From contig JALAGF010005593.1 in assembly GCA_030167865.1 (NCBI GenBank), positions 1 through 64,000 of the forward strand: a DNA stretch of 64,000 bases. The letters run 5' to 3'. The stretch comes from Craspedostauros australis (lineage: Eukaryota). Numbering within the stretch: position 1 is the stretch's first letter; the number at the start of each line of letters is the position of its first letter. The notes below the pieces were generated by a model. That model was not told where the DNA came from, searched no databases, and worked only from the letters and a program-made list of their open reading frames with translations. This document shows positions 1-64,000 of the stretch, in pieces. Position numbers and translations under genes: made by a program.

Positions 1-738
1 CCCCCCCCCCCCCAGAAGACGGAAAAAGGAACTTGGTCCGTCGCGGGCACTTCACGCGCGTGAAATTGTTCGTCGGTTGTTGAGGATGGAGCGAACGGTC
101 TGCCCATCTGTCCGTTGACACCCAACGACATCACTTGATTGCGGAACATCATTGACATTTCTTGTGTTCTTCGAAGAAATTCGATTCCTTTGATGTTCGA
201 CCACCGTGACCACATAGATTCCAATCAGTCGAATATCTGAGTTCGCGCTATTTTTCGGACGGTTGGAAGTTTGCGCCAAGACAGTCGGATGGTGTTGACA
301 AATTGCATCACGCACGATGGACGCGATTCGAGAATGGAAGGAGGAACGAGGTTCGCTACGCAAGAGCAGAACGCATTGCGCGAAGGCGCACTCGTATTGG
401 CGTGTGATACCACACACTTGGAACAAGAGACAGGAGAGGGATGAGGTGAAACATCGCATCATTCCATTGCCATTTGGCTGATTCGCACCGAAACAAGAAG
501 GAGAAGAAGGCAACACGAAGTGGGAGCAGGAAGCAGGTGCGAAGAGAGGAGGAGACAACAAGGAAAGCGCAACCAACGCAACCAACGCAAACAAGTGCAA
601 AGAAGCGCAAACCAGAGGTGGAAGCCGAAGCAGGACGTTGGCAACGGCGCCCACCGAAGCAAGAAGAGAGCAACAAGGTGTCGCAACCAAGCATCGAAGC
701 AAGTATCCAACCAAGCACACAAAATATCAACACAGAAG

Positions 739-3700
739 ATGGCAAGGACAAGATCCTCGCTGCAAGGCAAGGCGAAGGATGGTGCGACGGTCGTGAACGG
801 CGACGGTGACAGTGACGTTGACGCACCTGATGGCGTTGACAAGGAGCAAGACGGCAGCGGCAAGGTATCGACAGGCACGAGACGGAGGTCTGGAAGAATC
901 AGGGGAGTAGCTTCAGCGACGCAACAGGAAACCAAGAAGAAGGACAAGGATCACACCAACACCAAGAAAGGACGCGGCAAGCGTCGTTCCTCAAGCAGAT
1001 TGGCAAAGGAGTCCGCGAAATCGAATGCAAGTAGCCAAGACGATCAAGATGACAGCCAAGACGGACATGACGGCAGCGCAACGACCGCAGACCAAGAACG
1101 TCACGACCAGAATCAGCCTCAGACTGAAACCAATGCCAACGAAGACAGTGACAATGAAGCCAAGAGCAAGGGCAATAGTGATGGCGATGGCGATGAGGGT
1201 GACGATACAGTCACATCCGACTTGCCCGTCCGCAGAGACACGAGACGCGCCCTCTCCATGCCAGGATCATCTTCGTTGGCCTCATCAATCGTCACCACCG
1301 CTACCAACCCGATAAATGCGCAACCACAGCACCAACCACCGCAGCAAGACAGACCTGCGATCACAGATCCTCGTCTGGTTCTTTCGAGACGTTTCCTGGA
1401 TGAAGACAAGACCGCCGTGAGTTCTTCATTACTCTACTCCATGCATGCTTGCGTCGAAGGTTCCTTCATTTCATTTTTGACGGGTGGGGCGTTGCTCATT
1501 CCGACATGCGTCGTTGCTCACAGCAGTGGTACTTCATTCGTACCAGTATGTGCTTGTCCGTATTATATTTTCTAACTTCGTCCTTGTGTAATTCATCAAC
1601 TTTCTTGTATCGTGCTCCTGACCTCCCGTCGTATCACATGCCATCATGCCATGTCATGTCCTTCGGATGACCCCGTTGAACACTAAAAAATACACACAGA
1701 GTGGCCTGGCGAGACGGTTGGACTACATTGTTGCGGTGGTGCAAGATATAGAATCTGGCGTCAACCTCAACGATCTGTACCCCAGCATCAACGGTCTTTG
1801 CCATGCGCTCATCAAGCATTTGTCGCATCCAGACAAGCAAGTCAGATTGAACACGGTCCTTGCCTGTATGGAACTCATCAGTGTGGTACGTCGCGTTCGA
1901 TCCAATCCAGTTCATTCCAAGATGTCTGCTCTCGCTTTGCCGCATGCCGCATAGTATTGATGCTCACACTCTGCAATCCATCCTCTCTCTCCTCTGCCAA
2001 TAATGAGCTCAACCTCACTACACTCTCCATCATTCTCCGCACTACTCGTACTTGCGTCTTGTTCGCAATCATCATCATCATTGCCATACGGCTCAAATCA
2101 ACAGTACGCACCTTTTTCACCGTGGGACAAGCAAGAAACTCTAGCGATCGTAAGTCAAACGTGAACTCCATCACCCCCCACAGCATACCCTCGCCAATCA
2201 TCCGCCCATGCACCGATCCGTCCATCTGCGCATGTACTCTAACCTCGCATCCTCCAATTCACTTGCCGTACACACAACCCCAATCACATCATACCACTAC
2301 CACCACATGCCACACCCCTCCAACTCAATCTGCAGTTCCGACAAACCATCCGCCAGCTCGCGAATCTGTCAGTGCAAAAACAGCTGCGCCAACCATCCAA
2401 CTTCGAACGGTACCTTTGCATCTTGGAGCTGCTCGCGAAGGTAAAGATCGGCGCCATCGTCGTTGAAATCGCCGAGGGTGCCGGTGACGACCTTCTCGAT
2501 GATATGAGCTCCCATGGCAGCGATGACGATAATGATGACGACGACGACAACAACGACAACGACACAGTCAATGAGAAAGGCACCGCCACCATCAGTCGCA
2601 ACAACAGAAGCACCAGAAAGAAAACTTCCGGCAAGACGAGCGAAAGACACACCTCGTTGGCCGACGAAGCCTTGCAGATCCTTTGCGACTTGGTCCACAC
2701 AATGCTGCATGCCGTGCAGCTCGACCATCCTGCCAACGTTTCCATCTACATCCAGGAGGCCATCTGCGCATGCGTGAAGGAGTACCACGAGGGAGTGCTG
2801 CTGCCAATCCCTTTGCTCGACGAGCTGCTCCTGTGCATCGGGCAAGGTCCCGAAGTTCTCGTCCTCAATCCCAAGCTCCAAATCGCCGATCATCACGAAC
2901 CCAAGGCGAAACCTGGCGAAGGTCAGGGACAAGCGCAATCACGGCAGCTCCAGCTTGCGCAGATCAAAAAGCTGGTCCCGCGCGCAAATCCATCTTACTT
3001 GGTTGCAGCCATGGTGCTGCGCAAATCCATGGACCGCCTGTCGGAACCAATCGCAGCACTCATCAACGGCCTGCTGAACGGCGACGATCACGTCGTGGCG
3101 AAATCCAAAATCACGACAGAATCGCTGCACGCAATCGGAGTGGCACGCTCCGAAGACCGGTCCGCCGTGTCTGATATCTGGGGAGTCATCTACGAGCTGC
3201 GCCGTGTCGCGCCAAGCATGCTCACAACCGTCATGGGCAACATCACTAGCAAGCTGCCAGATCCGATCCTGAAACGTCGGCTTCTGATCACGAAGCTCTT
3301 AGGCAAGCTATTCCTCATGCCACCGCAGCAGGGGTCATCAGTGTCTTTCGTCGAACAGTTCCGTCCTTGCTATCGCGATTGGTTGCGCCGAGCGAAAGAC
3401 AAGGAGGTAGAAATACGCTTGACGATGGTCCGATATGTGATCAACATGGTGCACCAAAGTACCATGAGCACACACGCATCGGTTGCCGAACGATCGCAGA
3501 TCCGCAAGGAAGGCCAACTTGAGGCCGGCCACGTTGCGAGGCCAACCATGATGACTCAAGATGAAGATGTGGGGACGCAGGAAAATGATGGGACAAAGGG
3601 CAAGGGTGCTATCGACGGTGGCGAAGCCGAAGATGTGGACGTAGAGGAGTCCCGTGAGGGGCAGGGTCAACTCCAAGTGGCGGATGTGGAGATGGACATT

Positions 3701-6700
3701 GACATTGACATCCAAGAGCTGTCGATTGAGACCATCACGAAGTCCTTCCTGGTGGATACTGATGCAGACGTGCGCATGCAAACCGTCCTCATGATTTGCG
3801 ACCTGTTTCACAGCAACCCCAACGCTCTGCCAACGCAGGTATTGCAGGCGACGGCGAATCGTGTCATGTCGAAGCACAAGGAGGAGCGCCGCAGGACGCT
3901 GACGGGGCTGGGGAATCTGTACCTGCGCCACTTTATCCGTCCCAATTTGAGGGAGGTGGAGAAGCATGGTGACGACTGCGACATTGGTCACATCTCCGAC
4001 GCCATCCATCACTGCATCTACGAGTACGATCAGCCGCTGGTGGAACGCTTCCGTTGGATCCCGTCCAAGGTGTTTGAATGCGCCTTCTACAGCGACGCGG
4101 TCGATTCCGCCATGCACAGTCGTGTTTACAGAGTCGTCGATGAGATGCTGCTGGGCAGCGATGCGCCGAAGTCAACAACCCGCATGTCAGCGACAACGAG
4201 AGCAACTGGATTGGCCATGATCGTGGCATCCATCCAACCCGATATCAAATCGATCCTCACCGGCGACGATCAACCCACGTTGCCATGTCGCTGGATGCTG
4301 CACTTGTTCCAAACGCGTTCCAAGCTGCAGAAGATGGTGCGCCGGTACGTCGAGACACGTCGGCGCATGGGAGACCTGCCCATCAATTCTGAGGAGCGCA
4401 TGGTAGCGAGCACCGAAGCGATGGAAGCGTTGGAAAGTGTGGCGAAGCTCACGGCTGCACCAGGAGGCGGCATCCCGGATGGCAAGCAACAGCATCCCGT
4501 GTTGGAGGCCTTTCATGGTGCAAAAGATCGCAAGATCGTCCAACTCCTTTCCGCCATCGCCACTCCACTTCACACTGTGGAGGATGGTGTGAAGGTCATA
4601 AGTGAACTCCCGCAGCGGCTCAAGAGCCAAGGCAATGCTGTTGCTACGTGGGCAGAAACATTGGCCCGTCGGTGCGCCATGAGCAGCTTCATGAACGCGC
4701 AGATGGTGTACCATTGCGTGCTGCTGGCGCTGGAGGCATGCCGCGAGGAGGACAGCGTGCTGTGTGGTCTGTTCCTGGCATGCGTCAAAGTTGCAGTCAC
4801 GCATTTCCCGGAGCTTTGCGCCACAAAGCAATGCTTCAAGACCATCGTTGAGCTGTTCTGCGAGGCAAGGTCTGCGGAAACAGAGCAGTTCAAGAAGGAC
4901 ATGGACTATGCCGGCATCATCACCTGCCTTAGTTCCATTCTGGCGCAGGCGGCTCCTGCAAGGCGAACACTGGTAAGTCCTGTCTCTCTCTCTCTCTTTC
5001 GAGTCCGTTGATGTTCGTTTACTGCGTGTACCATGCTCTCCTCGTCGTGCCACTCGCACGCATGCAGCCTCTGTCTCAACAGATATCAATCTACTTTATT
5101 CAATTTGTGGACGAATCCACTTGCACCGACTCATCACTCCACTAACATCTCTTCTTGACACTCTTCGTTTTGTAACATGTGATTATCCCCGCGCATGTGC
5201 ACAACAACAACACTTGCAGCAACAGCAACAGCAAAACAAACCAGGCAATGCCAAGAGTTACGCAACTCAGATTCTGGATGCGGATGTTGAAGAGCAGCTG
5301 CTTGAGTTGTGCACCAGGGATGGAACTCCGTACCAGGCACGGCATGCGGTCAGCACCATGGCAGCATTGATCAATCCAGAATCGAGCAGTCTGACACAGG
5401 CGCAGCACGATGCTTTCTTGCCGTTGCTGACCGAGCTCGCGTCTCCTGCCAAACTCAACTGCGATCACGATCATGACAATAGCAGCAACACCGCCAAATC
5501 ATCTCAATCAGCCAAACTCATCAGCGTGCTGGCATCTCTCGCGGAACTTGCCACGTGCGCATCATCTGTATTTTCTGAACCGGAAGGACAGAGGGCGCTG
5601 TCATTTGCGATCAACCTGGTGAAGAGCGGAGGTCGAAACGGCGACTCTGCACAAGCCAACCATTATACCACTCATCAAGGCACTGACTTGATGGATGTGG
5701 AGAGCAAGCATAGTTCTGGCGACGTGGACAAAGCAGACGCTGGGGGAGTCGGCAACAAAAAGGGTGGTAATGAAGGCGGCATCGACGCGGATGAGAAAGA
5801 GGAGGGGCACAATTCGGAAAACGAGAGCCGACGCAGCAGAACAAGCCCGTCGCGCAAGCGCCGTTCCAAACAAACAACGAAGACCAAGACCAAAACGAAG
5901 GGCAGAAGCTCCACAAGCAGCCGTCTATCATCAACGCCGAATGCGTACACCCATATTCACATGCTGGAGGATACGACGCTGTCCATTCCATGCCGTGTCG
6001 TGTGCGCTGCCATCGAATTCCTCGTGTGTTACATTAGCTCATTCATGCGATCAGGGTCGACAGCGTGCGCATTGGCGTCGAAGCATGGCACGGATGATGA
6101 GGCTGACGAGAACGACAACAACCGCCACACCGACGCCAACACCAACGCTGCGAATCAAACTGGGAAATCTGATCCAGCCAAGACCAGGCGGGCGGTTGCG
6201 CAGCCACCGAGTATCACCAATGACGTCTTCCAGATGCTCTCCGATATCATGAGGGACGAAGGATGTGTGTCGTCATCACAGCCGTCGCCACCATTGCCAG
6301 CTCAATCTGCAGCGACATCCCCACATCATCAACCTGGAGCAGCTCTCATTTCAAAACCTGGGGATCGTTCCGCGTTGAGAGAATGCGCCGCATTGAGCAT
6401 GATTCGGCTGTGCGATTCCTCCCTGTACTTGGAATCCAAATTCCTGACCATCGCCAGATGGCACACCCTGGCCGCGATGTTCCTTGATGATGATCGTGAC
6501 GTCCGCGCGAGAGTGATGGACGAATTGAGCATGATGCTCGCTGGGAGAGGCAGCTACGCCTGCGTTTCCGGCCCGCAGGTGGCGCCCAGTTTACGATTCC
6601 TGTCCTTGCTGGTGCTGTGCGTTGATGGTGATCACGGAACCCACCACGCTGCCAGCAATGGCGGTGCAGCGAACGTGGGTAGGAAGGTCCACGAACTCAA

Positions 6701-8918
6701 GGCTGATGCCACCACGTGCATCAAGCAGCTCCGGGTCCTGTTCAAGATGAGCTCCGTGCGGTACGAATCCATGGGGCCGAAGGCCATGAAACACTTCCAA
6801 GCGAAGCTCCAGAACAAGATCATGCCAGAGTACGCCATGCCCTATGCATTCCACCTGCTTGCGTACCGTGCGGAGACGCCGTACGCGGGTGCCGCGGCGC
6901 TGTCCAAGTCCACAGGCCTGACTCAGGCATCGCAATCGGATGCGATGATCGCGATGGACGAAGGTCAACATCGCACGTTGCGGAAGCGGCTCAGGATGAT
7001 ATTGGATCCACTGATCGAGAGTCTGGGTGACAGCGCTGACAACCTCTCCTTCCTCATGCGCCTGACGGAGCTCACTGCGAAGCATTTCTCACCATCGTTT
7101 GGCGACCAGCCGCCCATGATGGTGGAGATTGCGGCCCAACATGCATCTCCAAACCATGGGAATGCCAGTCCTTCCGGACAAAAGAATCGCAGCCTGAGCA
7201 GAGCCGACGTGAACGACGCCAAGGACGTCGCAAATGCACGGCTCAAGATCGTCTGTGCTGCTGCGCGTGAGGTCTTGCTGTCGCATGTGAAGATGGACGG
7301 GAACTTCGTCGATCATCCCGGTCGCATCGTGTTCCCTCCAACATACTTCAGCATCAACTCTGAATACAGACTCCGTCGCAAGCGTCGGTTGGAGACGCTG
7401 AAGGATGGCGAGGGGCGACGACAGTCCGAGGAGAAGTTGGAACGAAAGCGCCGTCGAAGCGAGAGGAAGAGCAGGGAGAAAAATCGCCAAACAGATGATG
7501 CGGGTCGGACTGCAGACGCGAGTACCAATGTTGGTGGTGATGTTGCGGGAGTGGAGAGTGGCAAGGATCAACGTGGTGAACAACGGCCACAGAGCAGCTC
7601 CGAGGTCGACTCGCCGTCATTTCAGGATCCATCCACGCCAACTAGACGCAGGAGTGGTACTTCACACAGTGATGGCCAGACTCACCAAAACGCGCTTCTT
7701 TCCCAGTCAACAGGCAATGAAGACGTTGCGTCCGAGATACCGATCCCTCCACCGGATTCGCCAACAGTCGATAATGTGCATGCTGATACTCTTGCTGATG
7801 CTGATGCCAGCATGGGTGGTCTCGGCGACTTGGGTGATGATGAAGCCGAAGCTGGATCGAACGTAACGGGAGGGGCGGAGATCGACGATGCGTTGATGGA
7901 TATGTCACCGATTGCGAAGGTTCGATCACCACTTTCACGAAATGCCAATTCTGATGGAAATGCTAGCGTTCCAACGCGAGGGGCCACTCCACCCTCGTAC
8001 ATGAATGGTATGGCGATGTCGTCAGGTGCGAGTAGAGCATCAACTGCCGGGCCTCACGTGGCACGAAGCCAATCACAAACGCAGACACAAACACAGCGTG
8101 ATGCTGCAAGTGACAGCCAAACCCAGACACAAGTTTTCACCCAGTCGCAGACACAACCTAACAACAACAACAACAACAAGAGGGGGGCTGATGGTCTCAC
8201 AAAACCAGCTGAGAATGGACATCAAGGCAACAACCGCAAGGCTAATGCTCGGGCGATTGAAAATGGCAAGGCACCGACGAATTTCACCACATCCCAACAA
8301 AATGGCAGGAACGCCAACAACAGAGATCGGAACACTGATGTGGCTGTCACCAATGGCGACCAATCCCGACGTGAAGATCAGCAGAAGCGTGCGTCGGGCA
8401 GCAGCGGAAGACGTGCAAGAGCGCAGCCGTCCACTCCTACTCGTGGCACAGCAACATCTCCCCAACGATCTCCATCAAGGCCGAAAGATCGATCGTCGAG
8501 GAAGCGAAGCCACGACAGGCCCATCCCCACCATTATCCAGATCACGCGAGAAAAGCTGTCGACCGATGCGGATGACAAGGAGAAGCTTGGCAAGAACAGA
8601 CACCGGAACCAGAGCGATGATGTCATTCCGACCACCCTGTCCATCAAACGAACGCTGCGCCCGAGACGCCAGCGTCAGGTGAAGGCGTCACAGGAGAGTT
8701 CTTCGTCAGTCCCCACGCTCTTGGATGACAGCAGAGTGGATGGAGGCTCGAAACGGAGGAGCGGAAAACAATCCAGTGGCATGGGTGCGAACTACGAAGA
8801 CGGCAACGATGATGACAACATGTCATTTGACGTTGGCGAATCCAAGGAGCCAAAACGAAGGAGGACGAATCCGAGACGCAAATCCACCAAACGAACCCCA
8901 ACCAGACGGCGGAGCTGA
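739..8918 (+). CDS. PDS5: Sister chromatid cohesion protein PDS5 (HEAT repeat), 5 exons: 739-1416, 1700-1885, 2105-2149, 2336-4972, ~5220-8918
   Basis: Hand splicing at GT-AG sites joins in frame and gives PDS5 N-terminal motifs HLSHPDKQVRLNTVLACMELISV|YAPFSPWDKQETLAI|FRQTIRQLANL...FERYLCILELLAKVK, then WLRRAKDKEVEIR, HKEERRRTLTGLGNLY, RWIPSKVF, GTPYQARHAV and MPEYAMPYAFHLLA, with long disordered N- and C-termini. Start ATG and last acceptor are best guesses. Confidence 0.9.
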
Positions 8919-9247
8919 GGCAGCTAATACTTCCCCACACGACGTTCAGAGAGCGTTACCCCAAGAGATGGTGCCTTTCGGTCCCTATACGATGCTCTGT
9001 TGCGACACAATACAAATCAGCGCCACCTCGACCACCAGCATGCAAACACGAGTACCACACGAATGAGGAGGGTGCCGCGATTATAACCATACCTCAATAA
9101 GTCCCCAGATAGAATGAACAGATTAGTTTTACAAAACTTGCCCTACTCGACTCGCAGAGCAGGTTACTATGCTTGGCCCCGCAAGTTATCAATAGAGACT
9201 GAGCTGTTGTGAGCTACTACTTTACCCCGCTGCACTCGACTTTCTTA

Positions 9248-10741
9248 TCATCCATCCAACTGGAGCGTCCAATCGTAGTCCTTCCAGCTATCTAGGAATG
9301 CCGAAATATCCTTGCGCTCCTGGGACTTGTCGAAGCGTCGCTTGCGGCTGAATCGCACGGGGTCCAGCTCGAGCATGCTGGCGAGGGTGTCCAATCCAAA
9401 ATCGTGCCGGAAGGACGACGATTCGATGATTTGCGCGTAGCCCGTGTTAGCGGAGGTCTGCACGGATCCCCACTCGATGTAGAAGTAGGGGAAGTTCTTG
9501 GGCACGACCGCGATGAGCGGTTTGGTGGGGGTCGTGGACAAGATCTTGTTATGCGTGCCCCAGTCCTCCGTCTGATCCAGCATGGCGGATTTGAAGAAGA
9601 TGGGCGCATCCTGCAGGACGTTGTTGGGGACTGGGATGACCTCCAGCTTGGTCTGCCAAAGGCCCTTCTTGTTGGGCATCACGGTCTCCATGAAGACGAT
9701 GCCTTTGTCATCCTTGGCGAACATGCGCTTGAGGCTGCTGAGGAAGCGACGCACTTCGTCCCACACGCTGGAATCGCACGTCGTGAAAGACTCGGCATAC
9801 TTGACAGGCACGAGGTAGAAGTGATTGCCAGGCTCCAGCGATGCGTTGGGCGGCGCGATGACCAAGGCCACGTAATCGCCCAGCGCGATGAGACGATGCT
9901 TCGCGAAGCTTGAGGATTCCATCCACCACGAGCACTTGTCGGTGACCTTCTCCTGCTTGTTGTATTGCGCCAGAGCTCTGTGTTCCTCTCGCTGCTTCGC
10001 TCTGGTCTCATCGCGCAGCTGACGCGCTGTCGGTGGTCTGTCGGATGACGCCCCCGACTTCTTGCGTGCGACTTCGCCAGGCAGCAATTTTTGCAACCGC
10101 TTGACCTCGTCGTCGCTGTCATCGTTCTTGCCGATCTTGCGACGGCGCTTGCGTCCAACGCGGACCAGATTGCGCATCATCTGCTCGTCCAACGACATGC
10201 CCTGTTCCGTCTGCCGACGCTCCTGTGCCGCCAGTTCCGCCGCGGTCATGTCCTCCTCCTTCTTGTTGCTGTTCGATCCGAGATGGAAAATGACCGGGCC
10301 TTGCTCGTCTTCGTCATCGCTGCCGTCATCCTCGCCTTTGGATCTCTTGCTCTTCGCAGCCAGGACCCGATCGATGCGGCCTCTGCTCTCCAGATGATCC
10401 ACCGCATCTCCCCCATCATCCGTGCGGCGGGACTTCTTGCTGCGCTTGCTGCCATCGCGGTGGCGGCTTTTTCCAAATTGGCTCTTGGACGCAGCCGGTG
10501 CGGACAGGGCCGTCATGTCACCCGACAACAGGCTTTGTCGCAGCTGATCTGCGATGGAGGCGTTGTATGACCCTTTGCTCGACGGAGCAGACGGAGCAGA
10601 TCGTGAATCAGATGCACCTGATGCGGCGGCAGGCGATTGCACCGACTTTGCGGTTGTCACATTGTCAGCATCGGATGGCCGCTCCGCTTTTGACTTAGAC
10701 TTCGACTTTTTCTTTTTGCCTCTTTTTATTCCTGACAACAT
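9248..10741 (-). CDS. CWF19L2: CWF19-like protein 2 (CwfJ C-terminal domains, spliceosome associated)
   Basis: Single ORF; C-terminal CwfJ motifs KCSWW, HRLIALG, GNHFYLVP, VWDEVRRFLSSLKRMF, VFMET, DAPIFFKSAM, WGTHNK, VPKNFPYFYIEW, GYAQIIE, WKDYDWT; basic low-complexity N-terminus. Confidence 0.9.
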   Translation of the reverse strand: MLSGIKRGKKKKSKSKSKAERPSDADNVTTAKSVQSPAAASGASDSRSAPSAPSSKGSYNASIADQLRQSLLSGDMTALSAPAASKSQFGKSRHRDGSKRSKKSRRTDDGGDAVDHLESRGRIDRVLAAKSKRSKGEDDGSDDEDEQGPVIFHLGSNSNKKEEDMTAAELAAQERRQTEQGMSLDEQMMRNLVRVGRKRRRKIGKNDDSDDEVKRLQKLLPGEVARKKSGASSDRPPTARQLRDETRAKQREEHRALAQYNKQEKVTDKCSWWMESSSFAKHRLIALGDYVALVIAPPNASLEPGNHFYLVPVKYAESFTTCDSSVWDEVRRFLSSLKRMFAKDDKGIVFMETVMPNKKGLWQTKLEVIPVPNNVLQDAPIFFKSAMLDQTEDWGTHNKILSTTPTKPLIAVVPKNFPYFYIEWGSVQTSANTGYAQIIESSSFRHDFGLDTLASMLELDPVRFSRKRRFDKSQERKDISAFLDSWKDYDWTLQLDG

Positions 10742-11287
10742 CCTGTTGTTGGTTAGTTCGGGTAGCGTAAGTTCGGTGTGCTGTATGATATGTCTGGCAC
10801 AGAGTAGCTGCAAGATTGTGGCATGCAACAGCGTGTATAATAGTCGTAATACGATGGATTGTGAGCTTCTTCTGTTGAGCGGCAGAACACATTGTCATCG
10901 TTTTCTGGTTTGCCATCACGGAAATGGCGCAACGCGCGTGGTTGGCGATGGTGGGCGGTATCAAACTGGCGAAGGACGGACGGACGGACGGGAATGGTGG
11001 AAACAACGTGAACTCTCCACGTAGACTTCATAGTAGTAGGTACATCGAGATTCTACAGAGACAGAGCGCAATCATTGTCTTTCATTCGATGTGATTAGAG
11101 TTAAATGATATTATAATACTTCCCAGAGAGTGCACTCGCTTGTGTTTCAGTGCAAGGATTGCAATAGTCGCATGTGTCCATCGAATATCGTTGATGCCAT
11201 TGCTCCTCTTCGTACGAGTGCTCATACGATGCACGATGCATCCCAGAATACATTGCACTCAACGTACAATACTCGTCGTCACATTTG

Positions 11288-12619
11288 TCAAATGGTGTTC
11301 GTGCCACTCGCGACGTGCACTTTCCAGATCTTATCCATGGCAAGGAGCCTTTGTGTCTTGGCATCTATCTGGCGCATGTAGGCGATGCGTTCTGGTCCAG
11401 GTGCGAACTTCATCGCATTTGTCATGAAGACTTGGCTTGCCTTGCGAGCTTCTTCCAGTTTCCTGTTCCGTTCCTGCGCTGGCATCGACGTCAGTTCGTC
11501 GATGATGGACTTTTGCAAGGTAACTGCTTCGCTGGCCAAACGAATCTGCTGCTTTCTGCTCGCGTCGTCCAGCGCCTGCTGCTGTTGTGGTGAAGCTAAC
11601 GACGGCGAAGATGACGCTGCTGATTGAATTCCTGCATCCGTCATTCGCTTGGTTGTCGGCGCCGCACCGCTTGCACCAGCTGCTGATGTCGGTCCGTCAC
11701 CGTTGCCACCACTGTTGCCACCAACCTCTGAAAAGTTGACGGACACAACCCGCGTCACGCCACCATCTGAAACATCCGAAAGACGGTTGTTGGTGATGTA
11801 GAGCGAGGCGCTGGCTACGACTGCGTTCATCTGCGCGATCAGCTCCGCAAACATGGACTTGACCTGCTCGTCGCTGGAGAACTCGTTGTTGCCGGATGTC
11901 TTCTTGTCGAAGAAGATGCGCATCAGCTCTGCAGTGACATGGGTCGGTTCGTAACCAACGGCTCTCGCCACCATGCACTGGATGCGTTCCAAACGATTCT
12001 GCGGCATCTTCTGAGCGGTCCACTCCTCCTTCAATTGGATGTCTTCGAAAATCCATTTGCCTGAATTCAGGAATTGCAGGGTTTCTGGTAGGTTGATAGC
12101 GGCTTGATTCAGTGCGATGAATTCGATGAGCTTGGACCGTTGGATGTGCTCCTGTGCTTCCAGGTGACGCTTGGGCTTGAGGGAGCGTTGAGCGTTTGGC
12201 TTGGGCGCTTCGACCCCGCTTTGTGACGTGCCTCTCTCCTTCTGCTGCTGCTGATCCTGTTGGTCATGATTGGATTCGATGTAGAGGACCAGGCGGACAA
12301 GGGCGAGCCTCGCGGCCTCGTCCATCTCCTCCATCGCCGTCAGCACCTGCCTGGAAACCGAGTCGTCGCCACGCAACGACGCCAACCGCTGCTGAACCTT
12401 AGCTTGGTCCATCTGCATCGAATTTGCTTCGTTGTAATCGTAGACCGCACGCGACAATGTGGACAGCTGCCTGTCCAGCAACCTCTGGCGACAATCCGCG
12501 ATGGACATCAGGCCGTCCTCGCACTGCACTGCGCAGTCCAGCTCCTTCAGCATCGTCGTCGCACAGCGGAAGAATAGCAGCAGAGCTTCATCGGGAATCG
12601 GTGCTTGGATTTGGGACAT
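11288..12619 (-). CDS. Hypothetical protein (443 aa, predicted helical)
   Basis: Long ATG-initiated ORF with protein-like composition; no family recognised. Confidence 0.75.
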   Translation of the reverse strand: MSQIQAPIPDEALLLFFRCATTMLKELDCAVQCEDGLMSIADCRQRLLDRQLSTLSRAVYDYNEANSMQMDQAKVQQRLASLRGDDSVSRQVLTAMEEMDEAARLALVRLVLYIESNHDQQDQQQQKERGTSQSGVEAPKPNAQRSLKPKRHLEAQEHIQRSKLIEFIALNQAAINLPETLQFLNSGKWIFEDIQLKEEWTAQKMPQNRLERIQCMVARAVGYEPTHVTAELMRIFFDKKTSGNNEFSSDEQVKSMFAELIAQMNAVVASASLYITNNRLSDVSDGGVTRVVSVNFSEVGGNSGGNGDGPTSAAGASGAAPTTKRMTDAGIQSAASSSPSLASPQQQQALDDASRKQQIRLASEAVTLQKSIIDELTSMPAQERNRKLEEARKASQVFMTNAMKFAPGPERIAYMRQIDAKTQRLLAMDKIWKVHVASGTNTI

Positions 12620-13219
12620 CGTGTGGCGTCAATGCAAGTGTGGGTAGCACCGCTATTGGCAGGGTGGAGTGGATTATTGTGAGGAGTATGAAAGGTGGCG
12701 GAGGCAAGCGCGAAAGTGCGGAGGTCGGGGGTTTGTGAACTGATCGTCGGCCAGAGACGCTTCGATCTTTGCCAAAAGAGCCTCCTCGCCACGGACACGG
12801 CGAAGAAAACGAGAAGCGAAAAACAGCAGTTTATTCGTGGATGCAGCGACGGTGAGTCTTGTTTGTTTGCGTTTTTCTCTTCGTTTTGACTCGTGCTTTT
12901 CCTAATTGCCCAATTAGAATCGGACGAGTCACAACCGATCATTCCGATGCCAAACGCAATCAACCAACAAAACACATCAACTTCAGCGATACAGCACAAC
13001 ACAACGCACACGAGTCCCTGAACAGAGCTGATGTCATCGACGCCAACTTCATCATCGCTTTCATCACCTCCACCATCACCACCATTATCACACACGGATG
13101 CCTCTGGACAAACACCAACACTCGTGAGGCATTCATTGCTGACAGCCAATAAACCAAAATAGAGTAGAGCACCGAAAGCAACGACTGCTCCAACAAATAC
13201 GCGGAGAACGGCAGACAGC

Positions 13220-13963
13220 ATGGCATCGGACACACCGCCAGCGCAACCGGAACAACAGCAACAGCAGGAACCACAAGATGAGGGATTGTCACCGGAAGCG
13301 ATCCAATTCACGAACGCGTTCAATGCGCAACGCATGACGCTGGCCGGATTCGCACGATGCGCCAACCAGCAGGAGCTGGATGTTGTTCGCGATGGCTTTT
13401 ACTTGGGCCTGGCGCGGGATCTGTGCCCCATCGAATACGACCCCGTGCGCGAGCAGATCGTGACGGATGCCGACGTTGCCTCATCGACGAAGACCAAGAA
13501 CGCCTTCGAAACGATGATCCAATCCGCACGTAAATCGCCTGGTTGGGAAGCCATGGTCCGAGCCGTCCTAACCAAGGCCGCCTTCGTGGGCAGCGATTTG
13601 GAGAACATATGGCAGACGCTGGAGCAGGGGAGGTTGCGATGGTTGAAGGCTGCTAGCTTGGCGCATGGAATCAAGATGGTGCTGAAGGAAGCGCTGGAGA
13701 AGGATGGCAAGCACACGGAGGGCGACGTCAGCGACGCCATGATGGTTTGGATATACGCGGTGGCGTTGAACATGCCTGGTCTGGAGGATGCCGTCAAGGC
13801 ATGGCAGGGGATCGTGAAGATGGACCGGCCCGACAACCCTCTGTCTGGTTACAAGCCAGAGCTGTGGGACCCGCGGAAACCGGAATGGAGACCGTTGGAC
13901 ATTGGCGTGCAGGAAGCTGCCGAACGGGGCGGATCGAATCTGAAGGATGCCTGGGAGGCCTGA
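13220..13963 (+). CDS. Hypothetical protein (247 aa)
   Basis: Intronless ATG ORF after a CA-rich leader like those of neighbouring genes; globular, Trp-rich composition; no family recognised. Confidence 0.8.
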   Translation: MASDTPPAQPEQQQQQEPQDEGLSPEAIQFTNAFNAQRMTLAGFARCANQQELDVVRDGFYLGLARDLCPIEYDPVREQIVTDADVASSTKTKNAFETMIQSARKSPGWEAMVRAVLTKAAFVGSDLENIWQTLEQGRLRWLKAASLAHGIKMVLKEALEKDGKHTEGDVSDAMMVWIYAVALNMPGLEDAVKAWQGIVKMDRPDNPLSGYKPELWDPRKPEWRPLDIGVQEAAERGGSNLKDAWEA

Positions 13964-14959
13964 TGAGAGAAGACAAATCGAAATGCAATGCAATGGAATG
14001 GAATGGAACATAAATTACATCAATACGCTGCAATGCAACACAATGATAGGAATCGTCATGCGGATTGATTCGTCTCGGTTTGAGTGTGAGGCGAGATAGA
14101 GCGAAGCCATTTCTTTCGCAGATCCACGGCAATTGTGTCAGGGATGAAAAGGAAAAGACAAGAGAGAGAGAAAGAGATGCTGTTGGAACTGTTTCGTATT
14201 GATCATTACGCACTGTCAATCATGCTTCTGCAACTCCTCCCGGAGTATAGTCTTGTTCATTTCACGTGAAAGAGCACAATCTAGATTCGACGATCTGGTA
14301 AATAACATTGAACGATTCACCCTCATATAAAGGGACACACTACAAGTTCAACAATAAATATCAAACGGGACTGAAAAGTTGTTCAAACAGACAGACACAT
14401 ATTGTTGTCTGAACAACTGTTTGCATTGATTCACAGACAGACAAAGTATATTAGCTTTTTATTGTAAATCACCGCAACCCCTTTTCTGACATTTTCTATA
14501 ACTCAGATAATACAAGTATTACCGCAGATACGAATGAGATCACATCAACGCTCTGGTGTTCACCTCCACTGATTAGTTGTACGCATCTCTGCAGATGCCA
14601 CCACCACCACCAGCATCATCAATACCTACAGCTGGTGCTATCGGTTTGCAGAGTGAGTGAGGTGGAAGGTACGAGCAACAGCAACACGCTCAAGTTGTCA
14701 TAATCGAATGCCTCTAGCAGTACTGAACTAATATACATCCAAATAGAGTACACATGTTCATGATTGCGCACGTTTTGACAGAGCGCCCTTGATTTGGTTA
14801 GTAATCGACCCGGCCCTCTCTTACAGCAGAGTAGAGCATAGTATGCCTGGTAAATTCTCTACCTCACTACGAGGATTACAGTTTGCTTTGACGCAAGGCG
14901 GCTTTGGTTTGGTTTGGATCGGTCCAAGATGAGCGATGGACTGCTGGTGGATGCGAGAG

Positions 14960-15838
14960 TCACGACGACTTGGTGGTGCTGGTGACGGCAGCATCGCGGT
15001 CGACAACCCAGATGAGACGATGCTCAGAACTGCTGCCGTCACCATCAGCCTGCATTGGACGCACCATGGAGCAGGGATAGGGCGCCGGATCTGCCAGCGG
15101 CGTCTCGAATGCAGTTGCGGTGGCATCTTCCAATTGATTCTGCCACGCAGCTTGGATGATTGGGAGTTTGGATGCGCCTGCGCCGCAGAACACAACATAC
15201 CGTGTGTGCTCGTTGAGCATGGGCAGCGTGAGAGTGATGCGATTCGGCGGTGGCTTTGGCGAATCCGTGATCGACGTGACCCACTTCTCCTTCTCCTGCA
15301 GCAGCAGATGGTTCGGGAACAAGCTGCAGGTGTGACCATCCGGTCCAAATCCCAGCACCGCCACGTCGAGCATCCCGCCCGATTTGGTCAGCACGTCCCT
15401 GACGATGGCTTCGTACCGTTCTGCGATGAGTGCTGTGGAACCCGCAACATCGTATGGGGCGCCACCTTCCTCCTTGTCTGGACTATTCTGCTGCAGCAGA
15501 GTCTCGTCGATGCCGTGGATTTGCGCTGTTGGGACGGGTATCGTGGAAAACAGCTTCGTTTGCAGCGAGCCCAGATTGGAATCGTCGTGCGTGGATGGCA
15601 CGCAGCGCTCATCTGCGAGGATGACGTGCCACTTGTCGTAGCTGGGTTCGATGTTGAGCTTCTGGAAGGTCTCGTCCATGGTCGAGAGGAAGCTCGGCAG
15701 AGATCCGCCGCTTAGGGCAATTGTGAATGCATTGCGGGCGGTGATGGCCTTGGCGCAGATGTTCGCGATCGTTGGATTGAGATACGTTGGGACCTCCGCC
15801 TTGGTCGGAGCGATGTGCACTTTGGCTGTGTAAGTCAT
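14960..15838 (-). CDS. PGL: 6-phosphogluconolactonase
   Basis: Motifs FTIALSGGSLP, WHVILADERCVP..HDDSN, DVAVLGFGPDGHTCSLFP, ITDSPKPPPNRITLTLP, LIWVVDRDAA. Confidence 0.95.
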   Translation of the reverse strand: MTYTAKVHIAPTKAEVPTYLNPTIANICAKAITARNAFTIALSGGSLPSFLSTMDETFQKLNIEPSYDKWHVILADERCVPSTHDDSNLGSLQTKLFSTIPVPTAQIHGIDETLLQQNSPDKEEGGAPYDVAGSTALIAERYEAIVRDVLTKSGGMLDVAVLGFGPDGHTCSLFPNHLLLQEKEKWVTSITDSPKPPPNRITLTLPMLNEHTRYVVFCGAGASKLPIIQAAWQNQLEDATATAFETPLADPAPYPCSMVRPMQADGDGSSSEHRLIWVVDRDAAVTSTTKSS

Positions 15839-16175
15839 GATGCGATGCTCAGTGTTGCTTTTATGATGCTTTATGATGCTTCTTTCGAGTCGGTCTGGCA
15901 CATTTGTGGTGCTGATCTGTTCTCAACTGCGATGGGAGTGGTAGTGCGATTGTATGGTATTCGTGCCTGCTCCATCCAACAAGGTGGAGTACTCGTACGT
16001 GAACGAGCCGTGATGGTGTCGAAGGACAACACACACACCACAACAATGGAAGCAAAAGGAAAGATACGTTTTTGTTGGAGCTCCAAGTACTTCGCCGAAA
16101 GCAGAGACCCAAACATGCGGGAAAGCGGGATCTGCCTGCGCAGTTTTCACTATTCCAACATACTGCCCGCGGAGA

Positions 16176-16225
16176 GCATGGTCCCTTGCTGCATGATCCC
16201 TTGCTGCATGATCCCTTGCTGCATG
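16176..16225. repeat. 15-bp tandem repeat (GCATGATCCCTTGCT) x3.3
   Basis: Read directly; one mismatch in the first copy; intergenic, upstream of PGL. Confidence 0.9.
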
Positions 16226-16460
16226 GTGCGAGTGTGCTGTAGCTGGGCAGACTGTCATGTAATAGGTCGTGCGTAGAGCAGTTGAACATTGGGGCAGAAT
16301 CGCACTCTGGCAACAATACTATTATATGACAGGAGGCTATGCGTAGGTAGGCGTATTAATGTTGTGTATTTGTATAATATATTCATGATATGTATTTTGC
16401 CATCGTGCATGAGCCACCGCATGCACTCGCGACTGGAGTGTCACCACGCAGAGTGTTGCT

Positions 16461-17537
16461 TCATCTCAACCCGCAGTTGACGTTGACGTTGCCACCGCCG
16501 CTACTTCCGTCATGAATGCCTGTGTCGTTGGCATAGAATGGGTTGGGAGCCAAGAAGCTGAGGATATGGCGGAAGATGTCATCAGGGCAATCGCAGAGCT
16601 GCTGCCAGACGTAGTGCAGCATGCGTGTATCCTTCACCCTCTTGCGGCCAAAGATGGATTGCAGGACCTGCAGGTCGTCGTCGGAGCAGTGCACGAGGCC
16701 CGAGTCATGCTGGATGCACGCCCGGCCGTAACGCTCGAGCTCTCGCACGCAGATCATGTCCTTGAGGTAGCTCCAGTTCGACATCTCTGTCGCGACGAAG
16801 CCAACGCGGTGCAAGAATGCGGGAGCTTCGCCGATCAGGCTGGCCCATTGGTACTGATGCACGAACGCTAGCACGCGCACGAAGGGGCGTCGTGGCGACC
16901 GTTTCATGCACTGCGACCGCCCATGCGGTGCGCTGCCATTGATGGATGGCAGTGGCGAACTCGAGAAGGGCGAGGCGGTCTGCACGCCGTCGAACCCGCC
17001 ACCGTCTTGGCCGCCTTGTTGATTCTGTGGCGATTGCTGCGCCGATGATTGCAATCTCTCTCTGCCGGTCCCGAAGAACACGGAGTATCCCGTGTTTATC
17101 GTGAGCAGCAGCCCCTGCACGAACTGTCCGCTGTGATCGATGGTCCATTGCACGTCGCGGATGAATTCACCAGGTTGCAGGGTGAACCTCGTCTGCAGCA
17201 CTCTGTCGTTGGGATGATCATCGAAGTACTCTGACGAGCAGCACGGAGCATGGGAGTTGGCCGCAGCCGTTGCCACGCGCCCGTCCTCGAAGGTGGATCG
17301 GTAGGAAGGCCTGATGTCGTATACGTGCGTGCCATGGCGGACGTCGACGTGGCTGATCTCTACGTTGGTGCAGATGTGCCTCGATTTCAGATCCCTGTAC
17401 AAGGGCACATCGGAAACGATTGGCCCGGAGTCGTTGATGGCGGCATGCTCGTGCTGCAGGCGCTGGATTTCTTGCACATCGTCGATGCAATCGAACGACG
17501 TCGTTTCGCTGTCGAAGTTCACGAGGACGGTATCCAT
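16461..17537 (-). CDS. Hypothetical protein with jacalin-like beta segment and C-terminal F-box-like motif
   Basis: 358-aa ORF; FTLQPGEFIRDVQW...VQGLLLTINTG.SVFFGTG resembles jacalin repeats; LCDCPDDIFRHILSFL resembles an F-box core. Domain calls are tentative. Confidence 0.7.
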   Translation of the reverse strand: MDTVLVNFDSETTSFDCIDDVQEIQRLQHEHAAINDSGPIVSDVPLYRDLKSRHICTNVEISHVDVRHGTHVYDIRPSYRSTFEDGRVATAAANSHAPCCSSEYFDDHPNDRVLQTRFTLQPGEFIRDVQWTIDHSGQFVQGLLLTINTGYSVFFGTGRERLQSSAQQSPQNQQGGQDGGGFDGVQTASPFSSSPLPSINGSAPHGRSQCMKRSPRRPFVRVLAFVHQYQWASLIGEAPAFLHRVGFVATEMSNWSYLKDMICVRELERYGRACIQHDSGLVHCSDDDLQVLQSIFGRKRVKDTRMLHYVWQQLCDCPDDIFRHILSFLAPNPFYANDTGIHDGSSGGGNVNVNCGLR

Positions 17538-18447
17538 GATGCCAGTTCTTGTGTTAGTGTCTCTCTGTGTTTATCTCCTTGTTTCCGAGTAATAGTACAG
17601 TATGCTCGTCCCTGACAAGTGTGCCTCCGTTGGAAGAGAAAGCGAAGCAATACGTGGATGCCGTTAAAGCGGCTGTCGGAGCACCTTCTGATGCGAGTAC
17701 GTATGGAGGCGCTCTTGTTGTTGTCGTTGTTGCTGCTGCGGTTGTGAAACCGCCTGTTAACCTCGACGACGACGACGACGATGATGATGATGACGACGAT
17801 GATGGTACGAGATGCAATGTATGAGTAGAGTACCACACGATGAGGGGTAACCAAGAAGAGACGAAGGAATGAATAGTCGGCGTGAAGAAGGGCGGGCAGT
17901 AGTGGACTCGTACGTAAGTATAGTATGTCACCAGGGCGCTCGGCTCTCTACCTACACCATGCCAATGCAACGAGTGGAACAAATGAATGCGGCCAAAGAA
18001 AAGGTGAAGGTGAAGGGCAGAAGGAGAAGTGCGACAGCGTGACAGGTACCACACGCGTCAGAATCTATGCAGTGGCTCGTCGTAGTGGAGGGAATCTGTA
18101 GAAGGCACGAGAACAAGCACAACACACAAGGAGGGAACGCGACAAAACGGAACCTTCTTCTGCGCGGCAAGAACAAGCGTTGGCGCCATCCTCCCGCAAT
18201 CGTTCACATCTTCGGTTGAATCGGTTGGGCGGACATCTTTCCATCAATCATGTCTCCACAGCTTCTCGTGTGTGGCGAAGAAGCGTTGGCACGACTGGAA
18301 GCAAACGTGGATTACAGTTGACGCTAATTCAGAACTGTCTAATCGCTACTATTTTCACTCTGTTTGGATGTCAACCCAACCACGTAAAAAGAGGCTCCAA
18401 CCTTGATTCCAACGCTTCTGCTCTAATACCAGTATACAAGTAGTATG

Positions 18448-19146
18448 CTACAAGGTGCTCTTGTTGTATTTCGCAATGATATCATCGATCTGCGCATTGA
18501 TGCTCTCGACCGACGATCCCGTGGCGATGTCGGTGGCGATGGGCGCTGACGGGTCCTTCAAACCGAGCATGGTGAGGTTCTGGTGCAAGAATTCCATGTC
18601 TTCCATGGTCTTGGCGATTGGGGGTGCTGTGGCTGCCTCCGATGATCCCGTCGTGTCTCCGCCACTGTTGATGCTGAAATTCGCCTTGAAGTGCGAATGC
18701 TTGCGTTTGTTGTTGGTGCTGGTGCTGTAAGTGATGCTTGTACTGCCCATGTCATCACCGCTATTGCGATCGCAGGGCTCGCCGAACTGAAATTGCAGGT
18801 TGCTGTGGTAGTATTGCTGAAGCTGCTGATCCATCTCCGTCTGCAGCTGCTCATCGAGCTGCCGTTGCAAGTCGTCCTCGATCTCGCGCTGCTGCGCATC
18901 CATCATCTCCTGGTACTGCTCCTCGATTTCGGCATCCAGCTCCTTTTGGATTTCTTTCAGAACGTAGTCATCGTAGGCGTCATTCTCGTCACTTGAATCA
19001 GTGCTGCGATCGTCGGCCCAACTGGGGCTTGGATCATGTTCTTGCTCCATCATCGATACGTTCGCGTCCTCGTGCGCCTGGGCCTGCGCCTGTGTTGTGA
19101 ATGTGGCGGGCATTTCTCCACGTCCAACACTTTCGGCTCTGATCAT
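18448..19146 (-). CDS. Hypothetical acidic/Gln-rich coiled-coil protein
   Basis: Open frame 18448-19230, first ATG at 19146; EIQKELDAEIEEQYQEMMDAQQREIEDDLQRQL coiled-coil pattern; true start uncertain. Confidence 0.55.
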   Translation of the reverse strand: MIRAESVGRGEMPATFTTQAQAQAHEDANVSMMEQEHDPSPSWADDRSTDSSDENDAYDDYVLKEIQKELDAEIEEQYQEMMDAQQREIEDDLQRQLDEQLQTEMDQQLQQYYHSNLQFQFGEPCDRNSGDDMGSTSITYSTSTNNKRKHSHFKANFSINSGGDTTGSSEAATAPPIAKTMEDMEFLHQNLTMLGLKDPSAPIATDIATGSSVESINAQIDDIIAKYNKSTL

Positions 19147-19378
19147 TTCAACTTTGCGATCTTCCTCGCTGGTGTGCTCTGCTGTCCTCTGTTGTGGTGC
19201 ATTTGTGCCTCCATGTGCCAATCCACTCAAGTCGTTGATGGAACGGCGCCACGAGCATCCACTCCTGTGCAGTGAGGTTGTTGGATGGAGGTTTTGGCCG
19301 CGTTTCTGCCTCTCCTTCTCCGCATCTTCCTTGATTTCGGTTTGATCATGTCACATCTTCTTGTTCGTGTTTTATGAC

Positions 19379-19420
19379 CCACTCGAGTGAACGAAGGTGC
19401 AGTCGTGCCTGATCGTGACT
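19379..19420 (+). repeat. Left inverted repeat of the outer element
   Basis: CCACTCGAGTGAACGAAGGTGCAGTCGTGCCTGATCGTGACT. Confidence 0.85.
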
Positions 19421-20673
19421 TAAACTTTAGCAAAATAAGTACATATTCGGAATCTACGTAAAATTTTGTCGAGGGATACTTAATTTAAAAATCGGGAGAG
19501 TTGTGGATCAAAAGTTATAGACCTTGCAATAGTTTTGGTCTTCGGGCATTGTAGACCTTCCTTAGACTTCGCTGGGTATCGCCAAAACTCGCTGATGATG
19601 TCACACCTGTTCCTATTTTGAATTATTTGTCGCTTGCTATCTGGTTCTGACACGATTCACAATTTTCCACGTCACATTTTCCTTCAATGTTTCTGCACTT
19701 TCGACTGTTTGTTTTGCCGCACGTGGATGCAAATCATCGTGGGTTTGCTCCAAATTCTCGTCTTCCTTGGCTTTGCACCGTCCAAATTCTTCTTCGTCAC
19801 AACCAGAATCNNNCAGCGTTGGTTGCGCACTGGCGCTCGCAGTCATACTTACCATTGTGCACTCCATCGTTTCAGCGGTTTTTGACTTCTTTTCTTGTTC
19901 TTTTTTGACCTTGAGATAGTCCGTGATGAGGTATGTTTTTACTCTAAGTGGTGATACGTGTAGTTGAGCGTGCGAGTCTGTTTTCACCCGTTCCATCGTC
20001 ATCAGTTGTTGGCGTGCGTCGTACTCCGACATTCTGTTCCTTGAGTCATGGCAAGCAAGTACGCAGATTTTGATCAGCTCTGCCAACACATAGTCAGGAT
20101 AGGCTCAAACGATTGAGTCTTCTTTGCGGCGCAACCCGGTGTTGTAACAGGAGGAAGATCCATAGCAGCAGTTGTATCCTTCCACATTGTGTCGTGACCA
20201 GCAGTTTCCATGAGGTTGTTGCAGAGGGCTGTTTTTAATACATTCGCTTCACTCTGTTTCCCACTCTTCTGGGCTTTATGCCTCATCTTTGCCTTTTTGT
20301 ATCCACTGGTACTGGTTGGGGTGACTACTTGTGGTCTTCCTTCACCGTCGCGCCAAGTTCGTGCACAACGGAGCACTCCCAAGCCTCTTCCTCCACCAAA
20401 TTTGTCATCGGTGACATTCGAAGCTTCAATTAGCCAAGCTTTCTCATTCTTGTATTGGATCTTGTGAGTGTTGGGAACACCAAGCATGTTTGCAGCCCAT
20501 TGAGGTCTTGGGATCGTACAGTGAGTCAGCCACTTGCCCTTCAATAGGGAAGCATCAACCAGCAACATTGTGGTGCCTTTGATGTCTCCAAATTGCAGGG
20601 CTTTCAAGATGATCGCCGTCCCTTCCATCGCTGTCGCCGTCACCTGTTGTCTCATCACCATTGCCATCCTTGC

Positions 20674-20836
20674 TGTCAAAGTGCACAAGTAACTACTGAA
20701 GACATATTGGCCTGTTGTTGCGTGCCCTGGTCGGAGCTCTTGATCTTTTATTGTGAGTTGTCCAAAGACAATCCCCTGACCAGTATTTTGACTAATATGA
20801 TTAGTAGAGAGGTAAAAAGTACAGAGAAAGCTGTCA
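20674..20836 (-). repeat. 3' LTR (163 bp)
   Basis: Direct repeat of 26295-26456 with ~18 substitutions + 1 indel by hand alignment; PPT AAGGGGAA (20837-20844) abuts it on the minus strand. Confidence 0.95.
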
Positions 20837-20848
20837 TTCCCCTTGATC

Positions 20849-23800
20849 TCAAGGTGGACCCCCGTAGAACAGGGTTGTGGCAAGAAGTGTTAGTGTTGGC
20901 CTCACCAATGCCTTGATGAGCATGTCAGTGAAGTTCTGAGCTGATGGGACGTGGACTGGAACCATTGTCCCAGCTCCCACAGCCTCACGGACTCAGTGAA
21001 ATGATATTGCCACATGCTTCTTCTGCAATGGGCTGTCTGCGATCGTCGTTTTCGAGATCACCACATTGTTGTCACAGAATGTGACCGTCGGTGATTGGAC
21101 GCGGACTCCCAGCGATCGGAGTGCATATCGGAGTGCAATGATTTCTTCCGTCACTGATCGCATTGCGTTGAATTCTGCTCCATATGTAGACGTTGTGACT
21201 GATGTCTGCCGCTTGCTTGAGAAGTACACAGGCGTCCTGCCAAGGAAAAAGATGATCCTGGTGTTTGATCGGCGTGTGACAAGATCGTGCGCATGGTCAG
21301 CATCGACGAATGCATACATCGGCAGCTCCGGATAGATTGACTTTGGTGACCGGTCGTCGACGTCCTCCTGTGCCTCAGGGTATTCTTCCTTCATTTGCGC
21401 CACCAATTCTAGGTTGGACGGTGTCGAGTTGAAGTTGTCGAATATCATGGGTCTGGAGTCGATTTGTGTTCTGAGTGTGGACATACTCTTGAGATAGCCC
21501 CATATCTTGAGTGCTCTTGCTAGATGTCCTTTCCATTGTGATGCAGTGAATTGAGAGAGTAAAGAAGTTGCAAAAGTGACGCCGAAGCGTCCAAGTTGAA
21601 TGACCCAGTTCAGCATGCCGATGAGCTGCTGGAACTGTTGGTGTTCGTCTGGTGTGAGTAGTTTGGAGTCATCCGTTTCCGGATGGTCCTTGTCCCACAT
21701 GGGAACATGCTGGTCATGGTGTGTTCCATGCTGCCGTTCGACGTTATCCATCGCGTTTGCGATGTATTTGTCACATCCAATGCTCCATTTGCCTTTCACA
21801 TTCCTGGAGTCGTTGTTGCCCAGATAGTATTTGGGTGGTCCAATGTCATTGATGGTGTAGACTTGCTGGATGACCTTCATGTATTGGTCTGGTTCNNNNN
21901 NNNNNNNNNNNNNNNNNNNNNNNNNNNNNNNNNNNNNNNNNNNNNNNNNNNNNNNNNNNNNNNNNNNTGTTTACAAAGTGAGCATGGAAGCTTTGCGCAC
22001 TCGATTGGAGTCCATACAATGCCTTCCTGAGTACGATTGTCTGACCCTTTCGGAAATCTCTCTTTTCCTGCCCTCACGTACATCTTCTCGTTGATGTAGG
22101 CATTGACGAATGCATTCCCCACGTTGCCGCAGAGTTGCTTCAGCTTTTTTGCGTCCATGATGACATCGAGTATCCGTATACTGGTTGATTTGACGGTTGA
22201 TGAGTATACTCTGATGTTGTCAGCGAGTTCGATGAGGTGACCGCCGGCTACCAGCCGCCCCTTGCGCCGCAGATCCTGTTTCACAGCGAAGATGAGCCAG
22301 AGCTTGGTGCTCTGGTAGTACGATGAAGGTCGGTGAGTGGATGGATGGAATTCAAAGCAATCGAGGTCAATCAGAGCGTCGATCTCTTTCTTTGCTGCGT
22401 CCTTCCACCATGTGTTGCCATTGGCTTCGTCAAGTTGGAGTGTGTGTCGCATGTTGCGTGGCACTTCTACACCATATTGGAATACTGTAGCGAAGAAGTC
22501 CTTGTTTGGCTTCTTCTTTCCTGGTCGTATGCGCCTCAGGATGGCAATGCTGTCGTTGTTGTCGACTGTGAAGATGTGGATGCGCTCGGTTCGTCGCATG
22601 TGTCTGCGTATCGCGCGAACAGCGTGCTTTGCCCATTTCAGTATTGTCATTGACTGTGGATTGTGCCTGTCATGCCGTTTTGGCTCGTTGGCAATGATGT
22701 ATCGCGCCACGAGCTCGGGATGGTCTGCCCTCAGGATGTTGTATCGGAACCATTGAGTTTTGTTGTTGTCCCATTTCACATTGAGATGGAGATGTCCGTC
22801 TTGGAAGGAGTGGCCTGCGATGGATGTAATTGCTGGGTCGTTCGTATCGTCTGTTGTGATCTGATTTTGGAACATCTATTCATGCTCGCTCAGCCAGAGT
22901 GTCGATACGCCCCTGAATCCGCTGCTGGGGAGGATCTGGAATCCTCACTGCTTCATAGTCATCAGATTCTCTCGAGATGTCTGCAGTTGAGAGCTTGTCT
23001 TCCCCTTTGCCATTGGATATCATGCTCGTAGGCTTGCTGTTGTGGTTGTCGTTGTCGTCAATGATGACATTCTGCTGACCGAACCATCAGTCGTCATGCG
23101 GAATAGCATTTTTGTTGACCACGACGCCCCTGGTCTCCAGTTGTCCCTCCTCAGGAATGCGAGCAGCCGCCCCCAACTGCACGGGAATCGCGCCGATGGC
23201 CTCACAGACCTGTCAAGCGAGTTGCACCGACATCGTCTTGGTTCGCGCTCGTTGCCCCAAGTTGTCTCTGGTAGTAGTGTGTATGAGATCGAGGCGTGCA
23301 ATGCGCTGAACTTCCTTGTTGGTGATTTGCGGAGCGCTTGCGTCTTCTGCAATTCGTGGTTCCACAATGTTCTGTACCAGGGCGGTGCCTTTGGTTACAT
23401 CGTCGCCCCATGGCAATCATATGTTGTACGTGAAAGGGTCTCCATGGTCCCATGAGATTCCCAGGAAGTAACCTAGTTTGAATGGGTGATGTGGAAACTT
23501 GGCCATTGGCTCGAAATACCAGACCTGTTGAAAGAACGTGAACCTGAACATGGAGATGTCCAGAGTGTTCCCACGGAGCAGTTCAATGAGATTCTTCCAT
23601 TGGATGCTCTCCTTCGCCATGTAGTTCAATACATTGATGGCGTGTTGTACCGTGTAGCACCAGAAGGCGAGCGGTACGGACGCCGCCCAAAGCAATTTGT
23701 ATGCGTGTCGCTTGAGGTCGCTGATCGCCCGCTCCGCTCGGTTTTGATTCTGATTCATGGAAGCAGTGAAGGAGTGTTTGATCATGTACCGCATCGCCAC

Positions 23801-26240
23801 AGCCTTCCATGCCTTGACGGTTTGGACCTGTGAGTAGTCTGAGATGAGTACGTTTGGTGCCCTGACCTGCACGATGAAGCCGGTGAGCGTCCCTGGCGCC
23901 ATTGCCTCTCGTCGGAGCGGCTTGACCCAGATGAATTTGGACTCACTGTGTGCAAAGAGCTGGAAGCACTTGTAGTGTCAAATGGATGGGACCGTGGAGA
24001 AGAATAGATCGGTTTCCACTCTCCCCTTGATTCAGTGTGGCCGTAGCGCGCCCGCTCGCTGCGCACGGTACTGCCTCGGGATGAGTCTTGACTCCGCCTC
24101 GATGGGAGTATCGGCCAGCTGTGTCGATGCTGCTTTCGTTTTCTCGACCACCTGTTGTGGGAGATGCCAGAAGACCTTGTTGAAGTCAACACTGGTGTTG
24201 GATCGCCGAAGGCGTCTGTGTCTGTTGCATATAGTAATATGCTTAGTTTGTGCTAGCTTGCAAGCTGTCAGTTTACGAATTGGGATGCGCAGGGTATTGC
24301 CGTCATGATTGACCAGCGGGATGCTGATGTCGCCAGATGATATCCGTTGCTGCCTGTCGTATTGTCGAAGCCAATCGTAGATGCTGATGTCAGACGTGCG
24401 CATGTGGTGTGTATTGAACAACGACTCCATCTGCCGTGGATGCTTGTCGAGAGCCACGTAATATGCCTTGATGAGGATCACTCCGCCTTCTGGCGGGTCG
24501 TACGCTGCCGCTGCATCAACCACCGGAAACGTCTCGATTTGCGAGTCCACTGTCGCCCCTCGGGGTGGAACTGCTGCTGGTGATTTTGGGCAACCGCCCA
24601 TCCAGACTCATGAACAATGGTGCCGTCCGCGCCTGAGTCTAGAATGATATAGCCATGGCTACTATTCGTTACTCTTGCCCGTCGAATCGTGTGCTCTGTA
24701 TGCGGGTCGGCGCCTCTTGGACGCGACTCTCGTAGCGTATCCGGGGTCGTATGCCCTGGCCCGCTCTCCACGGCCTTTTGCGTCAAGTCCACACTGTCTT
24801 GGTCCTTGATGCATATGGCGACCTCTGACTGCTGGCACGAAGTGCCCATCATTGGTTGTCAGGAGCAATTGTCACATGGTCCATACTTCTTGGTTCGATT
24901 GGTCTTGTTGCCAAATCTGGTGCGCTTGTTGGGTTTGCGCTGAGTGTGATGCTCCTGGGTCTTCGCGCACTCAGCGGGTTTGTTGCGCTTGAACGTCTCC
25001 TTGCTGATGAGCTCTCCTGTCTTGCGGAAGTGACGCGAGGATTCCACCACAATCACTTGTGCGGGGGTGGGAAGGCTACAGAATACAATATCTGGTAGTC
25101 GGTACATCGGTGGTTTCTTGCGATCCCCGGATGTAGATTCAAACGGTCGCTTGCGGTCCGTTCGCCTGTCCTTCTGGTGTGCGCGTCGATTGCGCCGTGG
25201 AGATCTGTCGATCTCCGCGTTGGAGAGGACCTTGTTGTGCTTCATGAGAGTCTCGCAGACCCAATTGAAGGACTCTTCTGTCTCTTGGAGGCGAGAGACC
25301 GTACTGGTGAATCGCTCATCGCGAATGTTGTGGAAGAATCTTGCAATCTTCTGCTTGTCAATAATGGCCTTGCCATTGTCATTGATTGTCTGAACAGACA
25401 TGGAGAAGTCATTGACGAACGCGCTGAATGATCCAGATCCGTCGTAGACGAGTTTGGACAGTTTGCCTTCCTCTGTTGCCACAATGTCGGCCCTGTTCTC
25501 AGTGGATTCGTATGTGCGGATGAGGGCCTGGAAGGCTGCATGACCGCTGTCTTTCCACTAGGATCATGTAGTTAGCGTGTCCTTTGCACGTTTTCGAGTT
25601 GAGCACTGCGTAGAAGTGGGTGTCGACGTCCTCGCAGTAGTGGGCCCAGTGTGTCTCTTGCATGTAGTCTGCGTATCTGGTCGTGACCAGCTGGCGGATG
25701 AAGTCGGTCTTCCATTGATACCATTCGATGTTGATTCCGCTGAATGGCTCCACCTCTAGCAGCATGACTTTGTCATACTTCCATCCGGTTGGCGTTGATG
25801 GCGATCGGCGTACTTCCAGTGGGCGCCTTGGTGAGTGTACCACAACCTTGCAGCTCATTACCTCGGAAAGTTCACGATTGGCGGCTTCCTTCATCGCAAG
25901 TTTCAATTGCATTTGGGTTGCCTTGCTGGCGACAGGAGTCTTGATGGTTGGTACCTCATACCCGGTTGTTGTAGTGAACTCGTTGATGGCCGCCCAATTG
26001 GTTGCTTGGTCGATTTGCCGTTCTTTCGTGAAAGCAAAGATGCGAAGGATGTTCTCAATGTTGATCGAGGTGAGTGTTGGTGAGAGAGCCAGCGCTTGAA
26101 TGATGTTTTTTGTCTGGACTCTTGATGGCATGTTCGATCCTTCTGAGTTGCTTGTTGATGAACTCCATTTCTTTGTCATCGAGGTCAGCAAGTTCCTTGG
26201 TTACGGCTGTCAAAGCTCGGTTGTTGATCGGTCTTGCCAT
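20849..26240 (-). pseudogene. gag-pol polyprotein pseudogene (multiple frameshifts and stops, one N gap in RT)
   Basis: Gag fragments (EPFSGINIEWYQWK; LVYDGSGSFSAFVNDF), protease ILDSGADGT, integrase (LISDYS; NQNRAERAISDLK; FWCYTVQH), RT (IFAVKQDLRRKGRLVAGGH; VGNAFVNA), RNase H (FVDADHAHDLVTRRS; STYGAEF; FCDN; KKHVAISFH). Confidence 0.93.
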
Positions 26241-26280
26241 GGTGGTCGATGTTGTAAAGGTGATAAGCTTGTTGGTAAAC

Positions 26281-26294
26281 CACAACTCTTAATC
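26281..26294 (-). other. Putative primer-binding site complementary to the tRNA-Lys(CUU) anticodon arm
   Basis: The minus strand directly after the 5' LTR reads GATTAAGAGTTGTG (no TGG); the + strand ACTCTTAATC equals the conserved tRNA-Lys(CUU) anticodon stem-loop, nt 31-40. Confidence 0.65.
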
Positions 26295-26456
26295 TGTCAA
26301 AGTGCACAAGTAACTCCTGGAGACGTATTGGCCCGTTGTTGCATGCTCTGGTCAGAGCTCTTGTTCTTTTATTGTGAGTTTTCCGAGGACAATTTCCAAC
26401 CAGTACTTTGACTCATATGATTTGTAAAGAGGTAAAAAGTACAGAGAAAGCTGTCA
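26295..26456 (-). repeat. 5' LTR (162 bp)
   Basis: Minus strand reads TGACAGCTTTCTC...GCACTTTGACA; direct repeat of 20674-20836. Confidence 0.95.
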
Positions 26457-27401
26457 CCTGCCATCATCACCATTGTTTCTCTCGCCAACACCACCTTCAT
26501 TGCCATCACCATTGCCTTCCATGATGGGATCATTCAGGTTGCTTTCCCCATCACCATCTTTGTTGCCATCACCACCATCGTCCTTGACAACAGCATTGCT
26601 GTGGCTAGCACCACCACCTTNNNNNNNNNNNNNNNNNNNNNNNNNNNNNNNNNNNNNNNNNNNNNNNNNNNNNNNNNNNNNNNNNNNNNNNNNNNNNNNN
26701 NNNNCGTCATCATGGCTGTCTATGTCAATGCTGCCCCAATCAACACCACTGTCGCTGTCAGCATCATCGTGGTCATCGAATGCATGACGGATAACGCCAT
26801 GTCTGTCATGAAATAGGAGTAGTACCTTTGTGTGCGGTCTGGGGTAGCCGTTGTCAAAAACGGAATGGTTGATGTAGATCTTCATGAACAAGTTGAAAAA
26901 CGCAGATGATAGTTGGATTGGATAGATCGCCCTGATTATTTTTTGTCGATGGCATGGATGATACCAATGGANGGGTTGTTGACAAACAGGATGGCGACGA
27001 GGAGCACGTAGCCTGTGACGAACAAGGCAATTCGCATGCACAAGAAGCTGCAGGAGAAGCGAGACAACCAACTGCGGAAACCAGGGAATAGCGCAATGAA
27101 ATCCCCATCATGAAAACATCAAGATAGTGACGTTGCGATAGGAAGAAACGCTGACGAGGCGCATATCGCCAAAATATAACCGTAATTAACCGAAAAGACA
27201 CTATCGAAAATATTAAGTCACGAACAACCAAGACCCATTTCCGAAATTTGAGGAGGAAAAATAACACGGCGTTGTGCGTGGTAGATAAGGGCGTATAACT
27301 CTTGAAGCAAAGGTCGGATGAAGACCATTTTTATATGGATAAGATCGCACGGTGGTCTAGATTATGTTTTTATATATCATGTTAAATTTTACGAAAATCT
27401 G

Positions 27402-27443
27402 AGTCACGACTAGGCGCGACTGCACCTTCGTTCACTCGGGTGG
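27402..27443 (-). repeat. Right inverted repeat of the outer element
   Basis: Reverse complement is CCACCCGAGTGAACGAAGGTGCAGTCGCGCCTAGTCGTGACT; 4 transition mismatches to the left copy. Confidence 0.85.
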
Positions 27444-27698
27444 CAACATAAATGTTGCCACCGTCTGTAAGTCATCCGATGCGTTTCGCAGAACGCGCTG
27501 GAAAATTCCACACAACAACAGCAATACCATGGTGGCGCAGGGAGCAGCCCAAAAACGAAGACAAAGACAGGAAACAAAGCCACGGCAATCAGTTCACGAC
27601 AACAACACAAGAGCGAGGTTCCGGAAACTCCGACGTCCTCATCACACACAAGACCTTCAAGCAGAGCTGCAGCAGACGAACACACGAACTCGGACCGG

Positions 27699-27746
27699 CA
27701 CAGACAATCACAGACAATCACAGACAATCACAGACAATCACAGACA
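27699..27746. repeat. 10-bp tandem repeat (CACAGACAAT) x4.8 just 5' of the DPY30 ATG
   Basis: Read directly. Confidence 0.9.
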
Positions 27747-27752
27747 GACAAG

Positions 27753-28489
27753 ATGAACGGAGGACCACCGCAAGGATCCGGAATGCAGCAGTACAGACAG
27801 GGCCCGGGCAACCCCGGCGCCCTGCAATCGTTGCAGCAGATCCAACAACAGCAACAGCAGCTGCAGAACCTGATCGTTCAGACCCAGCAGCGCAACCAGG
27901 GGCTTCAGCAGCAGACGCATCAGCAGCAGCAACAGCAGCAGATGCCCATGGGAAACATGGGGCAGGGACCACCACAGAACATGCAGTCGGCCGGTGCGCC
28001 GCAGCAGCAGCAGGCCCAGATTCAGGGGTTGCCCATTCGTGCTTACCTCGATCAGACGGTGGTGCCAATCCTTTTGGACGGTAAGCCATCAAGCAGCTTC
28101 GTCATGCTCATTTCTTCCACGCGTCGTGGTTGGAGACAGAGCCTTCATGATCGTGGTTGCCTCCCGTGTCCAACTTCTTGCTGTCCCAGTCTTGTCCACA
28201 CTTCCGCACCATTCGTCTCACCCACGCGCTCACCTATTTCTGGCTTGTGATTACATGTGATGGTGTGCGATACAAATCCCTTCGCTCCACTCAAATCTGC
28301 TTACCCGATGATTTGTCATTCTGATCCACATCATTCGTCTGCCACGTCGCGACTCCAGGCATGTGCGAGTTGGTGAAGGAACGTCCCAGCAATCCAATCG
28401 AGTACCTGGCCGCTTACCTCCTGAAGCACGATCCATCTCGCGCTGGAAACTCCAACCAACAGGGCAACGGTATGCCGATGCAACGCTGA
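27753..28489 (+). CDS. DPY30: Dpy-30 motif protein (COMPASS subunit), exons 27753-28080 and 28359-28489
   Basis: Spliced product LPIRAYLDQTVVPILLDG|MCELVKERPSNPIEYLAAYLLKH is the Dpy-30 motif; Q/G/M-rich N-terminus; GT-AG phase-1 intron. Confidence 0.93.
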
Positions 28490-29820
28490 GCAATGGATTC
28501 CTCGGATATCTAGCGTCATTGACATGGTGCACGATATTGTGGGAGTAGCGCCGCATCGCATCATATCACATCACTCAATACTCGTGGATGCAAGACTCTG
28601 CATCATCTCTTCCCATTCGTGCCGAGTAGATAGGGAAATTGGAAGGAACAGTAGTGGCATTGCAACAACAATGCATACTTTACCAAGCAGCAGCGTGATA
28701 CTATCTTGAGCCGCACAATGTGATGCAACAAACCCGAGCAGCAACAGGGACACAATGAAACCGCCAACATCCCAAACATTGTCCCCGTAGAGCCTATTTC
28801 TCCAGAGAAAACATGACAGCGCCAGGAAGGACACGAAAGCAAAGTGTTTTCTTAAATTAGCATTGGAATATTGTGCTTACCACACTGTAGCAGGGACAGG
28901 GATACGAGCGTTCGGAGGCATTGGGTTGTCAGGTACCTGCGGATATGCACTCGTTATCACGCATGCCTGTATTGGTACGATAGATGAGGATAGATATGAG
29001 TACCCTGCTCATGCTGATATGTGTGCATTGTGGGGACTCTTCTTGTTGGCAGCCTTGCAGACCTGCACTGGCGGCGACAGGAGGGACTCTCTGCAAGGCA
29101 TGGCGAATGTCGAACCCATGACGTCGTACTATGATTGTATTGGATTGGTCCCTATTACTCTCTGGGAAGAGAGGTTGAGCTGGGCTTGTCAATCCCTCCG
29201 TCAAACGTACGTACCTATGCATGTGCCACACCTAGGTGTGCTGATACAACCTGCGCCCGTGGCTGAGGATGCCATCATGCGCGTGTTGTGAATACCAAGA
29301 TCGAGTCAGAAGATGACACGTTAGTGGAGAACTCTATGGACAGATGTGTTCATGCTTGCACGAGTACGGCCATGTATGCCTCGTCGATTCGGCATGTTGA
29401 TCAGATCACAACGCCGTCACTGAGGGTCTTGGGCCAAGATCATTACTCGTACGGCATCATCACACTCGTGCAATGATGCAGCGCATGATAGCAACGGCCC
29501 AAAGCATACCTTGCTTTCATCCGTCTCGCTTACGACGCTATTCGAGGGAGCGGAGAACCATCTACGGAAACATGCCTTCATACCGGGGATGCAGCCATCC
29601 GGATGTCTCCGATCAACGACACAAAACACGCACAAGGAATGATGGGGTCAACGGTTCTACTCTACGCTATTGCGATTGTCATTGTCCATTTTTTGAGTGT
29701 TTATGCAAGGGTTACGTGGAGGATCGATATCTTTAGACAACGGGCGGCAACCGGCGACGCCGACAGGGCAGAGTACTTTGCTCTGTTCCGAAGATCTGCT
29801 GGTGCGCACGCGTAGTGTAT

Positions 29821-31589
<1,769 letters not shown>

Positions 31590-32407
31590 TCAATGATCGG
31601 GGAAATTCGTTTTCTACGTATTTCATCTACTGTAGACATGGACAGTGAGGAGTGTCAACAAGTGGGCCGCTCTTTTGTTCGCTTCGACGGACACGGTTGC
31701 GGGTATCAAATGCGTTAAATAGAATTCAAAATATGTCGTATTTGAGCTAATTTAGCCAACTACGACATGCTACATTCGTTTTTGAATGGACCAGAATGAA
31801 ACAGTCGAGTGACTCGGATTGGATGAAGAGTGGAGTCTTCGAAGTGTTGATGACAATGACCTCGATGACTTTAGTCGGAGAAATCATCGATTGTGAGAAC
31901 AACTTCGATTTTTCTCACTTCGACCACCAGATGAGGAATGACTTCGGGTCACGACGAGGAAGCGTCTCCACGATGGCGCGAACGGGCGGAACCGCCGACG
32001 ATGATACAGAAGCTCCTCCCAAGCTCCCTGTTGACGATGGCGACGGTGGCAGCGACGTTGTAACGGTATCTGCGTTTCATGGTTTGGTAATTCCGTCACA
32101 TGACTTTCCGCCAATGATAGGAGCAGAAGGATCAGACATCTGCATTGGTAGCTCATGCGCGGACGGTGCCAAGGGTGACCAAGTGTGGATTGGCGAAGGC
32201 ACAGAGCCGGAAGGAGGGAACGTATCCAAAGATCTGAGAAAGACTTCGGACTGAGCACGACCCTGACTTCTGCGAAACTTCCTGACAGAGTCCATCAGTT
32301 CGAGTACCCTCTTGCAACGCTGATCGTGATACCGCTCTCGAATCACATCCCATCCCATTCCATTCTACCATAGCAAGAACAAAGACCAAGACCAAGACAA
32401 TTCCATC

Positions 32408-32980
32408 ATGATTTCAGCAGCAGCATCCGGCAGGAAACGGCATCGCAACATCCGCCATCCCGTCGATGGAGGGAAGACGTCTGCTCACCTTTCTACTGCT
32501 CCAAGTGCTGCAAACCGTGCTCATGGAAAGATGAGCATGTTATATATGCTGCCTCAGCATCTTGCAATGGCGCGTCCAATGGCATTGACAATGGCAACGC
32601 AGTGCGAAGCATATGGCGAAGGTGAAGATGGGACATCTCGCTCTTCCCCACGCCCCGCTCACCAGGTCGACACTGGCCCCATCATTCCAAATTCACGTGT
32701 GGGTGCCAATGCCAATGCAGCTGCCACGCAGGAAGCGCTGCTGGAGGCTATGCATCGGCGCCGGATCGAAGAGCTGCAGCGGGAGTTGCGGGAGGAGGGA
32801 TGCAGCGCATGCATGTACACCGGGATGGCAACTTGTACCGGGCTGTCGTTGTACTTTGCCAAGTTGGCCACGGATGACACCACTCTGCGCAAAAACAGAC
32901 GGTTTCTGTGGTGCTGCTCTGGGGCATCCCTTGTGGCTGGTGCATATCGCTGGTATTTGGGCAAGGAGTTTGGACACTGA
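32408..32980 (+). CDS. Small membrane protein, DUF4536/DMAC1-like
   Basis: C-terminal GCSACMYTGMATCTGLSLYF followed by a second hydrophobic helix ending GAYRW; start uncertain. Confidence 0.6.
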   Translation: MISAAASGRKRHRNIRHPVDGGKTSAHLSTAPSAANRAHGKMSMLYMLPQHLAMARPMALTMATQCEAYGEGEDGTSRSSPRPAHQVDTGPIIPNSRVGANANAAATQEALLEAMHRRRIEELQRELREEGCSACMYTGMATCTGLSLYFAKLATDDTTLRKNRRFLWCCSGASLVAGAYRWYLGKEFGH

Positions 32981-33498
32981 CATTGGCTCCTGTAAGTTGC
33001 TGTAGAGCCATTGGGTATGGAGTAGAAGTCCCCGTGTCCTGTTCCTCCTAGTGCAATGTTCTGCGCAGGTACGAAGGTGCATGCAGGGTAGACAACAGAT
33101 GTGTGTTGCCTGCAGGATGAACCATGTAATAGCACGAGCACTCTATTACTGCAACACAATACAACGGAACAAAGAATTGGATTGCGCTGTTGCTGACAGA
33201 TCGTGTTTGCAGATACTCTGCTCTACACACTCAACTCTTCGTCAGCGTGTGCGTCCGGCGTTCCGCCTGGTTGTGGTCATCCCGCGAGGATGGGACCGAT
33301 GATTGGATGTTACACAAAAAGTACGTTCATTGATCGACGAGGACTCGAGGCTCTCTAGAGCGTACGAGTACCTACGAGTACTAATACTCGTGATGCTAGT
33401 ACTCTCGAATTATGGTATTGTTACTTATGGCGTCCAGGAAGATGAGGAAGTCACTTCCTCGTTCTCTTGAGAGTGTTGTCCATCCTACCTCCTTGCAT

Positions 33499-35735
33499 CT
33501 ACGGCACTTTCAACCCATTCTTCGATGGTTCCAACAACTTCTCCAGGATGGTCGGTGCCATCTCCGCAAGCTCCTTCGCCACCTCCGACCTCGGTACGCC
33601 AGGTTTTCCCTTCAATTCGATGTAGTACTTGAACTTGGGTTCCGTCCCGCTGGCACGGAACTGCGCAATGCAGCCGTTCGTGAATCGCAGGGTCATCATT
33701 GGAGATGATTTCGAGGTCGGCAACGTGGGCTTGTTGTCCGGTGTCAATGAATCATATCCTGGCTCTCCAAGATCCCGCACCGACTCGATCTCGTACGGGC
33801 CCACATCGATGTCGTACTTGCCACCGCTCCGTATCCGATCCATGATGGGACCGACAACACCGGAATCATGCATGAAGTAGTACCCATTGTCGGTGACGAA
33901 TTCGCCGTACTTGTCGTAGATGCCTTGCAAGTGCTGCTTCAGGGTTTGCTTTTGCTCCAAGTAAACGTTGCAGGTCAGTTCTGCGAAAACGGCCATTGCG
34001 CTGATGCCATCCTTGTCGAACAGCGTGTTGCCACAGCAAAACCCGATCGCTTCTTCATACCCAAACAGCGATGTGTACTCCTCCGTTCGATTCAGCTCGT
34101 TCAACCTGGAACCGATCCACTTGAAGCCCGTCATGGTGTCCTCAAAGTGAAATCCTTCGACATCAGCGATCTGCTTCAGCAGTTTCGACGAAGCTGTCGA
34201 TGCGCACATGGCGACCTTCTATTGATGCATGGTCGGGCGAAACGTGTCGCATCGCATGGCGTTCCATTTCGTGGTGAGGGAATGTATGGCAATACCGCAG
34301 CATAGCAGTCGAGCAGGATTGTGAGATTGTCGAATGATCAAATGGTGGACGTGATGGAAGTGAGCATGGGCGCCAAATGGGACAAATCTGAAAAAATACT
34401 TGGTGATGCAGGATCGAAGCGAAGCGAAAGACTCTCTTCTGTCTAGGGGGAGATGAAACAAATGGGGAAACACGTTCGTATTCGTACCTTGCCGCTGATC
34501 TTCTTCCCGACCTGCTCCCAAATCCACAGCCCCAGCATCGCGCCGATCTGATCTCCATGAAAGACTGTCCATTGCTTGGTGACGCGATCCAGCTCCGCCA
34601 CGGCCAGGCGATCGGCGTCAGGATCATTGGCCAGCACGATGCAGGCATTCTTTGATTCTGCAAAGGACTTGGCTAAATCCAGCGCGCCCTTTTCCTCGGG
34701 ATTTGGGAACGGGACTGTAGGGAAAGATGCATCTGGTTCCTGCTGCTGCGGGACGCTGTGGAACGGTGGCAAATCGAACGCTTCGAACACCTGCTTCGCA
34801 TATTTGTGCCCTACGCCATGCATGGCCGTGTAGACGAAGGAAGGTGGTGCGATGGATGCCGTGGATTCCAAAGTCTCAGTTGCAGCGCTATTGGGCTTGT
34901 AGTCCGCAATCAATTGACCTTGTCCCGTCTTCAAGCCGCTGCGTTGCAATGCCTCGAAGTACTTTGCCGTCATTCTCTGCGTGGTGGCCGGGTCGCTAAG
35001 TCCCAAGCATGGATCGTTGCTCTGCGCCTCCAGCTTCTGCAGTTGATCTCCATAGTCCGCCCAGGGCTCGAGGTTTTGCAAGATCTCGTCGGCGATCTCC
35101 GCATCCATGGGGGATCGGATCTGGCAGGCATCCTGCGCGTAGACCTTGTAGCCGTTGTCTGCTTTTGGGTTGTGAGATGCCGTGATCATGATGCCAACCA
35201 CGGCACCCAGGTCCTGCATCGTGAATGGCACCAGGGGCGTGAAGCTGTGGCCATCCAGGAGGATGCACTCCATGCCAGCCTGCAGGAACGCCAACGCCGT
35301 GAACAATGCGAAGGATCGTGACGACAGTTGATACTCTGGATTCTCGCGGTGGTCGTATCCGACGACGGCAATCAGTTTCTTTGGCTGCTCGCCATCCTTG
35401 GTTGTGTCGCCGACACTGTCAGAAACATCCAGTTGCTGTTGCTGCTGTTGTTTTTGCTGCTTCTGACAATACGTTGCCAATCCCTGCGCCGTTTGGACGA
35501 CGGTGAGATCGTTCATGCCCAACGGTCCTGGTTGCATGGCGGATCTGAGGCCAGCAGTACCGAAGCTGATTCGTTTGCCGGACGATGGGAAGAGCTGCTC
35601 CAGCACATCATGATCAGACGAGTTGGCCTGCTGAATGAGAGTCTTGACGTGCTGCTTGGTGATGGGGTTGGGATCTAGATGCGCCCATGTCGAAGCTCTG
35701 GCAAGTGACGTTTCGCTCATCGTTGGAGGGATCAT
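33499..35735 (-). CDS. PGM2: Phosphoglucomutase/phosphopentomutase (PGM2 family), exons ~35735-34488 and 34218-33499
   Basis: FGTAGLR, catalytic ITASHNP, YTAMHGVG, FPNPEE, metal loop NDPDADR, TGFKW, FGYEEAIG, DKDG, RASGTEPKFKYY; one GT-AG intron with a NAGNAG acceptor. Confidence 0.95.
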
Positions 35736-36760
35736 GCTGCTGCCAGGATGCTTGATTGACGCGGGATCAAGTATGGGTACGAGCCACAAGTCGAGTGAAG
35801 AGAAGTCGAATCGAATGGAGCACTAGCACGACAAGAGAGTAGCAGGGAATGTGTGGTGCGGTGGTATGCTGTTGCTCGTTTGATTGCAGATATCATGGAC
35901 TCCTCGTGATGTGTTGCCCAATTCGTGCCCGTTCGATCTACTCGTACTCGTTGTGTGTGTGTGGGTGACGGAGCATGACGCCGTGCGTCATCAAAGCGTC
36001 CTTCGACTGAAGGGGAACGACGTGATGTGTTCTCGCAAGCGTGAGGCGTGTTCGTCATTGTTTTCGCGTCATTTTCGTTGTCGCCGTTTGCGAATTCTGT
36101 GACGACACTCGTGATTGGATCGATTCAACTGCGGACTCGTGACCGAAGGGTCATTGCGACACACGGTCATTCGCCAAAGCAGAATGGGCATGTTTGGCAC
36201 AACACTGAAGCAGTACCGTCCCAGCGAAGATTCTCTCATCCCTGCGTCGTGGCGTTCTGTGCGCGAAACAGCACGAACCAAGAAACAACACACGACAAAA
36301 CGACATCACCACTCCGCGCAACGAAGCACGACAAGCAGCCACTCGACCGGTTTGCTCTGGCGTGGCCACCGCGTTCAACGCGTTCAACGCTCCCTTCGCC
36401 GCCTTCGCTACCTCGCGCTCCTGTCATGGTGGGAAGGATACACGTACAGCGTGCGCAGAGAGAGAGAGGGAAGGAACAGCACAGACGGAGACAGACAAAG
36501 ACGCAACGCAGACAACCAAACCAACAGAGACAAGGAGGAGAGAGAGAGGCTGTCGACACCAGCAACAGCACCAACAACAACCAACGAAGGCTCACCCACC
36601 ATCCACGAGCACATCAAACCACCACACGACGCCACCAACTTGCGGAACAACAGGGACCTTCGCACGAACAGCAATAAAACCAGACCACCAAGAACAGCAG
36701 CGGCAACAGCGACAACAGCAGCAACAACAACAACTACTACCCACAACAAGACCAAGCAAG

Positions 36761-38983
36761 ATGGCGAACGGACCGTCAGAAGAAGAAGTCGCGGACCTCA
36801 AGGAGGCCTTCGCTATGTTCGATATCAACGGAGATGGTAAGGCAATTTAAGGCAATTTAGCGTAGAGTAATAAAGTATTGTTGAACACGACGAGAGACGA
36901 GATGGGGGAGGAGAGTAGAGCAGCGACGGAGGAAGAAGCAACCAAGAGGAGCGGGAGACGAAAACGAAGGACGGCGAAGGCGCCAAAGCAGGGCGAAACC
37001 ACACGAAGCGAAACGGCAAGACAAGATACAACACAAACCAGCAGCGAATTGGCGGACTGCGGTGCTGATCGCCTCACTGCGACCAGAAACTAGACTTCGA
37101 ACATGAATCGAGTGCGCTGGGGCAAGACATCAACATCAACATCGAGAATACTACGAGCAACAACGACACTGGCAGTAACATGACCATCAACGCACACTCC
37201 GCAAACATCAAGCGCGGCGTAGATGAACGCACGAAACATCCGGAACGGAATCGAGCCGCCATCAACACAGCTCACTGGTGGTTGGTACTCTTCCACATGC
37301 AAATTCGACAAGACACCAGAACGACTTGGATTCCTCCGCAGATGCATGGTCTTTGGAGACGTGGCAAAAGCAACAGAACGATGCCATCATCTGCGAATCA
37401 ATTCCGGTCAGAACATCTTGGAACATAACCCTCATCTGATGAGTACAGCTCCCCGAGATGCGCTGTGCTGCATCAATAGCTATGCAACGATCCATGGACC
37501 ACTCACAGATCAAAAGAGCACCGGATCGATGTCCACGAGAGCTCCTGCTCTGCCACCACACAGCCTGGATCTTCTTTTCATGTCCTGCCTCTGGCTTTAT
37601 CCGCTTTGCCGTCAATCTCCACCTTCTCATCAAGCGGGGGAATGTCGCTGGGACGCATGGGAAACTGTCACGATCAATGATAGATCGGGGCGGCTTGAAA
37701 GGAAGACCCCAAGCAGTTCCTCATGATCAACTGGCTCAATAGAGCGGCGGCCACGACAGCGCCGATGGCGGCAACATCCAAGACCACGACCACTGCGAAT
37801 CCTCTGGGCGATACCTCGTTGAAGCCTCTTTTGTGCGGCGTTCTTATGAACATCTGAACACAGCAGCACTGCTTGGACGCACACCCATGCAAGGGCGGCA
37901 TCTCGACGGTCACAGAGACAGCTTCAAAGAGAGATCAATCCCACAACGACCACCGCCACCGACATCCCATCCCATGCCGTCACATTCACTTCTGCCCTCT
38001 GCTTCGAATCCGCCGATCATCTGATCTGCACCGTCGCTTTGTGCCCTTCAACCGTTTCCTACACTGCACCTGCCCATGTATCGCATCCAACTCACCCCCG
38101 ATCTTGTCCACGTTTTCTGCTTGTCACATCATACTTCCACTACCTTCCAACTCTTCTTTGAACACCCAAATCTTGATGACTCTGGACGGCCGCGACCACA
38201 ACCACAACGACACCATTCCAATACTTCGCTACCTCCCCTCCGGAACTTGATTCTGCACTGATCCGAAACACAAACATTCCACCCTGTAGGAACAATCGAA
38301 CTTCACGAGCTGCAGCAGGTCATGCGAAAGCTGGGACAGAATCCATCCGAGGCTGAGCTCATTGAAATGATCAACTCGGTCGATGATAACGGCGACAATG
38401 AAATTGACTTTGACGAATTCCTGATCCTCATGAAATCGCGCATCGGTGAGCGAGACCCGGAGAAGGAGCTGAGAGAGGCGTTCAAGGTGTTCGATACAGA
38501 CGGCAGCGGCTCCATCGACCGAAAAGAACTCAAGCGACTGATGAAGAAGCTCGGCCAGGCACTGACAGAGGCGGAGCTCGACGCCATGATGGACGAAGTC
38601 GACACCAACGGTGACGGGGTGATCAGTTTCGAAGAATTCAAGGCCATGATGGTACGTTCATCCTCCCGTTCACCTTTTCGTGTCTCTGCACCAAGCTGCC
38701 AATATGCCTGGAGCGGTAACACCAAGTACCACCAGCAGGTCATCTGCTGCAGTGTGAAACAATCCAGCGACGTATTCACAATGCATCGAATGAAGCTGCG
38801 CAAATGGCACACAGAGAGATCGCTGGGCCAATTGGTTGAGTGTTGCTTTCGCATGCATCGTATCTCACCCCATCCGCTTGATCTGCATTTGCTCCTCCCA
38901 AATCCTTTTTGATTGCATCATACTTTTCCTGCCATCTTTATTGCTACGTACAAATACCCTGTCCCCCATCGCAGACGTCCTGA
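36761..38983 (+). CDS. Calmodulin-like EF-hand protein (148 aa), exons 36761-36836, 38290-38651, 38975-38983
   Basis: 76+362+9 nt = 149 codons including stop; loops [48 protein letters not shown]; last exon inferred from GTACGT donor and CGCAG|ACG TCC TGA. Confidence 0.88.
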
Positions 38984-39417
38984 GTCTTCGAAGCAACAAT
39001 TGTGAATACATCGTTCGGGGATTCCTGGAACCATTCCTGTCCATTCTCATTTTTCAAGCCAAAGCAAAGATACAGTCATCGCCATAACAGGCACCGGCAC
39101 CTCCAACGCCACCACAACCTTCAGTCGTCATCCACCGTCGACTGCTGCGTGTAACTGTCCGTCTATACCTATTCTAAACATCAAGAAACAAACCGCAACC
39201 AGCGTCTTCGATCTCCTTGTGAGCATCGTTTCATGACCTCACGTGTGCCTCTCGAGAGACCCATGCTGCTCCACTCTTTTCGCCAATAGTCAGTGCGGTA
39301 TCAAGCACTGTAGTTAGACCAAAAGTGGTGTATGCATTCTACAGATCTCTCTGCTCGCAGACGGCTCCACAATGTACACAAGTATACTCTTGTACTTTGC
39401 ACTACGACCTGTTCTCT

Positions 39418-41031
39418 CTAAAACAGTTCGCTGTTACTGTCTCGACAATGCTGCAGTCTCTTCTCGATCCGTTCCTGAATAGCAGGGATGATGCTGCCGT
39501 ATCCCTCCTTGTCAAACTTTTCCAACGCATGAGTGCTCATGACCACCAGATTGTCGATCGTCGCTGGTTTGGTGTAGTCCCAACGCACGAGCTCCAACAC
39601 CGTTCCCAGTCTTGCTCCCGTCACCCCGCAGCGGTTCCTCCAAACGCCCATCAAGTACTCAACGTCATCGTGATCTATCTCCAGCGGTCCCATGTACAGC
39701 CCTGGTGCCTTTGACTCCGACTCTGAGTTGGTCTTGGAACTGGCGCCTCCTTGCGCTGCTGCTGCTGACAAGGACGCTGACAGGGACAAGGACGCAGCAC
39801 CACCACCCCGAACCAACTTGCCGTCGCGGAGCCAGCCTTCGCGTCGACGCAAATGCTGGAACAGCTTGTTACGAACGTTGCGGCTGAGCCGCTCTCCTGT
39901 CACGGGCTGATGGATCGGCTTTTGGCCGAGCTCGCACAACGCGAGCGCCGCAAGAGATTGGCCCATGATGGCAGGCAGTGGTCCCAGCACCGGCAGCACT
40001 CGGATGCGCATTCCATCCACTGCACCGAATTCAGACTTGTTCGCCGTCGCCTCCTGCTCTTCGGTGAGGTCGGCCAACTTGGCGACGGTCTTTTCGGAGC
40101 TGTAAATGATGGTCATTTGGTCCATGTCATCGAGGTAATCATCCGCCGGAAGGCCCTTCCCTGCTTCTGCTGTTGCTGCTGCATCTCCAGATTCTGAAAG
40201 TGGCTCCTTTGGATACTTGACGAGGACTTTCTTCATTGTGCGTTTCAGGGTCTGCCGGAGCTTGCTCGCCAACGGATCGCGAGACGCCGTGCGCAGATCG
40301 CTGACGTGCAGGCGCGTCATGTCGCTCTTCCCACCAGCCCCCATGCACGAGTAGACGCGGATGTTGTGGCAGATGCAGTAGGCCAGCAAGGCTGCCTTCG
40401 TGGGGACGTCGTCGATGCAGTCAATGACCAGATCCCACTGGTCGTCCTTGTTGGGAAGTTCCAGGAGCGCGGGTCCCGACTCGGCAGTGTACATGGCAAC
40501 CCGGGCATCCACCTGCGTGTCGGGCCGCAATCCCAGCTTGCCCAAGAACGCCTGCACGCAGGTGACCTTGGGGGTTCCCACGTCCTGCAGAGTCGCACAG
40601 GCATGACGATTGAGGCTGCTCAACGTGACCTGATCAAAGTCGATGAGGCGCATGTACTCGGCGCCGCCGCGTCCCAACATCATGGCCGTGTGGGATCCAA
40701 CGCCACCCAACCCGACGACGCAGATCTTGGCATTCTGCAGGGACTTGATACCATCTTCGCCAAAGTACAGCGTGTGGCGTGACAACTGCTCTTCACGCAG
40801 CTCAGGTGAGATTGTGATGACCTTGGTCTTGGAAGCAGCGCCAGATGCTGACGCGAAATCAAGCGATGTGCCTGCGGAACGCGATGCGCTCGAAGAAGAT
40901 CCCTTGTCGCCCGTCCCTTCCTGCTTTGCTTTGAGCAGCCAGCTCAAGATGAGGCTGCAGGACGCACCGATGGCGATGCCAGCCACCAAATTCTGCACCT
41001 GCGCGTTCGTGCTAGTGCTTCTTGACGCCAT
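39418..41031 (-). CDS. tRNA threonylcarbamoyladenosine dehydratase (TcdA/TCD1-like, ThiF family)
   Basis: N-terminal hydrophobic anchor, EQLSRHTLYFG, VVGLGGVGSH, LIDFDQVTLSSLNRHA, IDCIDD, CMGAGGK, DPLASKLR, RIRVLPVLGPLPAIMG, C-terminal ELVRWD...NLVVM. Alternative ATG at 41070. Confidence 0.92.
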   Translation of the reverse strand: MASRSTSTNAQVQNLVAGIAIGASCSLILSWLLKAKQEGTGDKGSSSSASRSAGTSLDFASASGAASKTKVITISPELREEQLSRHTLYFGEDGIKSLQNAKICVVGLGGVGSHTAMMLGRGGAEYMRLIDFDQVTLSSLNRHACATLQDVGTPKVTCVQAFLGKLGLRPDTQVDARVAMYTAESGPALLELPNKDDQWDLVIDCIDDVPTKAALLAYCICHNIRVYSCMGAGGKSDMTRLHVSDLRTASRDPLASKLRQTLKRTMKKVLVKYPKEPLSESGDAAATAEAGKGLPADDYLDDMDQMTIIYSSEKTVAKLADLTEEQEATANKSEFGAVDGMRIRVLPVLGPLPAIMGQSLAALALCELGQKPIHQPVTGERLSRNVRNKLFQHLRRREGWLRDGKLVRGGGAASLSLSASLSAAAAQGGASSKTNSESESKAPGLYMGPLEIDHDDVEYLMGVWRNRCGVTGARLGTVLELVRWDYTKPATIDNLVVMSTHALEKFDKEGYGSIIPAIQERIEKRLQHCRDSNSELF

Positions 41032-41529
41032 TCTCTCAGTCTTCCTGTATTGTGGGATCGGCAGACGCATGGTAGCGTGGATCAGTGCATGCACGTGACC
41101 ACGTGCGGAGGAGGACGACGGTGGCGTGGTTGGAGGTTGCGGATGGAAAACAAAGATGACATCGCTTGGTTTTGGGCTTTTTGGTCGTGGTTGCGGACGC
41201 TCGCGGCCACATGCCAGACCGTTCTTTGATGCACGACTACGGCGACTCACTTGATCAAAACACTGGAACCAGAAATCGTGGTGAGAAAACACACCAAACA
41301 CAACACCATCACACACACACCAAACACACAACTGATGGAACAGAGATGTTGGTGACACAATACCAATACCAATGCCGATAATACCATAATTCGAAGAAGA
41401 GTAGTGTCGTATCGTGCTCTCTACAGGTTCTGGGTGGTTGGGAAGAGACCGGAGAAGGGACTTCAAGAGGCATCGATTCCAGTTCAGGACAGCAGGAGTA
41501 AAGCACGAGCGTCATAGAGCAGCACCACC

Positions 41530-42780
41530 ATGTCATCGCTGGCAGCAACGCAGGCGGATGGGTACTACGTGCCATCCCAGTACGTGGATGCCAACAAGGG
41601 CAAGCAGTTCAGACGCAAGGCCAATGGCAAGGGGCACAGCGCGTACCTGCAGGGCGGGGTGGTGCGGTTTGAGCTTCCGTACAAGGGAATCTGCATCTCC
41701 TGCAAGTGCAGCATCGGTCGAGGCACGCGGTACAATGCGCAGAAGAAGGATGCCAACGAGAAGTACTTCACAACGACGATCTACGAATTCACCATGAAGT
41801 GCAGGAATGACGGTTGCTCGCAGACGTTCGTCATCCGCACCAACCCGAAGGAACGCGGCTTCGATTACTGCAGCGGGATCACCCTGCAGAAGGGACAGGA
41901 GCTCCAGCTGCATGGCGCGGCAGCTGTGGACGGTGCCACTGGCCAGCAGAGCATTGGCGTCAGCAGCACCGCCTCCATGCAAATTCATGACATGTGCAAT
42001 GGTGACATCGTGGTGGCGTCGTCCTCCCTGGACCGGCTGGAGAAGCAGGTGGCGGGACAACGCAAGCTTCTCAGCGTCGAGGATCATCTGGACAAACTGG
42101 AGAAGTGGAACCAGGAAACGACGTTGCGCGATGCCGACCGAAATGCTGAGATACGGAAGCAATTTCGCAAGGACCGTAAGGCGAAAAAGCAACGGCTCAA
42201 GGATGCTTCGTCGAGAGGTTGGAAATCAGGGATGGAGGTCATGGACACGTCCACGAGGTATGATATTCTGAAATCCAAAACAACCGTCTTCGGTGCTTCC
42301 TCCAAGATCAAACAGCAAAAGCAATGGAGCAAGGTGCGATCGACATCCATCTTTTCATCGCCGTCGACATCGCGTCGAAGTAAACGTCAACGTGTGGAAC
42401 AGCGTCGCGCTCGCAACACCAATGGTCACGGTGATGATTCTACGGCACCGCCCGTCACGGTGAGCAGCAGCAGTACCAGCCGCAGTCGCCTTGCTGTATC
42501 GATGCGGCCAGCAGGATTGGACGAAGCGGTGCATCCAGACATTGTCCATTCGCAAGTGAACGACATGCGAACAGAAGCCGAAGTAGAAGCCGATCCTGAT
42601 CATCGTCGCTGCGCAACCACAACCAAAGGAAAGTCCAAAAGGAGGATCCAGGTTTCCGTAGGTTCACAGCTGCGTGTTACACAGGATACACCCGCTCGAA
42701 AGCCATCTCCCAAAGTGCATGGTAATGCTGTGTCGAATCTGCTGAAAGGTTACGGATCAGACAGCAGCAGCGATGATTGA
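41530..42780 (+). CDS. CCDC130: CWC16/YJU2 family splicing factor (CCDC130-like, DUF572)
   Basis: ADGYYVP, VVRFELPY..ICISC...GRGTRYNAQKK, YFTTTIYEFTMKC...C, IRTNPK...DY. Confidence 0.88.
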   Translation: MSSLAATQADGYYVPSQYVDANKGKQFRRKANGKGHSAYLQGGVVRFELPYKGICISCKCSIGRGTRYNAQKKDANEKYFTTTIYEFTMKCRNDGCSQTFVIRTNPKERGFDYCSGITLQKGQELQLHGAAAVDGATGQQSIGVSSTASMQIHDMCNGDIVVASSSLDRLEKQVAGQRKLLSVEDHLDKLEKWNQETTLRDADRNAEIRKQFRKDRKAKKQRLKDASSRGWKSGMEVMDTSTRYDILKSKTTVFGASSKIKQQKQWSKVRSTSIFSSPSTSRRSKRQRVEQRRARNTNGHGDDSTAPPVTVSSSSTSRSRLAVSMRPAGLDEAVHPDIVHSQVNDMRTEAEVEADPDHRRCATTTKGKSKRRIQVSVGSQLRVTQDTPARKPSPKVHGNAVSNLLKGYGSDSSSDD

Positions 42781-42953
42781 ATAAATAACCTCGACTGATT
42801 TGAATCGTCCATTGTTTTCCGCGCTTCGCAAAAGTACAACAAACTCGTACGTAGGTGGACACCACATATGCTCGTGCGCACAACACAACACAATAGAAAT
42901 AGCATGAGTCAGAGTGCCTAAGCACAAAACTTGAAGGATGTCATCGAAGGTCG

Positions 42954-44501
42954 TCACCGTCTCCTGTTAGATTCTCTCCGTTTGCGTTTCTTTCTGCGAT
43001 GCCTTCGCTCGCGCTCCTCTTCATCGGAGCTGGACGAGGGCTCCGAGTCATCATCGTCAGAGGATGATGTGGTGTCATCACTACCCTGCGATTCTGATGA
43101 CGAGGAGTCCGACGAGGAGTGATGCCTTCGTTTACGCTTCTTCTTCTTGTTGGATTTGCTGGATCGTCTCTTCGACTTGTTGCTTTTCCTTTTCTTCCTT
43201 TTGCGTTTTGTCTTCGATTTTCTCCTCTCTCTGGTATCGGTTTCATCATCTCTTTGATTTTCATCATCATTATCATCATGGACGCTGCCGTTGACGGGAT
43301 CACCAAACAGAAGAGATCGTTCCATCATGGCATCTTGGTACGCTGCGGAGTCGCATGCAATTTCTGTGGTCGGTTTGTATCTGGATTGCTGCAGCCGCTG
43401 CTGTTGTTGCAACTTCTGTTGCTTCTGCTTCTGCTCCAGTTGCTGCCGTTTCCATTCTTCCTCTGCCTCGATAAGCTCATCCAACCGTTCCATTTCTAAC
43501 TTGGCATCTGCGCAGTCCGGCTCCAACTTCAATGCTTGATGGAAATGCTTGCGGGCCGATTGGCGTGCTGCCTTGACAGCTGCCGAATCACGCTGTTGCT
43601 GTCGCTCAACACGACCCTCGCGATGATACATGTTGCTGTAATTGATGTTGCTGTCTCTTCCGTGCAGCCGCTGGTGCTGTCTCTGCGGAGCCTGATTCTG
43701 TTGCTGCTGCTGGATCAACGCCCTCCCAATGGCGACCAACAATCCAACGTGCGAGGGCACCAAATCCAATCCTTCTTGAAATACGGATTTCGCCTTTTGG
43801 GGGTTGGACGCCAGCAAGGCGTTGCCTTCTTTCAACCGATCATCGGCGAACATCACATTCTGCTGTGATCGGATGTCCATGTAGTTGTTGGAGGTGAACC
43901 ATGCATTCATCTCCAGTTGTGACGCCTTCCGTTCGTGCTGTTGTCTTGCGCTGTCGCCATCGATATCGATGTGAATGACCGTGGTTTTGCCTGCATCTTT
44001 GTTGGCTTCACCTTGGGTGACGCAAAGCGCTTTGCCATCGTTGGGTGCACTCGGCTCGGAACGATTTGGGTCGCTGGATAGTGCTGGATCTCCCAGCTGC
44101 AGATTGTGGACGATGGAAGGATCGTGGACTGCCAAATCCAGTTGCGCCAGCGAGATTGGCCTTCGCTTGATGTGGAACACTTGTTGAGGTTCCTCCTCTG
44201 GTTCCTCTTCTGATTCCTGCCCGGATGGCTCCTGCTCCTCATTGCTATTGCCATCGCTGTTATCGTCACTACTGCTGCCGTCACTACTGCTATCGCCATC
44301 GCTGCTATCATCGCCACTGCCGCCACTTGTGCCTGATTCACTGCTGCTTCCATCGCTGTTGCTGTCGTCGCTGCTGCTGCTGCTGCTGCTGTCATCGCTA
44401 CTACTGCTACTGCTGCTGGCGGTACTGTCGCTGTCATCGGCCTGTTCCGCTCCATTCTTTTCGCTGCTCGATTCCGAAGAATCATCATCGGAGCTGCTCA
44501 T
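42954..44501 (-). CDS. TPR protein with Ser/Asp-rich N-terminus and Lys/Arg/Ser-rich tail (TTC14-like)
   Basis: TPR-like helices FQEGLDLVPSHVGLLVAIGRAL and HFHQALKLEPDCADA; basic C-terminal tail. Confidence 0.7.
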   Translation of the reverse strand: MSSSDDDSSESSSEKNGAEQADDSDSTASSSSSSSDDSSSSSSSDDSNSDGSSSESGTSGGSGDDSSDGDSSSDGSSSDDNSDGNSNEEQEPSGQESEEEPEEEPQQVFHIKRRPISLAQLDLAVHDPSIVHNLQLGDPALSSDPNRSEPSAPNDGKALCVTQGEANKDAGKTTVIHIDIDGDSARQQHERKASQLEMNAWFTSNNYMDIRSQQNVMFADDRLKEGNALLASNPQKAKSVFQEGLDLVPSHVGLLVAIGRALIQQQQQNQAPQRQHQRLHGRDSNINYSNMYHREGRVERQQQRDSAAVKAARQSARKHFHQALKLEPDCADAKLEMERLDELIEAEEEWKRQQLEQKQKQQKLQQQQRLQQSRYKPTTEIACDSAAYQDAMMERSLLFGDPVNGSVHDDNDDENQRDDETDTRERRKSKTKRKRKKRKSNKSKRRSSKSNKKKKRKRRHHSSSDSSSSESQGSDDTTSSSDDDDSEPSSSSDEEERERRHRRKKRKRRESNRRR

Positions 44502-45152
44502 GCTCCTTCGTTTCGATCCTTCAATGTGCTGCGATGCTCCGATTTCAATCTGCAAACATACGAGCAACATTCATTCATCACGCATGCTCAACGGTGCGCT
44601 TCCTCGATGGAGTTTTGAGAGTGGTTGTTGACGACAGAAGATGTCAACACACACCTTTTTTGTGTGCAAAGTTGGCGCGAAATCAGAATCGAGCTTTTCG
44701 TGGCCGTCGTCAAGTCGGATGAGTCAATCACGTCTCGACAGATCCATCGTCACAAAGTCCGCGCCAAAACATTGGCGCCAAGTTGACATCCGAGCAGCGT
44801 GATGTGCGTTGTCGTCGTGCGACCAGCACATCACAATGAGCCCAAACAAGATGACCTCAACCTCTTCGCCTGCTGTGTGCGTTGTTTGGTGCGAGTATTT
44901 GGTTGAAACAGCAGCGCAAGTATTCTACAGCATGATTCTCTCGAGTCTACTTCAATTGATGTCGCGTCCACTTGCTTTTGCCATCTCGGAATCCTCATGG
45001 TTCGTTTCCAGCCTTGGTGCCGGCAGGCACTGTACTGCAAGTACTACGCCTACGCTGGCGCGACTATTGACAATGGCTCGCTGTCCATCAATCTCCTCCT
45101 GCCAGCCCTTCCTTCCTTCCCAACATTGTCCCGTGTCATGTGCCATATGTCA

Positions 45153-48100
45153 TCATTCATGACTTAACAACAGCAACACAGGCGACAGCGACCCATCGAC
45201 TGATGTCAAGGGCAACTTCGCGAGCTTGGCTTCACCGCTGGCGAGGTCAGCTGGGGAATGAGCCAGCGTCACCGTCCATGTACGCAGAGAGTACATATTC
45301 TTCCTTGTGCGTTCTCCGCCAAGCAAGATCAGCTTTCTGCTCTCCGCAGGATCAGTCCGACTGAGGTTCCGTAACTCACTCTGTTGTTGCATCGGTGCAG
45401 GGGCGTGGAGATGGATCAAACATCAGCACAAGCATTGGTATTGCGATGTGATGCGCGCGTGTGTGTGAGAGAGAGAAAGCACAATACCAATACAGAGGAG
45501 GAAATGCATGGCTTGTTAGAGGTGATGTTTGCATGACCACCATTCATCGTTGCAAGTGGAAGAACGATGCTGGGACGAGGACGAAAAATGCACGTGGTGC
45601 GATCAAGCGATCAAGCATTGAACACACTCGAGTCCCAACTCACCGCGCTCCTTGTGAAGTATGGTTCCACAAGCGAGTTTGCAATCTTGCATGGAAACAC
45701 ATCACCGCCATCTGGCCCGCTGAAAGTTGCGATGATGTGGTACTCGTACTGCGGTGCGAATGGTATTGGTGTTGGTCGGTTGATGAACAGGCGATGGACG
45801 TGGAACCAAGCGAGCCATTCAATGGCAAAGACGAAATTTTGAAAATCGGTAAGTATACGAGTAGAGCCAGATCAAAAGGCAACAAGCAGAACGTGGATGT
45901 GATGTAACGATTGCAATCCAAGGACGAGGAATGAGTGGTTCGGTGAGATCGGTATGGACTGGAGCGTGACTTCACAGTTTTGTGTGGCTTTGGTTGATGT
46001 TACGCGATCTGGCGACACAAGCGGCGACAACAGCTCCCCTCAGCACCCTGACTTACCTTTTGCGATCGATGGCTGTTCGCATCGGCAGGTGCAACACCGT
46101 TGCCCACACTCCCGTTCCTCATCAGCTGTTTGCTTTGCTTGCGATCGCTCTTCTTTCGCTTGCGAATATTAAATATCAGGGAAGGGCCCGACTTCGATGT
46201 GAGGTTGGGTGATACGCGTTGGCAAAGTTGGACCTTCCACACTGTGCCGTAGTACTGCCGGTAAATGTTGATATTGCTGAGACACTGACGCAGGATTGGG
46301 GCCAAGGCCGAGAAGGTCGTGTCTTGGACGGATCCTTGCGATAACATGTCAGGCGGCGTGCAACGTATGTTCCCCAAGACCTGATCTTTGTTCGTGCCGT
46401 TGCTGGCGGTATGTTGTCTCGTACATGATCCTGGCGTCACTTGGCTTGGATGAGGTTCGTCAATATCGATAACGACGGTGGAAGGTTGCGTCCGACTGTG
46501 ATACGGGTTTCTCGCCTTGCCGCTGCCGCTGCTTCCCTTGGTTGTGGGCGTGGAAGTGGCGATGGTTTGAGATCTGGTGAGACGAGAAGTAGGTGCGCCG
46601 TCTCTGCTGCTGGTACTGCCGCTACTTTTGCGTTGGTATGGATTGGAATGTGATCGTGACAGCGGCCTTGCATTCGTTCTCATTTTCGACGTGAATGCGG
46701 CGGATGGCGAAGGCGGGGCTGCCGATAATCCCAAGGGTGTTGCTTCTGGTGTTCCTGACAGTGACGATGTCAAACGTGGTTGTTGCGTGCGTGCAACGAC
46801 TGCCGTCATTGTGGTGGAGGAAGTGCCGGAGGCCGAGAAGGATTGGGAAGCAGGATGGCTGGCAGTTGAATTTGCGGTTGAACTGATGACGCGCGCAGAG
46901 GATGCTGCCGATGAAACTGGAGTTGGCGTTGCGCTGGCTTGCGTTGATGCGTTCCTGTTCGCGTATGGGTTGCTGGGAAATGAAGAACGCTTGGACTCCG
47001 CGGATGTTGCCGTTGCGCTTGGAGACTGTTTGGTGTTTCGAAGGACAGCAGCAGCCGTAGCGAACGCTGTCCCTGCTGTGATGGATTCGGTGGGAACCTG
47101 AGACCGAACTGGGCTGGATTGATGCCTTGTCGTAGAGTAAGTGTTGGCTCTCCGATACGAGTTGGAAATGTTGGAAGCATGGTTGGCATTGCTGCTGATG
47201 GTGTCCTGAGGCGAATCCTCCGTCATGTCAATGACCATTTGATCGGCTGAGCTTCCACGAACAGCCGAAGCCACGTTCGGAGTCACATGCGTATTCACCC
47301 TCAGACTTGCACGTGCGTTGTTTGTGACAGAGCGCGATCTAGCAGGAGGCGGTATATGTCCGTTCCCATTCCCATTCCCACGCATGTGCACATTGCCAGA
47401 TGTACGTGCTGCTGCAGGGGTTGCGCTTATTCTGGTCAAAATGCCACCTTGCCGCTGGGACAGTGCTTGCCGCTGCGAGGCCACATCACCAGATTCCACT
47501 TCGGCCTCGTCTTCATCGTCCTCTCCATTGGTCATCCCATCTCCATCCATGTTGTGAATGTTGGCATTGGGACCAACGAGTGCTCGCAGTGTCGCGTCCA
47601 CCCCAATCCCGCGCTGCGTGTGAGCCTCTTGGTAGGACCGCTGCTGGTGGAGCACCAAAGCTGGGACCTGGCCACCCAGCACAATGGCATTGCCGCCGTG
47701 AAGCATGAGGATACCATGTCGGACATCGATGGGACCCTTGAGGATGATCTTCAAGCCAGCTTTCGAATGGACCGTTAGTTTGGGAATGGGTTGTGATTCC
47801 GTGCCAATCAAATGTTGGTTGTTGCTGTCATGGAATATGCTTGAGGATTGCTGTGCATTCGTTGTTGTCGGAAGCGCACCGTCGCACAGGAAGAGCTTGC
47901 AGCATCTCTTGTGAGGTTGCTGTCTGTTGCCATACCTGCGTTGCTGCTGCTGCTGTCGTTGCTGCTGTTGTTGCTGTTGATATGGCGTATTCCCATTCCG
48001 AGGTGAGGTCGCAGCGACTCCGTTGGGCATGATCTTTGCCAGCCGCGTGTCTGCATTGCAGCTCATGTCCACCAGCTCTTCCATCTGCACCAGAAGGCGG

Positions 48101-48528
48101 AAATTGGCATCGAGCTTGGATTTGAAGTTGGCTGACTGCTGCTTCGATTGCTGCATGGCTTGTCGCAATCGTCTGCTGGCCTGTCCAATGCGAATGTTGT
48201 TGCTGTTCCCGATGCCATCGAGATCCATGGCAGCGACGCGGTCAGCCCTGGAACGCACGACATCCCGCAGATCAGAGTGCAGGATGTGCTTCAGGACATC
48301 GTCGGCCGAGGCTGACCTGCCATCCAGGTGCTGCGGCCGCCTCCGTGTTTGCATGCGACCGTGCTGCGGTTGCTGCTGTTGACAAGCCTCCAGCCAGTCT
48401 GCGGATGGGCACACGCCCACGCTTTCCTGCAGTCTCTGTTGCAGCTGCATGACAGCATGAGACTGTGCTTGCGTTTGGCCTTGTGCTTGATGTGAGTAGT
48501 CATGTTGGTACGAAGAGGAGGTTGGCAT
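45153..48528 (-). CDS. RMI1: RecQ-mediated genome instability protein 1, exons 48528-46057, 45748-45644, 45380-45153
   Basis: N-terminal WLEAC...ILHSDLRD and OB fold LLVQMEELVDMS...KLFLCDG...GTESQPIPKL...GLKIILKG.IDVRHGILMLHGGNAIVLGGQV; two phase-0 GT-AG introns extend the frame to a C-terminal globular region. Confidence 0.88.
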
Positions 48529-49357
48529 CGTTGTGTGGTGTTGTCTTGCTTCGTGTTGTTTGGTATTCTACATACAGTCCGCAGTACTTCTGTTGGATGT
48601 TTCTTCCTTGCCTCCCTTCTGATTCTTGGTTGAACAAGGGTATCAATGCTGTTGGTTCTGTTGGTTCTGTTGGTTCTGTTGATTCTGTTGGTGTCACTCC
48701 TCGTGCTGGCACGATCTTCTGATCTTGTTGTCCCAGAATGATGTTTGAGGAAGTGTTGGCGTGTTGTTGGAGGGAAACCCTGGGTGTTGTTTCCCCTTGC
48801 GTTGGGTTGTCGTTTTTTTGCCTCTCTTGGTTTCGGCGCGTTGTTTTGGTGGTTTTGCTTTTGTTGCCCGCAGTATCGCGTGGTTTGTGGGCGGTGTTGT
48901 GTGTGTTGGCGTGTTGGTTCTGACCTGCTTTTGTCGTGTTTCGATTGTTGTGTGCGTCTGGGTATCTCGCGTTGCACCGTGTTGTTCCACACGATCCTCG
49001 TGTTGTTTGCGCGCTTTTTCGAAGAAGCTCGTTTTTTCCCTCCACCTCGCGACGACGACTCAGATGACTAACTTTTTCGTTTGGTCGTGGTGCTCGTACT
49101 TCTTTTCACAGTTTATTATTTATAATAGGTCCATGTACTGGTATTGGATCTCAGACTGGCCTGATTTTTCGCCAGAGATGGCGATGATGTGTCGTTTCGC
49201 CAAAACAGAACGTGCCGCGCGCGATGAGTGACGGAAGAGGCAACCACACAATCCACGATCTTCATCGAACGGAGGCCTCCACCGGCAGTACCATTCCGTA
49301 CTCGCAGCCTGGATCCATCCGCAACTACCCTCTTGAATCTCTACTGCACACACGATT

Positions 49358-50611
49358 ATGTATACCATGCAATACAGGATTGAGCAGTCGCTGTTGCGGA
49401 CGGCAACAAGAAGGTTTTCGAATGCAGGCAGGACTGCAACGCAAAGACGGCATGGTGGACAGTACGAGGGCAAGTACACATGCGGCGGCTCCGGCGTCCG
49501 TCTTTCCTCAATGCGTTGGGCAGCCTCTCCGAGATCTGCGTCGAAGCGTTGCATCGGGGGAGGGAGGTACAGCAGGATGATGGACATGGGCGGGAGTCCG
49601 TCGGCCGCCACCGACAAGTCCAACACATTCCGTCTCAACAAGGGCAACAAGAACAACAAGCTCAAGGCTGTGGCCTTTGATTTCAGGGTGCTGACCACCT
49701 CGTGGAAGGACGAAGAGACGCAGGGACAAGGGAAGGAGCAGCAGCAGTCGCATGGGAACACTGGCAATCCAAGTGGAACCAGCAATGAGAGCAACGCCAC
49801 GTTGATAACATCAGCATCCATTAAACCGGATGCTGGCATGGTGAACAGCATCGCGTCCCTTCTCAATGTACAGATTGGAAGCCAAGATCCGACGAGCTAC
49901 AACCAAAGAAGCGAAGAGGTCAGCATCAGCAACATTGCGAATACCATCGAGACAGCAAACACACCATCCAAGACAGCCACCGCCACCAGCTCGGCATCGT
50001 CAGCTTCGCCATTGAACCAAGACATCCGCGCCAAGTACGCATCCAAGTTGAAGGGCGGCCTGGCGGGCATCGAACTGGCCAAGTCGCAGGTGGAGGAAAC
50101 GGTGCAGCGTGGTGACGCGGCCGGTCACATGGCAGCGCGCAAGATCGTCGCAGGAACCGCGGCATCGTCATCCACGCCCAAGTGGATGGCACTGTCGGGA
50201 ACGGGCAAGCTGCTGGGGTACTTGAGCAACCGATCCATTCACATTGCGCTGTTACCTGGTGATCCGACGTCCGATCAGGTTGATCCGCAGATGCATTACT
50301 TGAGCAAGCAGATGAAGGACATCGTCATCGATCTGGTGCTGGATGCGGAACAATCCGCGTCACAGACCGTCACGTCCTTGGAAGGGAAGCTACCGAAGGA
50401 CGTTGAGATGAGCCGCGTCATGGTGGTCAGCGATCGCGATGACTACCTGCGCGCGGCGAGAGACGCTGGCATGATCACATGTCGATTGCGCAAGCCTAAC
50501 TCGAGACGTGGCAATATCACGACGCATTATGACGTGGAAGACGTGCCACAAATCCAGGAGGTCATCGATGAGATTGCTGGCATCTCCTTCAACGCAGTGC
50601 TAAATCGGTAA
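49358..50611 (+). CDS. HAD-superfamily-like protein, probable mitochondrial presequence
   Basis: LKAVAFDF (motif I-like) and VMVVSDRDDYLRAARDAGMITC (motif IV-like); Arg-rich N-terminus. Confidence 0.75.
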   Translation: MYTMQYRIEQSLLRTATRRFSNAGRTATQRRHGGQYEGKYTCGGSGVRLSSMRWAASPRSASKRCIGGGRYSRMMDMGGSPSAATDKSNTFRLNKGNKNNKLKAVAFDFRVLTTSWKDEETQGQGKEQQQSHGNTGNPSGTSNESNATLITSASIKPDAGMVNSIASLLNVQIGSQDPTSYNQRSEEVSISNIANTIETANTPSKTATATSSASSASPLNQDIRAKYASKLKGGLAGIELAKSQVEETVQRGDAAGHMAARKIVAGTAASSSTPKWMALSGTGKLLGYLSNRSIHIALLPGDPTSDQVDPQMHYLSKQMKDIVIDLVLDAEQSASQTVTSLEGKLPKDVEMSRVMVVSDRDDYLRAARDAGMITCRLRKPNSRRGNITTHYDVEDVPQIQEVIDEIAGISFNAVLNR

Positions 50612-50778
50612 ACATCAAATGCACCCACTCTCCAGAGAGAAAGAGAGCAAACGTGTAGAGTATGTTCGTTCTTGTTCGTGCTGTCAGATTCGCAGAGAAC
50701 CATGTTAAAGAAGATTGCATGCAGAGGGCGGACTACGACTGTGACGATGTCACATTACTCGTACGTATGCACGCCACG

Positions 50779-51975
50779 TTACTTTTCGTCCATCACCCCC
50801 GAATGTTTTTGCCACCACCTAGTGGAGCACATTTCATGGATGCGACTTGCCGCACGTTGAAAGGCAAACTCAAGCTCGACCACGCTTGCCAGTGCACCGA
50901 TCGGCGCACCACCCTTCGTAGTTGCCACATCCATCCATTGCAGATCTTCATCGTCTGCAGCATCAGCATCGTCCAATCCTGTTTCGGCGCTTCCGAACGC
51001 TTGGAACAGCTTGGTCGGATCCAACGCCGTCGCACCGTCTTTTCTCATCGAGATGTCCGCATCATCCAAGCTGATCATCAGGGCGCATCTCGATTCGTAC
51101 AGTTCATCAATCAACGTGATGAATCGCCTCGCCTCGTTGTGTCGTTCCAACGTCAACGGGATGGGGATATCGGAGATGTGGACGCAAGAGAATTCTCTTC
51201 CAATCGCACGGTAGTCGTTGGCACCCAACTCGTGCTTCGTGCACAGATCATCAAATGTCATTTCGATCATGTTCAGTGATCTGTGGACGATCGGGATGGT
51301 GAGCGCTCGGTTCTGACCGATCGACAGTTCCATCGACGTGGGTTGAATCTGCGTGCTGTTGTTGGCGTTGGCGCTGGCGCATGCGTTTGTGCCTGAATGG
51401 TGAAGCAATGCTTCTACCACCGGGGCCGTGTCTTCCGTTGGCTCCGACATGAAGAACGATTGTGGCAAGTCGACCGTCGCTCTTGGTCCTGACTTTCCAT
51501 GCGGTGCTTCGACAGTGTTGCCCTCATCCGTGATCATGCGATAATCCACATCCGATCCCATCGAATGCACGATGCAATGCCGTTGCAGTAGATCAATGAA
51601 TGGCAGGAAGTAGTTACGATTCAACCCGCCTTCGTACAAATCCTGCGGTGGACGGTTGGACGTCGTCACCACCACGACGCCCTGTTGGAACAGAGTGGAA
51701 AAGAATTGGGACAGAATCATGGCATCCGCAATATCCGTCACCTGGAATTCATCGAGGCAGAGGATCGAAAGCTCTGACGCCACCTGCGATGCCACTCGAT
51801 AGATTGGATTGCTCTGTTGCCGAGTATCGATCTGAAAGCTGCGACCATGCTGCTCCAAATCTTGCTGTTTCAATCGATGGATGCGCTGGTGGATGCTGGA
51901 GAGGAAATTGTGGAAGTGGATGCGTTGGATGCGAGAATTCGCAGGAGCTTCGGAAGTGCTTTTCGATTGATCTTG

Positions 51976-52006
<31 letters not shown>

Positions 52007-52824
52007 TGCGAGACCAGCGTATCATAAAACAAATCCATCAGCATGCTCTTGCCTGTTCCGACATCGCCATGAATATACAATCCACGAGGTGTTTGCAAGG
52101 CTGGCGGTGTGGGTGGTGACGGAAGCTGAGATTGATCCCTCTGTTTCGCTTGTTCTCCTGCCATGTTGTCACTGCCATTGGCAAAGCTGTCTGCGTCTAC
52201 CTCATTGCTCGCAATGAGATCATCTTGCAGTTTGTGATACTGCAAGAGCTGGTCGGCATACTCCACCAGAGGCAAGTTGTCGTACCCCTGCAAGGCTCGC
52301 TGCAGTCGGCTCAATCGCTTGGCCACCCGCATCTGTGCATCATCTCGACGGATCGTCCCCATGGACACCATCTTCTGCATCCGATCGATCACCAATTCGG
52401 TTATTGATGATGATGCTGATGAAGAAGCGGATGCGGATGGTGGCAGATGCCGCGTCTGCTGAGCTTCTATGAGTAATTGACTCGCATTTGCATTGGATGC
52501 TCGCGACGTGCTGCCAATGCGGATGAAACTTGAAAGCAATCGACGTGAGCTCGACCGTGCAGAACAGAGCGCGTGACATGGCATGGTCGTCGGCACTGAA
52601 TGATGTGTGCTGAAACGGGCATGATGGCCTGCGCCATCCCTACCACATCCTCGCTGTGATAATTGAGAACTTCCACGCTTCTGAACGTGCCCCTCACCAC
52701 CGATGGCAGCTCCGATTCCACGCCCTGCCGAAGAGACGATACGCCGCTGTTCGTGCTGCCTCAGCCTCAAAGCGTGAATGGCAATCGAAGACAACATTGT
52801 TACTTTGTATAACAGCAGTCCCAA
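50779..52824 (-). CDS. AFG1: AFG1/LACE1/ZapE family ATPase
   Basis: PRGLYIHGDVGTGKSMLMDLF (Walker A), RIHFHNF, LCLDEFQVTDIADAMIL (Walker B), TSNRPPQDLYEGGLNR, ARRFITLIDELYE, FAFQRAASRIHEM. The true ATG may lie further downstream. Confidence 0.93.
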
Positions 52825-54337
52825 TGCGCAAGGATTGTCCTTTCGTCAGCTACAGATTACTGTCGTCGCCATCGTCGTCGTCATCGTCGTGGTCTCCGCG
52901 TTCGCCGTGGTGGCGATCCTCGATGCTCTTGTGTTCGTTGACGCCAGCTCATGTTCGTTCATCAAGTTCACATTTGGCGATTTGGATTCGGTTCTCGACA
53001 TCATCGGAATCTTGGAATGACCACATCGACTGCTTCACCTATTTGTGGTTTCGCTAGTGGAAGACAGTGTTGGGAACCCTCCACATCCCATCATTCCTTC
53101 TTGGAATCGTGTGCATGGGTACAGAGGAGAGCATAGTAGAGAGTGTGTCTCTCCTCTAATCGAAGTGCAGCCTCATCACCGCAGCATCTTGGGCAGAGAC
53201 AGAGTAATGCGAAAGGACATGCGGGTGGATGTTGCTGACATTCAAATCAATCCAATCGTGTCAAAACACGGCCGTGAACTTTGCCTGGTTTGTGACGCCA
53301 TTGCCTTGGGTCCTGAAGAGTAACATCCGCCGGCCCGGTGCATCTGTATCCATCATGCCTCATTTAAGATCGTGGATTCCATGTAGTAACCCTTTTGGGA
53401 TCTGGCCAGAGATCCATGGCTGAGAGCGGAGTAGCACGAAGCAGATGATGAACGTGTGGCGCAACGCGCTCCTTGGGTCACGCAAAGTAAAATAGTGATT
53501 TGGTTGGTTTAGCTCGTAGTCCCAACAACAAGTATTGTATAATATGTACCAGTGCGCCACCGAGTATTCTAACTCTTCCTGTGCGGTATCTTGCGATACA
53601 ATCGTCCTTGCGTGAAGAGTACACCTGTGACGACTCATCTCCTCTACTCTACTCTGGTTCGTACTCTACTCGTATTGATCTCATGGCTTCTCATCTTGGA
53701 TCTTGCGTGGTGCTTCGAAGGTGATCACGAGATGCGACACGAACCAGTATCGACCGTCTGGCCTTCGCTCCCCGCGTGTTTTATTCGTGGAAAGTGTCAC
53801 AAACCTCATCGAAGCACGATTTGAATTTGGAGATTAACCGTCGCGGCTCCGAGAAAACCGAATCATTTGTCCTCTTCCTTTTCCTTGTGTTCTTTGGTCG
53901 ATTTTGTTGACGGCGACGATGCGCACCCTCGTGATCGATGCTCGTCAACCATCAGAACTCCTTTTGTTGGCAGTGTTCGTGGCCGCCCGCCTCCACGTTT
54001 GCTCTGTTCGACGAAGGTGAGGAGATTTCGGGTACGACCGTCGAGGCAGCCACGCCGACTGTGCGGCCAGGTTCGGTTGAGCAGACCCACAGTCCAGCAA
54101 CACTCGTTTGAACACAACGCTCGTCTGATCGCAGCAACATCGCCACCGCTACGATTGCGATTCCAAGTACGATCCATTCCAGAACTACTCATTACTCATA
54201 TTATATTACTTGCTATTGCACTTGGCACACTCTCGGCGATCCATACACCAAAGATATCACAACATCACACTAAGAGACCACAAGGAGCCACAACTCATCA
54301 CAGAGCGCTACTGCCACACTGGTACAAATAGGCGACG

Positions 54338-56821
54338 ATGGGAAATCACGCCTCGCTCGACATTCAGTTCGATGCGCCTGAAGACCAAGCAAGCGTCAAC
54401 GGAGGCGTCAACGGAGGCGATGCTGCGTCCGCCGATGCAAACACGCACGTAGCAGGCAATCGGTTGAGGGGGAATGTGGTCCTGGGGGTGATGCGCCGCA
54501 AGGGCATCGCGCCGTCGAGCATCACCGTGGCATTCAACGGCAAGGAGCACACCATCGTGGGAACCCCTCGCAACACATTCCGCGATGAGCACATCTTTGT
54601 GCAGGGCACCTGCAAGCTGTCAACAGAACACCTCATCACTCATGATCGCAAGTTCCGCAGCGTTATCCCCCGTGGCGTGCATCGCATTCCCTTCTGCTTC
54701 GAGCTGCCCAGTTCTGTGCCAACCACCATCAAGTTCCCTGCCAAGTCGCGCGGCGTCAATGCTCGCATCGAATACGGTGTCAACGCGACGTACGGAGATG
54801 ACAATGCCACCATGCTACAGCACAACAAGGCCTTGTTTGCCACCAAAACGGTCGACATCCAGGCGCTGCCTGTCGCTCTGCAGGAGCGTTACCAGGCACA
54901 GCACCCGCAGGTCATCCACCCAACCACCCTCGAGTTGAAATCCTTCGGGATGATCCACCACGGTCGCATCACCTATGCGATCAACGTTGCCAAGCCGGTG
55001 GTGGCGATTGGGGACGCCCTCATGCTCGATCTCGCAATCTGGAAGGTTGCCAAGGTGCAGCTGGAGCGTGTCGAAGTCAAGATCAGCCAGTACGTTACGT
55101 ACAAGGTCACCAACGACTTCACCAAGGGCTTGGGCGAAGCAAAGGAGCACGAGCGTCAGAAGAAGAACACCATTCTGCACTGGAAGGCCATCGACCCCTA
55201 CCTTCTAGGCGACCTCGCTGTGCGTGACGAATCTATCCTCACGAACCCCACCGATGTCAACGAAACCAAGATGCAGATCGAGCAGCAGATGCTGCACGAT
55301 CTGGCCAGCCATCAGAACAAGCTCCAGATCCCCATCCCGACCGACTCTGTCCACCTGTTGGATTCCTACGAAGGTCTGCTCATGAGCATCTCCCATTCCC
55401 TAAAGGTAACCATCCATACCAAGAACGCCATGCTCAAAAATCCATCCTGCCGCATTCCAATCGAGATTGGCAAGCCATTGAGCTCGGATCAGCTGGAATC
55501 AACACCGCCGGCGGCATCGGCTCCAGAGCTGGCACCGGAAGCAGAAGTGGAAACCACACCCAATCCACCGCCATCGGCGCCGATCGCGACGGCATTGTCT
55601 GCGGAGGACACGAACGAGGCTTTGCAGGAAGCTGCTGCTGTGGCGGCCGCAGAGCAGGCGCCGAGCCGCATACCGTCCTTCCTGCGGGGCAGCAGCAGCA
55701 CTCCATCCGCTCCTGTTGACACCGTTCCGATGGCTGCGGCAGTTGTCATTGATGAGAACAATGATATCGTGTCTCCGGAAGCACCGACGGCTCCGGAAGA
55801 TGAATCGACAGTTGTTCTGGATGCCAACGCTGTCCAGGTTGAGGGCCCTGCGGATGGGCTGCTTGGGAACGTCAATGTCCGCATGAATGACAGAAGCGCG
55901 CCTCAACCAGCAACTGATGACAATGATGACGAAGATGATAATCGCATGTTCTTTGGCGCGCGATACGTCATCCCCAATGTACGGGCGACGCCAGGTTCGC
56001 CTGCCTTGTCCGATGACAACATCTCCGTCTTGACGCATGATATTCCAGAAACTCCACAGCGGAGGCCCATCACAGGCTCTGCTCGTTCTTCCTCCTCGTC
56101 GTCATCATCATCATCACCGTCGTCATCATCATCCTCTGCTTCGTCTCGGTCGCTGAACGCTCCTCCGGTTGTGCAAAGGATGGGTTCAATGTCTTCGTCC
56201 TTCAGCTCCATCCCGCCACCGGCCATGTACACCTCTCCGCAGCGAAGAGGGGCGAACGAGGAGGAGCATGAGCAACAACCCGAAGACCCGCAGCAATCCG
56301 AGCAGCCTGAGCTGGAGTCCACCGAGCACACGCAGGAGGACACTCACAGGGACAACCAAGAAAGCAATACACCAACGTTATCATCGCTTCTCGGACAGTT
56401 AGCTGCAGCGTCAGCTGCCTCGCCGGACCAATCCACGCTGCTGCAGGTTTTCCGAGGTAAGATGGAGGACCCCGGGTGGCCAAAGTTTGTGGCGAGCCTC
56501 TCGATTTCGGATTTTCAAACCATCTTGAACGCTTTCCCCATGGGCGATCGCATCGGTGCTGCCGAAGTGGTGGCGCAGCAGTTCATTCGCATGCACGAGA
56601 AGGCAACCGATGGCGACGCCAGTGGCTTGTCTCCATTCACATGCCTCCATTGCGCCGCCGCGATGCAATGCATGTCGGAGTATTGCAGAACGGACATGTT
56701 GCAGACCTTGCTGCCCTACTGCTCCGATATCAAGCAGAATCACATCATCATCCGGGAAGGCCTGTCCGATTGGGAACGCACAATCACCAACGGCATGTTT
56801 GAGGAAGTGTTGGCACAGTAG
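54338..56821 (+). CDS. Arrestin-domain protein (alpha-arrestin-like), 827 aa
   Basis: AGNRLRGNVVL, ITVAFNGKEHT, PRGVHRIPFCFELPSSVPTT, RIEYGVNA (arrestin N); DSYEGLLMSISHSLKVTI...IPIEIG (arrestin C); Pro/Ser-rich linker; helical C-terminal domain. Confidence 0.85.
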   Translation: MGNHASLDIQFDAPEDQASVNGGVNGGDAASADANTHVAGNRLRGNVVLGVMRRKGIAPSSITVAFNGKEHTIVGTPRNTFRDEHIFVQGTCKLSTEHLITHDRKFRSVIPRGVHRIPFCFELPSSVPTTIKFPAKSRGVNARIEYGVNATYGDDNATMLQHNKALFATKTVDIQALPVALQERYQAQHPQVIHPTTLELKSFGMIHHGRITYAINVAKPVVAIGDALMLDLAIWKVAKVQLERVEVKISQYVTYKVTNDFTKGLGEAKEHERQKKNTILHWKAIDPYLLGDLAVRDESILTNPTDVNETKMQIEQQMLHDLASHQNKLQIPIPTDSVHLLDSYEGLLMSISHSLKVTIHTKNAMLKNPSCRIPIEIGKPLSSDQLESTPPAASAPELAPEAEVETTPNPPPSAPIATALSAEDTNEALQEAAAVAAAEQAPSRIPSFLRGSSSTPSAPVDTVPMAAAVVIDENNDIVSPEAPTAPEDESTVVLDANAVQVEGPADGLLGNVNVRMNDRSAPQPATDDNDDEDDNRMFFGARYVIPNVRATPGSPALSDDNISVLTHDIPETPQRRPITGSARSSSSSSSSSSPSSSSSSASSRSLNAPPVVQRMGSMSSSFSSIPPPAMYTSPQRRGANEEEHEQQPEDPQQSEQPELESTEHTQEDTHRDNQESNTPTLSSLLGQLAAASAASPDQSTLLQVFRGKMEDPGWPKFVASLSISDFQTILNAFPMGDRIGAAEVVAQQFIRMHEKATDGDASGLSPFTCLHCAAAMQCMSEYCRTDMLQTLLPYCSDIKQNHIIIREGLSDWERTITNGMFEEVLAQ

Positions 56822-57925
56822 GTGTTGGTTGGAAGACAACTTGTTTGTGTGCGATGCACGGAGGAGCATGTTAATCGTCTCCCAAGAGCGCAGTAACCAC
56901 ACGAATACAGCACAATAGGCACTTTTCTTTTCCTCTCTGTCTGACTTGCTACCCGGAGGTACAACACATCCCTCAACAGCCACGCATCATGCCTTGGCAG
57001 ATTCGGTAGATGGCAACTAGTAAGACTCTAGTTTCACGGAATATGCGTGAATGAGTGAAATCGATGGGAGATGTGAATGGCCTTGCTTGTTTGATCCAGT
57101 CTCATCGTAGCCGCGCACTGTTCTGCTCCAATGTGAACTCGGTCATAGCGCTCCCGCAAACAACGCGAAGCTGTGTCGTGCAGAACTTCATCAATCATCG
57201 CGAAAGGAACATGGTCCGTCATGATCTCGTTTGGCACGATACGACTACGACTACGAGTACGACTGCAAGCACGATGATGCGGTTGGAGTTGTCGGCTAGG
57301 TCGTGTCACGACAAGCCTACGCAATAGTTATTGCATCTCTTGTCCTTGTGTAGTCTTCACACAGTTAGAGGATGGACATGTGGAGGTACAAATGCTGGCA
57401 TTGTGTCCAGCATATGCATTCTCCATGATGCTCTCCAGTTTGGTTTTGATTGCAGATGGAAATATTGTAATAAGACTAGAATGTATTATAGAATATGTTA
57501 TAATAGAGCATGTGAGACAGATCGATAGCACAGAGGAGAGATTGCTCTCCGTAGTTGCAAACACATCCACGGTGGAGCTCGATCGCGCTGTGAGCCACGA
57601 TGCACGAGGAGGGTTGGATGAATGTGGACACATCGCATCAAGACGCAACCACATGATTCCCAAAGGTGAGTGTTCGATCGTGTCGCAGTCATCGCTCGTG
57701 AATGACCGCCTTGTGAGGTTTTGAGAACGCGTATAAAGTGTACTGGCCCGTACGTGAAGAAGGAAGAAATTGGTGTGCAAAGCAGAAAACAGCGCGACAA
57801 CATGCCACCACACGCAACGATGCGAGAAAAGAGGCACAGCGGATTTGTATCCACGCTGCGAATACAGACAGAGTCCAACGAGAACGCGAAGCGAAACCAA
57901 AAGGGCGACACACAGGCAAGGCAAG

Positions 57926-57987
57926 GAGGTATCCGCAGCAGCAAGAGGTATCCGCAGCGGCAAGAGGTATCCGCAGCGGCAAGAGGT
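57926..57987. repeat. 19-bp tandem repeat (GAGGTATCCGCAGCGGCAA) x3.3
   Basis: Read directly; ~250 bp upstream of the ATG at 58237; no spacers. Confidence 0.9.
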
Positions 57988-58236
57988 GAGGCCAAAGGAA
58001 ACCAAACAAAGCCACACACCACACCACGAAGCAAAGCAAAGCAAAGCAGGGCGAAGAAACAGAGCCACCGACTCCACTCTCTTGGATTCATCTTGTCCCT
58101 CCCCTGTGAATCCAGGTGCAGATCGATACTCGAAACCCAACGATCCAAACATCACAAACATCACCACAACCAACAGTACAACCAACAGCACAACCAACGG
58201 CACAAGCATCCGAATACTCACTCGTAGGGCAACATC

Positions 58237-59892
58237 ATGGTGTCCTCCAAAGATGAGCGCGATGAAGTAGAGTATGAGCACGACGCGGAGAGCAGCAGCG
58301 AAGAAGAGGAGGACGAGTCGTCGGGAGAGGAAGAATCCGAGGAGGAGTCATCCGGAGAAGAGGAGTCGTCGGAAGAAGAGGAATCGTCCGAAGAGGAAGA
58401 ATCATCTGAGGAAGAAGAATCCGACGACGATGATGATGACGACGATGACGATGATGATGATGAGGGTGACGAGGAAGAGACCTACGCTGATCAAACGTAC
58501 AACACCGGCTACACGGATAACTACCAGGATCAGCCATCCGCGGCAGGCTACGACTTCAACGGCGATCAGAACAGCCAGTACGACAGCCAGTATGACAGCC
58601 AGTATGACAGCCAGTACGACGGCCAGTCCATGGGAGGATCCTACTACAGCAACGAGCCTCCACCGCACGGCGGCGTCCGTGGCAACGCCGGATCTCCCAT
58701 GGATCCGGCCTTCGAGGACGAGGAGGAGGCCTTCATCGATGAGCAGGACGACGAGCAGGACGACAAGGAGTACGAGAGATCCAGAAGGCGAAAGTTCATC
58801 TTCGTCATCTGCTGTTGCTGCTGCTGCCTGGTCCTCATCCTGCTGGGAGTCGCGCTCGGTATCATGTTCTCCGGGGACGACGATGACAAGGAGCCAGGCC
58901 CCACTCCCGTGCCTGTCGAGCCGTCACCAACGGACCAGCCAACGAGGATGCCCATCATCTTCCCGCCTGTTGACTTGGGCGACACTGGCGATCTGGACAT
59001 CGGGGACGGACCCTTCACCAGACGGCCCAATCCGCCGACAGTTCCACCCAGCAAGAAGCCAACAAGGAAGCCCACTCCGGCTCCGACCATCTCTCCGACT
59101 GTGTCTATGCTGCCTACCATCAGCATCCCGCCCACCTTCATCCTCGAAGCAGAGCGTGACACCATGCTACAGAACGGGTTCCTCGCCAACGACACAGCGG
59201 GCAGCAAAGAGATCTTGCAGATGCGTCACAGCCTGTCCGATGAAACGCAGGAGATGTACACCCTCATCCAGTTCGAGCTCTCCGATCTCCCTCGCCCCGT
59301 TGATCTGCTGCGTCCTCCGGTCACCAAGAAGGCAACGCTCATCCTCGCCCACGAGAAGTCCTTGGCATCCGGAAACACTCCCACCATCCAAGTCGCCAAG
59401 CATCCGCCAACACGCCTCAACATCGACTACCTCTTCTACTTCATCTACCCCGTCAAGCATGCCCTCGGCAAGAGCATCATGGGAGGCACCACAATTGTCA
59501 ATGCGGATGACGACACCATCGAGATCGACATCACCTCCTTGGTCTTCGCCTACCAGCCGCCAGAGGCCCTTTACGAAGAAGAGGAAGACCCGACGAACAT
59601 GGTGCTCGTGGTCCACTCAACCACGAACACTCCGGGAGTGTTCTTCTACAGCAAGGAGCACTCGACCGAACCGGCGCCACATATCAAGTTCGAATTTGAT
59701 CCGCTCGCTCAACCCGGAGTCGCGAATGGCGACACTGATGTCGACACCAACGGCAACGTCTTCGACAACGGTGGTACCGTGGCTGACACCGCAGCGCCAA
59801 CCGCAACTCCGGGATCGGCACAACCGAGCGGCACCGTTGGCGGTGACACCACTGAACCATCGGAGACTCCATCGGTCGGGTTCAAGTTTTAG
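58237..59892 (+). CDS. Single-pass (type II) membrane protein: acidic N-terminus, poly-Cys TM segment, Pro/Thr stalk, DNRLRE/CBM96-like C-terminal domain
   Basis: RRRKFIFVICCCCCCLVLILLGVALGIMF TM; PTxxPT stalk; LEAERDTML...YTLIQFELSDL...KATLIL...IDITSLV...FYSKE...PHIKFEF fits the DNRLRE pattern as I recall it. Confidence 0.75.
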   Translation: MVSSKDERDEVEYEHDAESSSEEEEDESSGEEESEEESSGEEESSEEEESSEEEESSEEEESDDDDDDDDDDDDDEGDEEETYADQTYNTGYTDNYQDQPSAAGYDFNGDQNSQYDSQYDSQYDSQYDGQSMGGSYYSNEPPPHGGVRGNAGSPMDPAFEDEEEAFIDEQDDEQDDKEYERSRRRKFIFVICCCCCCLVLILLGVALGIMFSGDDDDKEPGPTPVPVEPSPTDQPTRMPIIFPPVDLGDTGDLDIGDGPFTRRPNPPTVPPSKKPTRKPTPAPTISPTVSMLPTISIPPTFILEAERDTMLQNGFLANDTAGSKEILQMRHSLSDETQEMYTLIQFELSDLPRPVDLLRPPVTKKATLILAHEKSLASGNTPTIQVAKHPPTRLNIDYLFYFIYPVKHALGKSIMGGTTIVNADDDTIEIDITSLVFAYQPPEALYEEEEDPTNMVLVVHSTTNTPGVFFYSKEHSTEPAPHIKFEFDPLAQPGVANGDTDVDTNGNVFDNGGTVADTAAPTATPGSAQPSGTVGGDTTEPSETPSVGFKF

Positions 59893-60306
59893 TTAACCCA
59901 CGCACGCACCTTCCAGGGATGGATGCGCTACAACAAGCATGTGCAATGGCGAGCGGAAGGATATGGTAACACGCTGATGAAACTTCGTGACATGATAGGA
60001 GCATCCACTCTACTCCATGCTATTCAGACTCCATGCGTTCTCTGACAGACTATTCCGTGATATAAGACTACTCTGCATATTCCTCCAAGGCTCTACTCGT
60101 TCGAATCTGTCTCTACAAGGTAGGATGGAAGGCGCAGTTGCGGAGGGTTCTTTCAAAGTATTGGTACATTCGAACTGCATGTGCTCTTGTTCATACTCCT
60201 ACTCGCATTGTGCTGCCCATTCTTGACAGGGGGCACCATTGGTTCGTCCATCATGTCCTCTCATGGGATGGATTTATCGATTACATATACTATATGATTA
60301 TGCATT

Positions 60307-63300
60307 CTAGTATGAATAAGGTGACCCAACAGCCTGCCGTATTTCATCCATGTGCTGCTGCACGGTTTGGTCGGCCCGATGCCGCCTCCTCTTCATATCC
60401 TCTTCCAGTGTCTCCAAATGCTCCATCTTGACTTGGTTCGGCACCGCAGCATGCTGGATCGTCTTCAGGATCGCACGATACCCGTAGTTGTCCACGGACT
60501 TCATTTCGCCGAACAAACGCATCACGCGCTGCACGAGGGCTGCGCCGTTCCTGGCCAGCTCATCATCGCCCTCAGGTAGCTTCGCCCCCAGCAACGCGCA
60601 TTCGTTGGCGTACGCGTTCAGCACAATGTTTTGTGGTACCTTGTTCGATCCGCGGAACTTGCTGGACATCTCCTGCAGGATCTGGTGCGCGCGATCGCCC
60701 GATCCGACTTCACCTGATCGTGCCCAGCACGTCAGCAGCGCCGTGTAACAGTACACGTTCGTTGGGAATCGCATCTCCGATACCCACCAAGCAAGCAGGG
60801 CTTCCGCATCTTCGGCGGGGACGTCGGAGTTGGAAAAAGAAGACAGCACGCCCCTCAGGATGAATTCGTTCGGTGTCAGCATCGCGTGCCGTCCGCTCGA
60901 TTTCCAATCCTCCACCAATCCCAGCATGAGCTCCTTCGCGCTGGCGGCATCGCCAATGCGGGAGTACGCATGAATCACGTCACTGTACGCTCGAACGTTG
61001 GGCTTCAAATCCGGATCATCGCTATACCGGATGCTCTCCAACAGCTGTCGCGCTTGCTTCGGCGCATCGGGGTACAATTTCAAATCTGCATTCGCCCAGC
61101 ACGAAATAGCGACCGTGTACGAAATGGTATTGGGCTTGCACCTCAGGCCCTCCTTGGCGTGCATGTCGTGCATGGATTGGAGGATGGATTGGACCTTCTC
61201 CACGTTGTCGGGATGCTTGGAATCGCGCCAGGCAGACATCAACGTTGTGAAGAGGATGGTGGTCGGATGCACGGATCGATCCTGGACCATCCAATCGAAC
61301 ACCTCCTGTGCCTTTTCTGGCCGTTCGGCACGCGCCCATGCCTTCACGACGGCCGTGTAGCATGCCGTGCTTAGTATTGCATGCCTCTCTGTGCCCTCAG
61401 TCAAACTTTCGGATCGGGCGATGTAGTGCTGAAGTTTGGCCTGTGCCCGTTCGGCCGGTGCCGAATCTCGGGGCGTCGAGAGGTTGGCCCAGATCGAGAG
61501 CAGCTGCGCCACGTGCTGGCTGGAGATCTGCGTGGACGATGACTTCGTCTCCACGCTCTCCATCAATCTCTCCGCCTCCACCGCTGTGTTAACCTTGAGT
61601 TTCGGATGCCGCGCCAACGCTCTGAGCACTGTGGTGAGCGTGCGGGCGGATGGCTCTGCATCGTGGTTGCCGTTCGCAAAATCCGTCAACATCTCGTCGA
61701 ACAGTCCCCGCGCTCTCTCGGGCTGATTGGAACGCGCCATGGCCGCCATGACCGAGTTGTACACAATCGCGTTGGGTCTGAGATTGGGTGACCCAGTGGC
61801 TTCATATGCGCGCTGCAGCTTGCGAAATACCTCGAGTGCTCGGTCCGAGGCACGTCGGCTGCTGTTGGCATCGGGCTCCACGCGTGGATACTGGGTAGAA
61901 CGATCGTTCTGTTGCACACCAGCACAGTACTTGGACCAGCAATCGATGACGATGCTGTAGCTGCCGCAGTCCGGGCCTTGATCGATCTGCCCATCCTGAA
62001 ACAGGGTCTCGAAGTCCTCGAGCAGCTGCTGCGCTTCTTCTGCCGCTTTCCACATCGCATCGTGACTCGAGTAGGATTGTTTGGCGTAAGACAGCAGAAT
62101 CGCATTGAGGAACCTGGTCCTGGATGCTCCATCATGGTTGGTGCCGTCGAGGGTCTCGTCCATCTGCCGCAGCAATGGCTGAATTCGTTCTTTCTGTCCG
62201 CGCTTTGCGAAATGATGTACCACCGGTGTGAACCAGGCTTGCGATGGACGCAGTCGATCTCCGAACTTGTCGGGATGCTGGAATCGCAATGACTTCGCCC
62301 GTTCGATCCATGCAATGGCTCGATCCGGATCATCGACGGCGAGCCACACATGAATCACCTCCGCCACAAGGAAGGAGTCGGGATAAGCCTTAGCAGCAAC
62401 AGATCTCCCACTCTCGTTGTCGCCATCTTCCGCGCTACGGATAAGCTCTTCCATGGCCTCATCCACTTGCTCTGCGCTGGTAGCGTCCAAGTAGGAGGCG
62501 TGGCGCATGGCATTGAAAATCATGGTGTAGGCTTGGACGCTGGGCGTTGTGATCAGTGCATATTTCGTTCGCACATTCTCCAACAGCTGAACAGGCGATG
62601 GGATGCCAGGAGGCCGGTCTTGCTCCCGCTGCTTTTTGGTCTGATTCGTCCAGATCTGCCAGTGATTGATGATGCCACCCAAGTGCTTGGTCGGAACGAT
62701 GCCTCTATCCGTTGGTACATCTGATGGTGATGGTGATGCTGCTGATGCCGTGGCGGTGACTTGCTTCTCCTCTGCCATGCGATCGAGAATCCCGAATGCC
62801 CGCTGCAAGGCAGTGTCTTTGTACCCGCCGTTGTACCAGAATGAGAGACATTCCTTCGCCGAGTTCCAATCATCTGAACTGAACTCTCCTTTTGGAATCG
62901 ACATCAACTCGTCCGTCATCGTTTGCCAGCTTTTGCGATACGAGTTGTCTCTGTAATTCCTGTCGTTGTACCACGCCAAGTCTCTCGCCCTATGCTTCGA
63001 TAGTTGGTTCTGGCGGCTTCCTTGATGTCGTTGATTTCGACCTTGTCGTGGATGTTGGTTGCGATGATTCTGATTTTGTCTGCGGTTTGGATGAGGGCTG
63101 TACGAGCTCGTCTCTTCATGGCGCGTGCTGCGACGAGCTGCAGTCGTAATGTTTGTGCTGGATCCATGTGAAGAGCTGGCGAAGCAACGCACCGGAGAAC
63201 GCGAAATCCCTTGCCTCCTGCTGAGCCGTGCTGTCGCCATGGTGATGTGCTGCGGCAGAGCTGGGCGGAGCATGTTTGGGCATTCACCTGATTGATGGAA

Positions 63301-63519
63301 CTGAGCAGCTTTCCATGTGAACATCGATGCCGATGGTGGTGTTGCTGTTGGCATTCGTTCTTGGACGAAGGTGGACGTGGAGGCTGCTTGTGCCATTCTG
63401 GCAGAGCCCGTGCCGGCAGCGCCCCGTGCCTTGACGGCAAGCCTCGAAGCTACCGTTCTCATCGTTTGCAAAGTAGCACTCCTTCTCATCATCAGGTTCA
63501 TCATCGTTGTGGACGACAT
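60307..63519 (-). CDS. Pentatricopeptide repeat (PPR) protein, probably mitochondrial
   Basis: Repeated PPR motifs (PDCGSYSIVIDCWSK, PNAIVYNSVMAAMAR, PTTILFTTLMSAW, PNTISYTVAISCWA, PNVRAYSDVIHAYSR, TNVYCYTALLTCWAR); Arg/Ser/Ala-rich presequence from MSSTTMMN. The frame is open further upstream. Confidence 0.92.
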   Translation of the reverse strand: MSSTTMMNLMMRRSATLQTMRTVASRLAVKARGAAGTGSARMAQAASTSTFVQERMPTATPPSASMFTWKAAQFHQSGECPNMLRPALPQHITMATARLSRRQGISRSPVRCFASSSHGSSTNITTAARRSTRHEETSSYSPHPNRRQNQNHRNQHPRQGRNQRHQGSRQNQLSKHRARDLAWYNDRNYRDNSYRKSWQTMTDELMSIPKGEFSSDDWNSAKECLSFWYNGGYKDTALQRAFGILDRMAEEKQVTATASAASPSPSDVPTDRGIVPTKHLGGIINHWQIWTNQTKKQREQDRPPGIPSPVQLLENVRTKYALITTPSVQAYTMIFNAMRHASYLDATSAEQVDEAMEELIRSAEDGDNESGRSVAAKAYPDSFLVAEVIHVWLAVDDPDRAIAWIERAKSLRFQHPDKFGDRLRPSQAWFTPVVHHFAKRGQKERIQPLLRQMDETLDGTNHDGASRTRFLNAILLSYAKQSYSSHDAMWKAAEEAQQLLEDFETLFQDGQIDQGPDCGSYSIVIDCWSKYCAGVQQNDRSTQYPRVEPDANSSRRASDRALEVFRKLQRAYEATGSPNLRPNAIVYNSVMAAMARSNQPERARGLFDEMLTDFANGNHDAEPSARTLTTVLRALARHPKLKVNTAVEAERLMESVETKSSSTQISSQHVAQLLSIWANLSTPRDSAPAERAQAKLQHYIARSESLTEGTERHAILSTACYTAVVKAWARAERPEKAQEVFDWMVQDRSVHPTTILFTTLMSAWRDSKHPDNVEKVQSILQSMHDMHAKEGLRCKPNTISYTVAISCWANADLKLYPDAPKQARQLLESIRYSDDPDLKPNVRAYSDVIHAYSRIGDAASAKELMLGLVEDWKSSGRHAMLTPNEFILRGVLSSFSNSDVPAEDAEALLAWWVSEMRFPTNVYCYTALLTCWARSGEVGSGDRAHQILQEMSSKFRGSNKVPQNIVLNAYANECALLGAKLPEGDDELARNGAALVQRVMRLFGEMKSVDNYGYRAILKTIQHAAVPNQVKMEHLETLEEDMKRRRHRADQTVQQHMDEIRQAVGSPYSY

Positions 63520-64000
63520 GTTACGGCACGAGTACTCGTGAGGACTCCATGCGCTTGGAATGAAGGTGAGCGAAGGAGACGGTGTCAGCAGCTCCGAGGG
63601 AGGCACGTGGCTTGGATGGCTGCGTGAACGGTTGTTGGCCTCTTGTTTGATTTGGTGTTGAGCTTCAAACGTGCATGACGCCATCATGTTCATACGTGTC
63701 AAGGAAGAGGATGATGGCCGACTCAGCCGACCGTCGATAGATGTTGACCCATACGATTTCAACCAGGTCGTGAATGACGTCATGCTGCTTCCACCAATCA
63801 AAGGGAGCCATGGCGCGTGAATCGTCATCAGCCAAAAAAGAAGGAACGAGTGCTTCGTTTCTCACGCGTTCTCACCACACATCAACGCGTCTCGATCCGC
63901 ACCGCCCAAAACCAAAAAGAAAATCTTCATGCATCGCCACAGAACAACAGCCACCGCAAACAACACGAGCACACGAGGAGACGCAAGCCTGTGGACAAGT

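Follow-up and report, generated by a model that had tools for sequence, protein, structure and literature searches.

A stretch of 15 nucleotides directly behind the 5' LTR of a dead Copia-type, CoDi-like diatom element is probably the relic of a primer-binding site for half of a tRNA-Lys(CUU). The element lies in a 64-kb stretch of DNA, the whole of which is referred to here as the window. In its active ancestor, a 5' fragment of cytoplasmic tRNA-Lys(CUU), produced by a cut between positions 40 and 41, would have annealed to the site by its 3' end. The pairing would have run over positions 27-40, taking in the anticodon stem's 5' strand, the entire loop and two bases from its 3' strand. The tRNA fragment would then have primed minus-strand strong-stop DNA, as a fragment of tRNA-iMet does in Drosophila copia. 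The register, with tRNA position 40 opposite the first base after the LTR, appears to be common to the whole related family, within which the elements would have changed their tRNA several times, between Met (elongator-like), Ile, Asn and Lys. The comparison of related loci makes the half-tRNA mechanism a well-supported reading for the family and a probable one for the window copy.

Priming from a 3'-truncated tRNA is known but uncommon, and the present results would bring it to the Copia elements of diatoms; it is this apparent extension of the half-tRNA mode to a new host group that is new here. The comparative picture that emerges is one of a fixed register (tRNA positions 27-40), four tRNA species and switches by single-base steps. 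There is also a consequence for annotation, in that LTR pipelines using only 3'-end tRNA sites would miss or discard such elements. Which nuclease makes the 1-40 fragment, and whether the supply of this fragment limits transposition, are questions that can now be put to culturable diatoms.

Background

The primer site of Drosophila copia begins GGTTATG. Copia takes as its primer a tRNA-iMet that has been cleaved within its anticodon stem (Kikuchi 1986, cited in PMC10275265), and the same cut-tRNA priming is stated for yeast Ty5 (PMC10886601). Half-molecule sites are described as exclusive to Ty1/copia elements, where they occur in Osser, Bryco, Gymco-II (1/2 tRNA-Met) and Bianca (1/2 tRNA-Ile) (Neumann et al. 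2019, PMC6317226). In the Copia elements and Helenus TRIMs of rust fungi, anticodon-loop sites correspond to Tyr, Ile, Asp, iMet and Asn, and the primer type has changed at least five times (Kojima 2024, PMC10886601). The fungal FunCo1 Copia clade has the site ATTAAGAGTCT, described as the complement of an internal stretch of tRNA-Lys (Donnart et al. 2017, PMC5445492). Given the Lys site of FunCo1 and the primer changes recorded by Kojima, neither a Lys half-tRNA site nor primer switching is new in itself; the novelty hoped for in an earlier note on this DNA, made from the sequence, is to that extent lost, as internal tRNA-Lys priming in Copia had already been published (PMC5445492).

For diatoms, the main texts of two papers on CoDi elements (Llorens et al. 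2009, PMC2774666; Maumus et al. 2009, PMC2806351) make no mention of primer sites or tRNA. A full-text literature search, covering main texts where supplements may hold such data, returned no description of a diatom CoDi primer site.

Results and discussion

Anatomy of the element

The element is a dead, 5.8-kb, Copia-like element on the minus strand of the window, spanning 20674-26456 (Table 1). Its LTRs (162 and 163 nt, with TG...CA ends) are 88.3% identical over the aligned columns, and the 19 of 163 columns that differ comprise 12 transitions, 6 transversions and 1 gap. The 5' LTR runs TGACAG...TTTGACA and closes in CA at 26296-26295. This LTR pair is the sole pair of long direct repeats in the 64-kb window, within which no second copy of the family was found. 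The 5-mers flanking the element, GCAGG and GCAAG, agree at four of five positions, and this agreement fixes the LTR end at the CA.

Table 1. Features of the Copia-like element, in window coordinates
Feature	Position	Strand	Basis
Target-site duplication, 5' copy GCAGG	26457..26461	-	Read from sequence; 4/5 positions agree with 3' copy
5' LTR, 162 nt, TG...CA	26295..26456	-	144/163 identical to 3' LTR
Candidate primer-binding site GATTAAGAGTTGTGG	26280..26294	-	Complement of tRNA positions 40 to 26; conserved homologous blocks in relatives
ACCAAC leader motif, speculative second tRNA D-loop contact	26271..26276	-	Same hexamer in relatives
ATG of gag frame	26238..26240	-	Frame stops after 62 codons
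gag region, interrupted by stops and frameshifts	24859..26237	-	Translation; no Pfam match
Protease-like region with ILDSGADG	24478..24858	-	Motif read by eye; no Pfam match
Integrase-core-like ORF fragment (…ISDYSQ…NRAERAI…)	23417..23977	-	Translation by eye; no Pfam match
Chromodomain-like module between integrase and RT	22570..22830	-	tblastn to L006 segment, E 1.6e-15
Copia-type reverse transcriptase (RVT_2), N-terminal part	22012..22287	-	E 0.0038, 17.3 bits, cut-off 31.6 bits
Assembly gap (N run, 72 nt) inside RT	21896..21967	.	Sequence
C-terminal RT and RNase H, open 300-codon fragment	20993..21895	-	169 homologues at E<=1e-3
Polypurine tract AAGGGGAA adjoining 3' LTR	20837..20844	-	Sequence; homologous PPT/LTR-start words in relatives
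3' LTR, 163 nt	20674..20836	-	Alignment to 5' LTR
Target-site duplication, 3' copy GCAAG	20669..20673	-	Read from sequence

Only one of the seven element fragments has a Pfam match, the RVT_2 match of Table 1, which falls below the cut-off; the same cut-off is passed by the intact relatives L006 (47.7 bits) and L041 (87.6 bits). In all three elements the polyprotein ends directly after RNase H. Upstream of the RT, where the Ty1/copia order PR-INT-RT-RH puts the integrase, the window element has an integrase-like motif, read by eye from the translation, and L041 has a weak DDE-transposase match (E 4e-4); the Pfam rve model matched neither the window fragments nor L006 or L041. The chromodomain assignment draws on homologous segments, 7 of 15 of which match Pfam Chromo at E<0.1, with L081 alone above the cut-off and the window segment without a match. 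A solved-structure sequence search with the L006 polyprotein gave no match.

The closest of the 169 homologues of the RT/RNase H fragment is 66% identical, one homologue carries the label Ty1/Copia ribonuclease HI, and among the named RNase H relatives the closest belongs to the diatom Ditylum. For a host ORF at 39418-41070, the best named relatives are those from Nitzschia, Cylindrotheca, Pseudo-nitzschia and Seminavis, with identities of 54-58%. On the strength of the LTR anatomy, the broken ORFs, the RT/RNase H homologues and the diatom host ORF, the window element is an old, dead Copia-like element of a diatom. The window copy split a repeat-rich open reading frame, the one host consequence noted.

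The sequence behind the 5' LTR

The first base after the CA of the 5' LTR opens GATTAAGAGTTGTGG (26294..26280, minus strand); on the plus strand, this corresponds to CACAACTCTTAATC at 26281-26294, with AGCTTGTTGGTAAAC at 26266-26280. The complement of GATTAAGAGTTGTGG is CCACAACTCTTAATC, which holds CTCTTAA, the loop with anticodon CUU, followed by TC, and ends at tRNA position 40. The letters and coordinates that the earlier note gave for this junction, namely CACAACTCTTAATC at 26281-26294, the complement of a CUCUUAA loop and no TGG, agree with what we read; a TGG-type primer site directly after the 5' LTR is absent. By analogy with the relatives described below, the core of the site comprises 14 nt (26281-26294).

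In the 64-kb window the 15-mer is unique, with one match at up to three mismatches where 1.37 would be expected by chance. With the count at chance level and no second copy present, the window alone cannot separate a site from a chance occurrence; it is on the evidence of the related loci that the candidate site is above chance level. One point against the reading is that there is one copy only, and that this copy is dead, with broken ORFs and LTRs that are 88% identical.

A human tRNA-Lys(CTT) given in PMC8216282 holds ACTCTTAATC, and 10 contiguous nucleotides of this human, not host, reference match the window at tRNA positions 31-40. Its positions 27-30 mismatch the window site. The site of the relative L078 shares its first 10 nt with the window and matches the human tRNA over one base more. 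As it stands, the complement of the window site gives an A30-C40 mismatch in the presumed tRNA stem, and the U in the primer site could pair with a G30 of the tRNA by G-U wobble. It is plausible that the T at 26284, opposite tRNA position 30, arose after insertion as a C-to-T change at a CpG, since L078 has C there, the window T precedes G, and transitions make up two thirds of the LTR differences.

ARAGORN predicted no tRNA genes in the 64-kb window or in the 80 metagenome loci introduced below. A scan of viral contigs with the window 15-mer, one base widened to R, gave 46 stretches, none with a tRNA-Lys. If the Lys reading is true, same-family copies in the host would carry GATTAAGAG..., and younger copies would be expected to have GATTAAGAGTCGTGG-like sites.

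Homologous sites in related loci

A profile built from 30 aligned RNase H sequences was used to fetch the DNA of relatives, of which 81 were obtained: 80 metagenome loci and one locus from prokaryote genome bins (L081). Among viral contigs, the RNase H profile detected no relative. As the loci were picked by protein similarity alone, the sequences behind their LTRs constitute an unbiased sample. The junction between LTR and leader could lie in 69 of the 81 loci, those with 4000 nt or more on the upstream side of the RNase H match or 300 nt or more on its downstream side. Many of the contigs have the order RNase H, PPT, LTR, leader, gag, reflecting either tandem copies that share one LTR or an assembly in which two LTRs were collapsed into one.

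The complement of an anticodon loop follows the LTR end, mostly ...CA or ...TA, in the register of the window in 29 loci, or 31 of the 69 with two weak cases included. Ten of these are of Met type, with GATTATGAGACTGA (GCTTATGAGACTGA in two). Asn, the commonest primer type across the wider family, is represented by 14 loci, in most of which GATTAACAG is followed by TC...; L071 has one change in the anticodon complement and L010 has its site after ...GAC. Three loci, and two weak, identical contigs, are of Ile type, with GT(T/A)TATCAGACCCA-like sites and C opposite tRNA position 34. The Lys type is found in two loci, as GATTAAGAGTCATG in L078 and GGTTAAGAGCC in L030, at both of which the placement of the junction is uncertain by one to three bases. 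With 38 of the 69 loci lacking an assigned type (L032, L033, L036, L037 and L052 were read by eye, with no junction placed), the pattern is family-wide and may fall short of universal. Some loci end inside the LTR or enter true flanks (L005, L019 and the 3' end of L059). A true LTR pair, 96.5% identical, is present in L041, which carries the motif after the 5' LTR only. Gathering the post-LTR sequences of related elements, as the earlier note had proposed, thus produced homologous, sharply conserved sites in the same register, two of them likewise Lys(CUU).

Mean pairwise identity over positions +1 to +14 is 0.95 in the Met group (n=10) and 0.82 in the Asn group (n=14), against 0.25-0.59 in the 14-nt blocks on either side. 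The conserved island is sharply bounded and in the Met group is 14 nt long, matching the predicted span of tRNA positions 27-40. Matches to the pattern G(A/G)TT(ATG/AAC/AAG)AG number 32 on the coding strand and 6 on the opposite strand of 325,759 nt, where about 7.5 per strand would be expected under an assumption of equal base frequencies. A count of 11-mers over the junction windows, made free of any motif, returned 27 words present in at least six loci, and these are of two kinds only, primer-site words and words from the PPT/LTR start. The most widely shared are two Asn-type primer-site words (12 and 10 loci), a PPT/LTR-start word (9) and a Met-type word (8). The primer site and the polypurine tract are the two cis elements required by reverse transcription.

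The Met block GATTATGAGACTGA is the exact complement, at 14 of 14 positions, of TCAGTCTCATAATC, a stretch of the human elongator tRNA-Met given in PMC8216282, and is not complementary to the initiator tRNA-Met printed there. Classical sites for the tRNA-iMet 3' end, sought as two 12-nt motifs, have no exact match in any locus, and near-matches with up to two mismatches are scattered over both strands. One near-match at a plausible distance, at position 2261 of L052, was discarded as it lies inside a 798-codon ORF of the other strand.

Primer types on the RNase H tree

A quick maximum-likelihood tree was built from 69 RNase H rows, with 12 loci left out for having more than 2 stops or fewer than 170 residues, the Met-type L038 among them. 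The window element is sister (SH-aLRT 91) to a clade of 13 rows in which all nine typed rows, including L002 and L009, are of Met type. Its branch is long (0.97), as expected of a pseudogene. The claim of the earlier note that the lineage uses half-tRNA priming with Lys therefore divides: the register and the anticodon-loop type of site hold, being found in 29-31 of 69 loci, while Lys as the primer of the lineage gives way to the nine of nine Met-type rows in the sister clade.

The Lys type stands at three separate places in the tree (the window, L030 and L078) and the Asn type is spread over both halves, a scatter which suggests that the register is ancestral and that the tRNA was swapped repeatedly. 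The anticodon complements in the primer sites, ATG (Met), ATC (Ile), AAC (Asn) and AAG (Lys), are each one base from two of the others. A single point mutation would let a new tRNA fragment anneal, and copying of the primer during plus-strand synthesis would then rewrite the stem part of the site. Rewriting of the primer site by the copied primer is established retroviral behaviour, and it is from this behaviour that we infer the two-step model of switching.

Alternative explanations

Several other origins of the 15 nucleotides have to be weighed against a relic Lys(CUU) site. The site may originally have been of Met or Asn type, its Lys(CUU) appearance having arisen by mutation after the death of the element. 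The typed rows of the sister clade are all Met-type, the loop complement AAG is one base from ATG (Met) and from AAC (Asn), and the LTR identity of 88% marks the element as old; the first two points count directly against Lys. We nevertheless consider such an origin unlikely, because the differences extend into the stem part, where the window departs from the Met block at five of five positions and from the nearest Asn block at three of six. A count by eye puts the window 6 bases away from the Met block over 14 nt and 4 bases away from the Asn block nearest to it (L060) over 15 nt. With the anticodon base counted in, four to six changes would have to be made to arrive at the window sequence by decay from another type, against about 0.9 expected per 15 nt per copy (from the 19 of 163 LTR columns that differ); for the Lys reading, none or one is enough. 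Lys-type sites also exist independently in L078, L030 and FunCo1.

A more general objection is that the motif was kept for a reason unconnected with tRNA, such as packaging, dimerisation or integrase recognition, or that it is a chance look-alike, the sense strand resembling the arm of a tRNA-Leu(AAG). The complement of any anticodon arm is itself arm-like, and two phage contigs do hold the pattern of the window 15-mer in a tRNA-Leu(AAG) gene. Those matches lie on the opposite strand and were rejected as a mirror coincidence. The support for priming in the family is, it is true, sequence-based and not direct. An explanation of this sort is very unlikely all the same, given that the three variable bases and the stem bases that follow them change together and spell real tRNAs (Met, Asn, Ile and Lys), and that the Met block is a 14/14 complement of elongator tRNA-Met, where a sense reading would require an anticodon AUG. 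In L041 it is only the 5' LTR that the motif follows, and the block has the length and the place of a primer site, with a mechanism that is proven for copia (Kikuchi 1986, cited in PMC10275265). Self-priming in the manner of Tf1 or the plant TAR lineage, with the site paired to the folded-back 5' end of the element's own transcript, is known in some LTR elements (PMC6317226, PMC5445492) and is barely credible here. Nowhere in the 5' LTR does a complement of the window site extend beyond 5 nt, the length seen most often in shuffles (262 of 500 gave 5 and 168 of 500 gave more), and that in L041 is 4 nt; self-priming was rejected, the LTR complementarity of the window site being no longer than in shuffled sequences. 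A relic half-tRNA-Lys(CUU) site remains the probable reading.

Comparison with known half-tRNA systems

The likeness to copia and Ty5 lies in membership of the Copia superfamily and in a site directly after the 5' LTR whose sequence complements the anticodon loop and the stem's 5' strand. Such complementarity means that the primer must be a 3'-truncated tRNA. The window differs in that its predicted tRNA is Lys(CUU) and not initiator Met, in that its family is known here from sequence alone, and in that its Met-type relatives fit an elongator-type arm and not the initiator arm printed in PMC8216282. With the FunCo1 site the window site has ATTAAGAGT (9 nt) in common, after which FunCo1 continues C-T and the window T-G; the FunCo1 hosts are Pezizomycotina, and the comparison is one of site sequences.

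The half-molecule sites of plant Ty1/copia elements belong to the same class of primer site, and there, too, the primer type is characteristic of the lineage. Bianca is the counterpart of our Ile type, with C opposite the inosine at position 34, as in L011 and L016. The hosts differ, being plants, and the text of PMC6317226 at hand names no half-tRNA type for Lys or Asn. The rust-fungus Copia elements differ in their fungal hosts and in a partly different set of tRNAs, among which the text of PMC10886601 at hand does not name Lys. CoDi-A, the chromodomain diatom Copia group (PMC2774666, PMC2806351), resembles the window element in its diatom host and, putatively, in its Copia-type RT and the chromodomain-like module after the integrase in the window's clade, a likeness read from features.

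Possible dependence on tRNA fragments

A bolder extrapolation would be that a diatom Copia clade, including the intact and possibly active L006 and L041, depends on 5' fragments of elongator tRNAs (Met, Ile, Asn and Lys) cut at 40/41, that a contact between the leader motif ACCAAC and the D-loop aids primer selection, and that tRNA cleavage under stress is coupled to stress activation of the elements. We regard this combination as quite unlikely. If true, the supply of tRNA fragments would gate retrotransposition, and stress-induced tRNA cleavage would be mechanistically coupled to the stress activation of diatom Copia elements. Long tRNA fragments have been reported from iron-starved Phaeodactylum (PMC4247016), and stress activation of diatom Copia elements is known (PMC2806351).

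Sequences upstream and downstream of the core site

A resemblance to a D-arm, which the earlier note had seen upstream of the anticodon-arm match, did not hold up. Rfam gave no tRNA match at E<=10 over 26200-26330, where only two snoRNA chance matches (E ~8.5) were found, and an ungapped comparison by eye with the 5' half of the human tRNA gave 5 matches in 30 positions upstream of position 31. This agreement is at chance level, and the D-arm appears only in a gapped alignment. The leader has a further feature, the hexamer ACCAAC, which is the complement of the D-loop sequence GTTGGT and might, speculatively, make a second contact with the D-loop of the tRNA. The hexamer was chosen after inspection of the data, and two of the loci that have it are related to each other. 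In the window, L078, L048 and L010 it stands at most 70 nt behind the site; L053 reads ACCAAT.

Clade affinity and intact relatives

Between its integrase and reverse transcriptase (RT) regions, the decayed Copia-like element of the window carries a chromodomain-like module, with homologous segments elsewhere in its clade. At E<0.1, Pfam Chromo was matched in 7 of the 15 segments homologous to this module, with L081 the sole one to exceed the cut-off; the segment in the window itself drew no Chromo match in the Pfam search. Since a chromodomain at the integrase C-terminus has already been described in the diatom CoDi-A clade (Llorens 2009, PMC2774666), the module points to a possible CoDi-A affinity for the window's clade. 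Several relatives retain a single unbroken gag-pol ORF of 1648-2345 codons, which makes it probable that some members of the family are active in communities of both marine and fresh waters.

Coordinates of features in the window, in relatives fetched by RNase H similarity (L006, L030, L032, L041, L048, L059) and in phage contigs (L089, L113)
Feature	Locus	Position	Strand	Remark
Uninterrupted gag-pol ORF	L006	176-5569
Uninterrupted gag-pol ORF	L041	1082-8119
Uninterrupted gag-pol ORF	L030	581-5527
Uninterrupted gag-pol ORF	L032	93-5963
Chromodomain-like module	window	22570-22830	(-)	between integrase and RT
Chromodomain-like module	L006	3416-3805		homologous segments in window's clade
tRNA-Leu(AAG) gene	L089	370-445		phage contig
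tRNA-Leu(AAG) gene	L113	371-446		phage contig
ACCAAC	window	26271-26276	(-)	leader, after primer site
LTR end repeating primer site	L048	117-139 and 7647-7657		at the primer site …GTTAGATTAACA|GATTAACAGTCTCGG
LTR end repeating primer site	L059	4048-4056		at the primer site …GTTAGATTAACA|GATTAACAGTCTCGG
Flanks of element	window	20074-20673 and 26457-26620	(-)	GGTGATGGCAA-type repeats

Primer sites and leaders

Two relatives with a Met-type site (L002 at 3459, L009 at 4925) read GCTTATGAGACTGA in place of GATTATGAGACTGA. This variant implies a putative tRNA-Met in which position 39 is G instead of U, giving a U31-G39 pair; a true tRNA match would be expected to show host-specific variation of this sort. 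Two phage contigs each contain a tRNA-Leu(AAG) gene, and the tRNA-Lys-like 15-mer pattern of the window matches its anticodon arm when read as the reverse complement. Since complementing an anticodon arm always yields another arm-like sequence, strand matters in calling half-tRNA primer sites.

In the Asn-type family of L048 and L059, the LTR's own terminus, GATTAACA, repeats the first 8 nt of the adjoining primer site; the 3' LTR has the identical terminus, followed by unrelated flank. This copy of the primer site may be a trace of a slip in priming or in strand transfer. Four loci of differing primer types (the window, L078, L048 and L010) share ACCAAC 5-60 nt past the primer site; the motif, picked post hoc, is the complement of a tRNA D-loop reading GTTGGT.

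Insertion site and a host ORF

The target of the element's insertion was a repeat-rich open frame. On either side, GGTGATGGCAA-type repeats code for Gly/Asp/Asn-rich sequence, so that what the element interrupted was either a coding region of the host or an ORF of low complexity. Elsewhere in the window, a host ORF (39418-41070, minus strand; Pfam ThiF), which served solely for placing the host among diatoms, resembles the tRNA A37 threonylcarbamoyladenosine dehydratase.
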